From Candidatus Aenigmatarchaeota archaeon (lineage in GTDB: Archaea > Aenigmatarchaeota > Aenigmatarchaeia > QMZP01), in contig JBDRSV010000024.1 in NCBI GenBank assembly GCA_043824495.1, forward strand, positions 32,001 to 96,000: DNA of 64,000 bases, in the 5' to 3' direction. The notes under the pieces are model-generated. The model searched no databases and was not told the origin of the DNA. It saw nothing but the letters and a program-made list of their open reading frames with translations. The stretch's first letter is position 1. Each line of letters opens with the position of its first letter. Below, piece after piece: positions 1-64,000 of this stretch. Made by a program: the position numbers and the translations under genes.

Positions 1-3000
1 GTATCTCCTATGGTAGTGGATAAAGCTCCTTTCATCCAAGCAGGTGGACTCATATCTCTTACGAATACGCCGCTACCAGAAATTCCATCTCCTCCATTGG
101 GTAGTGGATATGAAGAGCTTATACCATCCCCGTTATCGTCATATTGTGGAGCTTCATCAACATAATCATTCTCAGATACATAATTAAATACTTCGTCTAA
201 TGTTGCTATACTGTCATTATTCACATCTGCTAAACTTGGATTATTAAGAACATCTCTGAAAAGTTGCATGAAAACATTTCCGTATGAAACATCTTCTTCA
301 AGAGAAGCTGCCATTATAATCATATTGCTTCTGCTTAAATCATCAATGAATCCTCCTCCAAAACAAGGAAGTATATATACGATTATATTTGCGATGTCTA
401 GTGCATCTGTGTATACTTTCAAATCATCGTCTGTTAATTTGTGTCCATAAATATACAACCACTCGTCTATACTCACCCAATCGTTCATATCTCCATCATC
501 GTTTACATCTATCCCATCAAATAATCCTTGATTATCCAAATCAGTTCCATCTACATCCAGCAAAGAAGTGTTGCAATCTGATAGATTATCTTTATCACAT
601 AGACAATCTACATCTATATCCAATCTATCATCTAAACCTGAATCAAATATACAGTAAGTTGATCCAGGAGTTTGGCTGCTTATACTGCTATAATCATCTA
701 CAAAAACATCGGGTAGTCCCCAGTCATCTTCATCGAATACACCAGTAGTGTTATTATACGGAGGAATTCCATCACCGTCATAATCCAATACTTCACCATC
801 AATAGATTCAATGCGTCCATTTTTGTCCAGGTCACTCATCAAATAATCAATAAATCTCTCAACAAAAATATCAGTATCTGCGCTAATATTAGTCCCATTC
901 TCTAGCGGAGTTTCATTGAAACTACTCAAGAAAATATGCCTATACATACCATAACTTCCCGAAGAATTGTATTCGTATCTTACCATCCAATTATTCATGC
1001 CATGGTTTGTTCTATAATCTCCTCCGATGTATAAACTTCTTAATTTCAAATTACTTTCTATATAGTCTTGCTCATCTCCTGGTGATACCTCTGGTTTTGA
1101 ATATGAAAAGCCGTGATAAGCACCACCTTCCCATGTGCCTCCTAATCCGGCATATCCTGCCCCGTGATCACTTATCCATAAAATTAAATTATCGTCTTGA
1201 TCTATCACATTTGCTATTTCATTGAAAACTAAATCAATATTATCTAAAGTTGCCGAATAGTCTATCATATTATTTGGATTGTTTCCGTCTGGATCTGTTC
1301 CATCATGATTTATAACGTAAATTTTATCAGGATCCATTCCATATCTGTTGATAAACACAGGATACATCTGCTGAACATCTGTCCAGTATCTCGAGTCACT
1401 TCCGCCATTTAACATAATTATGTACTGTTCTTTTACACCATCTGGTGGTGCAGTGGTTATCCATGATGTAGTTGTTTTTGGTCTTTCTACTTCTGCTTGC
1501 TCTCCACGTTCTGTTCTAACCTCGACTGTTATTGTATCAGAGGCTGAAAGTCCAGCGAAAGATGATGTCTTCAAAAGAGCGTTGTAAATTCCCGCTGTTG
1601 TATAGACATGTGTAGTGTAACCAGAAACAGATTCATAATCAAAATTATCGTCTCCATCAAAATCCCATTGATAAGAAAGTGTTTCATCATCTATAGAATA
1701 ACCTTCTCCTCTAAACCGCGTTTCTTGATTTACATAAGTTATAATATTCTTTCCAGCAGATGCTACAACTTCTGGAAAAAGTTTGACAGGATCAGATGTT
1801 TCACAATCTGATGGGCAGCTACTGAATGTTTCATCATAGTTACAAACTCCATCACCACATGAACCAAAAATAAATCCTGGGCTGGTAAAATCATGTGTTG
1901 CTGGTTCTTCTGGATCTAGAACAGCTTGTATGCTTCCACATTCTCCTCCAAGACATGTAACATTAGACGTGAAATTAAAGAACTCGTCTTTACTAACATT
2001 TGTATTCACAACAGGGTCAATAAGAGTTGTTTGTAATTGACCCCATGGAATAAACATACCAACAAAACCTATGTCATACTGTGGCTGATCATCATAACAT
2101 GTGACATTTAGTCTGAAATCTCCAGAATCATTTATTGTAACATCGGGATTATCATATTCCCAAATATCACCGCCTGTGTTTGTCCCGGATTGATTAAAGA
2201 AGATATTTGAATCAGGAATGTTCTCAAATCTGAAATGAACACTTGTAATAAGTCCATCTTGGCTAGTGCAATTAGTTCTTACAGAATTCAGAATATCTCC
2301 GTATGTGAGTAGGCATAAATTGTCCCAGATACCATTGATCCTACATTCAATTTCATTTACTGACGGAGGAATAATCGTATTCGAATCAATACTACCATTG
2401 TTGATAATCAAAGAAGCTGGAGTGCCTCCACTAGAATTTGTCCATCCAACATTAGTGATGTTTACAAAAGAATTTCCTGTATTGTTTGCGAAAAATGTTA
2501 TTGTGGTAGTAACATTCTCATTATCATTAACACCAGAACTATTTCTTGTTATATTCACATTATCAATAAGACCAGAAACATTGGAGTAGCTAAAGAAAGT
2601 TAGATTACCTCCAGATTGGCTGAGCATAGGCCCTTCTGTTATCGAAACGAACGAAAGAATACTTTCATTATATTCAATGTCATATTGCAGAGAATGTAAA
2701 TCATTTGAACCAAGAGGAGCTTTAGCTCTAATTTCTATAACAACATTATTTCCTACATATACCGGAGATGATGGAGAAACAAATAATTCATTTGGATCAG
2801 ATTGGAGTGATATAAAAGAAAGAGTTGCTGTCATTGTCATACTTGAATTAGAAATGTTGGAAATAGACACGCCTGTCAGATTTGAATAATAGTCATTAGA
2901 ATCTGGAATACTTGTGGCATCAAAAATTCTATTGTTTGTTGGTCCAGGGTAGATATCTTCTGCATCACCGTTTCCTATCTGTTTTTCCAATTCCCATAAA

Positions 3001-4223
3001 CCATCTGCCTGTTCCAATGCTACTAGAAAATGTGAGAATGGGCTCATTCCAGGATACCATTCCATATTATTGCTACTCTTTGCCTCGTCTATGTGCCATA
3101 TTAAAAGACCTGTTCCCCGAAGAGGAATATCGTAACCAAGTCTCTGCCTATTTTCTACAAGAAAATATTGAGATAGTTGAGTGTTATTTGTCCATAGCCT
3201 ATAGATGCTCTCATTTGATGTTTCCGAAGCTGGAAGCTGTACTGTTGTTAGAGACGAGTTTATGAACAATGGATCAGCGAAGCCTAATTGTATCTTACTC
3301 CAAGCACTTAGATGTGATGGAGAATCTCCGTTGTTGACGATACCCATCCAAGATCCATGACCCATTACACCCCAGACGCCAATACCTCTTGAGCTGCCAT
3401 CAATATCATAAAGATCAGGCAATCCAAATATATGACCCCATTCATGAACAACAACGCCTATAGTTAGGTTCAATGTATCATATGTAACTTCTGGAAAAAT
3501 ACAGTAATCAGAAATAATAACACCGTCTCTAGTTAGAGGAGTTCTCAAATTCCATTTATGAGACCATATATCGTATGGATTTCCTGTGATCTCTGCCCCT
3601 TTACCTGCATGTATAACAGTAAATCCTTCTACTCTGCCATCACCGTCATTATCATAGTCTGCAAAATTAACAAATGAATCAACGAGATCTACTGCCTCTT
3701 CTGCCAGTCTCTGAGCATTATTAGGATAAGCCATACTAATACCATATGTCCCGTTTGCATAGAAAGAGGAGTTCTGAGAAGCTGTGTGCCATCCTAGTAT
3801 AGAAGGTAAATTAACAGTTGTTATATCAAATTTACCATAACTGTTCTCTAAATAGAAATGTCTTGCAGATGGTTGAGTTGTTCCAAATATTCTGTCGTCA
3901 TAAAAATCTTCTGGGATCACATGCGGCTTGTTAGGAAAATCAACTAGGATAAGTAACATCTTGAAAGTTGTATTATCAATAGATGTTGTTATTCTGTTTC
4001 CTGGAGGAGCTAAAGCCGCAAGATCTAAAAGCTTTCCAGGTTTATCCAAGCCAGAAGTTCGTGCTACTGTATATTCGGGTGTAGTGAAAGGGTTTGGTAT
4101 TTCTCCCCTTTCTATTTTTCCTTGGACATCTGGAGAAGGAGCTACAGCCATTGTAGTTGAAATAGAAATTGATAAGACTGATAAAAAGACTACTAAAGCT
4201 AACAACACTGAAACAATCCTCAT
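1..4223 (-). CDS. Large secreted multidomain protease (>1400 aa; 3' end beyond window start): M6 (immune inhibitor A-like) metalloprotease + cohesin-like + PKD + caspase/legumain-like (clan CD) domain
   Basis: Not in the ORF track because no stop lies in the window. Translated by hand from ATG at 4223, and the frame was open at every stretch checked down to position 3. Signal peptide MRIVSVLLALVVFLSVLSISISTTMA; HEWGHIFGLPDLYD zinc motif (3432-3446); cohesin-like segment ~2425-2790; PKD-like YQWDFDGD...HVYTTAGIYNA ~1520-1770; LWISDHG (His 1164-1166) and ILPCFGGGF (Cys 363-365). Confidence 0.85.
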   Translation of the reverse strand, partial: MRIVSVLLALVVFLSVLSISISTTMAVAPSPDVQGKIERGEIPNPFTTPEYTVARTSGLDKPGKLLDLAALAPPGNRITTSIDNTTFKMLLILVDFPNKPHVIPEDFYDDRIFGTTQPSARHFYLENSYGKFDITTVNLPSILGWHTASQNSSFYANGTYGISMAYPNNAQRLAEEAVDLVDSFVNFADYDNDGDGRVEGFTVIHAGKGAEITGNPYDIWSHKWNLRTPLTRDGVIISDYCIFPEVTYDTLNLTIGVVVHEWGHIFGLPDLYDIDGSSRGIGVWGVMGHGSWMGIVNNGDSPSHLSAWSKIQLGFADPLFINSSLTTVQLPASETSNESIYRLWTNNTQLSQYFLVENRQRLGYDIPLRGTGLLIWHIDEAKSSNNMEWYPGMSPFSHFLVALEQADGLWELEKQIGNGDAEDIYPGPTNNRIFDATSIPDSNDYYSNLTGVSISNISNSSMTMTATLSFISLQSDPNELFVSPSSPVYVGNNVVIEIRAKAPLGSNDLHSLQYDIEYNESILSFVSITEGPMLSQSGGNLTFFSYSNVSGLIDNVNITRNSSGVNDNENVTTTITFFANNTGNSFVNITNVGWTNSSGGTPASLIINNGSIDSNTIIPPSVNEIECRINGIWDNLCLLTYGDILNSVRTNCTSQDGLITSVHFRFENIPDSNIFFNQSGTNTGGDIWEYDNPDVTINDSGDFRLNVTCYDDQPQYDIGFVGMFIPWGQLQTTLIDPVVNTNVSKDEFFNFTSNVTCLGGECGSIQAVLDPEEPATHDFTSPGFIFGSCGDGVCNYDETFSSCPSDCETSDPVKLFPEVVASAGKNIITYVNQETRFRGEGYSIDDETLSYQWDFDGDDNFDYESVSGYTTHVYTTAGIYNALLKTSSFAGLSASDTITVEVRTERGEQAEVERPKTTTSWITTAPPDGVKEQYIIMLNGGSDSRYWTDVQQMYPVFINRYGMDPDKIYVINHDGTDPDGNNPNNMIDYSATLDNIDLVFNEIANVIDQDDNLILWISDHGAGYAGLGGTWEGGAYHGFSYSKPEVSPGDEQDYIESNLKLRSLYIGGDYRTNHGMNNWMVRYEYNSSGSYGMYRHIFLSSFNETPLENGTNISADTDIFVERFIDYLMSDLDKNGRIESIDGEVLDYDGDGIPPYNNTTGVFDEDDWGLPDVFVDDYSSISSQTPGSTYCIFDSGLDDRLDIDVDCLCDKDNLSDCNTSLLDVDGTDLDNQGLFDGIDVNDDGDMNDWVSIDEWLYIYGHKLTDDDLKVYTDALDIANIIVYILPCFGGGFIDDLSRSNMIIMAASLEEDVSYGNVFMQLFRDVLNNPSLADVNNDSIATLDEVFNYVSENDYVDEAPQYDDNGDGISSSYPLPNGGDGISGSGVFVRDMSPPAWMKGALSTTIGD

Positions 4224-4295
4224 GATATCTATATATTAATTAGAATTGTAAGCATATATTGGTAGCTATATAAAGGACTTTTTTAAAATCATAAT

Positions 4296-5135
4296 ATGAA
4301 AGTAATATCTTCTCTTAGAGCAGCTGAATATGTGTCAGATTGGCATCCAGAATCTCCAGATAGGCTCTTATCTTCTCTAGGTTTTGTAAAAGATAAAGGA
4401 TTCGAAATTATTGAACCAAGAGAAGCGCATGAACAGGATGTGATGCTTGTTCATGATATAGATCTTATAGAGAGTGTGAAAGCGAATGATTACTTTGAAC
4501 CTGATACACCAAACATAGAAAACATATACGAATATGCACTACTAGCTGCAGGAGCAGCTCTTGAAGCTCAGAAATTGTGTTCTAGAGAGTTTATCTTCTC
4601 TCTAATGAGACCTCCTGGTCACCATGCAAGAAGAGGTTTCTTAGGAGGATTCTGTTATTTCAACAATATAGCTATAGCTGTTTATAGAGCTTTACAAAAA
4701 TACAAAAAAATAGCTGTGATTGACATAGACAATCATCATGGTGATGGCTCGCAGGACATATTTATCAACAATCCTAAAATTCTTTACGTGTCACTTCACG
4801 AACATCCTTTTTTCCCAGGAACGGGATTGCGATCGGAAGCCAATTGTTTAAACTATCCTTTGCCTGCAGGAACCGAAGAGAAAACATATATAAAAACACT
4901 AGAAGAGGCGTTGATTCATGTAAAAAAATTTGAACCGGATTTAATAGCAATATCTGCAGGATTCGATACACATAGAGATGATCCACTTGGTAACATGAGA
5001 CTTGAAGTAAGCTCATATCAAAAAATAGCCGAATTAATCAAGAACTTAAATAAGCCTACATTTGCGGTATTGGAAGGTGGTTACTCTACATCTTTACCGC
5101 AGTGTATATATAGCTTCTTGAAAGGATTTAGTTGA
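4296..5135 (+). CDS. Histone deacetylase family (class II-like) deacetylase
   Basis: RPPGHHA, GFCYFNN, DIDNHHGDG, SAGFD and LEGGY motifs. Confidence 0.93.
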   Translation: MKVISSLRAAEYVSDWHPESPDRLLSSLGFVKDKGFEIIEPREAHEQDVMLVHDIDLIESVKANDYFEPDTPNIENIYEYALLAAGAALEAQKLCSREFIFSLMRPPGHHARRGFLGGFCYFNNIAIAVYRALQKYKKIAVIDIDNHHGDGSQDIFINNPKILYVSLHEHPFFPGTGLRSEANCLNYPLPAGTEEKTYIKTLEEALIHVKKFEPDLIAISAGFDTHRDDPLGNMRLEVSSYQKIAELIKNLNKPTFAVLEGGYSTSLPQCIYSFLKGFS

Positions 5136-5146
5136 ATTAAATAAAA

Positions 5147-6463
5147 TTAAAAAGAGTATAAAATTCTCTTCAAATCCTCAGGTATATTAATTCTGTATTT
5201 ATCCTGAAAAAACTCATAGTCACCCTTATGATAAGTGTAGTGATGTTTTTCTATAAGTTCTACGAATTTATTTTTTTTGAGTGTTCTGAGATAATTTCTA
5301 GCAGCTCCAAGAGAAACATCCAAAACATCACTGATATTGTTTGTAGTGAAATAGCCTTTGGATTTTTGTGTCTTTTCTAGTTGTTTTATAAAGAGAGAAA
5401 AATCATATAATTTCCTCTTAAGCTCACTTCTTAAATAACCTTTGTTTATATTTAGCAGAGGCCACAATCTCAAAAAATTATAATATCCGTTGATGTTCAA
5501 GTAATACATAAGTTTCCACTTCTTAAGAGTCTTATCATAATAATTAGATGGCTTTCTAAAAGTGCTGTGTATATTACATATATTCAGTAATTCTCTGAGC
5601 TCTTTGAGAACATGCGGTGCCATGTTTTCTTTATCTAGAATTGTATGTTTTTCTTTACTGCTAGATTTTATACCGGATGAGAGTGCTATATAAATTCCTC
5701 CAGCATTAATATGTCCTTCATCGTCTATGAATTGAGAAACACATGAACCGATAAGATTGGGATCTTTTAACTCCTTTAAAATTTTATTCAAATATGTTTC
5801 TCTTAATACTTTGCTTCCAGTGATAAATCCTAGGGATTCTACGTATATTTGTCCAAGTATTCCTGTGAAATATATCTCTTGAGCTCCAGATACTTTTCTC
5901 TTAGAGTGATTTACTATACCAAAAGTATGTCTGATACATCGAAATACCTCTTCATGTAGATCATTATTTGAATTTACATATCCTATTCTTACGTGGCCAG
6001 AATAATCTTTGGTTATATACCCATCTCCAAAGGGGAATGTTAAGCATTTAACTCCTTCTGGTGTATTGAAATCAAATGGAAATTTCCTCATAAGAAAATT
6101 CCCCTCCTTCAAGTAGGGTATTATTGAGCCTCCCCTTGATGATTCTATGGAATATAAATATTTTTCTAAAAAATCTATAGAGTATTTTTTAATTCCATTT
6201 CGTTCAAGATAAGAGCAAATTTTTAACAAATGCTCGAGTCTAATTTTTCTTTTATAGGAAAGCGTCTTATAAATTAATGTTCTTGGTATACCAATTTCTT
6301 TTGATACACGTTTTATATCCACTGCTTGTTGTTGAAAATCCTTGATAAGTCTCTTTAAAAAATTCCTGTCCTCTTTGATTCCTATCAATTTATTGTTTTT
6401 GTTTAATCTCAATTTACCAAAAGACAGATAAGTACTCTTTGGTAAATCATCTAGTCTTATCAT
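5147..6463 (-). CDS. Free-standing LAGLIDADG-like endonuclease-domain protein with N- and C-terminal HTH-like regions
   Basis: Two LAGLIDADG-like motifs (LTFPFGDGYI ~6020; VSQFIDDEGHI ~5720). N-terminal IKRVSKEIGIPRTLIYK and C-terminal TTNNISDVLDVSLGAARNYLRTL resemble HTH/wHTH. No intein splicing motifs. Confidence 0.65.
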   Translation of the reverse strand: MIRLDDLPKSTYLSFGKLRLNKNNKLIGIKEDRNFLKRLIKDFQQQAVDIKRVSKEIGIPRTLIYKTLSYKRKIRLEHLLKICSYLERNGIKKYSIDFLEKYLYSIESSRGGSIIPYLKEGNFLMRKFPFDFNTPEGVKCLTFPFGDGYITKDYSGHVRIGYVNSNNDLHEEVFRCIRHTFGIVNHSKRKVSGAQEIYFTGILGQIYVESLGFITGSKVLRETYLNKILKELKDPNLIGSCVSQFIDDEGHINAGGIYIALSSGIKSSSKEKHTILDKENMAPHVLKELRELLNICNIHSTFRKPSNYYDKTLKKWKLMYYLNINGYYNFLRLWPLLNINKGYLRSELKRKLYDFSLFIKQLEKTQKSKGYFTTNNISDVLDVSLGAARNYLRTLKKNKFVELIEKHHYTYHKGDYEFFQDKYRINIPEDLKRILYSF

Positions 6464-6546
6464 AATATATTTACAATTATAGATATATAAATATTACTAT
6501 GGATAAGGAACACAACATATTTAATAATGGTCTCTATTACAATATT

Positions 6547-7359
6547 ATGAAAAAAGGAATATTATTGGTTATTGTTGTCGTAGTCCTTGGTGCTATGGGT
6601 TATATTCTTCTCGATTTACCAGGGTCTGAAATAGTACCTGATATTAGATTACAAGGAGAATCAGCAGTTATAGATCGTGTTATAGATGGAGATACGGTAG
6701 AGCTAGAAAACGGAGATAAAGTAAGACTTCTGGGAATAGATACTCCTGAAAAAGGTCAACTGTTTTATGGAGAAGCAACTAGATGGCTAGAAGAGCGTGT
6801 GCTAAATAAAGAAGTTTGGCTAGAGCCTGGAAAAGAAAACAAAGACAAGTATGACAGGTTTCTAAGATACATATTCGTGGGAAGCACTTTCATCAACTTG
6901 GAGCTTGTAAAAACAGGCTATGCAACTTCTTACATTTTTGAAGAAGATCAATATTCAGAAGTGATTCGAGAAGCAGAGCAGGAAGCTAGAAGAGATGGTC
7001 TCGGTTTGTGGGGAGTGGCTAGTCTGAAAGCATTCTGTCTAGGAATATACAATTTCCATTACAATGCAAAAGGAGATGACAACGAGAATCTAAATGATGA
7101 ATACATAGAATTTAGAAACAAATGTACTCATCCTATACAAATAACTGGATGGGTATTGTTTGATTCTAAGAATACTATATACAGGGTACCAAATGTTACA
7201 GTTATGAACAAAACAATAATAACAGTTCATACAGGGACAGGACAAAACACAGAAGAAGATTTATTCTGGGGATTAGAGAGAGCTGTGTGGAACAATGATG
7301 GAGATAAATTGACCATGCTTGATGCTGAAGGAAACGGGATGCTTGAGTATGAGTACTAG
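6547..7359 (+). CDS. Membrane-anchored thermonuclease (SNase) with C-terminal lamin-tail domain
   Basis: N-terminal TM helix; VIDGDT, VRLLGIDTPE, DKYDRFLRY, AEQEARRDGLGLW; NDEYIEFRN...VWNNDGD LTD signature. Upstream in-frame ATG at 6499 is an alternative start. Confidence 0.88.
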   Translation: MKKGILLVIVVVVLGAMGYILLDLPGSEIVPDIRLQGESAVIDRVIDGDTVELENGDKVRLLGIDTPEKGQLFYGEATRWLEERVLNKEVWLEPGKENKDKYDRFLRYIFVGSTFINLELVKTGYATSYIFEEDQYSEVIREAEQEARRDGLGLWGVASLKAFCLGIYNFHYNAKGDDNENLNDEYIEFRNKCTHPIQITGWVLFDSKNTIYRVPNVTVMNKTIITVHTGTGQNTEEDLFWGLERAVWNNDGDKLTMLDAEGNGMLEYEY

Positions 7360-7390
7360 CTTTAAATATACAAAACACTAATCTGAAACC

Positions 7391-8149
7391 ATGAAACAAG
7401 GAGATTTTTTACTTATTGACTTCATAGGTAGAGTAGAGAATACAGGTGAAATATTCGATCTCACAATGGAAGATGTAGCTAAAAAGGAAGATGTCTACAT
7501 CGAAGAGCAGAAGTATGAGCCTAAGTTTGTCATAATAGGTGCAGATATGATTATCAAGGGAGTGGAAGAACACCTCCTCAAAATGAATGTGGGTGACAAA
7601 AAGAAATTTAATGTGACTTATGATAAAGCATTCGGAAAAAGAAATCCACAGCTAATTAAGATTTTCTCCTTAAACAAATTCTATGAACAGAAAATAAACC
7701 CTATGCCTGGTTTATTTGTTACTATAGATAACATGAGAGCAAGAATTCAAAGTGTTTCAGGTGGAAGAGTCAGAGTAGATTTCAATAATCCTTTATCTGG
7801 GAAAGATCTTGTCTATGAAATAACGATAATCAAACAAATCAAAGAAATCATGGAAAAGATAAAATCTCTTCTATCATACCAGAAGATGAAAGCTGAACCT
7901 AAATTAGTGGAAGACAAACTTACATTAGAAACAGAAAAGAAACTACCTCCTGTGATAGAGCACATGCTTGGTGAAACAATCAAGAAATGGGTTACAGAGG
8001 TTAAAGAAATAAAATTTGTTTTAAAAGAAGACAAACCAGCTGTCAAAAAAGAAACAAAAGCTGAAACAAAAGCTGAAACAAAAGCTGAAAAAGAACCGGA
8101 AAAAACTGAAAATGTCTCTGAAAAAGAAACAACTGAGGCTAAAGAGTAG
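7391..8149 (+). CDS. Long-type FKBP peptidyl-prolyl cis-trans isomerase (SlyD/FKBP26-like)
   Basis: FLLIDFIGRV..GEIFDLT, AFGKRNP, VRVDFNNPLSGKDL; K/E-rich tail with ETKA repeats. Confidence 0.9.
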   Translation: MKQGDFLLIDFIGRVENTGEIFDLTMEDVAKKEDVYIEEQKYEPKFVIIGADMIIKGVEEHLLKMNVGDKKKFNVTYDKAFGKRNPQLIKIFSLNKFYEQKINPMPGLFVTIDNMRARIQSVSGGRVRVDFNNPLSGKDLVYEITIIKQIKEIMEKIKSLLSYQKMKAEPKLVEDKLTLETEKKLPPVIEHMLGETIKKWVTEVKEIKFVLKEDKPAVKKETKAETKAETKAEKEPEKTENVSEKETTEAKE

Positions 8150-8204
8150 TCTATTCTAACTGCTTTTATTTTTAGATTAAAACAAAAGAGTTCCCAGTGG
8201 ATAG

Positions 8205-8230
8205 TTTCCACATGAAATTTCCAAATGAAA
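8205..8230. promoter_or_regulatory. Tandem 13-bp repeat of a TTTC-N5-GAAA dyad upstream of ftsZ (putative operator)
   Basis: tttccacatgaaa (8205-8217) is followed immediately by tttccaaatgaaa (8218-8230), ~70 bp upstream of the ftsZ ATG. Confidence 0.35.
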
Positions 8231-8299
8231 TAAACATAATCTATTAAAAACTTACTTTCATAGATATTCTTATCCGAACATGGAAATGGAGGATTTATT

Positions 8300-9394
8300 A
8301 TGACATCTAGTGGTTCTGTATTTGTTGACGAAAGATTAGGAAGAAATTACGAGACTGATGATGAGTTAAGAAAAATTCTTGAAACAAGAAAAGCTGAAAT
8401 TAAAGTAGTTGGTTGCGGTGGAGCAGGAGGCAACACAATTTCTCGTTTGATGCAAGTTGGCATTGTAGGTGCTGAAACAATTGCATTGAATACTGATGCT
8501 CAAGATTTATTATACACCGATGCAGATAAGAAGATTCTTATCGGAAGGGAAGTATCAGGCGGTTTAGGAGCTGGTGCTGATCCAAAGATTGGTAATGAGG
8601 CAGCAAAAGAATCCAAAGATGAGATCAAGAAAGCTCTTGAGGGCGCAGATATGGTTTTCATCAACTGTGGTTTAGGTGGTGGAACAGGTACGGGTTCAAG
8701 CCCACTGGTTGCTGATATTGCAAAGAAGATTGGAGCTTTAACAGTGGCTATTGTAACAATTCCATTCACAATGGAAGGAAACCAGAGAGCTAAAAACGCT
8801 CAAACAGGATTAGAGAATCTAGAAACAGTTGTTGACACTTTGATAGTAATACCAAATGACAAGCTTTTGGACATTGTTCCAGATGTTTCAGTAACTACAG
8901 CATTCAAGGTTGCTGATGAAATACTAGTAAATGCTGTAAAAGGCATTGCGGAACTGATTACAAAACCAGGTCTTGTCAACTTAGACTTTGCAGACATCAG
9001 AGCAGTTATGGGTTCTGGTGGATTAGCAATGATAGGTATGGGTGAATCTGATTCAGAAAATAGAGCAATGGAATCAGTTGAAAAAGCTTTGAGTAATCCA
9101 CTCCTAGATGTGAACATTGAAGGTGCATCTGGAGCTTTGATAAATGTTTCAGGTGGAGCTGATATAACAATCAAGGAGTGCCAAGACATAGTAGAAGGTG
9201 TGTCACAGAAGATCAGTCCAAACGCAAAGATCATCTGGGGTGCTCAAATAATTAAAGAGCTTGGAGATACAATCAGGGCAATGTTGATTGTGACAGGAGT
9301 TAAATCCTCACAAATCTATGGGCCTGAGAAAACATTCAAGCTTGAAAAACAAAGGGAGATTGAAAGGGTCTTGGGAATAGACTTTGTGGATTAA
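8300..9394 (+). CDS. ftsZ: Cell division protein FtsZ
   Basis: [20 protein letters not shown] tubulin signature, NLDFAD. Confidence 0.98.
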
Positions 9395-9403
9395 GTGATT
9401 ATT

Positions 9404-9667
9404 ATGGCAGTAGATACAGAATTCAGACCTCAAGAAACAAAAATCAAATTCGAATTTGATGTTCCAAATGAGGTCATAAAATTTATTGAAAGACATAGTG
9501 GTAGTGAAGGCGCTATGAGAATATTCGAACAAATCTTTTCAGATGGTGTTTCAAGACACATAAACGAAATTCTACAGGATTTGAACAGCATAAAGAATTT
9601 TGCTCAGAATCCAGAAATTGGTTTAAGAAAAACACAGTCAAGATCTGACCCTCAACCTTTTGTTTAA
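9404..9667 (+). CDS. Small hypothetical protein coupled to ftsZ
   Basis: 87-aa ORF 9 bp after the ftsZ stop, with a GTGA SD-like sequence; host-like composition; no recognised family. Confidence 0.55.
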   Translation: MAVDTEFRPQETKIKFEFDVPNEVIKFIERHSGSEGAMRIFEQIFSDGVSRHINEILQDLNSIKNFAQNPEIGLRKTQSRSDPQPFV

Positions 9668-10776
9668 TTTTCTAATCGTACGCCTTTTCTGTCCAATGTA
9701 GCGTCAATTATGTAGAAGTCGGCTTTTTTCCACTTCTCTTTAACTTCTTCAGATATTTTCTTATCGAAACTGATAGATATACCACAATCTCCACCACCAG
9801 CACCAGAAAGCTTGCCAGCAGCTCCACAGCCATTAGCTATTTCAGAAAGTAATCTAAGATCAGGTGTCTCTATAGGAACATCAGACTTCATACTGAGCTC
9901 CCTCAGATAATGTTCATTCTTCTTTATACAATCTAATATACCCTGCTTATCTCCTTGTTTCCAATGAGAAATCAATTGTTTCACTGTTCCTGATATGGCA
10001 TCATAGAGCATTTTGTATTCATCTCCATGTTTCTCCTTGAATCCTTTCATTTGTTTAACCATAGCAGATGTTGATGCAGACTTCTTTGTCCATCCTATGT
10101 CTAATATGAAATCCTCTGGGATTTCAAGCTCTTCTATGTATAACCCAGGCCATTTATCTTTAACTATATTCTTTATCGTTCTTCCCGTTTCTATTGCTTC
10201 TTCAAGCCAGTTTGGATCAAATCTCTTGTAAATAAAAATTCCACCGAATGTAGAAGCTGCAACATCAAAGGCAGATCCGACTTTACCTTGTGCGAAATAA
10301 TGAGCTATAGTAGATAATTTGTATATCACATTTTTTGTTTCTCTTTTTGTGATATCATGACCATGTAAAGCTAGAATAGATGACACAGTGGATACAACAG
10401 AAGCAGCAGATGAGCCGAAACCAATCTTCTTCTTCTCTCCATCAACTTCCAATTGGGACATTTCACCCCATGAAACAATATGAAATTTTTCAAATTCGCC
10501 TAGATATCTAAGTGTAGTCTCTATAGCACCTTTCATGAAAACAAGAATATCCTTTTCATCTTTTTGAGCATTTTGCCATTCTATATTTGCTCCATCAAAA
10601 GTAGCCCTTATATCTTTGATCCCAAAGTCTTCAACAGTAACGGAGATATCTTCTTCCTTTTTTATCTCACAAAAAACTTTCTTATCAACTGCAGCAACTA
10701 ATCCTGTGTTGCCTAATTCCAGAATTGCCCATTCTCCAGACAAAAACATCTTACCTGGTGATGCTATTTTCAACAT
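9664..10776 (-). CDS. mvaK2: Phosphomevalonate kinase (Gram-positive/ERG8-type GHMP kinase)
   Basis: SPGKMFLSGEWAIL, KKIGFGSSAA, HYFAQGKVGSAFDVAASTFGG and KLSGAGGGDCG; overlaps the mevalonate kinase stop. Confidence 0.88.
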   Translation of the reverse strand: MLKIASPGKMFLSGEWAILELGNTGLVAAVDKKVFCEIKKEEDISVTVEDFGIKDIRATFDGANIEWQNAQKDEKDILVFMKGAIETTLRYLGEFEKFHIVSWGEMSQLEVDGEKKKIGFGSSAASVVSTVSSILALHGHDITKRETKNVIYKLSTIAHYFAQGKVGSAFDVAASTFGGIFIYKRFDPNWLEEAIETGRTIKNIVKDKWPGLYIEELEIPEDFILDIGWTKKSASTSAMVKQMKGFKEKHGDEYKMLYDAISGTVKQLISHWKQGDKQGILDCIKKNEHYLRELSMKSDVPIETPDLRLLSEIANGCGAAGKLSGAGGGDCGISISFDKKISEEVKEKWKKADFYIIDATLDRKGVRLEN

Positions 10777-11705
10777 TACCCACCTATACTTGTTTTAATG
10801 GTTTTGAATCCCTTTTCTTCCATTATACTTGATATTTTTTCTTGTGTTTCTTCATCTGGAACCAAAGCGACCATGTATCCTCCGAGACCGCCACCGGTCA
10901 TCTTAGCTCCTATTGCTCCGTTTTCTTTAGCCAGAGCAACCAACATATCGAGCTCAGGAGAAGATACTCCGATATCTTGGAGTAACTTATGATTATCATC
11001 CATCAGCTTACCTACTTTCTGGGAATCGCCCTCTTCTAATGCTGTTCTAGCCTCTTGAACAAGAGCTTTTGCTTGATCGAATATTTGATTGTATTTCTCA
11101 GGGTTTTTTTCTTTCCTTTCTGCAACTCCTGCAACAGCTGCTTTTGTGTTTGCAACTATTCCAGTATTTCCCATAACTATAAGCATTGGCTTTTCTGTTT
11201 TGATCCTATCCATGACAGGAGGAGTTCCTTTCACAAACCAAATTAAACTACCATAAGTAGCTGCTGTATTATCAATACCTGAAGGAGTTCCATGATATCC
11301 CTTTTCTCCTTCGTAAGCTATTTCATTGATTTTTTCATCATCAAGATTTAGATTAAACTCCTCTGATAGCGCTCTTGCTATTGCTGCGCAAGAAGCAGCA
11401 GAAGATCCTACTCCACTAGCGGCTACGAGGTCTCCACCCAAAACAATCTTTAGGCCTGTTTCTTCTACATTTATTCCGACTTTTTGTAATATTTTGTTAT
11501 TAGAATCTGCTTGTTGTTCGAATTTTTCCTTCTTGTAACCTGGTATTTCAGGTCTTTTGTCTTCCAATTCGAATCCAGATCCTTCCTTTTTAATTGCTAT
11601 TGCGGTTGTTTTTGAGTTAATAGCTGATGCTATTGAAGGCACTCCATGCACAACAAAGTGTTCACCGAATAATATAACCTTACCAAAACCGTATCCTTTA
11701 CCCAT
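10776..11705 (-). CDS. mvk: Mevalonate kinase
   Basis: GKVILFGEHFVVHG, GVGSSAA, HGTPSGIDN, GAKMTGGGLGG. Confidence 0.93.
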   Translation of the reverse strand: MGKGYGFGKVILFGEHFVVHGVPSIASAINSKTTAIAIKKEGSGFELEDKRPEIPGYKKEKFEQQADSNNKILQKVGINVEETGLKIVLGGDLVAASGVGSSAASCAAIARALSEEFNLNLDDEKINEIAYEGEKGYHGTPSGIDNTAATYGSLIWFVKGTPPVMDRIKTEKPMLIVMGNTGIVANTKAAVAGVAERKEKNPEKYNQIFDQAKALVQEARTALEEGDSQKVGKLMDDNHKLLQDIGVSSPELDMLVALAKENGAIGAKMTGGGLGGYMVALVPDEETQEKISSIMEEKGFKTIKTSIGG

Positions 11706-11789
11706 GATATCACCTGTATGTGTGTTTATTTTAATCTTTATAAAACTTATGTTACCACATAATAGTAATATGCGATAATATGAGATGAG

Positions 11790-12170
11790 TTAGTCTAAAT
11801 ACTCATCAAGTATTCTTAAAAAGAATGCTGCAACATTGTTTTTCTTCTTGATCTCTTCTTTTGTGAACCATCCATGATCAGCTGCCTCTGCGCTTAGAAC
11901 AAGATCACCCTTCAATTTACATAGGAAAACGTGACACATGTGGTGATGATCTTCTTCTACTGTGTGCTTGAGTACTCCAAGCTCTTTTATGATCTCAACA
12001 CCACCTAGCTCTTCCTGTCCTTCTCTTATAGCTGCTTGTTCTGATGTTTCTCCTTCATCCACGTGTCCACCAGGACTCTCCCATCTACCTATATTTGGAG
12101 GATGAGATCTCTGAATAAGAAGAAATTTACCATCATTTTCTATTACTAACGTGGCTGTATCATGTATCAT
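11790..12170 (-). CDS. Nudix hydrolase
   Basis: Nudix box GGHVDEGETSEQAAIREGQEELG. Confidence 0.9.
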   Translation of the reverse strand: MIHDTATLVIENDGKFLLIQRSHPPNIGRWESPGGHVDEGETSEQAAIREGQEELGGVEIIKELGVLKHTVEEDHHHMCHVFLCKLKGDLVLSAEAADHGWFTKEEIKKKNNVAAFFLRILDEYLD

Positions 12171-12802
12171 AACATATCCTTTAATTCTCTGATATTATTA
12201 AGAACTGTCTCTGCACCTGCTTTTTCTAATTCTTCCTTAGAATCTCTACCAGTCGCAATTAATATAATATTCATATTAGCTGCTTTTGCAGCTTTAATAT
12301 CTATGAGAGAGTCTCCAACATATACACATTCATCTACAGGCAAACCTAGATCTTCAGCTGCTTTTAGAAGAGCATCTGGAGAAGGTTTGGGATTTTTTAT
12401 TTGTCCACTGAATATCATTACTTTAAACATGTCTTTCAATTTTTGTGGAAATAGAGGATCAAATTTATCTTTGCTGGAGTTTGTTACTATTGATAACACA
12501 TACTTCTGAGATAGGTAAGAAAGAACGTCTTCTACACCATCAAAAAGAATATTAGTGTCACCAACTTCTTCTATGTAATACTTGCCAGTCAGATTTCTCA
12601 ATAATTTTATGTCTTCTTGGTTTATGTCTTCCTTTCCTAGAATTCTTTTCATTTTTTCTATGGGAGACAAGGATATCCAATTCCCTATATCTTCCATAGT
12701 TACATTAGATCCAACTTCCTTTGCAGCCTTGTAATAAGCAGATTCATGGAACCTTAAATCATCTACAAGAGTTCCATTATAATCGAAAATGATAGCTTTC
12801 AT
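12167..12802 (-). CDS. HAD-superfamily phosphatase (subfamily IA, Gph-like)
   Basis: IIFDYNGTLVD, IVTN, KPSP, YVGDSLIDIKAA. Confidence 0.9.
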   Translation of the reverse strand: MKAIIFDYNGTLVDDLRFHESAYYKAAKEVGSNVTMEDIGNWISLSPIEKMKRILGKEDINQEDIKLLRNLTGKYYIEEVGDTNILFDGVEDVLSYLSQKYVLSIVTNSSKDKFDPLFPQKLKDMFKVMIFSGQIKNPKPSPDALLKAAEDLGLPVDECVYVGDSLIDIKAAKAANMNIILIATGRDSKEELEKAGAETVLNNIRELKDML

Positions 12803-12804
12803 AA

Positions 12805-13788
12805 TTAGAATAAATGATCATCTACAAGCCTTGCTTCCCCGCCAGGTTTGCATACAAGAACCTTTTCTATCCCTTTTATCTTGGATAATCTTTTTCCAAT
12901 TTCTTTTACATCTTTCTCTAAACACATTATCTTAACCTGAGGACCAGCATCGATTGTGAAGTAGCTTTCCAATCCTTCTTCTCTCCAGTCCATTACAGAA
13001 TGAATAACTCTCATAGTAACATCATTCCAGTAGATTATTGGAGGTTTTGTTGTCATCATGGTTGCATGCATTTTCAAACAATTATATTCGGCTGTCTCCC
13101 CAACTTTTGTGAAATTCTTTTCTTTTATCCCCTCTCTCACTTTATCTAAATCTTCATTCACAGTTTTTAGCCATCCATCATAATAAGGACACGTTGCAAC
13201 AGTTTGAGACATTCCTGCTCTACTTTTTACTTTTTTTTCTTTTGTTGATGTGATAACAGTAACAATTCTAAATTCTTTCCAGAAATTCTCGTCAGCTATT
13301 TGTACACCAAAAGAATCACTTCCGTCTTCTTTCTCTCCTTTAATCCATTCTACAAAACCGCCTTCTACAGATCTACTTGCAGATCCAGATCCTCTTCTAG
13401 AAAGAATTGAAAGTTCTTTTTTGTCTAAATTCAAGCCAGCAGCTTTTGCTCCTGCAACAGACAATGCGGCTAAACCAGACGCAGAAGAAGCTAATCCAGC
13501 AGCTACAGGAAAATTTCCTTTAGAAACTATCTTAGCTTTGTCTTTTATTCCAGCCATTTCTCTGATAACATCTAAATGGTCTAAAGTGCTAGCGCTTTCT
13601 AGTTCTTCTCCGTTGAGAATGAAAACATCCTTCTCATACTTAGGATCAAATTCGACAGTGGTATGAGTATTCAAATCACCTAGAGTCAAGGATATACTAC
13701 CATTATTAGGAAGCATAAGCTTTTTGTCCCTCTTTCCCCAATACTTAACCAATGCTATATTGGCATTAGCAATTGCTGTTGCTTTCAT
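12805..13788 (-). CDS. mvaD: Diphosphomevalonate decarboxylase
   Basis: ANANIALVKYWGKRD, GLASSASG, RRGSGSASRS, SRAGM, TIDAGPQV. ATG 13788 preferred over GTG 13797 because the GTGA there looks like the SD. Confidence 0.92.
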   Translation of the reverse strand: MKATAIANANIALVKYWGKRDKKLMLPNNGSISLTLGDLNTHTTVEFDPKYEKDVFILNGEELESASTLDHLDVIREMAGIKDKAKIVSKGNFPVAAGLASSASGLAALSVAGAKAAGLNLDKKELSILSRRGSGSASRSVEGGFVEWIKGEKEDGSDSFGVQIADENFWKEFRIVTVITSTKEKKVKSRAGMSQTVATCPYYDGWLKTVNEDLDKVREGIKEKNFTKVGETAEYNCLKMHATMMTTKPPIIYWNDVTMRVIHSVMDWREEGLESYFTIDAGPQVKIMCLEKDVKEIGKRLSKIKGIEKVLVCKPGGEARLVDDHLF

Positions 13789-13835
13789 ACAATTCACTTT
13801 TATTTGTAATTATTATAATAAACATTTAAAAGTCT

Positions 13836-13908
13836 GCCCCGGTGGCTCAGTCGGTAGAGCGTTGCATTGGTAATGCAGAGGTCGCGGGTTCAATTCCCGC
13901 CTGGGGCT
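13836..13908 (+). tRNA. tRNA-Thr(GGT), intronless
   Basis: Full cloverleaf: GCCCCGG/CTGGGGC acceptor, GCTC/GAGC D stem, TTGCA-TTGGTAA-TGCAG anticodon arm, GCGGG-TTCAATT-CCCGC T arm. Confidence 0.97.
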
Positions 13909-13916
13909 CTGCAATG

Positions 13917-13924
13917 TTTATAAA
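13917..13924 (+). promoter_or_regulatory. Putative TATA box for pre-tRNA-Trp
   Basis: TTTATAAA ~40 bp upstream of the reconstructed tRNA-Trp 5' end. Confidence 0.5.
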
Positions 13925-13964
13925 TAAATGAATCAACTATAGCAATATGTCATAACCCCGATGT

Positions 13965-14160
13965 GGGACAGTTTGTTGACTAGTTAACAAATTGCGCAAA
14001 GTCGTGAGGTAATGGCATCCTGGTAGGCTCCAATCGTCTCGATATGGAGATATGAGAAGGTTTTTTGACTTTCGGATGATAAGAAGAAACCTGCTTATGG
14101 GGGTTCGACTGGCTCTTTTCTGTGCGAGCAGAAAACGGTACGGAAGTCCCCTCGACCCCA
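13965..14160 (+). tRNA. tRNA-Trp(CCA) interrupted by three introns (3/4: 13968-14000; 37/38: 14034-14088; 59/60: 14110-14146)
   Basis: Joining 13965-67 + 14001-33 + 14089-109 + 14147-60 gives a 71-nt cloverleaf GGGGTCGTGAGGTAATGGCATCCTGGTAGGCTCCAAACCTGCTTATGGGGGTTCGACTCCCCTCGACCCCA. BHB motifs: 3/4 strict (TGTG/CGCA helix), 59/60 (TTCG/CGGA helix), 37/38 relaxed (CTCC/GAAG, one mismatch). Confidence 0.88.
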
Positions 14161-14172
14161 CCTTACTCAGAC

Positions 14173-15345
14173 TTGAAATCTCTTAAGTCTTCTGTAGTCA
14201 GTTCTGAGTCTTCAGACTGGGACATATACAATACTATACGACGGTATACTAACCATCTAAACAAAATACCACACTGGGATACAGCTGAAAATAACAAAGA
14301 ACTGATTCTAAATTTCTTGAAAAAGACAGAGATAGAAGGCATTGGACTAGTGCAAAGAGTCAAGTATGTGGATGCATTTCGTACCCTACTAACCGCTGTT
14401 AACAAAGATATGACCAAATTCACAGGTAAAGATCTGGAAGAATTCCTCTATCACATGAGAATCTACAAACCAAAAACAAGGCATACACGGTGGTACTCCA
14501 TAAAGAAATTCTTTAGGTACATAGACAAGAAGGACATCTACAACAACATAGAGCCCCATTTTGACAAGAAAGGAATGAAACTACCTGAAGAATTGCTAAC
14601 AGAAGATGACATCAAAAAGATGATTTCAGCAGCCAATAACATAAGAGATAAGGCTCTGATATCGGTTTTATACGAATCGGGTGCTAGAATAGGTGAACTC
14701 CTGACTAGAAGAAGAAAACACATCACATTCGACGATTATGGAGCAGTCATGACTGTGGATGGAAAGATAGGCATGAGGAGAGTAAGGCTAATACACTCTG
14801 TTCCTCTTCTAGCTAACTGGATGGAGAATCATCCAAAGAGAGATGATGACAATGTATTCCTTTGGATTAGTATGAATGATTATACAAATCCAGTCAAGTA
14901 CATGGCTATAGCCAATATGCTCAAGCTAACAGCCAAACATGCAGGAATAAAGAAGCGGATATATCCACATATATTCAGACATAGTAGAGCAACCTACATG
15001 GCCAACAAACTAACAGAACAACAACTAAAAGTATACTTCGGTTGGACTGGAGATAGTGCAATGGCTTCTACATATGTTCATCTATCAGGTAGAGATGTGG
15101 ATAACGCAATCTTGGAACTTAATGGAATAAAGGAGAAGACAGAAGAGAATGGAAACGGCTTCAAGGTAAAGAACTGTCCAAGGTGCAGAGTTAACTCTGA
15201 CCCCTCATCAAAATACTGTAATAGATGTGGTATGGTATTGGATGATAACGAAGCCTTTGATTTGAAAGATTTAACCTCAAATGAAGACTTCAAAGTCTTC
15301 CTACAAGAAGCATTCGTAAAATGGAAAGGTTCAAGAGTGGTTTAA
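14173..15345 (+). CDS. Tyrosine recombinase/integrase with C-terminal zinc ribbon
   Basis: LYESGARIGEL (Arg), GKIG (Lys), HIFRHSR, FGW, TYVH (Tyr), CPRC...CNRC. Start is uncertain: TTG 14173 assumed; the frame is open back through GTG 14122 inside the tRNA intron to a stop at 14080. Confidence 0.9.
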   Translation: MKSLKSSVVSSESSDWDIYNTIRRYTNHLNKIPHWDTAENNKELILNFLKKTEIEGIGLVQRVKYVDAFRTLLTAVNKDMTKFTGKDLEEFLYHMRIYKPKTRHTRWYSIKKFFRYIDKKDIYNNIEPHFDKKGMKLPEELLTEDDIKKMISAANNIRDKALISVLYESGARIGELLTRRRKHITFDDYGAVMTVDGKIGMRRVRLIHSVPLLANWMENHPKRDDDNVFLWISMNDYTNPVKYMAIANMLKLTAKHAGIKKRIYPHIFRHSRATYMANKLTEQQLKVYFGWTGDSAMASTYVHLSGRDVDNAILELNGIKEKTEENGNGFKVKNCPRCRVNSDPSSKYCNRCGMVLDDNEAFDLKDLTSNEDFKVFLQEAFVKWKGSRVV

Positions 15346-15350
15346 TCTTT
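15032..15350 (+). repeat. 319-bp direct repeat, copy 1 (integrase 3' end)
   Basis: Aligned by hand with 17255-17573: 20 differences in 319 nt. Confidence 0.95.
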
Positions 15351-15423
15351 GGGAATTAATAATCAAACTTTTCGATTTAAATGATTATTCCTATCACTAT
15401 ATCCCGTTAAATAGACAATACAA

Positions 15424-15455
15424 ACCAGATTTGCGATATTTCACACAAATCTGGT
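15424..15455 (-). terminator. Bacterial-style intrinsic terminator downstream of the PepD-like gene
   Basis: Perfect 10-bp arms accagatttg / caaatctggt around a 12-nt loop, followed by T-rich sequence on the minus strand, 20 bp after the stop. Confidence 0.6.
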
Positions 15456-15475
15456 ACTGTTGGTATTGTAATAGA

Positions 15476-17035
15476 TCACTTCGCCAGTGCAGGTAAGAGA
15501 CAATACAGGAAAAGATAGATATCTGCAACTGAGGAAACCAGTAGTCTCTCGTTTGCGGTGTGAAGATTCTCGATTGTTGGACCTGTCGCGATGATGTTCA
15601 TCCCAGGATACTCACCGGATATCACTCCACACTCGACGCCTGCATGCACTGCAGTGATAGTCACTGAGTCACGTGGTGTTAGGTAATCGTTGTGTAGATC
15701 GTTCCAGGTTTTCCCTGCAATTTCGAGTAGAGGCGAATCAACTGGCTCCCAGTTTGGGAATGGAGAACCGAGACTTGCTTCTGCACCGAACCTCTGACTG
15801 ATATCGGTTATCACTTCTTTCAGTGAGTCGAGGTCAGACATGGAGAACGACCGAGTCAGCATCGAAACTGTGAGAGTATCGCTGTCAATCTTCACGCACA
15901 TGTTGGAAGATGTTTGTGGAATTCCTTCCAGATGTGACATGGAAATGACACCGTTAGGCAGACTCAGGATCATATCGATCATGTTTTGTGTTGCTCCATG
16001 ATACGAGATACTTGATTGAGGATTTAATCTCGTCAACTCCATCTTGAAATTAGGATCGGTCGTTGGCACAAATTCCGCTACAAAGTCTTTCAAGATTCGC
16101 CAGAAAGTATCTTCGATATCTCGAACTTCGGCTGGAGTAGCGAAAATGGCTGTTGCCGTGACTGGAATGGCATTGGATCTCTCACCGGCTTCCATACTGA
16201 GAAGAGTGATTGGAAACTGAGAGGAATATTCTTTCAGAACTCGAGCCATGATCACTGCTGCATTTCCGCGACCGTGAACGATATCCACCCCGGAATGTCC
16301 ACCTGTCAGTCCAGAGATATTCAGCTTCCATTCCCACATATCATTCTGTTTGGCGAGTGGAGGGAGAGGCAGAGTAATAGTGGAGCCGAAACCACCAGCA
16401 GATCCTGTGTAGATAACCCCAATCATCTCTCCGTCGAGATTGATCATGTACTCTGCTAAGAGTTTCAGATCGAGGTTGAAAGCACCGATGAGACCATTCT
16501 CCTCCTGGACGGTGAACAGAAGTTCAAGAGGTCCATGCTCGATGAGTTCATACTCTACAGGAATCGCTATTGTCAGTGCTATTGCAATTCCAATCCCGTT
16601 GTCAGCTCCAATGGTGGTTCCCTCTGCGCTCAGCCATTCATTGTCCAGTACCAGTTTGAGTGGGAATCCCGTGGAATCGAATTCCTTTCCAGCATCATCC
16701 AGACATACCATATCCAAATGAGCCTGGAGAGCAACGACAGGTGCGTTTTTAAATCCTCGAGTTGCCGGCACATGGACGAGCAGATTCCCGATGGTATCCT
16801 GTTGGGTTTCCCATCCATGTTCATCTGCAATTGAGCAGATCCAGTCAGCGAGTGCTTGCTCGTGACCCGGACAGTGTGGAATCGCGCTGATTTCCTCGAA
16901 GAGGTTAAAAGCCCTGTGATGTTTGTACACATCTACTGGATTGATTTCTCCGTACTCGCTTGCTGATCCTATGCTCGGTAACAAGACCAAGCAAAGACCC
17001 AAGCAGACTAAAAGAACGGTCTTTCTCGAGGTCAT
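15476..17035 (-). CDS. PepD-like (M20C, beta-Ala-His dipeptidase-like) peptidase with N-terminal signal peptide
   Basis: LQAHLDMV, GADNGIG, TVQEENG, NLDGE, GGHSG, HAGVECG, LHTANE; signal peptide MTSRKTVLLVCLGLCLVLLPSIGSA; visibly higher GC; GGGGAG SD. Confidence 0.9.
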   Translation of the reverse strand: MTSRKTVLLVCLGLCLVLLPSIGSASEYGEINPVDVYKHHRAFNLFEEISAIPHCPGHEQALADWICSIADEHGWETQQDTIGNLLVHVPATRGFKNAPVVALQAHLDMVCLDDAGKEFDSTGFPLKLVLDNEWLSAEGTTIGADNGIGIAIALTIAIPVEYELIEHGPLELLFTVQEENGLIGAFNLDLKLLAEYMINLDGEMIGVIYTGSAGGFGSTITLPLPPLAKQNDMWEWKLNISGLTGGHSGVDIVHGRGNAAVIMARVLKEYSSQFPITLLSMEAGERSNAIPVTATAIFATPAEVRDIEDTFWRILKDFVAEFVPTTDPNFKMELTRLNPQSSISYHGATQNMIDMILSLPNGVISMSHLEGIPQTSSNMCVKIDSDTLTVSMLTRSFSMSDLDSLKEVITDISQRFGAEASLGSPFPNWEPVDSPLLEIAGKTWNDLHNDYLTPRDSVTITAVHAGVECGVISGEYPGMNIIATGPTIENLHTANERLLVSSVADIYLFLYCLLPALAK

Positions 17036-17254
17036 TTGACTCCCCTTTGCTCTGTACTGCGATTAAGAATTGTATATTAACTAACTCAAAGCACTACACG
17101 ACATACACACAATTGTCTTTCGTTGTCGCAGAGTGTTGTTTCCTGAAATACAGATGCTGACTTTACCTCGAACAAGGATCTTGTTCCAGATGTCTAAAGA
17201 GTGTCAGCGATGATATGTGGAATATGATAATTTCAATTGATAGTAAAATTTAAA

Positions 17255-17568
17255 TATACTTCGGTTGGACTGGAGACAGTGCAATGGCTTCTACATATGT
17301 CCATCTATCAGGTAGAGATGTAGATAATGCAATCCTAGAGCTCAATGGAATAAAGGAAAAGACAGAAGAGAATGGAAATGGTTTCAAAGTAAAGAAATGT
17401 CCAAGGTGCAGAGTTAACTCTGACCCCTCATCAAAATACTGTAATAGATGTGGTATGATCTTGGATGACAATGAAGCCTTTGATTTGAAAGATTTAACCT
17501 CAAATGAAGACTTCAAAGTCTTCCTACAAGAAGCATTCGTAAAATGGAAAGGTTCAAGAGAAGGTTAA
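17255..17568 (+). pseudogene. 5'-truncated integrase relic (copy 2 of the 319-bp repeat, 17255-17573)
   Basis: Encodes YFGWTGDSAMASTYVHLSG...CPRC...KWKGSREG*; lacks the catalytic Arg/Lys/HxxR region. Confidence 0.9.
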
Positions 17569-17571
17569 TCT

Positions 17572-20500
17572 TTAACTATCTACAGGTAAGCCGCCACTCG
17601 GATCGCATGTGTTGACCTTTTTGCCGCCTATAATCTGCATGCAGTTGTCTACAATACTCCTCTTACATAATCCGTTTATATCACAAGTATATCCACTATA
17701 ACATCCACACTTGTTGCAATCATTAGAGAAGCTCCCATCAGAATCACAGAATAATGGCTTTCTTGTTGAACATTCACCATAAGTTATATCCCCTTCACAA
17801 ACAGGACACATCCCAGGGCTCTCCAGATCACCATTAGCAATTGCAATTATCCTAACAACATCAACTAAATTTATTCTATCATTCATGTCCACGTCAATAC
17901 AGCAAATATCTTCAGGTGTAGGAATATCTCCGACAAAAGCAATGTCATTTGCTAAATCAGAATCTGTGTGATTTATTACACCATCTCCATTTACATCACC
18001 AATTTGTTGTCCTGTATTACAAGGAAGAGAAGATTTTGTGGTTAATTCGAATCCATAAAATCCAGTATTATAGGAGTCATGTTGATATTGAGGCCATTCC
18101 ATTGTACTGGAATCATAGTTGTTGTCAAGGTCCCATGTTTTAGCAGTCAGATCACCTACCCATGAACCTTCACAATCTATATTTGGTCCAGAGTGTGTTA
18201 CCAGCTCCACATCTCCGTCATTATCAATATCATTAATGAGCGGAGTAGAATAGATCATCATGCAAGTATGATCAAGAATCTGTTTAGGAAATCCTTCAAT
18301 AGGTGTTCCATCTCCATGATATGCAACAACCATTTGGTTTCCAGGAGGTCCTGAATAAACACTACCCGCATAAGAAATTACATCTGGTAGATTATCACCA
18401 GTAATATCTCCTATAACTGCTTGCGTAAATACCCATCCACCCAATGAGTGCTTTGGCCAACCGTCAACAACTGTTCCATCATGATGCCACATATTTAGAT
18501 CATACCAATAAGTAGAATAAACTATTTCTAAATTACAATCACCGTCAATGTCTCCTAGACTAGGGATATTGTAATTATGAAAAGTGCTAGTTGCAATTGA
18601 TTCTTGAGGCCATCCCGGGAAAAGATTTCCATCCTTATCTAGAACGTAAATTTTCATCTCTGGGTGATTGTTCATTCCAAAAATAATTTCTTCTTGACCA
18701 TTACAATCTAAATCTCCAATAATAGGAACACCAGGAGTTCCAGGAAGAGAATATTCCCATAGCTTGACTTGATTATGCAGTGTGTATGCATAAACCTTAT
18801 CTGTGGCGGTTCCAAAAACAACATCAAGATACCCATCATCATTAATATCTGCAATTGCCTGGCCATAAATGGCTCCTCCGTCTGGGTATTCTGGTTCATC
18901 AAGATTAAGAGGATATCCTGGATAAAAGTTCCCTTCGTGATCAAAAACCTTTAATATAGGATCAGAATCTCCAATAATAATTTCTAAATAGCCGTCATTA
19001 TCAATATCCCCCATACTGGGTATTAAACTTCCTCCTTGATTTGTATGGTATCTAAAAAGCTCGTCTCCAGCAGTATTAAAAACATGCAATCTTGCACCAT
19101 GAGTAATGGCAATTTCTAGCTCTCCGTCATTATTAATATCTCCAATTGCAGATGTTGTGCCGCTTGATTTGAACGTAGGCCAGCCAGTTACTGGACTTCC
19201 ATCATGATGCCAGGAATAAAATTCCGGGTCATCACCAAAATTCTGGTTTGCGAAAGATACTTCTAAATCAGAATCACCATCATAATCTGCAGCCGATATG
19301 GACGAAACAGAACTTATACTATCTAATAATACTGGCCACCCTGTTTGAATACCTGAATCATCTTCAATGTAATAAAGTGTCCTCTCCTCACCAATAAGAA
19401 CTCCTCCGGAATTGTATACACTGAGATAAACAAAATAATAAGAATCTTCTTGAACAATTCCACTTGTGTCAAATGTTCCTAAAACCCCATTTATTATTGG
19501 GGAAAATCCTGTTTGAATTGGAATAAAATCTTCATTGGGCTTAAATAATGCATAACCAGTATACTCAGCCTTTACATATTCAAGTGTATATCGTTCAAAA
19601 TTCTCAGCGTTTGCATTTCCAATTATATTAATACTGTTTCCATGTGTAATCTCAGAATAGTATTTTGGCGATTTTATTTTTATATTCTCTACTATGATGA
19701 CACTAGCATCTTCACTTATATCTCCAGTTGAAGGATAAACGCTTAATTTTATGTCGTAATCCCCATTCAAAGCAGATGGATCATATCCAGCGCAAAGTAC
19801 TTCGCTCTCTTTAGGAATATCAGAGGTACAAATAAGATCCCAGTTTTCTAGGTTCCTCTCAGAGATATAAAGATCATAATAAGAAAATCCTCCGCCCATC
19901 GCTGTTCCAATGAAATCAATACTTAAGCCTTCAATTGCTCCATTTGTTTCTATTTCTGCTACAAGAGGACTAGTTAAATTGAAAGCTTCTGCAATATCTA
20001 TTCTTCCTTGGCCTTGTGTCCCAATTGGTTCTCCGATGTCTACTGCCGTATTTCTTAAAGCTGCTTTTATTTCTAAAGGGCTCCAATCGGGATGAGACTG
20101 TTTTAATAATGCAACTGCTCCAGCAACTATTGGCGTAGCCATAGAAGTTCCTGCGACTTGTAGATGCTGATCATCTAAGCAAGGATGGTAATAAGGATGT
20201 TCACCTTCTGGAAATATAGAATCATATCTTGCTGCACAAGTTATTGCTCCTGGTGCAACAACATCGGGTTTATATATTGCCCCATTATCCCATATCACTG
20301 GTCCTCTGGAACTAAAGCTTGTTATCTGATCTACTATTGGATTACTATCTTCCCAATATTGACACCATATCTGCCCTTCAGCTGGACAACTCCATTCACC
20401 ACAAAACACTCCATTAAAAGGTGATGATGTGCAGTTCCACCAAAAATCATCATAATTTTTCTTGTATGTTGCTCCGACAGTAATAGCCTTTTTTGCTGTT

Positions 20501-21675
20501 CCAGGACTGCCAACAGTTTCTTCTCTTGGGCCACTGTTTCCTGCAGCTATAACTGCAATAACACCCAAATCAACAATATTATTAACTGCTTGTGAGACTG
20601 GATCTTCTGGTCCACAAAATTCACTGTATCCCCAACAGTCTGCTCCTAAACTTAAACTTATAATATCTAAATGATCATCAAAATTTTCATCTTGGTTTGG
20701 ATCTGCTGACATTTCTATACCCTCTATGACTGCATCAAATGTGCCGCTACCTCTAGAATTTAATACTTTATATGCATAGATCTTTGCATCGGGTGCAATC
20801 CCGTTTATTATACCGTTTCCAGCTGCGCTTGCTGCGCAATGAGTTCCATGACCTTCATCATCTATTGGGTCCGGATCATCATTTACAATATCATATCCTC
20901 CTTCAACTTTACACCCAGCTCCAAAACATCCTCCAAGATCAGGATGTGTATAATCTACACCAGTATCAATAATTCCAATAGTTATTCCTTCTCCTGTAAT
21001 AGGAACTGCTTCAATTTCTCTTGCCCAAACATCGTCAGCATTAATTAGTGGGACAGCGTCCATCAAATTCATTTTAACTTCGTAATTAGGGTAAACTTCT
21101 TTGACTTCTGCAATTTTTTTAATGTCTTCTGCTTCCTTTTGAGAAATTTCTGAAACAAAAAATCCATTAAAAACATCACTGTAGCTCTTTGTAATGCTGG
21201 CTTTTGGGGCCAAATTTATTATTTGAGTTATTGTAGCTGATTGTTTTTCGATAATATTGTTCTTATAGTTCGATAAAATCGATTTTGATAGTGCTGTTTG
21301 TGAACGAGTTTTATATTCTACAACCGGAGCATCGCGAAGTTGTACAAGATAACCATTAAAATTAGGTCTTTGCTCATAAGCTCTGAATCCAAGCGAGTTC
21401 TTTTCAGCTAAATTTTCTGATTCCGGAGGGTTAATTCTTTCCGGCTCTTCACAAACTTCTTCCTCATCCACTAATCCATCACAATCATTATCTATACCAT
21501 CACACTTTTCTATAGAAGGAGTGCATGCTGGTTCCAAAGGAGCGGTTATTATTGTAGGTTCTAAAGTCCTCAAAGGAGCTCTGAATTCCCCTGCGGGATA
21601 ATAAGATACTCCAACAACACCAGAAATAACAACCACAGCAATTATAACAGCGATAATAATAGGAGATAAATTCAT
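17572..21675 (-). CDS. Secreted/anchored S8 subtilase with I9 prodomain, FG-GAP-like repeats and C-terminal dockerin-like domain
   Basis: Catalytic IIDTG, HGTH, GTSMATP; N-terminal TM and CDGIDNDCDGLVDE motif; repeated GD(I/L)DxDG; GDVNGDGVINHTD...DVDMNDRINLVD dockerin-like duplicate (~17820-18000). Confidence 0.92.
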   Translation of the reverse strand: MNLSPIIIAVIIAVVVISGVVGVSYYPAGEFRAPLRTLEPTIITAPLEPACTPSIEKCDGIDNDCDGLVDEEEVCEEPERINPPESENLAEKNSLGFRAYEQRPNFNGYLVQLRDAPVVEYKTRSQTALSKSILSNYKNNIIEKQSATITQIINLAPKASITKSYSDVFNGFFVSEISQKEAEDIKKIAEVKEVYPNYEVKMNLMDAVPLINADDVWAREIEAVPITGEGITIGIIDTGVDYTHPDLGGCFGAGCKVEGGYDIVNDDPDPIDDEGHGTHCAASAAGNGIINGIAPDAKIYAYKVLNSRGSGTFDAVIEGIEMSADPNQDENFDDHLDIISLSLGADCWGYSEFCGPEDPVSQAVNNIVDLGVIAVIAAGNSGPREETVGSPGTAKKAITVGATYKKNYDDFWWNCTSSPFNGVFCGEWSCPAEGQIWCQYWEDSNPIVDQITSFSSRGPVIWDNGAIYKPDVVAPGAITCAARYDSIFPEGEHPYYHPCLDDQHLQVAGTSMATPIVAGAVALLKQSHPDWSPLEIKAALRNTAVDIGEPIGTQGQGRIDIAEAFNLTSPLVAEIETNGAIEGLSIDFIGTAMGGGFSYYDLYISERNLENWDLICTSDIPKESEVLCAGYDPSALNGDYDIKLSVYPSTGDISEDASVIIVENIKIKSPKYYSEITHGNSINIIGNANAENFERYTLEYVKAEYTGYALFKPNEDFIPIQTGFSPIINGVLGTFDTSGIVQEDSYYFVYLSVYNSGGVLIGEERTLYYIEDDSGIQTGWPVLLDSISSVSSISAADYDGDSDLEVSFANQNFGDDPEFYSWHHDGSPVTGWPTFKSSGTTSAIGDINNDGELEIAITHGARLHVFNTAGDELFRYHTNQGGSLIPSMGDIDNDGYLEIIIGDSDPILKVFDHEGNFYPGYPLNLDEPEYPDGGAIYGQAIADINDDGYLDVVFGTATDKVYAYTLHNQVKLWEYSLPGTPGVPIIGDLDCNGQEEIIFGMNNHPEMKIYVLDKDGNLFPGWPQESIATSTFHNYNIPSLGDIDGDCNLEIVYSTYWYDLNMWHHDGTVVDGWPKHSLGGWVFTQAVIGDITGDNLPDVISYAGSVYSGPPGNQMVVAYHGDGTPIEGFPKQILDHTCMMIYSTPLINDIDNDGDVELVTHSGPNIDCEGSWVGDLTAKTWDLDNNYDSSTMEWPQYQHDSYNTGFYGFELTTKSSLPCNTGQQIGDVNGDGVINHTDSDLANDIAFVGDIPTPEDICCIDVDMNDRINLVDVVRIIAIANGDLESPGMCPVCEGDITYGECSTRKPLFCDSDGSFSNDCNKCGCYSGYTCDINGLCKRSIVDNCMQIIGGKKVNTCDPSGGLPVDS

Positions 21676-21857
21676 ACTATATAGTTGGTCTTAAACGAAT
21701 AAAAATGGTTTTTGATACTTCCCCATTATTTAATCTTAAACTCACACACACAATAGAAAATACACTATTTTTGCAATCGGTTCTTGGTTAAGAGAAGTAT
21801 ATGTAGAGTATAGTGGGTAGACACCCACCTTTTATTATCAGAAATCAATAATTATAC

Positions 21858-22268
21858 ATGAAGAGGAAAGCACAGGCAGCTTTTGAGTACATGATGATTG
21901 TCGGTATAGTTCTGCTTTTCATAGTGCCTGTGTGGTCTTACATGAATACAGTACACAAAGATACAACCAATGAGCTTTATTTCAGTTATGCAAGGAATGC
22001 TGTAACAAAGATAGTGGATACTGCTGAACTTGTTTATTCTCAAGGACCTCCAGCAAGTGTGCAAGTCGTTGTTTACATACCAAAATATGTGGAGGAAATA
22101 AACATCACCGGCACAACAATTAACATAAGATTAAATATAGGAGATGTTAATGATGTGAATGGTTTTGGTATAGCTCCTCTTAATGGTAGCTTGCCAACAA
22201 CGGAAGGGTCTTACGTAATCAAAATAGAAGCAATAGATGATTATGTTAATATCAGCTTAGCTAATTAG
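21858..22268 (+). CDS. Class III signal peptide (pilin-like) protein
   Basis: MKRKAQ/AAFEYMMIVGIVLLFIV processing motif with E+5-like residue. Confidence 0.8.
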   Translation: MKRKAQAAFEYMMIVGIVLLFIVPVWSYMNTVHKDTTNELYFSYARNAVTKIVDTAELVYSQGPPASVQVVVYIPKYVEEINITGTTINIRLNIGDVNDVNGFGIAPLNGSLPTTEGSYVIKIEAIDDYVNISLAN

Positions 22269-22380
22269 ATTGTGTGTTTTATTCTACATGAGAAATAGAT
22301 ATTCTTACAAGAAGAAAAAAAGAAAAATAATATTAAAAATAAAAAAATGGAAAAATTCTAACCATCTACGATGGGATATC

Positions 22381-22875
22381 CTACGAAGCAGTACCGGTCA
22401 ATGTACCAGAGCTTGTAAATCCTGTTAATCCAGTATCTAGGTTATCATATGTTATTCGGATATCGACTGTGTATGATGATCCTGCTGCTGGACCTGATAT
22501 TTGAGGCATAGAAATTTTTTGTTCTTGGTTAATATTCATAGCTCGAGGTCCGTTTGTTCCAGTTGTGGTTATATTCCAACCTGCAACCTCTGCATATGGA
22601 TAATTTATGCCTCCGTATGTTGCTTGTATACCTGTTATGTTAATGTTTGCTCCAACTCCATTAGTTAATATAAATGTTACCTGTGTGGAGTTCATCTGCC
22701 AACCGCCTGCCTGGATGTTGAATCCTTGGAAACCTGTAGATGTTGATTGTGTAAAGGTTCCTGGGTTAAATAATCCAAGTGCAAATAATGCTGCGGCAAC
22801 TATAACTACAATTAGTATTGCCCATCCGTATGTCATCAGATATTCCATCGCTGCTTGTGCTTTTAAATGTTTCAT
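22381..22875 (-). CDS. Type IV pilin, candidate major pilin
   Basis: LKAQ/AAMEYLMTYGWAILIVVIVAAALFALG; apparently its own transcription unit with a T-rich terminator region at ~22310-22350. Confidence 0.85.
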   Translation of the reverse strand: MKHLKAQAAMEYLMTYGWAILIVVIVAAALFALGLFNPGTFTQSTSTGFQGFNIQAGGWQMNSTQVTFILTNGVGANINITGIQATYGGINYPYAEVAGWNITTTGTNGPRAMNINQEQKISMPQISGPAAGSSYTVDIRITYDNLDTGLTGFTSSGTLTGTAS

Positions 22876-22964
22876 TAATTTAACACCCTTTATATTGTTG
22901 TGTTTTAATTACTATTTGGTCTAGCACCCTTATAAACATTAAAACTGATATTTTTTTCTAAAAA

Positions 22965-23918
22965 CTAAACAGATGCTATTACACCGAACATTATACCTAT
23001 CATGAGTTTTGCTCCGAAAAAGATAGCAAGAGCTCCTACAACAAATATGGGTAAGAATTTAATTCCACCCTTTTCTTTACCGGTACTAATCAAACCCATA
23101 ATTAAACTACCAAAAATAGTTGTAATTAATATAGAAGCAATTGAGAATAGGAAAAGAAATTCTTCTGATATTTTTACTACACCAAAACTCATGAAAGACG
23201 AACCCGAACTTACAGTCTCAGGTACAACAACATTAGCACCTAGCTGTGTTATAGAGCCTATCAAATAAGACGATAATGCGTATAATGCAGGAGCTGCTAT
23301 TACACCTGCAAATCCTATGAAGATTATGTAAAGCATAATGTTTGCACTTACTTCCTTCTTGATTACTTGAATTCTTCTAAGGTCTGTAGCATTCTCTTCG
23401 AGTAATGTAGCAAATTGTCCTCCTGATTTACTACCTTCTACTATCAGTTTCAAAGTTCTATCAAGCATTTCTGATTTTATGTAATAGCCAACTTTGTGTA
23501 TACTCTCTTCTAAGCTCTTACCTGTAACCATCTCTTTACCTACAAGTTTAATGGCATCTGATAGAGGACCAAATTCTGGTCTCGCACTGAGTAACAAGGC
23601 TCTGCTAGGTATATATCCAGCTCTACTGTTAGCAGACATTAACTGTAATGCATCAGGCAATATATTCTCAACAAATTTTGATCTCCTTTCAACTCCCATT
23701 ATAAGAAAACCATGAAGAAGTACAAACAAACCAACGAATACCCCAACAAATACGTAATATGTGTAAGGAGCTGAGACTAAAGCAGCCACGAAGCCTACAA
23801 GTAAACTTAGTATTACTGCAGAGTCTACGAAAGTCTTCGAACTCTTTTTACTACCAGAATACCTAAGATTGGTTTCTATATATTTCGTATATTTCCTTGG
23901 AACTATTTTATGAAACAT
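22965..23918 (-). CDS. Type II secretion system F-family (TadC-like) pilus platform protein
   Basis: ENILPDALQLMSANSRAG, RPEFGPLS; multiple TM helices. Confidence 0.88.
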   Translation of the reverse strand: MFHKIVPRKYTKYIETNLRYSGSKKSSKTFVDSAVILSLLVGFVAALVSAPYTYYVFVGVFVGLFVLLHGFLIMGVERRSKFVENILPDALQLMSANSRAGYIPSRALLLSARPEFGPLSDAIKLVGKEMVTGKSLEESIHKVGYYIKSEMLDRTLKLIVEGSKSGGQFATLLEENATDLRRIQVIKKEVSANIMLYIIFIGFAGVIAAPALYALSSYLIGSITQLGANVVVPETVSSGSSFMSFGVVKISEEFLFLFSIASILITTIFGSLIMGLISTGKEKGGIKFLPIFVVGALAIFFGAKLMIGIMFGVIASV

Positions 23919-23927
23919 ATTTTTCTC

Positions 23928-24821
23928 CTATATACCTGGAGGTCTCTTGGACTTTATAAGACCCATAAACATGAATTGGAATAACGTTACCGTACCTAAT
24001 ATACCAAGTAGTACTAGCTCAACATTGAATACCGTTCCTACGAAAGAGAACAGTACGAGTATGAAGATTATGCCTAATGTAGGGAAAACAACAACAAGAA
24101 CCATGTAGAAAAGAGCCAATGGATTTAATTCAGACCCGTATTTCTTGATTGCTACTTTCTGTTCCATCACGAGATTGTCAACTATTTCTTTCAGAGTGTC
24201 ACCAATATCTGCACCGCTCTTCAATGCATTAATTAGTTGCCATAGGATTCTACGGAAATATAATGAAGCATTATCCCTGGCTAATAATTCAAGAGCTTCT
24301 ATTTCTGATCTCCCTGTATTAATTTCATTGACCGCTTTCTTAAATTCAGCTGAAACTTCTCCGTATTCACTTCTAGCAATAGACATCATGGAATCGAAAA
24401 GGGTAACACCAGATCTAACCTGAACTAAGAAATGATGTAGTGTATGAGGTAAGAAACCGTCTATCGCTTTAACTTTTCTATTGACAAATAGTCTCGGGTA
24501 AATCATCAAATAGATGAATGATACGAAACCTAAAGCACCTCCAACTCCAACTGCAATTAAGAAGCTTCTTGCTAGTTCTAATCTGAAACCTAAACCAAAG
24601 ACAAGTACAAACACAAAGAAAAGAATGAAATAGAGAAGCCCTGTAGCAAAAGCAATACCCATCCATTCTCTTGGGGATACGTCCATTTCAGAATGTTTTA
24701 GTTGAAACTCTAAGGTAGGGGAGAAAACAGTTAGACTCTCACCGATACCAACATATCTTCTTGTCAAAGTTTTGGCCTTTTCAAGTGGTAAAGGAACAAA
24801 AGGAATTCTCTTCTTTTTCAT
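23928..24821 (-). CDS. Type II secretion system F-family (TadB-like) pilus platform protein
   Basis: LPHTLHHFLVQVRSGVTLFDSM, YGEVSAEF; multiple TM helices. Confidence 0.88.
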   Translation of the reverse strand: MKKKRIPFVPLPLEKAKTLTRRYVGIGESLTVFSPTLEFQLKHSEMDVSPREWMGIAFATGLLYFILFFVFVLVFGLGFRLELARSFLIAVGVGGALGFVSFIYLMIYPRLFVNRKVKAIDGFLPHTLHHFLVQVRSGVTLFDSMMSIARSEYGEVSAEFKKAVNEINTGRSEIEALELLARDNASLYFRRILWQLINALKSGADIGDTLKEIVDNLVMEQKVAIKKYGSELNPLALFYMVLVVVFPTLGIIFILVLFSFVGTVFNVELVLLGILGTVTLFQFMFMGLIKSKRPPGI

Positions 24822-24834
24822 ATCACACCAGGAA

Positions 24835-26331
24835 TTATGGCTTTAGCGTGCCCTTTCTTAGCTTCTTCATTATGCTATCTTGGTCTATATAATATTCAGA
24901 TATTATTCTGCCTACAGAATTTATGTCATATACTTTATTCTTAACTAACCAGTCTAGCACACTCATTTTTTCTTTTATATCAGCATCAATTTCTTTCTCA
25001 TTCATACCAGCGAATAATTTAATATCCTCTAGAGCTCTTCTAGATTTTCCTGATTTCACAATCCTATCTGTTGAAGGAGACCAACGGTAGATTGTGTTTA
25101 ATTCGATTTTTATCTCGTCTAATCCACCAGGAATAAGCTCTGAAACCTGAATGACTCTTCTGATTTCTCTTCTCCTATCTCTATGCATAACTACGATAAG
25201 CTGTAGAGAGTTTAATAGAGCTGCTGGAATGTCTATTGGAGGGTTTGTCAATCTTCTGTAAGTTTCTTCTGCTGTGTTTGCGTGAAGAGTTGAATATACA
25301 GAGTGTCCTGTGTGAATAGCTTCGAATAAAACCTCTGCTTCCCTCTTTCTCCTAATCTCACCTACAACAATTCTATCAGGTCTCATTCTAAGAGCGTTAA
25401 TCATAAGCTGAAGCATTGTGACTTCTCCTTTACCTTCAGTGTTAGGAGGTCTCGTAGTCATTGGTACCCATTGAAGATATTTAGGAAGTTGTAGTTCTCT
25501 AGTATCTTCAATTGAAATTACTCTGTGGTTAGGTGGTATGAAAGATGTAAGAACATTGAGCAAAGAAGTTTTACCGCTTGCTGTACCTCCTGGTATGATT
25601 ATGTTCATTTCGTATTGTGTTGCTAGCCATAGGAACGCGGCTACTTCAGTAGTAATGGTCCCTTGTTCTACAAAGTTTGTTATAGTCCAAGGAGTTCTAG
25701 CGAACTTTCTCACTGTTAGAGTGTTACCGGTTGCACTGACTGGGAATAGAGTAGCGTTAGCCCTATCTCCTGTAGTTAGATAAGCATCCATAAGTGGGTT
25801 CAAATGGTTTATTTGGACACCAACTCTTCTACCAATCATAGCTGCATAGTTGTATATTTCTATTTCACTTTTTAGTGGTATGTTTGTTTTTAGCCATCCC
25901 AAACTTCTATGATAAACCCATACTGGTTCTTTTGAATTGTTGATAACGATCTCTTCTAGATTATTGTCTTGTAATAGAATTTCTATTGGACCTAAACCCA
26001 ATGAGTTGTGTATGAGTATTCCTGTTAAAATCTTTCTCTCTTTCTCGTTTATGTCTGGTAGTTGCTCCTTAATCAAAGGAGCAGATTTATCTATAAATGA
26101 TTTTTTTAGTTTTGTAAGTTCTTCTGGGTCTAAAATTTCTGCCGTCTTAACCATTATATGAGAAAGCATCTCTTCTCTTATTTCATCAAGAACAGCTATT
26201 GTAGCTGTTTCTATCTGAGGAAAAATAAGTTCATATAGAGGAACAAAATCTGTTACACTCTTTTTTATTGTTATCTTTGCCGGAACGTCATCAATTACTA
26301 GTTGATATGTCTCTAATACTTCGTTCTTCAT
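24835..26331 (-). CDS. Type II/IV secretion ATPase (CpaF/TadA/FlaI family)
   Basis: Walker A GGTASGKT, IEDTREL, LRMRPDRIVVGEIR, TGHSVYSTLHA. Confidence 0.95.
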   Translation of the reverse strand: MKNEVLETYQLVIDDVPAKITIKKSVTDFVPLYELIFPQIETATIAVLDEIREEMLSHIMVKTAEILDPEELTKLKKSFIDKSAPLIKEQLPDINEKERKILTGILIHNSLGLGPIEILLQDNNLEEIVINNSKEPVWVYHRSLGWLKTNIPLKSEIEIYNYAAMIGRRVGVQINHLNPLMDAYLTTGDRANATLFPVSATGNTLTVRKFARTPWTITNFVEQGTITTEVAAFLWLATQYEMNIIIPGGTASGKTSLLNVLTSFIPPNHRVISIEDTRELQLPKYLQWVPMTTRPPNTEGKGEVTMLQLMINALRMRPDRIVVGEIRRKREAEVLFEAIHTGHSVYSTLHANTAEETYRRLTNPPIDIPAALLNSLQLIVVMHRDRRREIRRVIQVSELIPGGLDEIKIELNTIYRWSPSTDRIVKSGKSRRALEDIKLFAGMNEKEIDADIKEKMSVLDWLVKNKVYDINSVGRIISEYYIDQDSIMKKLRKGTLKP

Positions 26332-26342
26332 GAATTACACCG

Positions 26343-27146
26343 CTAATGTTTTCTCCTCTTCCATAGCCAGATCTTTATTGACTTCAGTTTGAATTTGAGT
26401 ATTACCAGTATTGCAATTATTGCTATGATTACTATTAGGAATATTGGAACATAAAGCTGAGTATCTAGGCCTCCTCCCATTGCATCGTTTATAGGGTTCA
26501 TTATAGGAGCTATAATAGCAGTCAAACTGCTATATGGGTTACCTACATCAAAAGGAAGTAGGTTTCTTACACTCAACCAATATACCATGAGTAATACAAC
26601 CACAACAACTATGACCAGGATGACTGGTTTTTTCTTAGATCTTTTATGTGGTCTTGTTAGTTTATCTATCTTTTCTTCTGTTGTTTCTACACCTTTAATT
26701 TTCTTTCCTCGTTTAGGTTTGTATCCCTTTATTCTTATCACAACTTTACCCATTACTGGGTAATGTAAATCAACTAAACCATGAGATTCTAGAATTTCTG
26801 CCCATTTTTCTAATCTCTTTTTATCAACTTTTAATCTGGAAGCAGCGGCCTCTAAACCAACACTCTTTTCTTTTTCAATGATATGAAGAAGTTTATCAAC
26901 ATTTGTTTCTATGTAACCTTCTATATGGCCTTGACCTTCAACTTTTTCTCCACCCTTCCCCTTTACTTTTTTCTCAACAATTGCGCTGGGTTTCTGGGAT
27001 TCTTTGAAAAGACCTTCTCTTTTCAGTCTAATTACAGAGAACTGAACATCAAGCTTGGACAGAGTAAGTTTCTTGCTTATTTCTTCTACGGTCTTGCCTT
27101 CTTTAAGAAATTCCAATATTTTCTTGTCTGATGTTGTAATTTTCAT
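26343..27146 (-). CDS. Hypothetical membrane protein with two wHTH-like segments, in the pilus operon
   Basis: ILEFLKEGKTVEEISKKL and ETNVDKLLHII...LEKWAEILESHGLVDLHYP; two C-terminal TM helices. Confidence 0.6.
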   Translation of the reverse strand: MKITTSDKKILEFLKEGKTVEEISKKLTLSKLDVQFSVIRLKREGLFKESQKPSAIVEKKVKGKGGEKVEGQGHIEGYIETNVDKLLHIIEKEKSVGLEAAASRLKVDKKRLEKWAEILESHGLVDLHYPVMGKVVIRIKGYKPKRGKKIKGVETTEEKIDKLTRPHKRSKKKPVILVIVVVVVLLMVYWLSVRNLLPFDVGNPYSSLTAIIAPIMNPINDAMGGGLDTQLYVPIFLIVIIAIIAILVILKFKLKSIKIWLWKRRKH

Positions 27147-27154
27147 TTATTCAC

Positions 27155-27853
27155 CTATACCATCTGACATAATCCAGAGTTACATGATATGTAAGTATAT
27201 ATTATGCTTTCGCATTCTGTTTTTGTTATGAAGTCGTCTAAGACCTCTATTCCTAGTACGTCTATGATACACTGTTGATTTTCTTCATTATAAATCCCAT
27301 GGAAATCAGGTTCATCTATTATTCCATAGTCGTAGAATAGATCATCGACCAGTTCATGATTTTGTACTGTGAATCTTAAACAATCTTGTTGACTTTGACA
27401 TTCTCTGCAAAATCCTGACGTATCACATGTTGGTAGAGGATTCTCACAATTAGTGTTATAATATGTGAATGTTACATTGTTTCCTTGTTCTGTGTATGTG
27501 TACCTGCAATCATCAAAAGTTTCCTCTTCCCCGTCTCCAGATCCGCTACCATCGCCTGGTTCAGATGGACCAGATTTTCCGATCTCAATATCTCTTTCTT
27601 GGTTGTTTATTTCTATTGTTACTTTCCAACAAGAATCATCTGGTGTGTTACATCCATCGTCATCGCATATGACACAATTGCTTTTTGGAGTTATGTCTTT
27701 TATTTCAGCGCCTTCATAATCATCGTTTATTATCTGTTGTATTTTCTGGTATTCTTCTGAAGATAGAGTATCAGTTGATGAAAATATGCCCGAGAAAAAA
27801 ACGGCTAATATAATGATCAATATGACAATCACAATTAATATCACTTTTTTCAT
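27155..27853 (-). CDS. Hypothetical Cys-rich exported protein
   Basis: N-terminal TM anchor, multiple Cys pairs, Gly/Ser linker; operonic spacing. Confidence 0.6.
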   Translation of the reverse strand: MKKVILIVIVILIIILAVFFSGIFSSTDTLSSEEYQKIQQIINDDYEGAEIKDITPKSNCVICDDDGCNTPDDSCWKVTIEINNQERDIEIGKSGPSEPGDGSGSGDGEEETFDDCRYTYTEQGNNVTFTYYNTNCENPLPTCDTSGFCRECQSQQDCLRFTVQNHELVDDLFYDYGIIDEPDFHGIYNEENQQCIIDVLGIEVLDDFITKTECESIIYTYISCNSGLCQMV

Positions 27854-27854
27854 A

Positions 27855-29078
27855 TTAACACACCGTGTATCCTATATCTGTTAGATTATATTTACTTGCA
27901 AACGCTGCATTGAGTCTAAACCAATCAGGTAATCCTCTAAATTGTAGACATCCATCATTTGATGCATCCTCAAAGTATAGGTAAGATACTGATATCTGAT
28001 CAGGTTTTGTGTTTGTTGGATAACCCACAGCTTGTAAGTCCGGGATGTTTACGAATGTTTCTAATCCGTTTGTTGATGATGATGTGCTCCCTTCTAATCT
28101 TTCAAGGAAGCTTGGCCCTGTTGTTCCATCAAATGTGGTATAATATCCTTGTTCAAGTGCTTCTTCAATTGGTAGTGACCAGACTCCAGTGTACTGATCT
28201 AAATATACTGTCTTATAATTAGTTGAATTCACAGTATTATTAATTATGTCTATGGCATTTGTTGCACCTACGACATAGCAGTCTATACCGACTGGTAGAT
28301 CATTTGTTTCTCCTATAATACCACCGAAATTGCCTACAATAGCTGACGCGTCTGTTGTAACTAAAATATTATCAGCACTCTCATCTGAAGAATCTGTTGT
28401 TATATTGCCTGTACAGTTCTCATTTCTGAGTGTACCAGAAACCAGCTTCATGACATGATATGGATAAGGATGTGCTTTCACTTTTCTCACAACACCACTA
28501 CCATTAACAGCGAAAATAGGATCATCAAAACCTTCTGTGGATATTAGAATTGCTTTACTTGTGTTTCTCTCTATTCTGGATTTATTTGTTTTATCAGAAA
28601 CATTTGAGTAGAAGTTTATTGTTGCTACTATATTGAGACCGTTGTAATTGTATATAGTCAAATTAGAAGAGTTTAGATATTTATTGAATCCAATTCCGAC
28701 GCCCAGTATTCTATCTTTCCAATTGACGATTGTATTGTTGAATAATAATAAATCGAATTCTCCATCAAAACTTCCGTTATTCATAAGCTCTTTAATACGG
28801 TTCGGTGTTTCACCTGTTGGTATGAAAGTTCCGTTAGTTAGAACTCTGTTAAGAGCTGATAATAAAGCTCTCTTACCTGAAATTTCTAATGCTCTTTCGA
28901 AATCACTTTCTATTATTTTCTGTGATTGTCTTACTTGGTCAGAAACTATTTTGTCTACAACACCAACATTCATATCTTCAAGAGAGTTGATGTAAACTAT
29001 AATGAATAATAAAAGCGGTATGACTATCAAAACAGAAATAAGTGAATATATCTGACCTTTCTGGTATTTTATATCCAT
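27855..29078 (-). CDS. Pilin-like exported protein (class III-like signal peptide)
   Basis: YQKGQ/IYSLISVLIVIPLLLFII; many N-x-S/T sequons. Confidence 0.6.
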   Translation of the reverse strand: MDIKYQKGQIYSLISVLIVIPLLLFIIVYINSLEDMNVGVVDKIVSDQVRQSQKIIESDFERALEISGKRALLSALNRVLTNGTFIPTGETPNRIKELMNNGSFDGEFDLLLFNNTIVNWKDRILGVGIGFNKYLNSSNLTIYNYNGLNIVATINFYSNVSDKTNKSRIERNTSKAILISTEGFDDPIFAVNGSGVVRKVKAHPYPYHVMKLVSGTLRNENCTGNITTDSSDESADNILVTTDASAIVGNFGGIIGETNDLPVGIDCYVVGATNAIDIINNTVNSTNYKTVYLDQYTGVWSLPIEEALEQGYYTTFDGTTGPSFLERLEGSTSSSTNGLETFVNIPDLQAVGYPTNTKPDQISVSYLYFEDASNDGCLQFRGLPDWFRLNAAFASKYNLTDIGYTVC

Positions 29079-32000
29079 ATTCTAATCTCCAATTCAGATG
29101 GTCCCCATAGAGAAGGTATGCCACCTATTGAGCTTGAATCAAAGTTAACTTCTTCTGTGATTTGCAAATCTATTGGATTTGTGTCATTCAATCCGTCGTA
29201 TGGATCTCCGATTGTACCATCACCATAACTGTTTATGTTTTTATCAAAAATGAAGTTCAAGTTATTTAGAAGACGCATGAAAGCATCATCTACAGAGTCG
29301 TTCTGTGGATCAAAAATGTCTGTTGGATCTGCTCCTACAGCTACATTAGATGAACCATCTACAATATCATCTCCATTGAAATCATAATACACGGTTACAG
29401 TGCTCCCCTTACCTTTAGGGAACACATCGCTATAGCCTTGGAGATTGATATTCCCTATTCTTAGTGTGTAAATAACTCTAGCATCTGGAGAACCTCCAGT
29501 CCCATTGTCCGGACTAACTCCAGTACCTAATCTAACAGAATTATTTTCTCCAACACCTAAATATTCAGGAGGAATCTGAACTATGTACGGATCTCCTAAT
29601 CCTAAATACTCGTCAGAATAATTTCCTAACCAATAGACAAGATTCCAATTATCATCGCTTTCGTTTTTTACGTATAACCTATCTGTCCAATATTCAGATG
29701 AGTAAGAAGTTATTTTAGAGTCTATAACTTTAGTGAAGTTTGGGACAAAGAACCATCCTTCTTTTGTTGTTGTTGTATTATTTGTTATAGTGGCAGAACC
29801 AGTTGAGATTGAAAGCCTTGGCATTTCAAATGTTAATGTGGCTTCTCCATATTCAGGAGGCTCAATGGTAGTTACGTAATCAAAATTTATGAAAGAATCA
29901 TTAAACAATGTGCTGTTTATGGATGCGTTTCCAGAAATATTTAATATCTGAGCAACAAAGGATGCTTCTACTATGTCTTGAGCAATTCTTTTATAGATTT
30001 CTTGTAAGTCGTCTGCATTACTACTATTGAAAAATCTATTACAGTTAGGAATCCAGTCATCGGCTTCACAGTCCCAGCAAGCTGTTTTATTTAATGTGTC
30101 AACGTCTGCTGTTGCACCAAATGCTACTGCATAAACTGTGATATTAAATTCGTCCCTAGCTTCACATGCTCTTGCAATTGCATCAGCTGAAGCTACCGCA
30201 TTCGCACATGAAGATCCTGGTATACATACATTTGCTTGACCATCACTCATAACAAGCATTGACTTGAATCGACTTCTAGTTATGTTCATTTCTAAATCAA
30301 ATTTAGCTGACTCTGCGTCATCGTTCTTCAGTTTAACTGCAACTACATTATCCCCTGTGTAGAAGTATGGTGTGCCTCCAGGAAGCTGCGCTGCAGGAAC
30401 ATTATACACAATTACCTGTTCAAATACAGAAACATTGTCCAATAAGAATGTATCAGAACTTTCTGCATCTATTGCGTTTGATCTAAACCTTATCTTAAAG
30501 TCATCTACATGGTTGAATATATTCAAATTCACAATCTCACGGTAATAGTCTCCTGAATTAGTTGTGTGATCTCCATTGTTTCCTGTATGTGTTCTTACTT
30601 CTGTGTGCCATGCACCATCGTAAACATCTAGATAACCATATTCTCCAGTTTCAAGATCTTCTACTCTCCAGTAATATTCAAGTATAGCACTTGTGATATT
30701 CGATATGTTTATCTCTTTTTCTATCCACATTTCATTAGGACTAGATCCGTCTCCATAGAATTTAACAACATTAGTTCCTGACAGAGCTTCAGATTGGCTT
30801 ACAGTAACCACTCCACCATCATTTGTAGAGTCAACTGTCCAACCACTCAGTGGACTCGAGCTGCCTCCCTGACCAAGAGTGATGTAATCAGCTCTACAGT
30901 AAGTACTGCCACTAGTTCTGTCGCATTCCAAAGTGATTTCTTCACCGTTATTTACAACTATATTTTGAATTGTTCTGTCTGTCCAAGATTGTGTTAATTC
31001 ATTGGCAAACCAGTTGTCCACTTCAACATCATCTACATAAACTCTCCACTCGTCGTGTGGAGCAGAGCTGTCACTTTCTGGACAATACCTAACTGTGATA
31101 TTATAAGTTCCATCTGTTCTAGAATAAGTCATTGTAGCATTGGAAAAGTCTGTAGTAGCGCCTTCGTGTCTGATGCATGTGCCTGATGGTCCAGAACAAG
31201 CACAGCTGCTTGTAGTTGCGAAACCATCAACATAGCTGAATTCTCCTGTATCTTCTGTTTCCACTAGATAAGAAACACTATCATTTTCAAATCCATCAAA
31301 GAATATCAGGTTTGGTCTGTTCCAATAAGTTCCATTGTATTCATTTGTATCGTTTTCTATCAAATGTCCATTCAAATATAATTCCACTGCATCATCTGCC
31401 ATTATAAAGAATTGTGCAGATTCTACAGTGCTTACATCATTTACGTCAAAATGTTTTCTCAAGAAATATGAACCTCCATTATTTCCCGTGTTTGTGTCTA
31501 TGTTAGGAAGATAATCATAACCCACAGATTCGAATCCTAGTATGGCATCACCACTCTGCCAGAATGTATCATTGTATGATTTGTTTGTCCATTCACTTGC
31601 GTTTTCCACAGGAGGTTCAGAATCCGGATAACTCGTGTTGTATAACCAAGTTGTACTTCTATTTATAGCAGAATAAATCAGAGTCTCATCTCTTAATCTT
31701 CTCGTTGCATCGAAAATGCCACACGCAATACATGTTGAACCGCATGTAGAATCATATGTGTTTATGTCAGTTTGTAGAGAAACAATATCAGAACTGAAGT
31801 CATGGCTTCCACAGCTTAAATCACTACCATAAGTAACTAGACTAACTCTGTTGCCTGTTTTATTTTCTAAAACAGACTCTACAAAATCGGTGTCAGCATC
31901 CCTCACAACATTGATCCTCTCCCTGTTACATGGAGCAGGAGCTCCACAATCACATGGTCCTAATGGAGAAGAAACATCACATATACCCATACTTCCTGAT

Positions 32001-33226
32001 CTATCTGTTATTAACACAGCATCAGTTGAACCCAATCCTTCTTCAGATGAGAATTCTTCTGTACCGAATCTTAAAGGAATTGTAACCTCATTCATGTTAG
32101 AGAAATTCAATATGGTTTCTAGATATGTTGTATTTAGTGTTATTCTCTGTTCACTGAGATTATTACTCCTCCATATTTCAGTGTCTCCTATTCTAGTGAA
32201 TACTGCGACACCTGTTTGATTTACACTTATGTTGCTTGTGTAATGTAAATATATTGTTAAGTTGCTTAGGTTACCTGGAACATAGAAAGAACTGAAAAGA
32301 TTGATTATACCTTCTATACCAGGGAACCAATATCTATTTGTTGCATTTGATCCGAATTTAGAATCTGGTTCTGTTATGAGTTGTGATGTGTTGTACGTAA
32401 TTTTTATGTAACCGCCACCAATGAAGTTGCTTTTGTTCTTAGGGAATTGTATACTTAATGTGCTATTTGAGTTTTGATTGAAATTGGTGAAATAAGCAGA
32501 ATCCATTTCCCATTTATCTGCTGTTAGGTTCCCAATAGAATTATTTTCATAGAAGCCTGAATAAATACCATTTACATATAGAGTGAAATTGTTACCAGCA
32601 TCTAACTCTAAAGACACGTTTACTAGATTATCATAAGAAGGAAGTTCAACTATTCTGGTTATGTTACCGTCACCTACATATCCACCAAAATATACATATT
32701 TGGAACCTATCTTACCTACTTTGGTTAAGAAAACTCTGGAAACAAATCCGGATACGGGCTCACCTACATCAAAACCAGAAACTATTGTAGAAAACCTAGA
32801 GAAGTATTTTCCTTTACTTGTGCCATTCCTGTATATACTCTCATTATTTATCAGTATTTCATAACCCACTCTACTATTACTAAACAGGTTGCCTAGGACA
32901 TCTTTTGTTATGTTCTGAGCTTCTGTTATATTCCCTGTGGACCATAGAGCACCTACGATATCAAGAAGTGTTTTATCGAGATCATCTTCAACTAAATCAC
33001 CAGTGGATAAATAATATTGAATAGAAGAGAAATCTTGTAAATCACCAATTTCTACTTGTCCCATGACATTAATTACATCCTTACCTGTGTAGTATAATCT
33101 CTGATAACCAAGTTCAGGAGAAGAGTAAGTGAAAGATAGTCCTGTGAGGAATAGAGCAACAAGTACGAGTAAACTTGCAGCTACCATAGCATCTAAAGAT
33201 AGTAGAAAACCTCTTCTCATTACCAT
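29069..33226 (-). CDS. Large pilus-associated adhesin-like protein with vWA domain
   Basis: RRG/FLLSLDAMVA class III-like N-terminus; MIDAS LITDRSGS (~31991-32005), TCIACGI, MLVMSDGQAN (~30245). Confidence 0.75.
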   Translation of the reverse strand: MVMRRGFLLSLDAMVAASLLVLVALFLTGLSFTYSSPELGYQRLYYTGKDVINVMGQVEIGDLQDFSSIQYYLSTGDLVEDDLDKTLLDIVGALWSTGNITEAQNITKDVLGNLFSNSRVGYEILINNESIYRNGTSKGKYFSRFSTIVSGFDVGEPVSGFVSRVFLTKVGKIGSKYVYFGGYVGDGNITRIVELPSYDNLVNVSLELDAGNNFTLYVNGIYSGFYENNSIGNLTADKWEMDSAYFTNFNQNSNSTLSIQFPKNKSNFIGGGYIKITYNTSQLITEPDSKFGSNATNRYWFPGIEGIINLFSSFYVPGNLSNLTIYLHYTSNISVNQTGVAVFTRIGDTEIWRSNNLSEQRITLNTTYLETILNFSNMNEVTIPLRFGTEEFSSEEGLGSTDAVLITDRSGSMGICDVSSPLGPCDCGAPAPCNRERINVVRDADTDFVESVLENKTGNRVSLVTYGSDLSCGSHDFSSDIVSLQTDINTYDSTCGSTCIACGIFDATRRLRDETLIYSAINRSTTWLYNTSYPDSEPPVENASEWTNKSYNDTFWQSGDAILGFESVGYDYLPNIDTNTGNNGGSYFLRKHFDVNDVSTVESAQFFIMADDAVELYLNGHLIENDTNEYNGTYWNRPNLIFFDGFENDSVSYLVETEDTGEFSYVDGFATTSSCACSGPSGTCIRHEGATTDFSNATMTYSRTDGTYNITVRYCPESDSSAPHDEWRVYVDDVEVDNWFANELTQSWTDRTIQNIVVNNGEEITLECDRTSGSTYCRADYITLGQGGSSSPLSGWTVDSTNDGGVVTVSQSEALSGTNVVKFYGDGSSPNEMWIEKEINISNITSAILEYYWRVEDLETGEYGYLDVYDGAWHTEVRTHTGNNGDHTTNSGDYYREIVNLNIFNHVDDFKIRFRSNAIDAESSDTFLLDNVSVFEQVIVYNVPAAQLPGGTPYFYTGDNVVAVKLKNDDAESAKFDLEMNITRSRFKSMLVMSDGQANVCIPGSSCANAVASADAIARACEARDEFNITVYAVAFGATADVDTLNKTACWDCEADDWIPNCNRFFNSSNADDLQEIYKRIAQDIVEASFVAQILNISGNASINSTLFNDSFINFDYVTTIEPPEYGEATLTFEMPRLSISTGSATITNNTTTTKEGWFFVPNFTKVIDSKITSYSSEYWTDRLYVKNESDDNWNLVYWLGNYSDEYLGLGDPYIVQIPPEYLGVGENNSVRLGTGVSPDNGTGGSPDARVIYTLRIGNINLQGYSDVFPKGKGSTVTVYYDFNGDDIVDGSSNVAVGADPTDIFDPQNDSVDDAFMRLLNNLNFIFDKNINSYGDGTIGDPYDGLNDTNPIDLQITEEVNFDSSSIGGIPSLWGPSELEIRIWI

Positions 33227-33260
33227 TTAATATATTATTCTAGTTAACAGAATATTAAGT

Positions 33261-33665
33261 ATGTATATAATGAGGAAACGATCCAAGGCACAATCAGCAG
33301 CTGAATTTATGATTATTTTCATGATGCTGATAATTGTTCTTAGTCTTGCTGCTTGGATAAGTTCCACGAAAACTCAAGAAGTGAACACAATCAAAACTAA
33401 TAGAGATGTAGGTGTAGTTTTGAATGTGATAGTATCTAAAATAGATACAGCCTTTCTAGAGGGCGACGGCTTTTCCACCGATATGTATTTACCCGCAAAC
33501 ATAACATCGGTAGATTATACTGTGCAAATAGTGCAAAACCAGGTACTTATAACTCATAGAGGACTTACATATTCAAAGAGATTGCTTACAGATGACGTTC
33601 AAGGGAGCACTTCTAAGGGTTTCAACATGATTAGAAATGTGGATGGGACGGTGATTATATCATGA
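33261..33665 (+). CDS. Class III signal peptide (pilin-like) protein
   Basis: RSKAQ/SAAEFMIIFMMLIIVL. Confidence 0.75.
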   Translation: MYIMRKRSKAQSAAEFMIIFMMLIIVLSLAAWISSTKTQEVNTIKTNRDVGVVLNVIVSKIDTAFLEGDGFSTDMYLPANITSVDYTVQIVQNQVLITHRGLTYSKRLLTDDVQGSTSKGFNMIRNVDGTVIIS

Positions 33666-34147
33666 GGGGTCAACTCTGGTCTACTGATTTCATAGTTTCT
33701 GCAACAATGTTCTTCACCGTGTTATTCTTAGTAATCTTTGTTTGGAATTATACAAACACCCAAGGACGTGAGAGATTAGAATTTAACAGTATAGAGACTC
33801 TAGCTTTGACAGTTTCTGATGCCATAATAAGAACACCTGGTTTACCTGAAGATTGGAATGCAAGCAACGTGCGTGTTTTGGGAATAGCGTCGGATGATAA
33901 TGTTCTCAACTCGACTAAAGTTCTCAGATTCGTCAATCTCCCCTATTCTAACTCTAGAGCTCTGATTAGTCAGAAGTATCAATTTTATTTTGAATTAAGA
34001 AATACAACAGGAGAAATAATAGAAAATTCTGGGACAAACCTAACAACCGGTGTGTATCCATTTGATCCAAGTATCGTTGTACCGATCGATAGGTTTGTTG
34101 TTTATGAAGATAAAATAGCAACAATGAAATTAATCGTCTGGAGCTAG
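33662..34147 (+). CDS. Class III signal peptide (pilin-like) protein
   Basis: MRGQ/LWSTDFIVSATMFFTVLFLV; TPGLPEDWN; 4-bp overlap with the upstream gene. Confidence 0.72.
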   Translation: MRGQLWSTDFIVSATMFFTVLFLVIFVWNYTNTQGRERLEFNSIETLALTVSDAIIRTPGLPEDWNASNVRVLGIASDDNVLNSTKVLRFVNLPYSNSRALISQKYQFYFELRNTTGEIIENSGTNLTTGVYPFDPSIVVPIDRFVVYEDKIATMKLIVWS

Positions 34148-34148
34148 T

Positions 34149-34334
34149 TTATTTCTTCTTTTTCTTCTTGTTTACTGTGAATTCAATTTCGCCCTTTAGG
34201 CTTATTGATGTATCAGCGATATCGAATTCTACTCCGTCAAGATTTAGCGTTGCTGTGACTTCCTTTCCTTCTGCAATTTCTATTAGTTTAAAAATAAGTC
34301 CACTATTTTTTACCAAGAGTTCTTCTAGGCCCAT
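34149..34334 (-). CDS. Small hypothetical protein
   Basis: 61-aa ORF filling the gap, preceded by GAGGTATGAT SD-like sequence. Confidence 0.55.
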   Translation of the reverse strand: MGLEELLVKNSGLIFKLIEIAEGKEVTATLNLDGVEFDIADTSISLKGEIEFTVNKKKKKK

Positions 34335-34386
34335 ATCATACCTCCAGTTTTGATATTTATTAATGGATATTGAAATATAAAACTAT

Positions 34387-35679
34387 ATGGTAGTTGAGAA
34401 GATAATAATTGGAAGAAGCAAATCCGACCTTAAAGAATATGGTGATGAGGGTACTGTTTTCATAGGAAAACACATAGTTGGCGAAGGAGAGGAATCGCAT
34501 CTCACAAACCCTATTCATATGGATGTTTCAAGACCTCATGTTGTTCTAATAAGTGGTAAAAGAGGATCTGGTAAAAGCTATACATCGACTGTTATAGCAG
34601 AAGAGATAACAAATCTCCCAAAAAAGATAAGACAAAACATATCAGTTCTAATGCTTGATACTATGGGTATTTTCTGGTCAATGCAGAATCCTAATGAAAG
34701 AGATAGAGAACTTCTAGAGGAGTGGGGACTAAAACCAGAAGGAACAAAAGTGAAGTTCTTTGCACCAAAAGGGTTTGTCAAAGAATATGAAAAGTTTGGA
34801 ATCAAAGTTGATGCTCCAATAATTCTACAGACCAGTGATCTTAGTGCTAGTGATTGGATAATCACGTTCGGTTTTGATGTAATAGATTCTAATGGAATCG
34901 CAATAGAGAAAGTTGTTAAAAATGTAAAAAAAAGATTCGGTGAAGACTATTCTATTGATGATATAATAGAAGAAATTAAAAATTATGATGGTGAAGATAA
35001 AACAAAAAGAGTGCTTACAAATAGGTTTTCAACAGCTAAAGACTGGGGAATATTTGAGAAAACGGGAACGTCAATATCGTCAATATTCCAGAGAGGAGTA
35101 GTTTCCATAGTTGACATATCACATTTTGAGAGAACTGGTTCAGGATGGTCTGTAAGAGCTATGCTTACTGGTTTGTTAGCCAGGAAAATATTTCAACAGA
35201 GATTGATGTCAAGGAAAGCAGAAGAATTCGAGATTCTTAGCGGAGAAAAACATGATACAATCCCAATGGTTTGGATAATGATAGATGAAGCTCATCAGTT
35301 TATACCACACGAAGGTAAAACCGCAGCAACAGAGCCTTTGCTCACCTTAATCAAAGAAGGCAGAGAGCCTGGGATATCCCTAGTTCTAATCACACAAATG
35401 CCTAATAGACTGAATCCAGACGCATTAGCACAAGCAGATCTAGTTATTTCGCATAGATTAACATCTAAAGAAGACATAGAAGCTCTCAAAACAGTCATGC
35501 AAACATACATGATAAAGGACATATCACAGTATCTAAAACAACTACCAAAGACACCGGGGTCAGCTATAGTCCTTGATGATAATTCAGAAAGAATATTCCC
35601 AATACAAATCAGACCGCGTCTAAGCTGGCATGCTGGTGGATCCCCATCAGCAATTAAGAAGAAGAGCTTGTTTGACTAG
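34387..35679 (+). CDS. HerA/FtsK-superfamily ATPase (DUF87-type)
   Basis: PHVVLISGKRGSGKSYT Walker A; IMIDEAHQF Walker B; KEGREPGISLVLITQ. Confidence 0.88.
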   Translation: MVVEKIIIGRSKSDLKEYGDEGTVFIGKHIVGEGEESHLTNPIHMDVSRPHVVLISGKRGSGKSYTSTVIAEEITNLPKKIRQNISVLMLDTMGIFWSMQNPNERDRELLEEWGLKPEGTKVKFFAPKGFVKEYEKFGIKVDAPIILQTSDLSASDWIITFGFDVIDSNGIAIEKVVKNVKKRFGEDYSIDDIIEEIKNYDGEDKTKRVLTNRFSTAKDWGIFEKTGTSISSIFQRGVVSIVDISHFERTGSGWSVRAMLTGLLARKIFQQRLMSRKAEEFEILSGEKHDTIPMVWIMIDEAHQFIPHEGKTAATEPLLTLIKEGREPGISLVLITQMPNRLNPDALAQADLVISHRLTSKEDIEALKTVMQTYMIKDISQYLKQLPKTPGSAIVLDDNSERIFPIQIRPRLSWHAGGSPSAIKKKSLFD

Positions 35680-35708
35680 TTTTTAAATCCTTTTTGTGAA
35701 AATTAAAT

Positions 35709-37028
35709 ATGAAATATCAAACAGGGGAAGATTTTAGAGTAACGAGTAGCATAGACACTTCTGAGTTTGGAGATTTTGAAGTAGTTTCTGTTCTAGCTGA
35801 TGTTAGAAAATCTAACAAACCAGTAGCATTCGAGTGTGGTGTTGGAGGTAGTGTGGCCACATCCCCTAAAGTAAAAGATGGGAAGGTTTTCTTTGGTTCC
35901 AATGATAAAAATTTCTATGCAGTTGATGCTGTAACAGGAAGGGAAGTCTGGAGATTCGAAACAGGTGATCCAATCATGTGTTCTCCAGATATATCCAAAG
36001 ATAAGATTTATTTTGGTTCATTTGACAAGAATGTATACTGCTTAGATTTGAATGGTAATTTTATTTGGAAATTCCCAACGAATGGGAGACTAATAGCTAA
36101 ACCAGAAATTGTAGATAACAGAGTTTATGTAGGTTCAGAAGACGGTTCATTTTATTGCTTAGATGCTGAAACAGGAGAAGAAATGTGGAAATTTGATACA
36201 AACGGATCAATTTCATATGCAAATTATTATGATGGAAAAATATTCTTTGGTTCTGGAGACTTCAATTTTTATTGTTTGTCTAAAAACGGAGAGGAGATAT
36301 GGAGATTCAAAACAGGCAATGACATCATCTGGAACTGTGTTATTGTAGATGGTATAATATACTTTGCTTCCTTTGATTGTAATTTGTATGCAGTTGACAT
36401 GAAGGGAAATTTGATTTGGAAACTGCCTTTCAATGAACCTGTAAACAGTATGATTGTTTATTCTGATGGTGTTCTATATATGGGATCGCGAAACTTCAAG
36501 ACATATGCCATTACAACTGATGGAAAAATATTGTGGTCTTACGAAACAACCAATATTCATGGATCTGGTATAACAGTAAAAGGCGATGTTGTATATTGTG
36601 CAAGTTGTGATAATCTCATGTATGCACATGACAAAAAAACGGGAGAACTGTTGTGGAAATTTGCTGCAGATGCTCCTATAGCGCACACAGCACCTGCCAT
36701 ATACGAAGGTAAAATATATTTCGGTTCATGGGATTGTCATTTGTATTGCGTAGATCTGAAAGGCGAATTGATTTGGAAATTCGCAACAAGCTTAAGCTAT
36801 ATGGCACCTGTTGACATGGAATCAATAAAGAGCAAAGAAAAATCACTAGAAATTGTTTGGAATCTAGAACCAATGAGAGATACGGAAGAGGATGAATATA
36901 AAGAGAAAACCCAAGAAATCCTCGGTGGATATACAATACAGAACAAGTATGTTCAGGATTCTGAATACACTTCTCATGACATTCGAACATTCACTACAGG
37001 AAAAGTTAAGAGAAAATATCAGAAGTAA
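35709..37028 (+). CDS. PQQ-like beta-propeller repeat protein
   Basis: About eight ~40-aa repeats of the type IYFGSxDxxxYxLDxxGxxxWKF; charged C-terminal tail. Confidence 0.85.
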   Translation: MKYQTGEDFRVTSSIDTSEFGDFEVVSVLADVRKSNKPVAFECGVGGSVATSPKVKDGKVFFGSNDKNFYAVDAVTGREVWRFETGDPIMCSPDISKDKIYFGSFDKNVYCLDLNGNFIWKFPTNGRLIAKPEIVDNRVYVGSEDGSFYCLDAETGEEMWKFDTNGSISYANYYDGKIFFGSGDFNFYCLSKNGEEIWRFKTGNDIIWNCVIVDGIIYFASFDCNLYAVDMKGNLIWKLPFNEPVNSMIVYSDGVLYMGSRNFKTYAITTDGKILWSYETTNIHGSGITVKGDVVYCASCDNLMYAHDKKTGELLWKFAADAPIAHTAPAIYEGKIYFGSWDCHLYCVDLKGELIWKFATSLSYMAPVDMESIKSKEKSLEIVWNLEPMRDTEEDEYKEKTQEILGGYTIQNKYVQDSEYTSHDIRTFTTGKVKRKYQK

Positions 37029-37060
37029 CACTTTTATCCCTCATTGTCCAAAATATAAAT

Positions 37061-37531
37061 ATGGCAATTGTTGCAGGTCTAGTAGAAGCTGAAATTGTTT
37101 TCAAAGTTGTTTTTGCTGCAGCAATGGGTATAATCATAGGACTTGAAAGAGAAATAGACATGAAGCCTGCTGGTTTAAGAACACATTCTCTTGTTTGTAT
37201 GGGTTCCGCATTATTTGCTGCCATATCTATTGCTTTTGTAGGTCCTACTGTAGATCCAACTAGAATAGCTTCAGGCATTGTAACAGGAATTGGTTTCTTA
37301 GGTGCAGGTGCAATATTTGTTGCCAGAGATAAAATAAAGGGTCTTACAACAGCAGCTGATTTATGGGTTTTAGCTGGTGTTGGACTTGCTGTTGGTGTTG
37401 GTTTGTATTATGTAGCTCTTGTAACTACTCTAGTAGTTTATTTCACACTGAGTTTGGGTAGATACCTAAAAGAATCAGAAAAACATAATAAAGTCTGGTT
37501 CGCCAAAAAGAGAAAAGAGCGTGGAAAATAA
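37061..37531 (+). CDS. MgtC/SapB family membrane protein
   Basis: GLERE..KPAGLRTHSLV, DPTRIASGIVTGIGFLGAGAI. Confidence 0.93.
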   Translation: MAIVAGLVEAEIVFKVVFAAAMGIIIGLEREIDMKPAGLRTHSLVCMGSALFAAISIAFVGPTVDPTRIASGIVTGIGFLGAGAIFVARDKIKGLTTAADLWVLAGVGLAVGVGLYYVALVTTLVVYFTLSLGRYLKESEKHNKVWFAKKRKERGK

Positions 37532-37894
37532 TTATTCCATCCTGACTTCATTCCATTCCACTTTTTTCTTCTCAACTAAATCCTTTATTTTTTTCTGTTT
37601 TTCAGAAAGTTTAGATCCAGAAGTTTTGAATTCTACAAAAACAATCTTATCATCCTCGAATTGGACACCGTCTATAGGAGTTCCTAGAAATCTGAAATTG
37701 TGTTCGTCATAAGGATAACTCTTCATAAAAGGCATAAACTGTTCAGACATTTTACCATACTTAGATGCGAGGCTTTGTCTTCTAGAAATCAAATCTGTGA
37801 CATTCTGGCGAAGAGTTCTGTTAGCTCTAACATGATAATAAATTACAAATGCAAGAATGATAATGAAAACACCAAGAATTATTTCTATTTCCAT
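37532..37894 (-). CDS. Membrane-anchored Holliday-junction-resolvase-like (PD-D/ExK) protein
   Basis: N-terminal TM; GKMSEQFMPF...RFLGTPIDGVQF...IVFVEFKT. Confidence 0.8.
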   Translation of the reverse strand: MEIEIILGVFIIILAFVIYYHVRANRTLRQNVTDLISRRQSLASKYGKMSEQFMPFMKSYPYDEHNFRFLGTPIDGVQFEDDKIVFVEFKTSGSKLSEKQKKIKDLVEKKKVEWNEVRME

Positions 37895-37938
37895 ATGGAG
37901 TTCTTAGATTTTATATTAATTAAATACAATGATTTCTC

Positions 37939-38217
37939 ATGGAAACAAAAAATATAGTCTCTCCTCCAGACAGTAGAAGAATAAAATCAAGAAAGGTTTT
38001 TTTATCTCCTGGAGAAGAGGTCGGTGAGCATGTTACCGAAAAAAGAGAAGAAGTTATAATAGTTCTGAAAGGTAAAGTCACTCTAGAAAAAGAAGATCAA
38101 GAAATTCAATTACATGAAGGCGAATCATACTTCATTTCAGAAGGAGTGAAACATAATGTGAAAAACGAATCAGATGAACCGCTTGAATATGTGTATGTTG
38201 TTAGCTTGCTTGACTAA
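37939..38217 (+). CDS. Cupin domain protein
   Basis: HVTEKREEVIIVLKG and GVKHNVKN cupin motifs. Confidence 0.85.
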   Translation: METKNIVSPPDSRRIKSRKVFLSPGEEVGEHVTEKREEVIIVLKGKVTLEKEDQEIQLHEGESYFISEGVKHNVKNESDEPLEYVYVVSLLD

Positions 38218-39293
38218 GTGAAATGTAGTTCAACTATGTCCTTGTCTTTTAATTTGTACTCTCCTCCCATTTTTTGACCTGGGAATTTACCTGATCCCCA
38301 TATACGAGCATACTTGAAATTATCAGCGAAAGTTCTATGTAATTTTAGGCAAACGTTCTTGACTGTTGCTGGTTCTCTTAGTATCAGCGGTTCTACCAGA
38401 TCAGGGTCTTTTCCTATCTTCTTAAGAAAAATTCTTATTAGGCTTAGATGATCCCAAATAAAATCTCTGAGTACGTCTATATTGGTTTGTTTCAGTGCTG
38501 ATATATAGAAAAAATCCTTTTTCTTATCATTTTCTTCTAGAAGATCTGACTTGTTTATGATTGTAATACCAGGTACATAAATTCTATTTGTCATAATACC
38601 GTCTATGAACCTATCAACTGTTACATTCTCCCTAATCAAAACATCTGCATTGTATATACCAAATTCGTTCAAAACTGATCTAATTTCATCTCTGGAAACT
38701 TTGGTCAATTTAACTGTAGAACTTATGTTAAGTCCACCCAAGTTTTTCTTTATCACTTTTATATCAGGTGGTTTAGTATTCAATCTAAAACCAGCACCAT
38801 AAAGCTCTTTTTCTATAATTTCAATTTGAAAATCTATACTTTCTTTTCTATTAGATGCGGCTAAAATTAAGATTAAATCAGCATTCCTTGCAACTGCTAG
38901 AATCTCTCTGCCTCTGCCTTTACCTGTGGCAGCATTGGATATTATACCAGGTACATCGAGTAGTTGAATCTTAGCTCCATTATATTCTAGAACACCTGGA
39001 ATTATCTCAAGTGTGGTAAAATCATAATCCCCAATCTTAGAATCCGCATTTGTTAGCTGATTCAGAAGTGTTGACTTGCCTACTGAAGGAAAACCAACCA
39101 TAATGACTGTTGCATCCCCGGATTTCTTTATTCCGTACCCGGCTCCTTTCTTACCTCCAGATTTCCTCTCATCTTCATTCCTAAGTTTAGCTATTTTAGC
39201 CTTAAGCTTGCCTATATGACCTTGTGTGGCTTTGTTGTATTTGGTTCTCTGAAGCTCATCTTCTATTTTCTTAATATCGTCTTCTGTTCCCAT
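38214..39293 (-). CDS. DRG/OBG-family GTP-binding protein with TGS domain
   Basis: TKYNKATQGHIG, VGFPSVGKST, YDFTTL, DVPG, NKSD. ATG 39293 preferred. Confidence 0.95.
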   Translation of the reverse strand: MGTEDDIKKIEDELQRTKYNKATQGHIGKLKAKIAKLRNEDERKSGGKKGAGYGIKKSGDATVIMVGFPSVGKSTLLNQLTNADSKIGDYDFTTLEIIPGVLEYNGAKIQLLDVPGIISNAATGKGRGREILAVARNADLILILAASNRKESIDFQIEIIEKELYGAGFRLNTKPPDIKVIKKNLGGLNISSTVKLTKVSRDEIRSVLNEFGIYNADVLIRENVTVDRFIDGIMTNRIYVPGITIINKSDLLEENDKKKDFFYISALKQTNIDVLRDFIWDHLSLIRIFLKKIGKDPDLVEPLILREPATVKNVCLKLHRTFADNFKYARIWGSGKFPGQKMGGEYKLKDKDIVELHFT

Positions 39294-39332
39294 AAATCGT
39301 ATATAATATAATGGTTTAATAAAATAATATGT

Positions 39333-40133
39333 ATGGAATTGAAAAAACACGCAGAATTCATCTTGAAGAAGTATAAAATAGATCCAAACGTGACCCTAGA
39401 CCAGCATTTCATGATAGATTCTAAAATAATAGAGAAAATTGTCAAGAAGGCTAATCTAAAGCCCAATGATACAGTCCTGGAAATAGGTTCTGGTATAGGG
39501 TTTATTTCAAGAGAAATAGCTGATACTGGATGTAAACTTATAACAGTAGAGATTGATAAATCCCTTGTAGATACATTGAAAAAAGAAATGAAATCTTATA
39601 ATAATGTGAAAATTGTCAATGATAATGTCCTCAAAGTTATAGACAACCTGGAGTTCGATAAAATAGTTTCAAATACACCATATGCAATATGCGAGTCTCT
39701 TATACACAAATTGACCAGGAAAAAATTTAAGATTGCAGTGTTAACGGTTCCAAAATCCTTTGGATACAAACTACTTTCAGATGGTCATTTAGCGGCTTTC
39801 TCTCAGGTTTTCTTTCAAACAAAGATGTTATTTGATCTAGAAAAAGACGTTTTCTATCCAAAACCAAAAAAGAATTCGGTTGTCATAAGTCTAAAACCAA
39901 GACTAGGGAATACCTTTTTAAAACAGATATTCTTATTAGAAAAGAAGAAACTAAAAAATAGTCTCCTCGAAACAATCATTTATAAAGACAAAATTACTAA
40001 GAATGAGGCAAGGGAAAAACTAAGAAATTTGAAATTCAATGGAAAAATATTGGATAAAAAAATTTCAGACATCAATTTAAAAGAGTTGGCGTACATAATT
40101 AAACACATCAAAGATTCGGAAATTGGAGGATAG
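39333..40133 (+). CDS. rsmA: 16S rRNA dimethyladenosine transferase KsgA/Dim1
   Basis: LDQHFMID, VLEIGSGIG, VSNTPY, FYPKP. Confidence 0.88.
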   Translation: MELKKHAEFILKKYKIDPNVTLDQHFMIDSKIIEKIVKKANLKPNDTVLEIGSGIGFISREIADTGCKLITVEIDKSLVDTLKKEMKSYNNVKIVNDNVLKVIDNLEFDKIVSNTPYAICESLIHKLTRKKFKIAVLTVPKSFGYKLLSDGHLAAFSQVFFQTKMLFDLEKDVFYPKPKKNSVVISLKPRLGNTFLKQIFLLEKKKLKNSLLETIIYKDKITKNEAREKLRNLKFNGKILDKKISDINLKELAYIIKHIKDSEIGG

Positions 40134-40139
40134 AATAAT

Positions 40140-41804
40140 ATGGTAGATTACACAGAAGAGCAGGCTGTGCATAAACAAGCATCAATCTCAGAGTTTTTTG
40201 AGAAAAACAGACATTTACTCGGATATGATAGTAAGATAAAGGCACTTTTAATTATAGTCAAAGAAGGTGTAGATAATGCTTTAGATGCAACCGAAGAAAC
40301 AGGTATAATGCCAGAAATTTATATAAAAATAGAAGAAATAGAGAAAGAAAAATACAACGTAGTCATAAGAGATAACGGTCCTGGTATAACCAAGAAAAAA
40401 ATACCAAAGATTTTTGGAACTCTTTTATACGGAAGTAAATTCCACAGACTGAGACAGTCTAGAGGTCAGCAAGGACTTGGTATCAGTATGGCTGTTTTAT
40501 ATTCACAACTTACAACAGGAGAACCAACAGAAATTTTATCCTCAGTGGGTGATGGTAAGACACATAAATACAAATTAAAAATAGACGTAAAGAAAAATGA
40601 ACCAACAATACTAAGCGAAGAAATGATAGATATAAAAGAATGGCATGGAACTCAAGTGAGTTTCATTTGTGAAGGAGTATACAGAGAACACAAACAATCA
40701 GTATTAGAGTACTTGAAACAAACAGCAATATCAAATCCTTACGCAGAAATAATGTTTGAATCACCTTCAGGTAAATATGAATTCAAGAGAGGAGTAGATA
40801 CTCTTCCTGTAAAACCTAAAGAGATAAAGCCACATATTCATGGTGTTGAATTAGGAATATTATCAAGAATGCTTCATGAAACAAAAGCTCATAGTTTATC
40901 AGGATTTTTAACAAGCGATTTCTCAAGAATTGGTAAGTTAACAGCTGATGAGATAATTAAGAAAGCAGGAATACTTGACGCGCAAGGTAATCCAGAATCA
41001 AGATTATCTCCAAGAAAAGTTACAGATAAACAGATATCAGATATTATAAAGGCCGTAAAAGAAGTTAAACTAACAAAGCCGCCAACAGATTGTTTGTCTC
41101 CTGTTGGTAATGAACCAATAGAAAAGGGAATGAGAAAGGAGTTAGATCCAGAGTTTACAGCTTCTATCACAAGACCACCTTCTGTTTATAGAGGATGGCC
41201 TTTCCAAGTAGAGGTTGGAATAGCTTATGGAGGAAGTATACATGAAGCGAAATTGATGAGATTTGCTAACAGAGTTCCGTTATTATATCAACAAGGAGAT
41301 TGTGCTATCACAAAAGCTGCGATGGGGATTGACTGGAGAAGATATGGTATAGAATCAGATAAATTACCTACAGGTCCTATTCACATATTTGTTCATATGA
41401 TATCTGTGTGGGTTCCATTCACATCAGAATCCAAAGAAGCTGTTGCTTCTTATCCAGTAATAGTAAAGGAAATTAAACTTGCAATACAAGACTGTGCAAG
41501 AAAATTGTCTATGTATTTATCTGGTGTGAGAAAAGCACAGGCAATTGCAGAGAGAAAATCAATATTCGAAAGATACGCCGGTGAAACTGCAGTCGCTTTA
41601 CATGAGTTGACAGGAAAACCATCAGATGAGATAGAAAAAATGATTAAAACCATGGTTGATGAAAAATGGCAAAGTATCGAGGAATTCCAGAACACCAAAA
41701 ACAATGGAGATGATAATAAAGAAGATGTTTTAGAAGAGCCTAAAAAAGAAGAAAAAACAGAAGATAAACCAACAGAAGAGAAGTCAAAGGAGGAGAAGAA
41801 ATGA
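40140..41804 (+). CDS. top6B: DNA topoisomerase VI subunit B
   Basis: SISEFFEKN, KEGVDNALDA, DNGPG, SRGQQGLGIS, RFANRVPLLY. Confidence 0.97.
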   Translation: MVDYTEEQAVHKQASISEFFEKNRHLLGYDSKIKALLIIVKEGVDNALDATEETGIMPEIYIKIEEIEKEKYNVVIRDNGPGITKKKIPKIFGTLLYGSKFHRLRQSRGQQGLGISMAVLYSQLTTGEPTEILSSVGDGKTHKYKLKIDVKKNEPTILSEEMIDIKEWHGTQVSFICEGVYREHKQSVLEYLKQTAISNPYAEIMFESPSGKYEFKRGVDTLPVKPKEIKPHIHGVELGILSRMLHETKAHSLSGFLTSDFSRIGKLTADEIIKKAGILDAQGNPESRLSPRKVTDKQISDIIKAVKEVKLTKPPTDCLSPVGNEPIEKGMRKELDPEFTASITRPPSVYRGWPFQVEVGIAYGGSIHEAKLMRFANRVPLLYQQGDCAITKAAMGIDWRRYGIESDKLPTGPIHIFVHMISVWVPFTSESKEAVASYPVIVKEIKLAIQDCARKLSMYLSGVRKAQAIAERKSIFERYAGETAVALHELTGKPSDEIEKMIKTMVDEKWQSIEEFQNTKNNGDDNKEDVLEEPKKEEKTEDKPTEEKSKEEKK

Positions 41805-42895
41805 CAGAAAGAGAAATGAATCCTATTGAAGGTCTAAAGAGACTGGGTCAAGGCGTGGTGGGCCAGGTAGGGAAAAAAGAAAATCCTGATGTTAAATTAC
41901 CGATTAGAGCTTTATCAAATATTTACTTTGATGAAAAAAACAATTTGATTAGATTAGGAAACAAAGTGAGTCACAGAACATACCTCAACGTAGCTCACAC
42001 AAAAAAATTTATGCAGACACTTATGGTTGCTGCTGAGTGTAAGAAGATTATAGATCAAAATGTAACTACATCAATCAGAGATTTGTATTATGCTTTAAAG
42101 CATACGATACCAAACACCAAAGAAAATACATTCGAAGATCAAACAGAAAGCGATCCTCTTCTAGAAGACATAGAAGCGGCTCTAAATACACTTAGAGAGA
42201 AACTCCATTTGCAAGCAGATAGAAAGGGATATGTGGCAGGAGATATCAGAATAAAAGATACAGGTGACACAATTGATGCAAGCAAAATGGGTTCTTCTGG
42301 ATGGGCTATACCATCGAATGTGGAGCCAGAGAAAATTGAATTTAAAGACTGTGGTGCAGAATTTGTTTTGGTAGTAGAGAAAGATGCTGTATGGCAAAGG
42401 CTGAACGAAGATAAATTCTGGAAGAAACATAAATGCTTAATACTCACAGGTAAAGGACAACCAGCAAGAGGAACAAGAAGACTCATAAACAGAATACAAA
42501 AAGAGCTTAAACTTCCAATTTATGTCGTATGCGACGGTGATGTCTGGGGATATTACATATATTCTGTTATAAAACAGGGTTCAATTAACTTGTCTTTCTT
42601 ATCAGATAGACTAGGAACACCAAGTGCAAAATATATTGGATTGACAACAAGAGATGTAGATCAATACAAACTCCCTAAGAATGTAACAATTAAACTGAAT
42701 GCAGGAGATATCAAGAGAGCACATGAACTGTTAAATTATAGGTGGTTTAGACCAAAACCATGGCAAGATGAGATACAAAACATGCTTAATGTTGGATACA
42801 AATTAGAGCTTGAAGCCTTATCAGCAAAGGGAATTAGGTTCATATCAGAAAACTACTTACCAGAGAAAATAAAATCCAAAGATTTCTTACCTTAA
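41801..42895 (+). CDS. top6A: DNA topoisomerase VI subunit A
   Basis: SIRDLYY, FEDQTESD, VEKDA, KGQPARGTR, DGDVWG, KLELEAL. Confidence 0.97.
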   Translation: MTEREMNPIEGLKRLGQGVVGQVGKKENPDVKLPIRALSNIYFDEKNNLIRLGNKVSHRTYLNVAHTKKFMQTLMVAAECKKIIDQNVTTSIRDLYYALKHTIPNTKENTFEDQTESDPLLEDIEAALNTLREKLHLQADRKGYVAGDIRIKDTGDTIDASKMGSSGWAIPSNVEPEKIEFKDCGAEFVLVVEKDAVWQRLNEDKFWKKHKCLILTGKGQPARGTRRLINRIQKELKLPIYVVCDGDVWGYYIYSVIKQGSINLSFLSDRLGTPSAKYIGLTTRDVDQYKLPKNVTIKLNAGDIKRAHELLNYRWFRPKPWQDEIQNMLNVGYKLELEALSAKGIRFISENYLPEKIKSKDFLP

Positions 42896-42926
42896 AGAAT
42901 TAAAACACCAAAAACAATGAGTAGAT

Positions 42927-43307
42927 ATGGTCATGGAATTCTTTACAGGAGCAGCGAATCTTCTTGTAGGTGATACTCTAACTTTCATAATATTCGAGAT
43001 TATTCTCCTTTTGATATCAGCTCTCTTCATATGGATAGGAGCTAAGGTAGCACAAGTTAAGAAAGGATCTATTGGAAGAGCATTCTTGGTTGCAATTGTA
43101 TTTTCAATTATTACTCCAATATTCATGATCCCTTTTGTTGGCTATGCTTTAGTAACATTCATTCTAACACTAATAATAAACCTAGTAATAATAAAAATAG
43201 TGTTCTCAGCAAATTGGAGAAAAGCTCTAACTACATGGGTTTTTTCTATAATATCAGGCATAATAGCAGTATTGATACTGGGTTTTGTTTTAGTTCTTTT
43301 GGTATAA
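42927..43307 (+). CDS. Hypothetical membrane protein (4 TM)
   Basis: Strongly hydrophobic 126-aa ORF between top6A and corA. Confidence 0.7.
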   Translation: MVMEFFTGAANLLVGDTLTFIIFEIILLLISALFIWIGAKVAQVKKGSIGRAFLVAIVFSIITPIFMIPFVGYALVTFILTLIINLVIIKIVFSANWRKALTTWVFSIISGIIAVLILGFVLVLLV

Positions 43308-44372
43308 TTAAATCCAATCCTTTCTCCTGAAATATCCTAACATGATAAGACCAATTATTATCATAATAGTCCATACTATAGGATACGACCATTGCCATGA
43401 AAGTTCCGGCATGTGTTGAAAATTCATCCCATAAATGCCTGCTATAAAAGTTAGAGGAATAAATATTGTAGCTATTATTGTCAAGACTTTCATTACCTCG
43501 TTCATTTTATTACTAATACTAGAAAGATAAACATCTATCATACCTGAAACCATATCTTTGTATGTTTCCGTAGTATCGATTATTTGTATTATGTGATCAT
43601 AGACATCTCTCAAATATATTTCCGTTTTTGTTTCTATTAGATTACTCTCTAGTTTTTGTGCTTTACTTATAGCCTCTCTTAGTGGCCAAATAGATTTTCT
43701 AGTGAATATAAGCTCTCTTTTTATTTTATGTATAGAATTAAGCGTGTTTGGTGTAGGCGATCCTAATACATCATCTTCTAGAGATTCTATTTGATCTCCC
43801 ATTTTCTCAAGCACAACAAAATAGTTATCTACAATAGCATCCAACAAAGAATATAATAAATAGTCACTTCCAGACTTTCTAATTTTACCTTTGCCATCTC
43901 TTATTCTTGTTCTTACGTAATCAAATACATCACCTTCCCTTTCTTGGAAAGATAAAACAAAATTAGAACCCAATATGAGACTGACCTGTTCAGAGTTAAC
44001 TTCCTCCTTTTTTTCATTGTAAGACAACATCTGGAGGACGATGAAAACATATTTATCAAAATCTTCTAGTTTAGGTCTATGGTTAGTATTTAGTATGTCC
44101 TCTAAAACTAATGGATGAATCTCAAAATTATCACCTATCTTTTTTATAATTTCTGTGTCATGAAGACCAGATATGTTTATCCATGTTATAGTAGGTTTAT
44201 TCTTGAAAGGAAAAGAGTCTTCAACTTTTTTAAGTTCTTTTTCTTCAATCTTATCTTCTTTATAGTCTATGAGAGTCATTTTTACTTTATCTGTTATCTT
44301 TGTTCCAATGTGAACAAGAGAACCTGGAGACATTCCTGTCTTCTTAGAAACCCTTTTTATAAATTTAGACAT
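43308..44372 (-). CDS. corA: Magnesium/cobalt transporter CorA
   Basis: GMSPGSL, IHPLVLEDI, IAGIYGMNF..MPEL. Confidence 0.97.
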   Translation of the reverse strand: MSKFIKRVSKKTGMSPGSLVHIGTKITDKVKMTLIDYKEDKIEEKELKKVEDSFPFKNKPTITWINISGLHDTEIIKKIGDNFEIHPLVLEDILNTNHRPKLEDFDKYVFIVLQMLSYNEKKEEVNSEQVSLILGSNFVLSFQEREGDVFDYVRTRIRDGKGKIRKSGSDYLLYSLLDAIVDNYFVVLEKMGDQIESLEDDVLGSPTPNTLNSIHKIKRELIFTRKSIWPLREAISKAQKLESNLIETKTEIYLRDVYDHIIQIIDTTETYKDMVSGMIDVYLSSISNKMNEVMKVLTIIATIFIPLTFIAGIYGMNFQHMPELSWQWSYPIVWTIMIIIGLIMLGYFRRKDWI

Positions 44373-44404
44373 ATTTAAGAATTAGAAGTCCGATTTAAAA
44401 GCAC

Positions 44405-44626
44405 CTAATAAGTCACAACAGTTCTACTGTCTTTCTTTTCTTGGGATAAATTCTCAAGATGTTGAGGGTCCACTACAGCCTTATCTTTACACAGTTCGTT
44501 GTTTATACTCTGGTCTGTAACAAATTTTTCCCTCAGCTTACAAAAACCCATAACAATTGAGCCCATTGCAGCTGTCTGATACTCCCTTTTCCTATCAAAA
44601 AATGGGCATTTTTTACATTGAACCAT
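44405..44626 (-). CDS. Small Cys-rich hypothetical protein (possible metal-binding)
   Basis: CKKCPFF...GFCKL...LCKD; ATG 44626 preferred. Confidence 0.55.
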   Translation of the reverse strand: MVQCKKCPFFDRKREYQTAAMGSIVMGFCKLREKFVTDQSINNELCKDKAVVDPQHLENLSQEKKDSRTVVTY

Positions 44627-44698
44627 ACTTAACAATTCATAATAAAACATTTAAAGTTGTCAGGCGTATCTATTAACTAATAGAGTAAAAGTGGAATT

Positions 44699-46903
44699 AT
44701 GTCATATACACTAATATTAACAGAAAAACCGTCAGCAGCAGAGAGGATAGCTAATTCATTGGCCGATGGAGAAGTAGAGAAAAATACCACAAGAGATAAA
44801 GTGTCCACATATAGGATAACTAGAAATGGTAAGGAAATAGTAGTTGTTTCAGCTGCAGGACATTTACTTGTTCTATCGGAAGATTCAGAAAAAACAACAT
44901 GGAAATATCCAGTATTCTCTGTTAAATGGAAACCAACTTATTTACAAAAAAATAATGCCTGGTCTAAGAAATACTTCACTACTATACAAGAAATGGCTAA
45001 AGATGCTGATGAGTTTATATCAGCAACAGATTATGATATAGAAGGTTCTGTTATAGCTTACAATATATTCAGATTTATTTGTAATGTAAAAGATGGAAAG
45101 AGAATGAAATTCTCTACTCTAACAAAGGATGATCTTGTGGATGCATATGAAAATGCTTCTCCTCATCTGGAATTCCCACAGATAGAAGCTGGTTTAACTA
45201 GACATTATCTAGACTGGTATTTCGGTATAAACATGACCAGAGCTCTCACGCTATCTCTTGAAAGTGTAGGAGGCTACTGGACACTATCAACAGGACGTGT
45301 GCAAGGACCAACACTCACACTTCTCGAACAGAGACAGAAAGAGATAATGAAATTCAAACCAGTCCCATACTGGGAAATAGAACTTAAAGGAATTCTTGAA
45401 GGTAAAGATATAGTTGCAAATCATGTAGAAGATAAATTCTGGGAGAAAAAAAGGGCAGAGAAAGCAGTAGAAAATTCTAAAGGAAAAGATGCTATTGTGG
45501 AGAGTATAGAAAAGAAAAACCAGAAACAGTCTCCCCATGTACCTTTTGATTTAACATCTCTCCAGAGAGATTCATATACATTATTTGGTTACACCCCTAA
45601 ACAGACTTTGGACATTGCACAGAGTCTTTACGAACAAGCTGTAATAAGCTATCCTAGAACATCGAGCCAAAAGCTTCCACCACAAATAGGATATAAAACA
45701 ATTATCAAAAAACTTGGAAACCAACTTGACTATGGGGAGTTAGTCAAAAAACTCATGGCAAAAAAGACACTAAAACCAATTGAGGGAAATAAAATAGATC
45801 CTGCTCATCCTGCTATATATCCAACAGGGCAGAGACCAAAATCACTTAATTCTTACCAAAAGAAAATATATGATATTATAGTGAAACGATTCTTAGCAGC
45901 TTTTGCAGATCCTGCAATTAGAGAGCTCATGAAAATAACAATATATACAAATGGGGAGAAGTTTGCAGCACACGGAGCTAGAACAGTTGAAGCAAATTGG
46001 ATAGAATTCTATCAACCATATACAAAGTTCAAAGATACTGTTTTACCTGAAGTGAAAAAAGGGGATAAAGTTGATGTAAAGAGCATAGACATGATAGGGA
46101 AGGAAACCCAACCACCAAGTAGATATAATCCAGCTTCTATACTAAAAGACATGGAAAAACTGGGGTTAGGAACCAAAGCTACTAGAGCACATATTCTCCA
46201 GACATTGTATGACAGAAGTTACATAAAAGAAAGATCAATCGTAGTCACAGAGCTCGGAGAGGCTGTTGTTGATGCTCTTGATAAATATTGTTCAGAAATA
46301 ACTTCTCCACAACTAACAAAAAGATTTGAAGATGATATAGAAGCTGTACAAGAGGGTAAAAAGAAAAGAGAAGATGTTGTAAATAGTGCCCAAAAGGAGT
46401 TAGAAGGAATACTGAAACATTTCAAAGAGAACCAGAAAGACATAGGTGGTAACATACTAAAAGCTGTTAAAACATTTGAGAAAACACAAAACACTATAGG
46501 CAAATGCTTGAAATGTAAAAGTGACATGAAAATCATGTATTCTAAGAGAACTAAAAAGAGGTTTGTTGGCTGTTCAGGATATCCTAAATGTAGTAATTCT
46601 TATCCATTACCACAACAAGGACATATAACAGTAGAATCTAAACCATGTGATAATTGCGGTTTGTTTTATGTTTCTGTGAAAAGTACTGGAAGAAGACCTT
46701 GGAGACTATGTGTTAAATGTGGTTTCGAAAAGAGTAAAGAGAAAGCTAAAACAACTAAAGAAGAAGCATCTAAAACAGAAGAACCTAAAACAACTAAAGC
46801 AATAAAAACTCCAACTAAAACAAAAACCAAGACAACAAAAAAAGCTACTGAAACTAAAATCGCTGAAATAAAATCAACTGAAACGAAAACAGTAAAGAAG
46901 TGA
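44699..46903 (+). CDS. topA: DNA topoisomerase I (type IA)
   Basis: TEKPSAA, ATDYDIEG, GRVQ, ISYPRT (catalytic Tyr), GTKATR, C-terminal zinc ribbons, K/T-rich tail. Confidence 0.97.
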   Translation: MSYTLILTEKPSAAERIANSLADGEVEKNTTRDKVSTYRITRNGKEIVVVSAAGHLLVLSEDSEKTTWKYPVFSVKWKPTYLQKNNAWSKKYFTTIQEMAKDADEFISATDYDIEGSVIAYNIFRFICNVKDGKRMKFSTLTKDDLVDAYENASPHLEFPQIEAGLTRHYLDWYFGINMTRALTLSLESVGGYWTLSTGRVQGPTLTLLEQRQKEIMKFKPVPYWEIELKGILEGKDIVANHVEDKFWEKKRAEKAVENSKGKDAIVESIEKKNQKQSPHVPFDLTSLQRDSYTLFGYTPKQTLDIAQSLYEQAVISYPRTSSQKLPPQIGYKTIIKKLGNQLDYGELVKKLMAKKTLKPIEGNKIDPAHPAIYPTGQRPKSLNSYQKKIYDIIVKRFLAAFADPAIRELMKITIYTNGEKFAAHGARTVEANWIEFYQPYTKFKDTVLPEVKKGDKVDVKSIDMIGKETQPPSRYNPASILKDMEKLGLGTKATRAHILQTLYDRSYIKERSIVVTELGEAVVDALDKYCSEITSPQLTKRFEDDIEAVQEGKKKREDVVNSAQKELEGILKHFKENQKDIGGNILKAVKTFEKTQNTIGKCLKCKSDMKIMYSKRTKKRFVGCSGYPKCSNSYPLPQQGHITVESKPCDNCGLFYVSVKSTGRRPWRLCVKCGFEKSKEKAKTTKEEASKTEEPKTTKAIKTPTKTKTKTTKKATETKIAEIKSTETKTVKK

Positions 46904-46918
46904 TTTTATATATTTCTA

Positions 46919-47566
46919 ATGGAATCTATTATTATGAAATACGATGCTATAATAGTTCCAGGTGGAGGCTTAGATCCAAATGGTACTCCTCATAGTTGGG
47001 TTAAAAAAAGACTCGATAAAGCTCTAGAGGTGTATACAGGAAAGGAGTTTCTTATTGTTCTCAGTAGGGGGACTACACATAAGCCACCAATTCTTGATAA
47101 GAAAGGATTTCCAATAGACGAAGCAACATCATCATCCGAATATCTTCTAAAGAAAGGAGTTGATAGAAAAAACATAAGAGCTGAAAGATCATCCTTTGAT
47201 ACTATAGGAAATGCTTATTTCTCTCGAGTTATTCACACAGATCCCATGGGTCTAAAGAACATACTAGTTGTAACATCTAAATTTCATATGACTAGAACAA
47301 AGTCTATTTTCAAATGGATTTTCAATCTCGAGCCTTTACGAGTAAAGTATAAGATAGATTTCTTAGAATCCGATGATGGTATGAGAGCTAATCTTACTAA
47401 ATTAAAACATGAAAGAGAAAGAAGTAGGTTGAATCAAATAAAAGAGAGACAGAAAAGAATCAAAACCTTGTTGCAACTTCATGAGTGGTTGTTCACAGAA
47501 CATGATGCTTATTCTTGTGGCTTGAAATCCACTTCTTTGAAAGGCAGAATTCTGGACACTTATTAG
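46919..47566 (+). CDS. YdcF/DUF218 (ElyC/SanA-like) family protein
   Basis: IIVPGGG, RLDKA, SFDTIGNAYF, VVTSKFHMTR. Confidence 0.85.
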   Translation: MESIIMKYDAIIVPGGGLDPNGTPHSWVKKRLDKALEVYTGKEFLIVLSRGTTHKPPILDKKGFPIDEATSSSEYLLKKGVDRKNIRAERSSFDTIGNAYFSRVIHTDPMGLKNILVVTSKFHMTRTKSIFKWIFNLEPLRVKYKIDFLESDDGMRANLTKLKHERERSRLNQIKERQKRIKTLLQLHEWLFTEHDAYSCGLKSTSLKGRILDTY

Positions 47567-47809
47567 TTACCACGACTCGTAAAATCCCCAATCCATTATG
47601 AAAACAGAAAGGAACACTGTTACTACAAGAACAATTATTAGAATTACTACTAAGAATGGATCATATCCTGTGGCCACACTGTGTATTATCAGTCCTAAGA
47701 TTATGAGTATTAGAACAATTACAGAAACTAAAGCGAATAATCTTTCTCTCCACGTTTTTTTTGCACTGTGAACGTGCATTTTTCTCTCTTTTCTACTCAT
47801 TCCTGGCAT
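47567..47809 (-). CDS. Small 2-TM membrane protein
   Basis: 80-aa ORF with two hydrophobic segments. Confidence 0.55.
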   Translation of the reverse strand: MPGMSRKERKMHVHSAKKTWRERLFALVSVIVLILIILGLIIHSVATGYDPFLVVILIIVLVVTVFLSVFIMDWGFYESW

Positions 47810-47841
47810 GTATTAAATTAGGTCATATAGAATTAAAAGTA

Positions 47842-49230
47842 TTATACTGGAATCCATTCAATTTCTTGTATGTGTGTGTTTGTGTTACCGGCTAGGTCGG
47901 CCACACCTACACCAAATATGTAATCACCTTCTATGTCAGCTCCTGTAAATATCCAAGACTCTCCATTTGATGGCATTTGAATAAGAGGTTCTTTGATTGG
48001 AATGGGTTTGACGGCGAGAGAAGTTTTTTCTGAACAGTCTCTGCTATTAAGGTCTAATTGACGAGTTTCTGTTGTATGTTTGGTTAATATGACTCTCTCA
48101 TAAGTCCCATCGCTTTTTTTGATTGTGGCGTATGGTTCTCCATAAATCTCTTCAGAGAATATCACTTCTACACCATTACTTCCCCATGTTCTTGTGTATA
48201 TTTCAGGTGCGATGTCATCATCACCCATACCTAATAACGATCTTGCAGCTTCATCTGCTGTTACAAATTTGTATGGTATTCCATATTCTTGTGACAAAGC
48301 ATCTAACTTAGCCTTTTCAGATTCAAGATATCTCGGTCTGATACCATCTTCATGTGTGTATGTACAATATACACCAACGCCGTTTTGTTGTGCGTATTCA
48401 AATGATTTCTCCGGATATTCTCCAAAAGGGTTGCAATAGAATATAGTTCTATCCGTGTCTCCTGGAGTTTGGTAATCATCTACACTAGGATGATAAGGTG
48501 ATGAATCTACGGGAGCTCTACTCCAATCGTAATTATAAATTGTTCCGTCAACCCAGTCATACCAACTCCACCAACATCCGTCATATATTGTTGAATTTCT
48601 TCTAAATGGTGCAAGATTAGTGAAATCAAATGGTACAATATCATCTAACCAATTAGATAGGTCATTATCTTCCCAAACCCATCCAGCTCTATATGATGAA
48701 GGGAAAAATTCTTTATCTATTAGAAGATGATTCAGAGCATTTTCTGCTAAATATTCGTGACCTTTAAAGTCATAATGTTGAGGATAACTACCACTACCAC
48801 ATTTCTTAACATGATGATAATGCCACTCTAAGTCATCACCGAAGTCTTCTATTTCTTCGCTCCAATTACCCATTAGAAGATCATGGATTAGTCCACAATT
48901 TCCCCAATATTCACAATAACTAGCATCTGATTGTAAATACCATGTGAGTTTAGCTTGGTTACCAAAAGAATCTGTTACTCTTGGTTGAAGAAAGACCTGC
49001 CTTAGACCATACTCATAATCTCTTTCATAATACTCCATGCTATTTCTGGTTCTAAGTTCAGTGTCAATTGCTATTACAGCATAAACAATAGAATTTTCTG
49101 GTGGGTTCGTGGAAGTGTTTATCGTTTCTTCTAATGGAGGTGATTTCTGAAATATATCTGAATTTCCGTTTATTAGAGGAAATGATATAAGAATAATCAA
49201 AACACAGATACCAATTATTTCATGTCTCAT
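47842..49230 (-). CDS. Exported protein, possible NodB/deacetylase-like catalytic domain plus C-terminal Ig-like domain
   Basis: Signal peptide; VIAIDTE, LTWY, WHYHH, SSYRAGW pattern; C-terminal DIAPEIY...VADLAGNT. Confidence 0.55.
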   Translation of the reverse strand: MRHEIIGICVLIILISFPLINGNSDIFQKSPPLEETINTSTNPPENSIVYAVIAIDTELRTRNSMEYYERDYEYGLRQVFLQPRVTDSFGNQAKLTWYLQSDASYCEYWGNCGLIHDLLMGNWSEEIEDFGDDLEWHYHHVKKCGSGSYPQHYDFKGHEYLAENALNHLLIDKEFFPSSYRAGWVWEDNDLSNWLDDIVPFDFTNLAPFRRNSTIYDGCWWSWYDWVDGTIYNYDWSRAPVDSSPYHPSVDDYQTPGDTDRTIFYCNPFGEYPEKSFEYAQQNGVGVYCTYTHEDGIRPRYLESEKAKLDALSQEYGIPYKFVTADEAARSLLGMGDDDIAPEIYTRTWGSNGVEVIFSEEIYGEPYATIKKSDGTYERVILTKHTTETRQLDLNSRDCSEKTSLAVKPIPIKEPLIQMPSNGESWIFTGADIEGDYIFGVGVADLAGNTNTHIQEIEWIPV

Positions 49231-49327
49231 TTTTTATCTGTATTAAATAATGGGCGTGAAATTATAAATAAACAATAGTCCATCTAATTATAAATGAATC
49301 CACTAAACTGAATGTAATATGGGGTAT

Positions 49328-49834
49328 CTAGGATTCGCTTATATCAAACTCAAAATCTTTTGATGCTGCTGGTTTCCATTCAGTCACTTCAAAAGACGCT
49401 ATGTTTGTGTTGCCTACAAGATCAGATACTCTAACTAATATAGTATAATCTTCTTCTATGTGTGAACCATCATAAACCCATCTTTCAACACTCTCTCCAC
49501 CAGAACCTGTTAGATCTTCAAATCCAAGTTTTGTCAAAATGATAGTCTCAGGTTCTCTATCAGAGTACTGGATCTCTGCATATGGTTCTTGTATTTTTTC
49601 AGAACCCACAATTATCACACCCTTTACTCCCCAAGGTTGTATGTAAATCTGAGGAGCTTCTGTATCAAAGTCAACCTGGTTCAAAGTTTGAATTTGAGGA
49701 GAAAGAATTGGTTGAATTAGCTGACCTGCGGGTGAATTCCCTCTATCCAATTCGGCTTGTAAACTAAAAGAAAGATATGCCAAAGAAACTACAGCTATAA
49801 CAACGAGTCCGATGGCTAGAGGAGCTTGTTCCAT
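49328..49834 (-). CDS. Membrane-anchored protein with Ig-like domain paralogous to the C-terminus of 47842-49230
   Basis: DTEAPQIYIQPWG...EPYAEI...IILTK...VSDLVGNTN aligns with DDIAPEIYTRTWG...EPYATI...VILTK...VADLAGNTN. Confidence 0.65.
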   Translation of the reverse strand: MEQAPLAIGLVVIAVVSLAYLSFSLQAELDRGNSPAGQLIQPILSPQIQTLNQVDFDTEAPQIYIQPWGVKGVIIVGSEKIQEPYAEIQYSDREPETIILTKLGFEDLTGSGGESVERWVYDGSHIEEDYTILVRVSDLVGNTNIASFEVTEWKPAASKDFEFDISES

Positions 49835-49882
49835 GAATAGAAATTGGTATCATTATTTAAAACTTAGTGTGATTTTCTTGTT

Positions 49883-50314
49883 ATGTACATGGGTCCTCGT
49901 AGTCAAAGAGAAAGAGAGATTTCAAGAACCGCTGCAATTGTAGGTAGACATATTCGTGGAAAACAGGAAAGTCTAGGAATTACAGGACAACGATTAGCTC
50001 ATTTAACATGTGCAGATTTAGGATTGACAGAAAATAGTGCATCTGGAGTTATCGGTGACTATGGAAGAGGCTATTTTATCACTCCTTCAGATAATGCAAC
50101 AAGAACTAAAAAAAGAATAACAAGACTTGCAGTAATTTACAGAGACTTGAATATCAAGCCAGACGACCCAGAGATTGCTGAATTAAGAGAAACTTGGCCT
50201 GAGCTAATAGGAGATAAATGGTCTGACGTTGAAGAATACCCAGAAGCAGCACCAAAACCTCAGGAAGTGAATCCTTATATTGATATGACGTTAGTAGACA
50301 AAATGGTCTTCTAA
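49883..50314 (+). CDS. Hypothetical protein, possible degenerate XRE-like HTH
   Basis: VGRHIRGKQESLGITGQRLA resembles the start of an XRE HTH. Confidence 0.5.
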   Translation: MYMGPRSQREREISRTAAIVGRHIRGKQESLGITGQRLAHLTCADLGLTENSASGVIGDYGRGYFITPSDNATRTKKRITRLAVIYRDLNIKPDDPEIAELRETWPELIGDKWSDVEEYPEAAPKPQEVNPYIDMTLVDKMVF

Positions 50315-50378
50315 CTGAAGGTGATCGTGATTTTGTTGATTCTTTGATAACAAATATTCTTAGAAAATACCCAAGAGA

Positions 50379-51365
50379 TTAACCTTGTTGGCTGTGTAAG
50401 AAAACGTTCTTTAATTCAACTGTTTCTGTTCTATGAACTTTTACTCTGATTCCTTTTCTAATCATAATCAATCTTTTCTTTGGTCCTGGTACTGAACCTG
50501 AAATAATGATGTAATCACCTGTGATCTTTCCATAGTTTACCCATCCGCCCTTTGGTTCTATTTTGGTTCCGATTTGAAGAACTCTCTTATTATATTCTGT
50601 TCTTGCTTGGAAACCTAACTGACCTGCTTGAGCAATCTTACCTGGTAAAACTCTTGATGGCGTAACTGCACCCATTGTACCTACGTGTCTTCTCTTTCCT
50701 TGGTTCTTTCGTGATCTAACCTTAATACCGAATCTCTTAACAGGACCTTGGTAACCTTTACCTTTTGTTATAGCTCTAACATCAATCCAGTCTCCGCCTT
50801 TGAAAACATCAGAAGCTTTTAACTCGCTGCCTAACTTCTCTTTTGCATAAGCCAATTTCTGCTTAACTTCGCCTGATAAATGTAATTCAAATAGCTCTGG
50901 TTTTTTCTTTCCTATACCAGATTCTTTTGGTTTTGTGTGAACAAGTAATCTTACATCATGTAAGTTATCAATATCTTTTTCAGCGTCTTCTAATGCTTTC
51001 TTGTTATCTTTTTTCTTTGGTAAGAATGTTTTTCTTCCAAGATCTTTTGCTAATTTTTCAGAAAAAATAGTTGCAACATTTCTGGAACATCCAGAAGATC
51101 TTTTGTATGTTTTAATTCCACAAACAACAATAGAAGGACAATCAATAATTGTCACAGGCTCTACAATATCTTGACCGTGTGTAATTGAATCTTTTTTGTT
51201 ATCTGTATATGAAACTTGTGTCATGCCAGCTTTATATCCAGCAAAAAATAATGGTGTAACTTCTCCGATAGTATCTCTGGCTTTGAGTCTAGGATACATT
51301 CTTTTGGCTCTCTTTTTAGGCCAATATGCTCTGCTTCCCTTTTTCGGTTTGTGACCTTTTGCCAT
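50379..51365 (-). CDS. rpl3: 50S ribosomal protein L3
   Basis: PKKGSRAYWPKKRA, FAGYKAGMT, TKGKGYQGPVKRFG, GQLGFQARTEYNK. Confidence 0.97.
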   Translation of the reverse strand: MAKGHKPKKGSRAYWPKKRAKRMYPRLKARDTIGEVTPLFFAGYKAGMTQVSYTDNKKDSITHGQDIVEPVTIIDCPSIVVCGIKTYKRSSGCSRNVATIFSEKLAKDLGRKTFLPKKKDNKKALEDAEKDIDNLHDVRLLVHTKPKESGIGKKKPELFELHLSGEVKQKLAYAKEKLGSELKASDVFKGGDWIDVRAITKGKGYQGPVKRFGIKVRSRKNQGKRRHVGTMGAVTPSRVLPGKIAQAGQLGFQARTEYNKRVLQIGTKIEPKGGWVNYGKITGDYIIISGSVPGPKKRLIMIRKGIRVKVHRTETVELKNVFLHSQQG

Positions 51366-51367
51366 AT

Positions 51368-51766
51368 TTATACTCTACGTCCTCTGCGTCCTCCCTTCTT
51401 ACGTGTGGAATCGTGTGGTATTGGTGTGACATCTTCTATTTTACCGATTCTTAAACCTCTTCTAACCAATGCCCTTATTGCAGGTTGGGTTCCTTGTCCA
51501 GGTATTCTCTTCTTGTGTCCACCAGGTGCTCTGATCTTAAGATCGACACCTACATATCCTCTGTTTAGTGCATCTTCTGCTGCTCTTTTTCCTGCAAGCA
51601 TAGCAGGGAATGCACTTCCTTTATCCTTATCTTTATTAGTGACCATACCACCGCTGATTCTAGAAATTGTCTCAGAACCTGTTACATCTGTGATATGAAT
51701 GATAGTATTATTTACTGATGAATATATGTGAGCTATTCCCCATTTTCCTTTTCGTCTGTTATCCAT
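51368..51766 (-). CDS. rps11: 30S ribosomal protein S11
   Basis: [35 protein letters not shown]. Confidence 0.97.
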
Positions 51767-51767
51767 T

Positions 51768-52226
51768 TTAGCCGCCTCCGTTCTTTATTATATTACCTTC
51801 TTGTTCTATTGGAACCATGTATGAAGGGAACTTATTTCTTCTCCCTTCAATTATGATATGACCATGAGTTATCATCTGCCTTGATTCTTTTATTGCTTTT
51901 GCAATTCCTCTCTTTAATACAACCGTTTGTAATCTTCTATCTAATATATTAGTAATATCTAAAGCTAGAATATCGTCAAGTCCTTGACCTTTCTGAAGAA
52001 GACCAAACTTAAGCATCTTATCAATTAGTATTTTTTCTTTTTCTTGATCATTTGCACTGATAAGTTTTCTTGCTCTTTGTCTGAATTGTCTCAAAGACTC
52101 TCTTGCTAACCATAATTCTTTCTTTCTCCTTAGTCCATACTTGTTCATAACCTGTCTATCCTTCTTAAGTTCTATTATGTTCCAAGGGACTCGAGGTTTC
52201 TTGAACTTATTTCTTATGTTTCTCAT
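51768..52226 (-). CDS. rps4: 30S ribosomal protein S4
   Basis: [29 protein letters not shown]. Confidence 0.96.
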
Positions 52227-52230
52227 ACGA

Positions 52231-52683
52231 TCACTTCTTTGCCTTCTTCTTACTTACACCAACCGTTTTACCTTTTCTGAATGAGGATCTTGTTCTTTGT
52301 CCTCTTACAGGAAGACCGGCTGAGTGTCTTGTGCCTTTGTAAGTTTTCAATCTCTTCATTTCATTTATGTCCATTCTTTGTGTGAAATCTAACTGGCTCA
52401 CTATTATGTGTTTATTGTCACCAGTTGAAGGATCTTTTTGTCTGTTATATAACCATGAAGGAATATTGTGTTTAGCAGGATGATTTATTATATCTTCCAA
52501 TTGACTCACTTCTTGTTCTGTCAATTCACCAACTTTCTTGTCTGGTTGAGACCAGATAGACATAATAGCATTAGCATATGCGAAAGAAATCCCTTTCACG
52601 TTTCTTATAGCTACTTTTACTGGTTTTGAACCGTCCAGGTTTGTTTCTGCAAACCTTACTATTTGCTTAATTTTTTCTACCAT
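52231..52683 (-). CDS. rps13: 30S ribosomal protein S13
   Basis: TNLDG, PSWLYNRQKD, YKGTRHSAGLPVRGQRT. Confidence 0.96.
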   Translation of the reverse strand: MVEKIKQIVRFAETNLDGSKPVKVAIRNVKGISFAYANAIMSIWSQPDKKVGELTEQEVSQLEDIINHPAKHNIPSWLYNRQKDPSTGDNKHIIVSQLDFTQRMDINEMKRLKTYKGTRHSAGLPVRGQRTRSSFRKGKTVGVSKKKAKK

Positions 52684-52808
52684 ATTATCATCTCAGTATC
52701 TTGTAAGCTTATTAGTGATATTATTAGTGATATATAAGTTATATAATCTATTTAAAACAGATATATATACTTTAGTTAATTAATAGTACATAAAATTGGT
52801 AAAAAAAT

Positions 52809-53603
52809 ATGAAAAGTCCAATTTACAGCTTGAAAGGAGAAAAGATAGGAGATATGGAGTTAGGTAAAACTTTCTCTCAAAAAGTTAGACAAGATTTGAT
52901 AAAAAGAGCTGTATTATTTGAACAGTCTCATGAGAGACAATCATACGGTGCAGATCCCCTAGCTGGTAAAAGAACATCTGCTCATTATCATGGAAGAAGA
53001 GGAATAAAGCATTCTATGATGAATAGAGAAATGGCTAGAATGAAGAGGATTCACGGCACAGGATTTTTACACTTTACAGCAAGATTTGTTCCTCAAGCAG
53101 TTAAAGGTAGAAAAGCTCACCCACCTAAAGCAGAAAAAATATGGGAACTTAAAATGAATAAAAAAGAACACATGAAGGCTTTGTTATCTGCAATTGCAGC
53201 TACAGCTGATAAAGAATTTTTAGCAAAAAGAGGGCATAAAATAACTCACTTGAAACATGTTCCCTTAGTAATTGATGATAAATTCCAAGAACTCAAAAAA
53301 ACAAAGGATGTTCTAGAAATATTCAAACTTCTGGGTCTTTCAGAAGATGTAGAGAGAGCAAAAACAAAAAGCGTAAGAGCAGGAAGGGGTAAGACAAGAG
53401 GAAGAAAATATGTGAAAAAGAAAGGTCCTCTTTTGGTTGTAAATGAAGAAAGGGGTATAGAAAAGGCAAGTAAAAGTATCCCTGGAGTTGAAATTGCAAC
53501 TCCAAAAAGTTTGACAGTCCAGATGCTTGCACCGGGAACTGATCCAGGTAGATTAGTTTTATGGACAAAATCAGCAATTGAGCAATTACAGAAGAGTAAG
53601 TGA
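52809..53603 (+). CDS. rpl4: 50S ribosomal protein L4
   Basis: RQDLIKRAV, AVKGRKAHPPK, RAGRGKTRGRKY, LAPGTDPGRL. Confidence 0.96.
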   Translation: MKSPIYSLKGEKIGDMELGKTFSQKVRQDLIKRAVLFEQSHERQSYGADPLAGKRTSAHYHGRRGIKHSMMNREMARMKRIHGTGFLHFTARFVPQAVKGRKAHPPKAEKIWELKMNKKEHMKALLSAIAATADKEFLAKRGHKITHLKHVPLVIDDKFQELKKTKDVLEIFKLLGLSEDVERAKTKSVRAGRGKTRGRKYVKKKGPLLVVNEERGIEKASKSIPGVEIATPKSLTVQMLAPGTDPGRLVLWTKSAIEQLQKSK

Positions 53604-53608
53604 TAATT

Positions 53609-54109
53609 ATGACAGAAAAAATGGACCAAAAACTTGAAGAGAAAAAATTAGATGTAGAAATAGACAGAGCTGAGAAAGAATTCTTAGATCAAGAAAAGAA
53701 AGCAAAACAATCTGAAAAGCCAGTAGAAGGAAAACCTGCTGATAAATCAGCTAAACCAGAATCAACAGATGAAACAAAAGCACCCGCACCTAAACCAGAA
53801 TCAACAGATGAAACAAAAGCACCTGCACCTAAACTCGAATTAACAGATTTCAATCCTTGGGATGTCTTAAAATACCCTCATCTAACAGAAAAATCAATGA
53901 ACATGGTTGAAATAGAAAATAAACTTGTGTTTATAGTTGATAGAAGATCCACTGTTCCTGAAATAAAGCATGCAATAGAAGCTGGTTTTAATGTTAAAGT
54001 GGATAAATTAAACGTTGAAATTACACAAAAAGGTTTGAAAAAGGTTTATGCTAAACTAAGTCCAAATAATGATGCAGTTGATATTGCATCAAGAATGGGA
54101 ATGCTTTAG
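53609..54109 (+). CDS. rpl23: 50S ribosomal protein L23 with ~80-aa low-complexity N-terminal extension
   Basis: C-terminal YPHLTEKSM...NKLVFIVD...KKVYAKL...ASRMGML. Confidence 0.93.
   Translation: MTEKMDQKLEEKKLDVEIDRAEKEFLDQEKKAKQSEKPVEGKPADKSAKPESTDETKAPAPKPESTDETKAPAPKLELTDFNPWDVLKYPHLTEKSMNMVEIENKLVFIVDRRSTVPEIKHAIEAGFNVKVDKLNVEITQKGLKKVYAKLSPNNDAVDIASRMGML
53751..53834 (+). repeat. 39-bp tandem repeat (2 copies + partial) within rpl23
   Basis: ctaaaccagaatcaacagatgaaacaaaagcacc(c/t)gcac x2, encoding KPESTDETKAPAP. Confidence 0.95.
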
Positions 54110-54118
54110 GTGATTTAG

Positions 54119-54787
54119 ATGGGAAAAAGATTGATATCTCAGAGAAGAGGAAAGGGTTCATCTACATATAGATGTCCTGAAAAGTCCTTTTCACCAAAAA
54201 TAGAATATAGTAACCAGGTCGGCATTGTTAGAGATATTGTTAATGATACTAGAAGAGATGCTCCTCTAGCTAAAATTGAATATTCTGATCATCACTTTGG
54301 ATACATAATTGCTCCAGAAGGATTGAGAACAGGGCAAACAACTGATACTTTCGTAAGACAATTAAAAGACATACCAGAAGGTACCCGAATATTCTCTATT
54401 GAAACTGCTCCTAATACAGGACCACGATTATGCAGAACACCAGGAACTGCAGCTACTTTAGTGTCTAAAGGTAAAGAATGTATAATCCAGTTACCATCAA
54501 AAACAAAGAAAACACTTCATCCAAATTGTGTTGCAAGTATTGGTATTCCAAGCGGAGAAGGACAAAATGACAAACCTTTATTAAAGGCTGGAAAGAAATG
54601 GATAATTGCTCATAAAAGAGGTAAATTATACCCAAGAACATCAGGAAAGGCCATGAATGCCGTAGATCATCCTTATGGTGGTTCAGGTCATGGTAAAAGA
54701 AGATCTCCTGTGTCAAGAGATGCTCCACACGGAAGAAAAGTAGGACCAATATCACCAAGAAGAACAGGAATAAGAAAGAGGAAATAA
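54119..54787 (+). CDS. rpl2: 50S ribosomal protein L2
   Basis: MGKRLISQRRGKG, KAGK, MNAVDHPYGG. Confidence 0.96.
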   Translation: MGKRLISQRRGKGSSTYRCPEKSFSPKIEYSNQVGIVRDIVNDTRRDAPLAKIEYSDHHFGYIIAPEGLRTGQTTDTFVRQLKDIPEGTRIFSIETAPNTGPRLCRTPGTAATLVSKGKECIIQLPSKTKKTLHPNCVASIGIPSGEGQNDKPLLKAGKKWIIAHKRGKLYPRTSGKAMNAVDHPYGGSGHGKRRSPVSRDAPHGRKVGPISPRRTGIRKRK

Positions 54788-54788
54788 T

Positions 54789-55169
54789 ATGGTAAAATTT
54801 CAATACAAAGGTAAGTCATCTGAAGAACTTGAAAAGCTTGACGTAGAAGAAGTACAAAAAATACTGCCTTCCAGACAGAGAAGAACACTAAAAAGAGGAT
54901 TCAAATACAACCAAAAGAGATTGATGGAGAGGATAAAAAATAATCCAGGTAAATTTGTTAGAACAAAGAACAGAGATATCATAATCATTCCAGAATTTTT
55001 CGGAGTTAAGATAGGAATACATAATGGAAAGGATTATATATCCATAGACGTAAAGCCGGATATGATTGGACATAGGCTTGGTGAATTTGTACCAACAAGA
55101 AGAGCAGTTAAACACTCCTCACCAGGATTTGGTGCAACTAAATCATCAAAGTTCATACCACTTAAGTGA
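54789..55169 (+). CDS. rps19: 30S ribosomal protein S19
   Basis: FQYKG, HNGKDY, MIGHRLGEF, GATKSSKFIPLK. Confidence 0.96.
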   Translation: MVKFQYKGKSSEELEKLDVEEVQKILPSRQRRTLKRGFKYNQKRLMERIKNNPGKFVRTKNRDIIIIPEFFGVKIGIHNGKDYISIDVKPDMIGHRLGEFVPTRRAVKHSSPGFGATKSSKFIPLK

Positions 55170-55174
55170 TATAT

Positions 55175-55558
55175 ATGCATAAATATAGTTTGCAATTGAA
55201 CCCAAAGAACTCGGTCAAAGTTACTGGTAGGGCTGTTAGAATATCACAAAAGAATGCTGTTATTCTCTGTGATCAATTAAGAGGAAAGTCCTTGAAAAAA
55301 GGTAAAACATTCTTGAAGAATCTAGTGGATCAGAAAGAAAGTCTTAAAGGGAGATACTACACAAACACCGCAAAGGAACTGTTGAACTTACTGAGCTCTG
55401 GTGAAAGTAATGCTGAATTCAAAGGATTGGACATAGAAAGACTTATTATTCATGCTTCTGCAAGTAAATCGTTTACATTTTACAGACCAAGAAGTTTCAA
55501 ATCAGGAAGAACTCGAAGAAAAATGGCAAATGTGCAAGTAGTTCTTCAAGAGAGATAA
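55175..55558 (+). CDS. rpl22: 50S ribosomal protein L22
   Basis: VRISQKNA, LLSSGESNAEFKGLD, VQVVLQER; position between rps19 and rps3. Confidence 0.92.
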   Translation: MHKYSLQLNPKNSVKVTGRAVRISQKNAVILCDQLRGKSLKKGKTFLKNLVDQKESLKGRYYTNTAKELLNLLSSGESNAEFKGLDIERLIIHASASKSFTFYRPRSFKSGRTRRKMANVQVVLQER

Positions 55559-55559
55559 T

Positions 55560-56366
55560 ATGTTGAAAACGTTTTTCATTAAACAGGGAATCAAGGAAGC
55601 ACAAATAGATGAATTCATACGAAAAGAATTCCCTCTCGGAGATTATTCCAGAACTGAGTTACAGAGAACACCTCTTGGAACAAAGATAATTATCTACACA
55701 AATAAACCAGGAAGAATAATTGGTAGGGGCGGAAAGAACATTAATGATATTACAGATGCAATCAAACTTAGATTCGATCTAGAGAATCCACAGCTCGATG
55801 TCAGAGGAATAAGACAACCAGATTTGGATGCTAAGATAGTCGCAAAGCAGATTGCTTCTGCAATTGAGAAAGGTTATAATTACAAAAAAATCGGAAACCT
55901 AACACTCAACAGAATTATGCATGCGGGTGCAGCTGGAGCTGAGATTGTTATCGCAGGAAAACTTACAGGTGGGAAAGGAATGAGAAGTAAATTCATTGAA
56001 GGTTACTTAAAACATTGTGGACAGCCTGCTAAAGATTTGATTGACTTCGGTTTTGAAGAAGCTAAAACAAAACCAGGTAAAATTGGTGTCACAGTAAGAA
56101 TTATGAGAGATTTTGTTGATATTTCTGGACAAGTTGCAAAGAAACAAGAGGAAAAATTAAAAGAAACAAAAGAAAAACGAGCAAAGGAAGCTGAAGAAGA
56201 ATTAGAGCAGAAAGAAAAAAAACTAAAAGAAAGTAAAACAAAAACTAAACCAAAGGAAGAAAAGAAAGAGAAAAAAATAAAAGTCAAAGAAAGAAAAGTA
56301 GAAAAGAAAGTGGATAAGTCAAAATCAGCAACGAAGGCTGAATCAAAGAAAGAAACTAAAAAGTGA
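55560..56366 (+). CDS. rps3: 30S ribosomal protein S3 with K/E-rich tail
   Basis: RTPLGT, KPGRIIGRGG, AAGAEIVIAGKL, GKIGVTVRI. Confidence 0.96.
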   Translation: MLKTFFIKQGIKEAQIDEFIRKEFPLGDYSRTELQRTPLGTKIIIYTNKPGRIIGRGGKNINDITDAIKLRFDLENPQLDVRGIRQPDLDAKIVAKQIASAIEKGYNYKKIGNLTLNRIMHAGAAGAEIVIAGKLTGGKGMRSKFIEGYLKHCGQPAKDLIDFGFEEAKTKPGKIGVTVRIMRDFVDISGQVAKKQEEKLKETKEKRAKEAEEELEQKEKKLKESKTKTKPKEEKKEKKIKVKERKVEKKVDKSKSATKAESKKETKK

Positions 56367-56371
56367 TTATT

Positions 56372-56590
56372 ATGGCAATCATAAGACCAAAAGATTTAAG
56401 GAAAATGAATCCAAAAGATATTACTAAGAAGATGAACGAATTACAATTAGAGCTTGCTAAAGAGAGAGCAAACATAAACATCGGTGCCAGCGTTTCTTCT
56501 CCTGGCAGGCTAAAAGAAATTAAGAAAACAATTGCACGAATGAAAACATTGAAAAACGAAAAGCCTAAGGGAGGCAAAACTTCAAAATGA
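56372..56590 (+). CDS. rpl29: 50S ribosomal protein L29
   Basis: LRKMN...ELQLEL...PGRLKEIKKTIARMKT. Confidence 0.94.
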   Translation: MAIIRPKDLRKMNPKDITKKMNELQLELAKERANINIGASVSSPGRLKEIKKTIARMKTLKNEKPKGGKTSK

Positions 56591-56892
56591 GCGAAATTTG
56601 TAAAAAGTGTGGATTGCCCAAAGATCTTTGTACTTGCGAATTGATAACCAAAGAAAAAGAAAAGATAAGTATTTTCTGTGTTAAACGAAGGTATGGAAAA
56701 ACAATAACTATAGTTTCTGGATTAAGTAAAGATCTAAACGCAAAAGATATTCTGAAAGAACTGAAAACAAAGCTTGCATGTGGTGGAACACTAAAAGGTA
56801 ATGAGATAGAACTTCAGGGTAATCATGTGGGAAGAGCAAAACAGGTTATGATAAAACTTGGTTTCCAAGAAGAACAAATTGAAGTTAGGTGA
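56587..56892 (+). CDS. Translation initiation factor SUI1/aIF1
   Basis: ICKKCGLPKDLC, KRRYGK, LACGGT, IELQGNH. Confidence 0.95.
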   Translation: MSEICKKCGLPKDLCTCELITKEKEKISIFCVKRRYGKTITIVSGLSKDLNAKDILKELKTKLACGGTLKGNEIELQGNHVGRAKQVMIKLGFQEEQIEVR

Positions 56893-56897
56893 GGTTT

Positions 56898-57173
56898 ATG
56901 ATCTCTCCAAAAAACCTAGTTAGACACGAATTAATAGGTTTAGAAGTTAGAATAACTGATTCTTCAAACAAAAAACAAATTGGTTTGTCAGGAAAAGTTG
57001 TAGACGAGAGTAGAAATTTACTTACGGTTGAAACAGATAAGGGCGAGAAAAAATTCGCAAAAGAGCATTGTACATTCTCATTCAAAGTTGATTCTGAGTG
57101 GATCAAAATAGAAGGTAAACTACTTCTAGCAAGACCAGAAGATCGTGTAAAAAAGAAATTTAAAAAGTGGTAG
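56898..57173 (+). CDS. rnp1: Ribonuclease P protein subunit Rpp29
   Basis: RHELIGLEV, GKVVDESRN, IEGKLLLARPEDR. Confidence 0.94.
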   Translation: MISPKNLVRHELIGLEVRITDSSNKKQIGLSGKVVDESRNLLTVETDKGEKKFAKEHCTFSFKVDSEWIKIEGKLLLARPEDRVKKKFKKW

Positions 57174-57182
57174 TCCTATTCA

Positions 57183-57284
57183 ATGATTGATGTGTGCATG
57201 ATTTCAACAACAAAAACATCATCAAACAAAATTATGAGAAGAGTTCTTAGAAAGAATTATATTATAGAGCAGCTTCGAAAATAA
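57183..57284 (+). pseudogene. Possible C-terminal remnant of an AMP-binding (acyl-CoA synthetase-like) enzyme
   Basis: MIDVCMISTTKTSSNKIMRRVLRKNY resembles the adenylate-forming A10 motif (P[KR]TxS[GN]K[IV]MRRVLR). Confidence 0.35.
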
Positions 57285-57962
57285 CTACTTGTAAGCGACT
57301 AGGGAGAAACACTGACCAAAATAAGGGTTTTTAACTTCCTCAATATCTTTGAAACCGATATCTAATAGAATTTTTCTAACTTGGTGAAATGTGTGATTAT
57401 GTACACTAGATTTTGTTACATCTGTCTCAAAGTTTTTCTTGAATGTAGAAAAAGAAGATTCATATTCTTCTAAAACACCTTTCTTTCTCAAATCATTTTC
57501 ATATGAATGTAAGACTGTATCCAAGTCTTGTGAGGTTATTCTTCCAGTTAAAGCAAAAATACCCCCAACTTTTAATACCCTAAAAATCTCGCGTATATAG
57601 CTTTCGATGTCTCTTATGTAAGAGATAACAAACATCGAAGTCACACCATCAAACATTCCTTTCTTAAATGGAAGTGTCTCATCATCATTTATGTGCATTG
57701 CATGAAGCAAATGAGGAAATCCCGCACACTTCTGCTCCAGAATTTTGATTGCTTGTTGGCTGGTATCCACTGCATAGACTTCTTGTCCCATATTAAGAAG
57801 TTCTATAGTGACGTTGCCTGTGCCTGCTCCGCTGTCTAGGACAGTTTTAGAGCTTTCCATTGCAGATATATGGAAGTCCCTAACAGCTAAATATATCTCA
57901 GAGTGAAGTAGTATCTTATCATAAACTCTTAGGTGTTTACTTTCCCATATCTTAGATTTCAT
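57285..57962 (-). CDS. Class I SAM-dependent methyltransferase
   Basis: VLDSGAGTG motif I, VDTS, LPFKKGMFDGV, RVLKVGG. Confidence 0.88.
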   Translation of the reverse strand: MKSKIWESKHLRVYDKILLHSEIYLAVRDFHISAMESSKTVLDSGAGTGNVTIELLNMGQEVYAVDTSQQAIKILEQKCAGFPHLLHAMHINDDETLPFKKGMFDGVTSMFVISYIRDIESYIREIFRVLKVGGIFALTGRITSQDLDTVLHSYENDLRKKGVLEEYESSFSTFKKNFETDVTKSSVHNHTFHQVRKILLDIGFKDIEEVKNPYFGQCFSLVAYK

Positions 57963-58250
57963 GATTAAAATTGGTCTTGGAGACTAAAATCCTTTCTATG
58001 ATAAAAGACAACTGATGTGTTTAAAAAATTTAATTGCATTGTATACAGTATTATGCTATCTAATCTACATATCTCATAACCAGCTGACTTCAAGTCATCT
58101 TAGACGAGTAATTTCATCCTGGACACGCTGGCATTGTAAACTGGAATCAACACCTAGAGACGGCACAAGATACTTGGGTGTCTATTGTAAGGTGATTGAC
58201 ATAGTTGATCTGCTAACCATGAAGTTGAACGCATAACGTGGGGAGGGCAT

Positions 58251-59822
58251 ATGCTCACCAAGAAGACGATTTCACTGGTGTTCTGCTTGTTCTTGCTTCT
58301 GACTTTGACACCAGCAGACACAGGAGCGGCAACTACTCATCCATCTCCAACCTGGAGTCCGGAAGTTTTGTATAATCAACATCCGGCATTTCAGATTTTC
58401 AGAGAGATCAGCGAAATTCCCCGCTGCTCTGGAAATGAGCAAGCATTTGCAGACTGGATAATTTTCTGGGCTGCGGAAAGGGGATGGAGTTCCCAACAGG
58501 ACTCTGCAGGAAACCTGCTCGTACACGTATCGGCGTCTCCGGGACTCGAGAGCGCTGATACAATTACGTTTCAATGTCATTTAGATATGGCGTGCGTGGA
58601 CACAGCAGGAAACAGGCTTAGAGATGATGCATTCCCACTCAAGCTTGTCAGGGAAGGTGACTGGTTGTCTGCCGAGGGAACAACCCTTGGTGCAGACAAC
58701 GGAATTGCAATTGCAGTCATACTCACGCTCGCCGAACGCGAAGACCATGGTCCGTTCAAACTCCTCTTCACAACCGGGGAAGAGGTGGGCATTGTTGGTG
58801 CGAGTCATCTCGATCTTGACATCTCTGAGAGGATGATCAACCTGGACAATGAATTCTCCGGGACCTCTATCATCGGATCCGCTGGTTACGTCTTCACAAG
58901 ATCCACACGTTCCCTGTACTACAACGTCAAGGCTCCAGCAGAAAACTCATGGGAAATAACGGTCAACGGGCTAACTGGTGGGCACTCTGGAGTAGAAATA
59001 TACCCTGAACGCGGAAACGCTGCGAAGATCTTGGCGCGAGTCTTGGACAAGGCCTTTTTCTATCCCAACCACTTTTCTATGCTGGGCGACATCCAAGTAA
59101 AAGGCGCCGTAAATGCTATTCCGAAAACGGCTACAGCAGAAATTTGGGTGGCATATCTCGATTCGAACGGAATCGAAGAGAGACTACGTCCCATCAGATC
59201 CGAGCTGAAAAAGGAATTTGCATCAAGCGATTCCAATCTCGCGATCATATTCAGGTCTAGTTCTCGGACTGAGTTTATGGCAGACGAAGTGGCGCATGAT
59301 GTGATCAATTTTCTCCTGGAGATGCCAGACGGTGTCATTAGCATGTCACTTGATCTGGAGGATGTTCCATACACATCCTCGAATGTTGGAGTCGTGAAAA
59401 TCGAAAACGACTCTCTGGTTGTGGAAATATTGTCCCGATCCTTCTCTGATGACGATCTTTCCTGTATGAAAATGGAGATCGATCGCATCTGCCAGAGTCA
59501 CAGTGCCACTGTAGAGTTCCCTGTAGAATCTTCAGGTTGGGAACCAAACCCTGACTCATATCTCCTTCAGGTCGCGCAAAAAACATGGGGTGAATGCGTT
59601 GGTGAGAATCTCAAACTTGTGGCAGTTCACGCAGGGTTGGAAGCTGGCGCAATTCAAAACCGATGTGAAATCCTGTTTCCTAACAGGATAATGGACGTCA
59701 TCTCACTTGGCCCCCAAATCGAGAAATCACACACATCAGATGAGAGAGCGTCCATCACATCCGTCGTCCAACTCTACAATTTCATGAAAGTTTTCGTGCT
59801 CGAATTGGTACATGAAAACTGA
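58251..59822 (+). CDS. PepD-like (M20C) peptidase with N-terminal signal peptide
   Basis: FQCHLDM, GADNGIA, TTGEEVG, NLDNE, GGHSG, HAGLEAG, SHTSDE; signal peptide MLTKKTISLVFCLFLLLTLTPADTGA; GGGGAG SD; elevated GC. Confidence 0.9.
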   Translation: MLTKKTISLVFCLFLLLTLTPADTGAATTHPSPTWSPEVLYNQHPAFQIFREISEIPRCSGNEQAFADWIIFWAAERGWSSQQDSAGNLLVHVSASPGLESADTITFQCHLDMACVDTAGNRLRDDAFPLKLVREGDWLSAEGTTLGADNGIAIAVILTLAEREDHGPFKLLFTTGEEVGIVGASHLDLDISERMINLDNEFSGTSIIGSAGYVFTRSTRSLYYNVKAPAENSWEITVNGLTGGHSGVEIYPERGNAAKILARVLDKAFFYPNHFSMLGDIQVKGAVNAIPKTATAEIWVAYLDSNGIEERLRPIRSELKKEFASSDSNLAIIFRSSSRTEFMADEVAHDVINFLLEMPDGVISMSLDLEDVPYTSSNVGVVKIENDSLVVEILSRSFSDDDLSCMKMEIDRICQSHSATVEFPVESSGWEPNPDSYLLQVAQKTWGECVGENLKLVAVHAGLEAGAIQNRCEILFPNRIMDVISLGPQIEKSHTSDERASITSVVQLYNFMKVFVLELVHEN

Positions 59823-59931
59823 TTGAGGTCTGTAGTGAATCACGTAGAAAAAAAGGAACAGAAGAGAATGTTAATTTTTTCAAATCAAGCAGCGAACAAC
59901 AAAGTTCGCTCAGAAAACTGAGGTGATTTTC

Positions 59932-61443
59932 ATGACTCAACAGGAAGCCCTCACAAGGCTTACAAAACTCTGGGGAAAGGCTGCACTTCTCGATTCTTGT
60001 GGCCAGCTTCTGGGATGGGACGAACGAGTTTACATGCCCAGAAAGGGTGCAAAACATCGCGCAGATCAGCTTGCCATGGTGGCGGGAATGGTGCATGAAC
60101 TCCAGGTTGATCCCAGAATCGGTGATCTTCTGGGTGCAATCAGCGGAAGTGATCTGGTTCGCGACCCGAGTTCAGACGCTGACGTCATCGTCCGCGAAAT
60201 CGGCCGGGCTCACTACCGGCTGGTGAAAATGCCGCAATCGCTGGTCGAAGAGATCACGCGCGTCACTACGCTCGCCCAGGGTGCGTGGGGCGAGGCGCGC
60301 GCCAACTCCGACTTCAAGTCGTTCAAGCCATGGCTGGAGAAAGTCATCGCACTGAAGAAGCAGGAAGCCGAAGCCGTCGGGTACAAAGACGATCCATACG
60401 ATGCCATGCTCGATGTTTACGAGCCGGGCGCAACGGTCACCTCAATCGACGAGATCTTCGCCAAGAACCGTGAAGAACTCGTGATGCTCCTCGATAAGAT
60501 CAAAGGCTCGGGCAAAGGCCCCGACACCACGATCATCACCCGTGAATATCCAATCGAAGCACAGAAGACATTCGGTCACGAGGGCGCTGCCGCAATCGGT
60601 TTCGACTTCGAGCGCGGTCGTCTCGATATCACGACCCACCCCTTTTGCGCCGGCATCGGCCCCGGCGATACGCGCATCACCACTCGTTACGATGTCCATC
60701 ATTTCCCCGGCGCGTTCTTCGGTATACTGCACGAGGCCGGACACGGTATCTACGACCAATGTCTGCCCGATGACAAGTTTGGCAGTCCGCTGGGTGAGTA
60801 TATCTCGCTCGGTATCCACGAGTCGCAGTCGCGCATGTGGGAAAATATGGTCGGACGCTCACGCGCCTTCTGGACACGCATGTATCCCAAAGCGCAGAAG
60901 GCATTCCCCAAAGCGTTAGGCGATGTTCCGGTTGACGCGTTCTATTGGGCGATCAACGACGTCCGTCCGTCGTTCATCCGTGTCGAAGCCGACGAGGCCA
61001 CTTACAACCTGCACATTCTGCTGCGTTTCGAAATGGAGCGCGCGTTCTTCTCGGGTGACTTGAAGGTCGATGACATCCCGGGCGCCTGGAACGAGAAATT
61101 CAAATCATACTTCGGCATCACCCCGCCCAATGACGCGCAGGGCTGCATGCAGGACGTTCACTGGAGCGCGGGACTGGTTGGCTATTTCCCGACCTACGCA
61201 CTTGGCAATCTCTACTCTGCGCAGTTCTTCGCCAAAGCCAACGAGGATCTCGGCGACCTCCACGCCCAATTCGCCAAGGGCGAGTTCGCACCGCTGAAGA
61301 AGTGGCTGCAAGACAACATCCACAGCCACGGCCGCCGCTATCTCGCATGCGAGCTGGTCGAACGTGTCACCGGCAAGCCGCTCGGCTCCGAAGCGGTGAT
61401 GGCGTACATGAACAAGAAGTTCGGTGAACTCTACGGCTTCTGA
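59932..61443 (+). CDS. Carboxypeptidase Taq-like metallocarboxypeptidase (M32)
   Basis: LGWDERVYMP, YDAMLDVYEPG, HPF, LHEAGHGIY (HEXXH), HESQS, IRVEADE, QDVHW, GYFPTYALGN. ATG 59932 after a GAGGTGA SD. Confidence 0.96.
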   Translation: MTQQEALTRLTKLWGKAALLDSCGQLLGWDERVYMPRKGAKHRADQLAMVAGMVHELQVDPRIGDLLGAISGSDLVRDPSSDADVIVREIGRAHYRLVKMPQSLVEEITRVTTLAQGAWGEARANSDFKSFKPWLEKVIALKKQEAEAVGYKDDPYDAMLDVYEPGATVTSIDEIFAKNREELVMLLDKIKGSGKGPDTTIITREYPIEAQKTFGHEGAAAIGFDFERGRLDITTHPFCAGIGPGDTRITTRYDVHHFPGAFFGILHEAGHGIYDQCLPDDKFGSPLGEYISLGIHESQSRMWENMVGRSRAFWTRMYPKAQKAFPKALGDVPVDAFYWAINDVRPSFIRVEADEATYNLHILLRFEMERAFFSGDLKVDDIPGAWNEKFKSYFGITPPNDAQGCMQDVHWSAGLVGYFPTYALGNLYSAQFFAKANEDLGDLHAQFAKGEFAPLKKWLQDNIHSHGRRYLACELVERVTGKPLGSEAVMAYMNKKFGELYGF

Positions 61444-61594
61444 GAAGTACAATACACCGAATAAACCAGAGTCACTAAAACCCGATAACCTTTAATCCCA
61501 GTGGCTAGTAGTGTCGGTCGCTGGGCTGTGGTTCGAGGGAGTTCGCCACAAGAGGCTCGATGTTCAAGGAGACTGGACTCGAAAGGTTGACAAC

Positions 61595-62002
61595 ATGATG
61601 AGACGCATGATTTTCTTGTTGCTGTCGCTTCTGCTGGTGATCAGTTGCTCAGACTCGGATACTTCAGACGGTTTCTTCCCAAGTCTTGACGAGCAGTATG
61701 CTCAGGGTCTGGGAATGTCTTCTGACAAACCATTTCAGGGATTTTATGATCTTAGTAGTGGATGCAAGATCATACCTGGTGGTCATGTCGAAATTTGCTG
61801 CAGAATCCAAGGCGGTCTTAGTCTGGCTGTCAAGGACGCAGTGAATCGCTCCGATCGACTAAAAATAGAATTCGGTGGTATCGAGAGCGTCTTATTCGAA
61901 TCTGGTCAGACAGAAGACACCTTGCGATTGACGGCGATTTCCGAAAAACACCGCGAGAAAAGGTTGTACATTGTGGTGGTGAACAGTGCTGTGGGGACAT
62001 AG
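61595..62002 (+). CDS. Hypothetical protein with bacterial lipoprotein-like signal
   Basis: MMRRMIFLLLSLLLVISC-SDSDTSDG: lipobox-like VISC followed by a polar linker. Confidence 0.55.
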   Translation: MMRRMIFLLLSLLLVISCSDSDTSDGFFPSLDEQYAQGLGMSSDKPFQGFYDLSSGCKIIPGGHVEICCRIQGGLSLAVKDAVNRSDRLKIEFGGIESVLFESGQTEDTLRLTAISEKHREKRLYIVVVNSAVGT

Positions 62003-62165
62003 GTTCTCGCCGCGAATCCAAACAGGTATTCAAGAAGAGTCAATTCCTTCTGCCTGTTTTTAATTTGTCTAATTAAAGGGATATAGAAAGAAAAAATTAG
62101 AAATGTTCAGACATATAAACCTTATAAACTATAATGCTCAATAATTGGTATAATTCGAAAGGAAA

Positions 62166-62513
62166 ATGACATATATGAAAGCTAAGACAGATATTGGGGT
62201 TGGTTTGAAGCCACCTGAGCATAAATGTGAAGAAGAAAACTGTGCATGGCACGGGAAATTGCCTGTCAGAGGCAGAGTGTTTAGAGGTAGAGTTAGGGCC
62301 GCTAAATCTCAGAAAACAGCTATAATCGACTGGGGATTCCATAGATTCGTGCCTAAATACGAGAGATATGAGAGAAGAAAATCAAGAGTGACTGTTCATA
62401 ATCCTGGCTGTATGAATGCTAAAGAAGGGGATAATGTTGTAATAGCAGAATGCAGACCAATTTCAAAGACAAAGCACTTTGTAATTGTTGGTGTGCAAAA
62501 GGAAGGAAAATAA
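62166..62513 (+). CDS. rps17: 30S ribosomal protein S17
   Basis: CEEENCAWHG, KYERYERRKS, AECRPISKTKHFV. Confidence 0.96.
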   Translation: MTYMKAKTDIGVGLKPPEHKCEEENCAWHGKLPVRGRVFRGRVRAAKSQKTAIIDWGFHRFVPKYERYERRKSRVTVHNPGCMNAKEGDNVVIAECRPISKTKHFVIVGVQKEGK

Positions 62514-62514
62514 T

Positions 62515-62913
62515 ATGAAAGCGATATCAGCCAATATGACAAGGTGTTTGCCTGTGGGAGCAAGAATTAATTGTGTAGATAATTCAGGAGCAAAAATAAT
62601 TAGAATAATTTCTGTAAGAGGATTTAAAGGTATACGAAGAACAATTCCTTCAACTGGTATTGCTGGTTTATTCCAGTGTAAAGTACTCAAAGGAAATGAG
62701 AAAGTTCGACATCTGGTTCATAAAGCTGTTATTGTAAGACAAACAAAAGAATTCAGAAGAGCAGACGGAACAAGAGTGTCATTCGAAGATAATGCAGCTG
62801 TATTAGTGGATGACAAAGGGGATCCAAAGGGTAATAGCATCAAGGGTCCTATTGCAAGGGAAGTTGTTGAGAGATTCCCAACAATTGGTAAGATTGCAAG
62901 CACAGTAGTTTAA
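62515..62913 (+). CDS. rpl14: 50S ribosomal protein L14
   Basis: CVDNSGAK, FEDNAAVLV, KGPIAREV. Confidence 0.96.
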   Translation: MKAISANMTRCLPVGARINCVDNSGAKIIRIISVRGFKGIRRTIPSTGIAGLFQCKVLKGNEKVRHLVHKAVIVRQTKEFRRADGTRVSFEDNAAVLVDDKGDPKGNSIKGPIAREVVERFPTIGKIASTVV

Positions 62914-63266
62914 TGGTGACTGACATGACAGATAACATAGATTTCAGTGAATTCCAAAAAGTTAATATAAGAATAGGAACAATTGAAGCAGCTGAGCCTG
63001 TTGAGAACACAGAAAAGCTGTTGAGGCTTCAAATAAGTTTAGGCGAAGAGAAGAGACAAATTGTTTCTAGTATAGCAAAGGATTTCACACCTGATCAACT
63101 CATTGGTAAGCAAATACCAATACTTACCAACCTGGAGCCAAAAAGTTTCAGAGGAATTGAAAGTCAGGGTATGATCTTACTGGTCGTAGAGGAACAAGAT
63201 GGTTCAGAAAAGCTCACATTAATAACGCCTGAAAATAAAGTTCCTACAGGATCTACAGTCAGGTAA
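62913..63266 (+). CDS. Free-standing tRNA-binding OB-fold protein (MetRS C-terminal/Trbp111/CsaA-like)
   Basis: IDFSEFQKVNIRIGTI, EKRQIVS, TNLEPK..RGIESQGMIL. Confidence 0.9.
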   Translation: MVTDMTDNIDFSEFQKVNIRIGTIEAAEPVENTEKLLRLQISLGEEKRQIVSSIAKDFTPDQLIGKQIPILTNLEPKSFRGIESQGMILLVVEEQDGSEKLTLITPENKVPTGSTVR

Positions 63267-63271
63267 GAGTA

Positions 63272-63616
63272 ATGTCAAAAAAGAGAACAGTTGCAATATT
63301 GGTGGGGATATTAATGTTGTTATTGGTATTCCTGGTCGTACTACCGCTATCATTCGACTCTTCATTGGGAGCTGACTCATTACCTGATTCAGCTTTTTAT
63401 GAAATTGAATTAGCAGGTGAGAACATAGCATGTGGTATATCACTTGATAGAAAAGCATGTTTGCTTGAACTTGCTAATGAAAGAGACCAAGAAGTGGAAG
63501 AGTTAAATATAAAACAAAGAAGATTATTCGATGAAGATGAAAAGCAACAGTATGAATTGCTCATAATTAAAACTGAAAACGCAGCTTCGAGATTAAGAAT
63601 CGAGGCACTAAAATAG
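63272..63616 (+). CDS. Hypothetical membrane-anchored coiled-coil protein
   Basis: N-terminal TM helix followed by a charged helical region. Confidence 0.6.
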   Translation: MSKKRTVAILVGILMLLLVFLVVLPLSFDSSLGADSLPDSAFYEIELAGENIACGISLDRKACLLELANERDQEVEELNIKQRRLFDEDEKQQYELLIIKTENAASRLRIEALK

Positions 63617-63624
63617 GAGATCAA

Positions 63625-64000
63625 ATGAAACAGACATGGTCTAAAGACTGGTTGAGTTCAAAACAACCAAGAAAGCAAAGGAAATATAGAGCTAATGCAC
63701 CGCTCCATATTAGACGTAAGTTTATTTCTGCACACTTGAGTGAAGATTTGAGAAGACAATTCAGTAGAAGAGCATTCCCTCTAAGAAAAGGTGATCAAGT
63801 AGAAATTATGAGAGGTAGCTTCAGAGGTAAGAAAGGTCAGGTAACTCGAGTAAACTTGTCAAAAAGTAAAGTTTACGTTGAAGGTGTAAACGTGAAAAAA
63901 GTGGATGGATCTGAAGTTGCAAGAGGAATCCAACCTTCCAACATTAGAATAATCAGTCTGAACCTTGACGATAAAAAGAGAAGAATCGCTGTAGACAGAA
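63625..64000 (+). CDS. rpl24: 50S ribosomal protein L24 (runs off window end)
   Basis: Hand translation from ATG 63625: SKQPRKQRKYRANAPLHIRRK...LRKGDQVEIMRGSFRGKKG...IQPSNIRI. Confidence 0.95.
   Translation, partial: MKQTWSKDWLSSKQPRKQRKYRANAPLHIRRKFISAHLSEDLRRQFSRRAFPLRKGDQVEIMRGSFRGKKGQVTRVNLSKSKVYVEGVNVKKVDGSEVARGIQPSNIRIISLNLDDKKRRIAVDR

Follow-up and report, generated by a model that had tools for sequence, protein, structure and literature searches.

Does an archaeal genome in which standard searches find no gene for tRNA-Trp encode one after all, and in what order might its transcript be matured? The question is raised by a locus of Candidatus Aenigmatarchaeota archaeon (DPANN; assembly GCA_043824495.1), situated in the 64,000-nt stretch of contig JBDRSV010000024.1 (C24) that was analysed here (positions 32,001–96,000, forward strand; hereafter the window). 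The assembly (G000) comprises 1.01 Mb in 29 contigs with ~36% G+C, and is 80% complete and 0.2% contaminated. A protein encoded near the locus has its nearest relatives in MAGs labelled Candidatus Aenigmatarchaeota. ARAGORN and Rfam recovered only 23–25 tRNA genes from it, none of them for Trp, as anticipated by an earlier note, made from the sequence alone, according to which the genome would appear to lack tRNA-Trp. Within the window, tRNA-Thr(GGT) at 13836–13909 is the only tRNA seen by ARAGORN and the Rfam tRNA model. At 13959–14160 the note had placed a tRNA-Trp(CCA) gene split by three introns, which would probably escape standard tRNA scans; the unspliced gene indeed gave no ARAGORN match, with or without intron mode, and the Rfam tRNA model did not detect it at a threshold as loose as E ≤10. 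The neighbourhood formed by tRNA-Thr and tRNA-Trp is conserved across relatives.

Exons, introns and splice motifs of the tRNA-Trp locus

Deleting 13968–14000, 14034–14088 and 14110–14146 (33, 55 and 37 nt) leaves the 71-nt cloverleaf that had been claimed, which ARAGORN identifies as tRNA-Trp(CCA) with fully paired acceptor (7/7), anticodon (5/5) and T (5/5) stems. The four exons (all + strand) are GGG at 13965–13967 (tRNA positions 1–3; placed by ARAGORN, the solver described below and comparison with relatives); 14001–14033 (positions 4–37), with the remainder of the acceptor 5′ strand, the D arm, the 5′ strand of the anticodon stem and CUCCAA; 14089–14109 (positions 38–59), with A38, the 3′ strand of the anticodon stem, the variable loop, the 5′ strand of the T stem and TTCGAC; and 14147–14160 (positions 60–73), with T60, the 3′ strand of the T stem, the acceptor 3′ strand CGACCCC and A73. 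The spliced product has U8, A14, G18G19, U33, the T-loop TTCGA and discriminator A73, and its CCA end is not encoded in the gene. A73 and the G1-C72 pair are identity elements of archaeal tRNA-Trp; both are found here together with the CCA anticodon, and A73 ends all 42 genes reconstructed across the order (see below).

The first intron, at position 3/4 (13968–14000, +), is 33 nt long and has a strict hBHBh′ motif with a BHB score (H,h,h′) of (4,3,11). Its central helix pairs TGTG (13962–65) with CGCA (13995–98), including one G-U, the bulges are GG^A and AA^G, and the outer helix pairs CGA (13959–61) with TCG (14002–04). The third intron, at 59/60 (14110–14146, +), is 37 nt long and likewise has an hBHBh′ motif (score (4,5,3)), with an 8-bp hairpin closed by a GCGA loop, a central helix of TTCG (14104–07) and CGGA (14141–44) that includes one G-U, the bulges AC^T and AG^T, and the T stem as outer helix. 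All the coordinates and motifs given in the earlier note agree with the sequence except one, as the hairpin of the 3/4 intron was described as 12 bp long and is in fact 11 bp, since only 2 nt would remain in the loop if a twelfth pair formed. The canonical 37/38 intron (14034–14088, +; 55 nt) has a relaxed hBH motif, in which the central helix CUCC/GAAG contains a C34·A mismatch (three of four central pairs) and the inner helix is absent. The relaxed motif is confined to this intron, and the non-canonical 3/4 and 59/60 introns are strict. Placing the boundaries of the canonical intron at 35/36 or 36/37 gives the same product with worse helices, and these placements were rejected by inspection. 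Minimum free energy folds of the precursor and of the individual arms recovered the intron hairpins and outer helices and not the exact two-bulge geometry, a result counted neither for nor against the three-intron reading.

Uniqueness was assessed with a solver that is seeded at any YUCCAR site and needs full pairing of the acceptor (7/7), anticodon (5/5) and T (5/5) stems and a TTYRA sequence in the T loop, permitting one intron on either side of the canonical one if a splice motif is present. The assembly has 3,399 YUCCAR sites, counting both strands, and the solver run over all of them gave two solutions. One is this locus with identical junctions; the other is an A/T-rich sequence on contig C15, which ARAGORN rejected. 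A second Trp-like locus was found in the assembly neither by a motif search nor with the spliced product as BLAST query, and the check for another tRNA-Trp, also proposed earlier, leaves this locus as the only credible candidate in the 80%-complete assembly. We are highly confident that 13965–14160 is a real, spliced three-intron tRNA-Trp(CCA) gene, and its sequence suggests that it is functional and apparently the only tRNA-Trp gene of the genome.

Distribution of the introns across the order

In the order, 91 genomes were searched by BLAST and by pattern; with the solver, the gene was then rebuilt in 42, and ARAGORN called 41 of the 42 products tRNA-Trp. The sole exception, G083, was kept in the 42 and in the intron tallies; for G037, the automatic solution was dropped from the reconstructed set, the solutions for these two genomes being wrong or ambiguous. 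Allowing as many as three introns did not suffice to reconstruct the G037 gene, which may be split or contain more interruptions. Among the 42 genes, the 37/38 intron is present in all, the 59/60 intron in 17, an intron at 58/59 in one and the 3/4 intron in 6. The carriers of the 3/4 intron belong to two families (G000, G001, G006 and G063 in f1; G032 and G038 in f6), the five other than the genome studied here having homologues of its intron. The full combination of 3/4, 37/38 and 59/60 recurs in G006 and G032, and G008 combines 19/20, 37/38 and 59/60.

Presence and absence of introns within genera coincide exactly with the predicted junctions. G045 has no 3/4 intron and ends at the same junction, whereas its congeners G038 and G032 have the intron; similarly, G001, of the same genus as the genome studied here, has no 59/60 intron, and its T arm is uninterrupted and shows no difference from that of the spliced product. 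The splice motifs also show compensatory changes. At 59/60, four genomes have A-T in place of G-C as central pair 4. At 3/4, G063 has A-T in place of G-C as central pair 2, family f6 has A-T in place of C-G as outer pair 3, which is formed between leader and exon, and the inner helix of the intron covaries at several positions. The acceptor pair that spans the 3/4 intron compensates as well, being G4-C69 here and A4-U69 in G001 and G006.

A core of CCCUUUU-hairpin-AAAAGCG...CGGAAAG is common to long 59/60 introns (54–85 nt) of tRNA-Trp in three families, at loci L087 (G032), L093 (G005), L123 (G053) and L111 (G036). Because this core is shared in three families, the 59/60 introns appear homologous across the order, and the 37-nt intron of the window looks like a shortened member of the set. 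The tRNA-Trp loci of family f4 contain a further repeated hairpin element, CCUUUCUUUU-loop-AAAAGAAAGG, in introns and flanks (loci L017, L019, L020 and L021 in G034, G037, G040 and G031, respectively).

The 3/4 motif bears on the order of maturation. Part of it is supplied by the 5′ leader (13959–13964, +), where CGA forms one strand of the outer helix and TGT provides three of the four bases on one side of the central helix. Leader and exon covary in the six genomes with this intron, the outer helix being CGA/TCG here, CAAGA/TCTTG in G032 and G038 and CACG/CGTG in G001 and G006. Since the motif takes leader bases −6 to −1, the endonuclease must act on a 5′-extended precursor. The earlier proposal that splicing precedes RNase P cleavage gains support from this leader–exon covariation and by the presence of RNase P RNA in the genome (full length, 76 bits, slightly under the Rfam gathering threshold), and it can soundly be inferred from these sequences that splicing would come before 5′ trimming. 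Inspection of the sequence shows an A/T-rich TATA-like box (TTTATAAATAAAT) at 13917–13929 (+), ~40 nt before G1, which is a putative archaeal promoter; transcripts started from it would carry a leader of ~15 nt.

Guide-like elements in the canonical intron

Two antisense elements lie within the 37/38 intron, each followed by a D-like box. Element 1 (14045–14055, +) consists of UGGAG and AU followed by a D′-like box, AUGA (14052–55), and pairs with C32–A36, the fifth base upstream of the box (G14047) standing opposite C34 (14030). Where its first base is a pyrimidine, the (Y)UGGAG sequence reaches R37 in the pairing, and it is always followed by two bases and an xYGA box (AUGA here, CUGA in f6). 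The arrangement YUGGAG-NN-NYGA was found in 46 of the 91 genomes, although part of the survey set was chosen with a pattern that includes this element, so that its conservation is partly by construction in that subset.

Element 2, AGGUUUU (14058–64), is followed by a second D-like box, UUGA (14065–68), the whole spanning 14058–14068 (+). It pairs with 14086–14092, a segment that straddles the 3′ splice junction, and G14060, the fifth base upstream of its box, is opposite C39 (14090). The pairing run is 7 bp long here and at least 6 bp in 23 of the 42 genomes, comprising all of f2, f4 and f6 plus G000, G001 and G055. In 18 genomes the C39 register has a run of 7 bp or longer, and no genome has one at a register shifted by 1 to 3. 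Covariation links guide position 3 to the last intron base (U-A, C-G, A-U) and guide position 7 to nucleotide 41; the A-U variant at position 3 gives pairing in the precursor only and none once the tRNA is spliced. A C-like box, AUGAUAA (14076–14082, +), is the likely kink-turn partner of the UUGA box and conforms to an RUGAYNN motif conserved near the 3′ end of the intron; between the second D-like box and the C-like box, families f4 and f2 have a hairpin and a 3-nt bulge, an arrangement like that of a kink-turn. This tandem layout is retained across f2, f4, f6 and three f1 genomes.

The elements recall a known system. According to PMC11408192, where it cites Clouet d'Orval 2001 and Singh 2004, a box C/D RNA in the tRNA-Trp intron of Haloferax directs methylation at positions 34 and 39. 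As far as that account goes, the two introns share the tRNA, the intron position and the targets, and in both the guide and the splice motif compete for pairing, which would place modification before splicing. The two also differ in layout, as the window's intron has tandem antisense elements with two D-like boxes and one C-like box near the 3′ end, in place of the canonical C-D′-C′-D order with two kink-turns, and no C box was found 5′ of element 1. Rfam at E ≤10 over 13700–14400 gave neither a tRNA nor a C/D family on the Trp locus. The Haloferax tRNA-Trp intron is ~105 nt long; the intron here is much shorter at 55 nt, and its position 39 is C, not U.

Fibrillarin and L7Ae, two candidate partners of such a guide, are encoded in the genome. 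No PF01798 match for Nop5 was found in the 80%-complete assembly, and Nop5 is present in 24 of 25 relatives; two reading frames upstream of fibrillarin, considered as candidates for Nop5, matched no Pfam family and no solved structure. A second L7Ae-family match, with one in-frame TAG, lies ~2 kb past the end of the window (C24:98048-98296).

Guide function of the elements is, in our estimate, at even chances or slightly better, because the layout is non-canonical and the duplexes are short (5 contiguous bp for C34 in the window, 7 bp for C39). The same features suit a different reading, in which the elements are a structural scaffold, for instance as alternative helices on which the relaxed splice motif is displayed or as a site where L7Ae binds as a chaperone, and not guides. 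With its short duplexes, its non-canonical box order and only one evident C-like box, the intron departs from a regular guide; element 2 is also missing in most f1 genera, element 1 is degenerate in G002, and Nop5 was not found in the genome's own assembly. Other observations speak against a scaffold. Both elements are spaced such that the fifth base upstream of an xUGA box faces nucleotides 34 and 39, the two at which, according to PMC11408192, the intron guide of Haloferax tRNA-Trp directs modification; the C39 register alone has pairing runs of 7 bp or longer; the pairing covaries across the splice junction; and fibrillarin and L7Ae are present. We therefore consider a purely structural role unlikely. 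The more specific form of the guide reading, that the intron is a stripped-down dual guide with a single kink-turn, methylating its own precursor at C34 and C39 in a fixed maturation order, is an evenly balanced proposition. Any such methylation would precede splicing, since the guide duplexes share bases with the 37/38 splice motif and the anticodon stem. If the proposal is right, the guide in the tRNA-Trp intron already existed before DPANN and Euryarchaeota diverged, and it can accommodate a non-canonical layout of its boxes.

Integrity of the gene and its proposed maturation

Directly after tRNA-Trp lies a reading frame for a tyrosine recombinase of the phage integrase family (14122–15345, +), which is already open within the 59/60 intron. 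Its final 300 nt (15029–15328) are duplicated 2.2 kb downstream (17252–17551) with 94% identity, and the two repeats bracket an M20-peptidase gene on the opposite strand. No second, attR-type copy of the tRNA 3′ end was found elsewhere in the window. A run of T that follows tRNA-Trp in relatives is not present here.

An integrase gene next to the tRNA would make the locus a recombination hot spot, and it has to be asked whether the sequence is a decaying tRNA-Trp pseudogene with insertions, the working copy lying in the 20% of the genome that is unassembled. The incompleteness of the assembly (80%) leaves room for such a copy, but the spliced stems are intact with the conserved bases in place, every insertion has a splice motif with compensatory changes, the same architecture occurs in independent genomes of two families and no second Trp-like sequence was found in the assembly; we regard a pseudogene as highly improbable. 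That the cloverleaf is a chance or assembly artefact of freely chosen deletions, given that three free deletions make many sequences tRNA-like and that energy-based folding does not reproduce the exact splice motifs, is effectively refuted by an equally free search of 2 Mb (both strands genome-wide), whose one other solution ARAGORN rejected, and by orthologues in separate assemblies with the same exons and junctions.

The splicing endonuclease for this gene has to be sought in relatives. No EndA was found in the genome's own 80%-complete assembly, either with Pfam models PF01974 and PF02778 or by tblastn with the EndA proteins of three relatives. EndA is encoded in 39 of 40 relatives, and 38 of the 40 have it as a long reading frame (most ~400 aa; for example L038:834-2015:-) that carries the EndA catalytic domain, usually matched twice; another EndA-frame example is L030:1474-2031:-. 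A separate alpha-type EndA of roughly 185 aa is found in 22 of these 40 genomes. Two EndA proteins of relatives were compared with solved structures. The 393-aa protein of G006 matched the epsilon2 enzyme of ARMAN-2 (PDB 4FZ2) over its full length (residues 10–393, E = 8.7e-100), and that of G001, from the same genus, matched its alpha and betaC units (chain residues 106–387, E = 8.5e-81). EndA architecture, which the earlier note had suggested typing, is accordingly epsilon2-like in G006 and G001, whereas the genome's own assembly offers no EndA to type. The note had also argued that the locus implies an endonuclease of relaxed specificity; the long EndA frames in 38 of 40 relatives and the two matches to the ARMAN-2 epsilon2 enzyme are in keeping with this. 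The relaxed motif is that of the canonical intron and not of the non-canonical ones.

Positions 3/4 and 59/60, tRNAs with three introns and intron-rich DPANN tRNA sets have all been published (PMC4090602, PMC3239211, PMC4033280), and the note was right that non-canonical and multiple tRNA introns are known from Thermoproteales and ARMAN (PMC4090602, PMC4033280, PMC3239211). The reviews PMC4090602 and PMC4033280, in their summaries of Sugahara 2007/2008, describe introns at 25/26, 37/38 and 56/57 in tRNA-Pro(UGG) of Pyrobaculum islandicum and 3/4 introns in certain Thermoproteales. The link between non-canonical introns and a broad-specificity endonuclease is established for Thermoproteales and ARMAN-2 (PMC4090602, PMC4033280, PMC3239211). 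The Thermoproteales share with the present lineage up to three EndA-type introns per tRNA, with 3/4 and 59/60 among the non-canonical positions, a mixture of strict and relaxed BHB motifs and genes missed by standard tRNA finders. They differ in being TACK rather than DPANN and in having an (alpha-beta)2 enzyme rather than the likely epsilon-type enzyme here; by comparison with them, it is the non-canonical introns that are strict here and the canonical one that is relaxed.

ARMAN-2 provides another parallel, being a DPANN archaeon with a small genome, many disrupted tRNAs and 59/60 introns. Its enzyme cuts motifs of both the strict and the relaxed type, and a 59/60 intron is among its substrates (PMC3239211). 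Its three-unit epsilon protomer (alphaN-alpha-betaC, ~390 aa) has a full-length homologue in relatives of this genome. Published literature has treated epsilon2 as confined to Micrarchaeum and Mancarchaeum (PMC5829648), whereas here the epsilon type is found in an Aenigmatarchaeota order, often beside the ~185-aa alpha-type EndA and with none found in the genome's own assembly. Three results appear to go beyond the published work consulted, namely the occurrence of an epsilon-type EndA throughout an order of Aenigmatarchaeota, a candidate tRNA-Trp intron guide with a non-canonical arrangement that extends over the order in a DPANN lineage, and a clean series of intron gain and loss at two sites. 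Together they would extend the ARMAN-2-type epsilon endonuclease and, as a prediction, the tRNA-Trp intron guide to Aenigmatarchaeota, and they leave the established picture of archaeal tRNA splicing unchanged. The 42-genome orthologue set, with its clean presence and absence of the 3/4 and 59/60 introns, can be used for studying gain and loss of protein-spliced introns.

Kaneta et al. (PMC5829648) noted that incomplete DPANN tRNA sets point to undetected disrupted genes. The present locus explains the apparent lack of tRNA-Trp in this MAG, and introns of this kind explain that of about half of its tRNAs and probably of those of many DPANN MAGs, where tRNA genes seem to be missing because introns cut them in ways that common annotation tools do not model. 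Intron-split tRNAs missed in this manner can bias completeness estimates and calls of auxotrophy.

For the tRNA-Trp transcript itself, we propose the following pathway. Transcription would begin ~15 nt upstream of G1, so that the precursor keeps its leader. Together with L7Ae, Nop5 and fibrillarin, the 37/38 intron might then direct 2′-O-methylation of C34 and C39 as a compact dual guide of box C/D-like type, after which the RNA would refold into the three splice motifs, the one at 3/4 being built with leader bases −6 to −1. An ARMAN-2-like epsilon-type endonuclease, as predicted from relatives, would cut after the second base of each 3-nt bulge, and RtcB would join the four exons. A proper acceptor stem needs exons 1 and 2 to be joined; RNase P would therefore act only afterwards, removing the leader before CCA is added. 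The complete order of methylation, three splicing events and 5′ trimming would be imposed by the second guide duplex, which reaches over the 3′ splice junction, and by the dependence of the 3/4 motif on the leader; taken jointly with the dual guide, it may or may not hold with about equal probability. RtcB is present in the genome; it lies on contig C2 of G000 (C2:319-3141) in two pieces (profile positions 1–52 and 49–426) that are ~1.5 kb apart within one open frame of 1,002 aa, in what looks like an intein-sized insertion.
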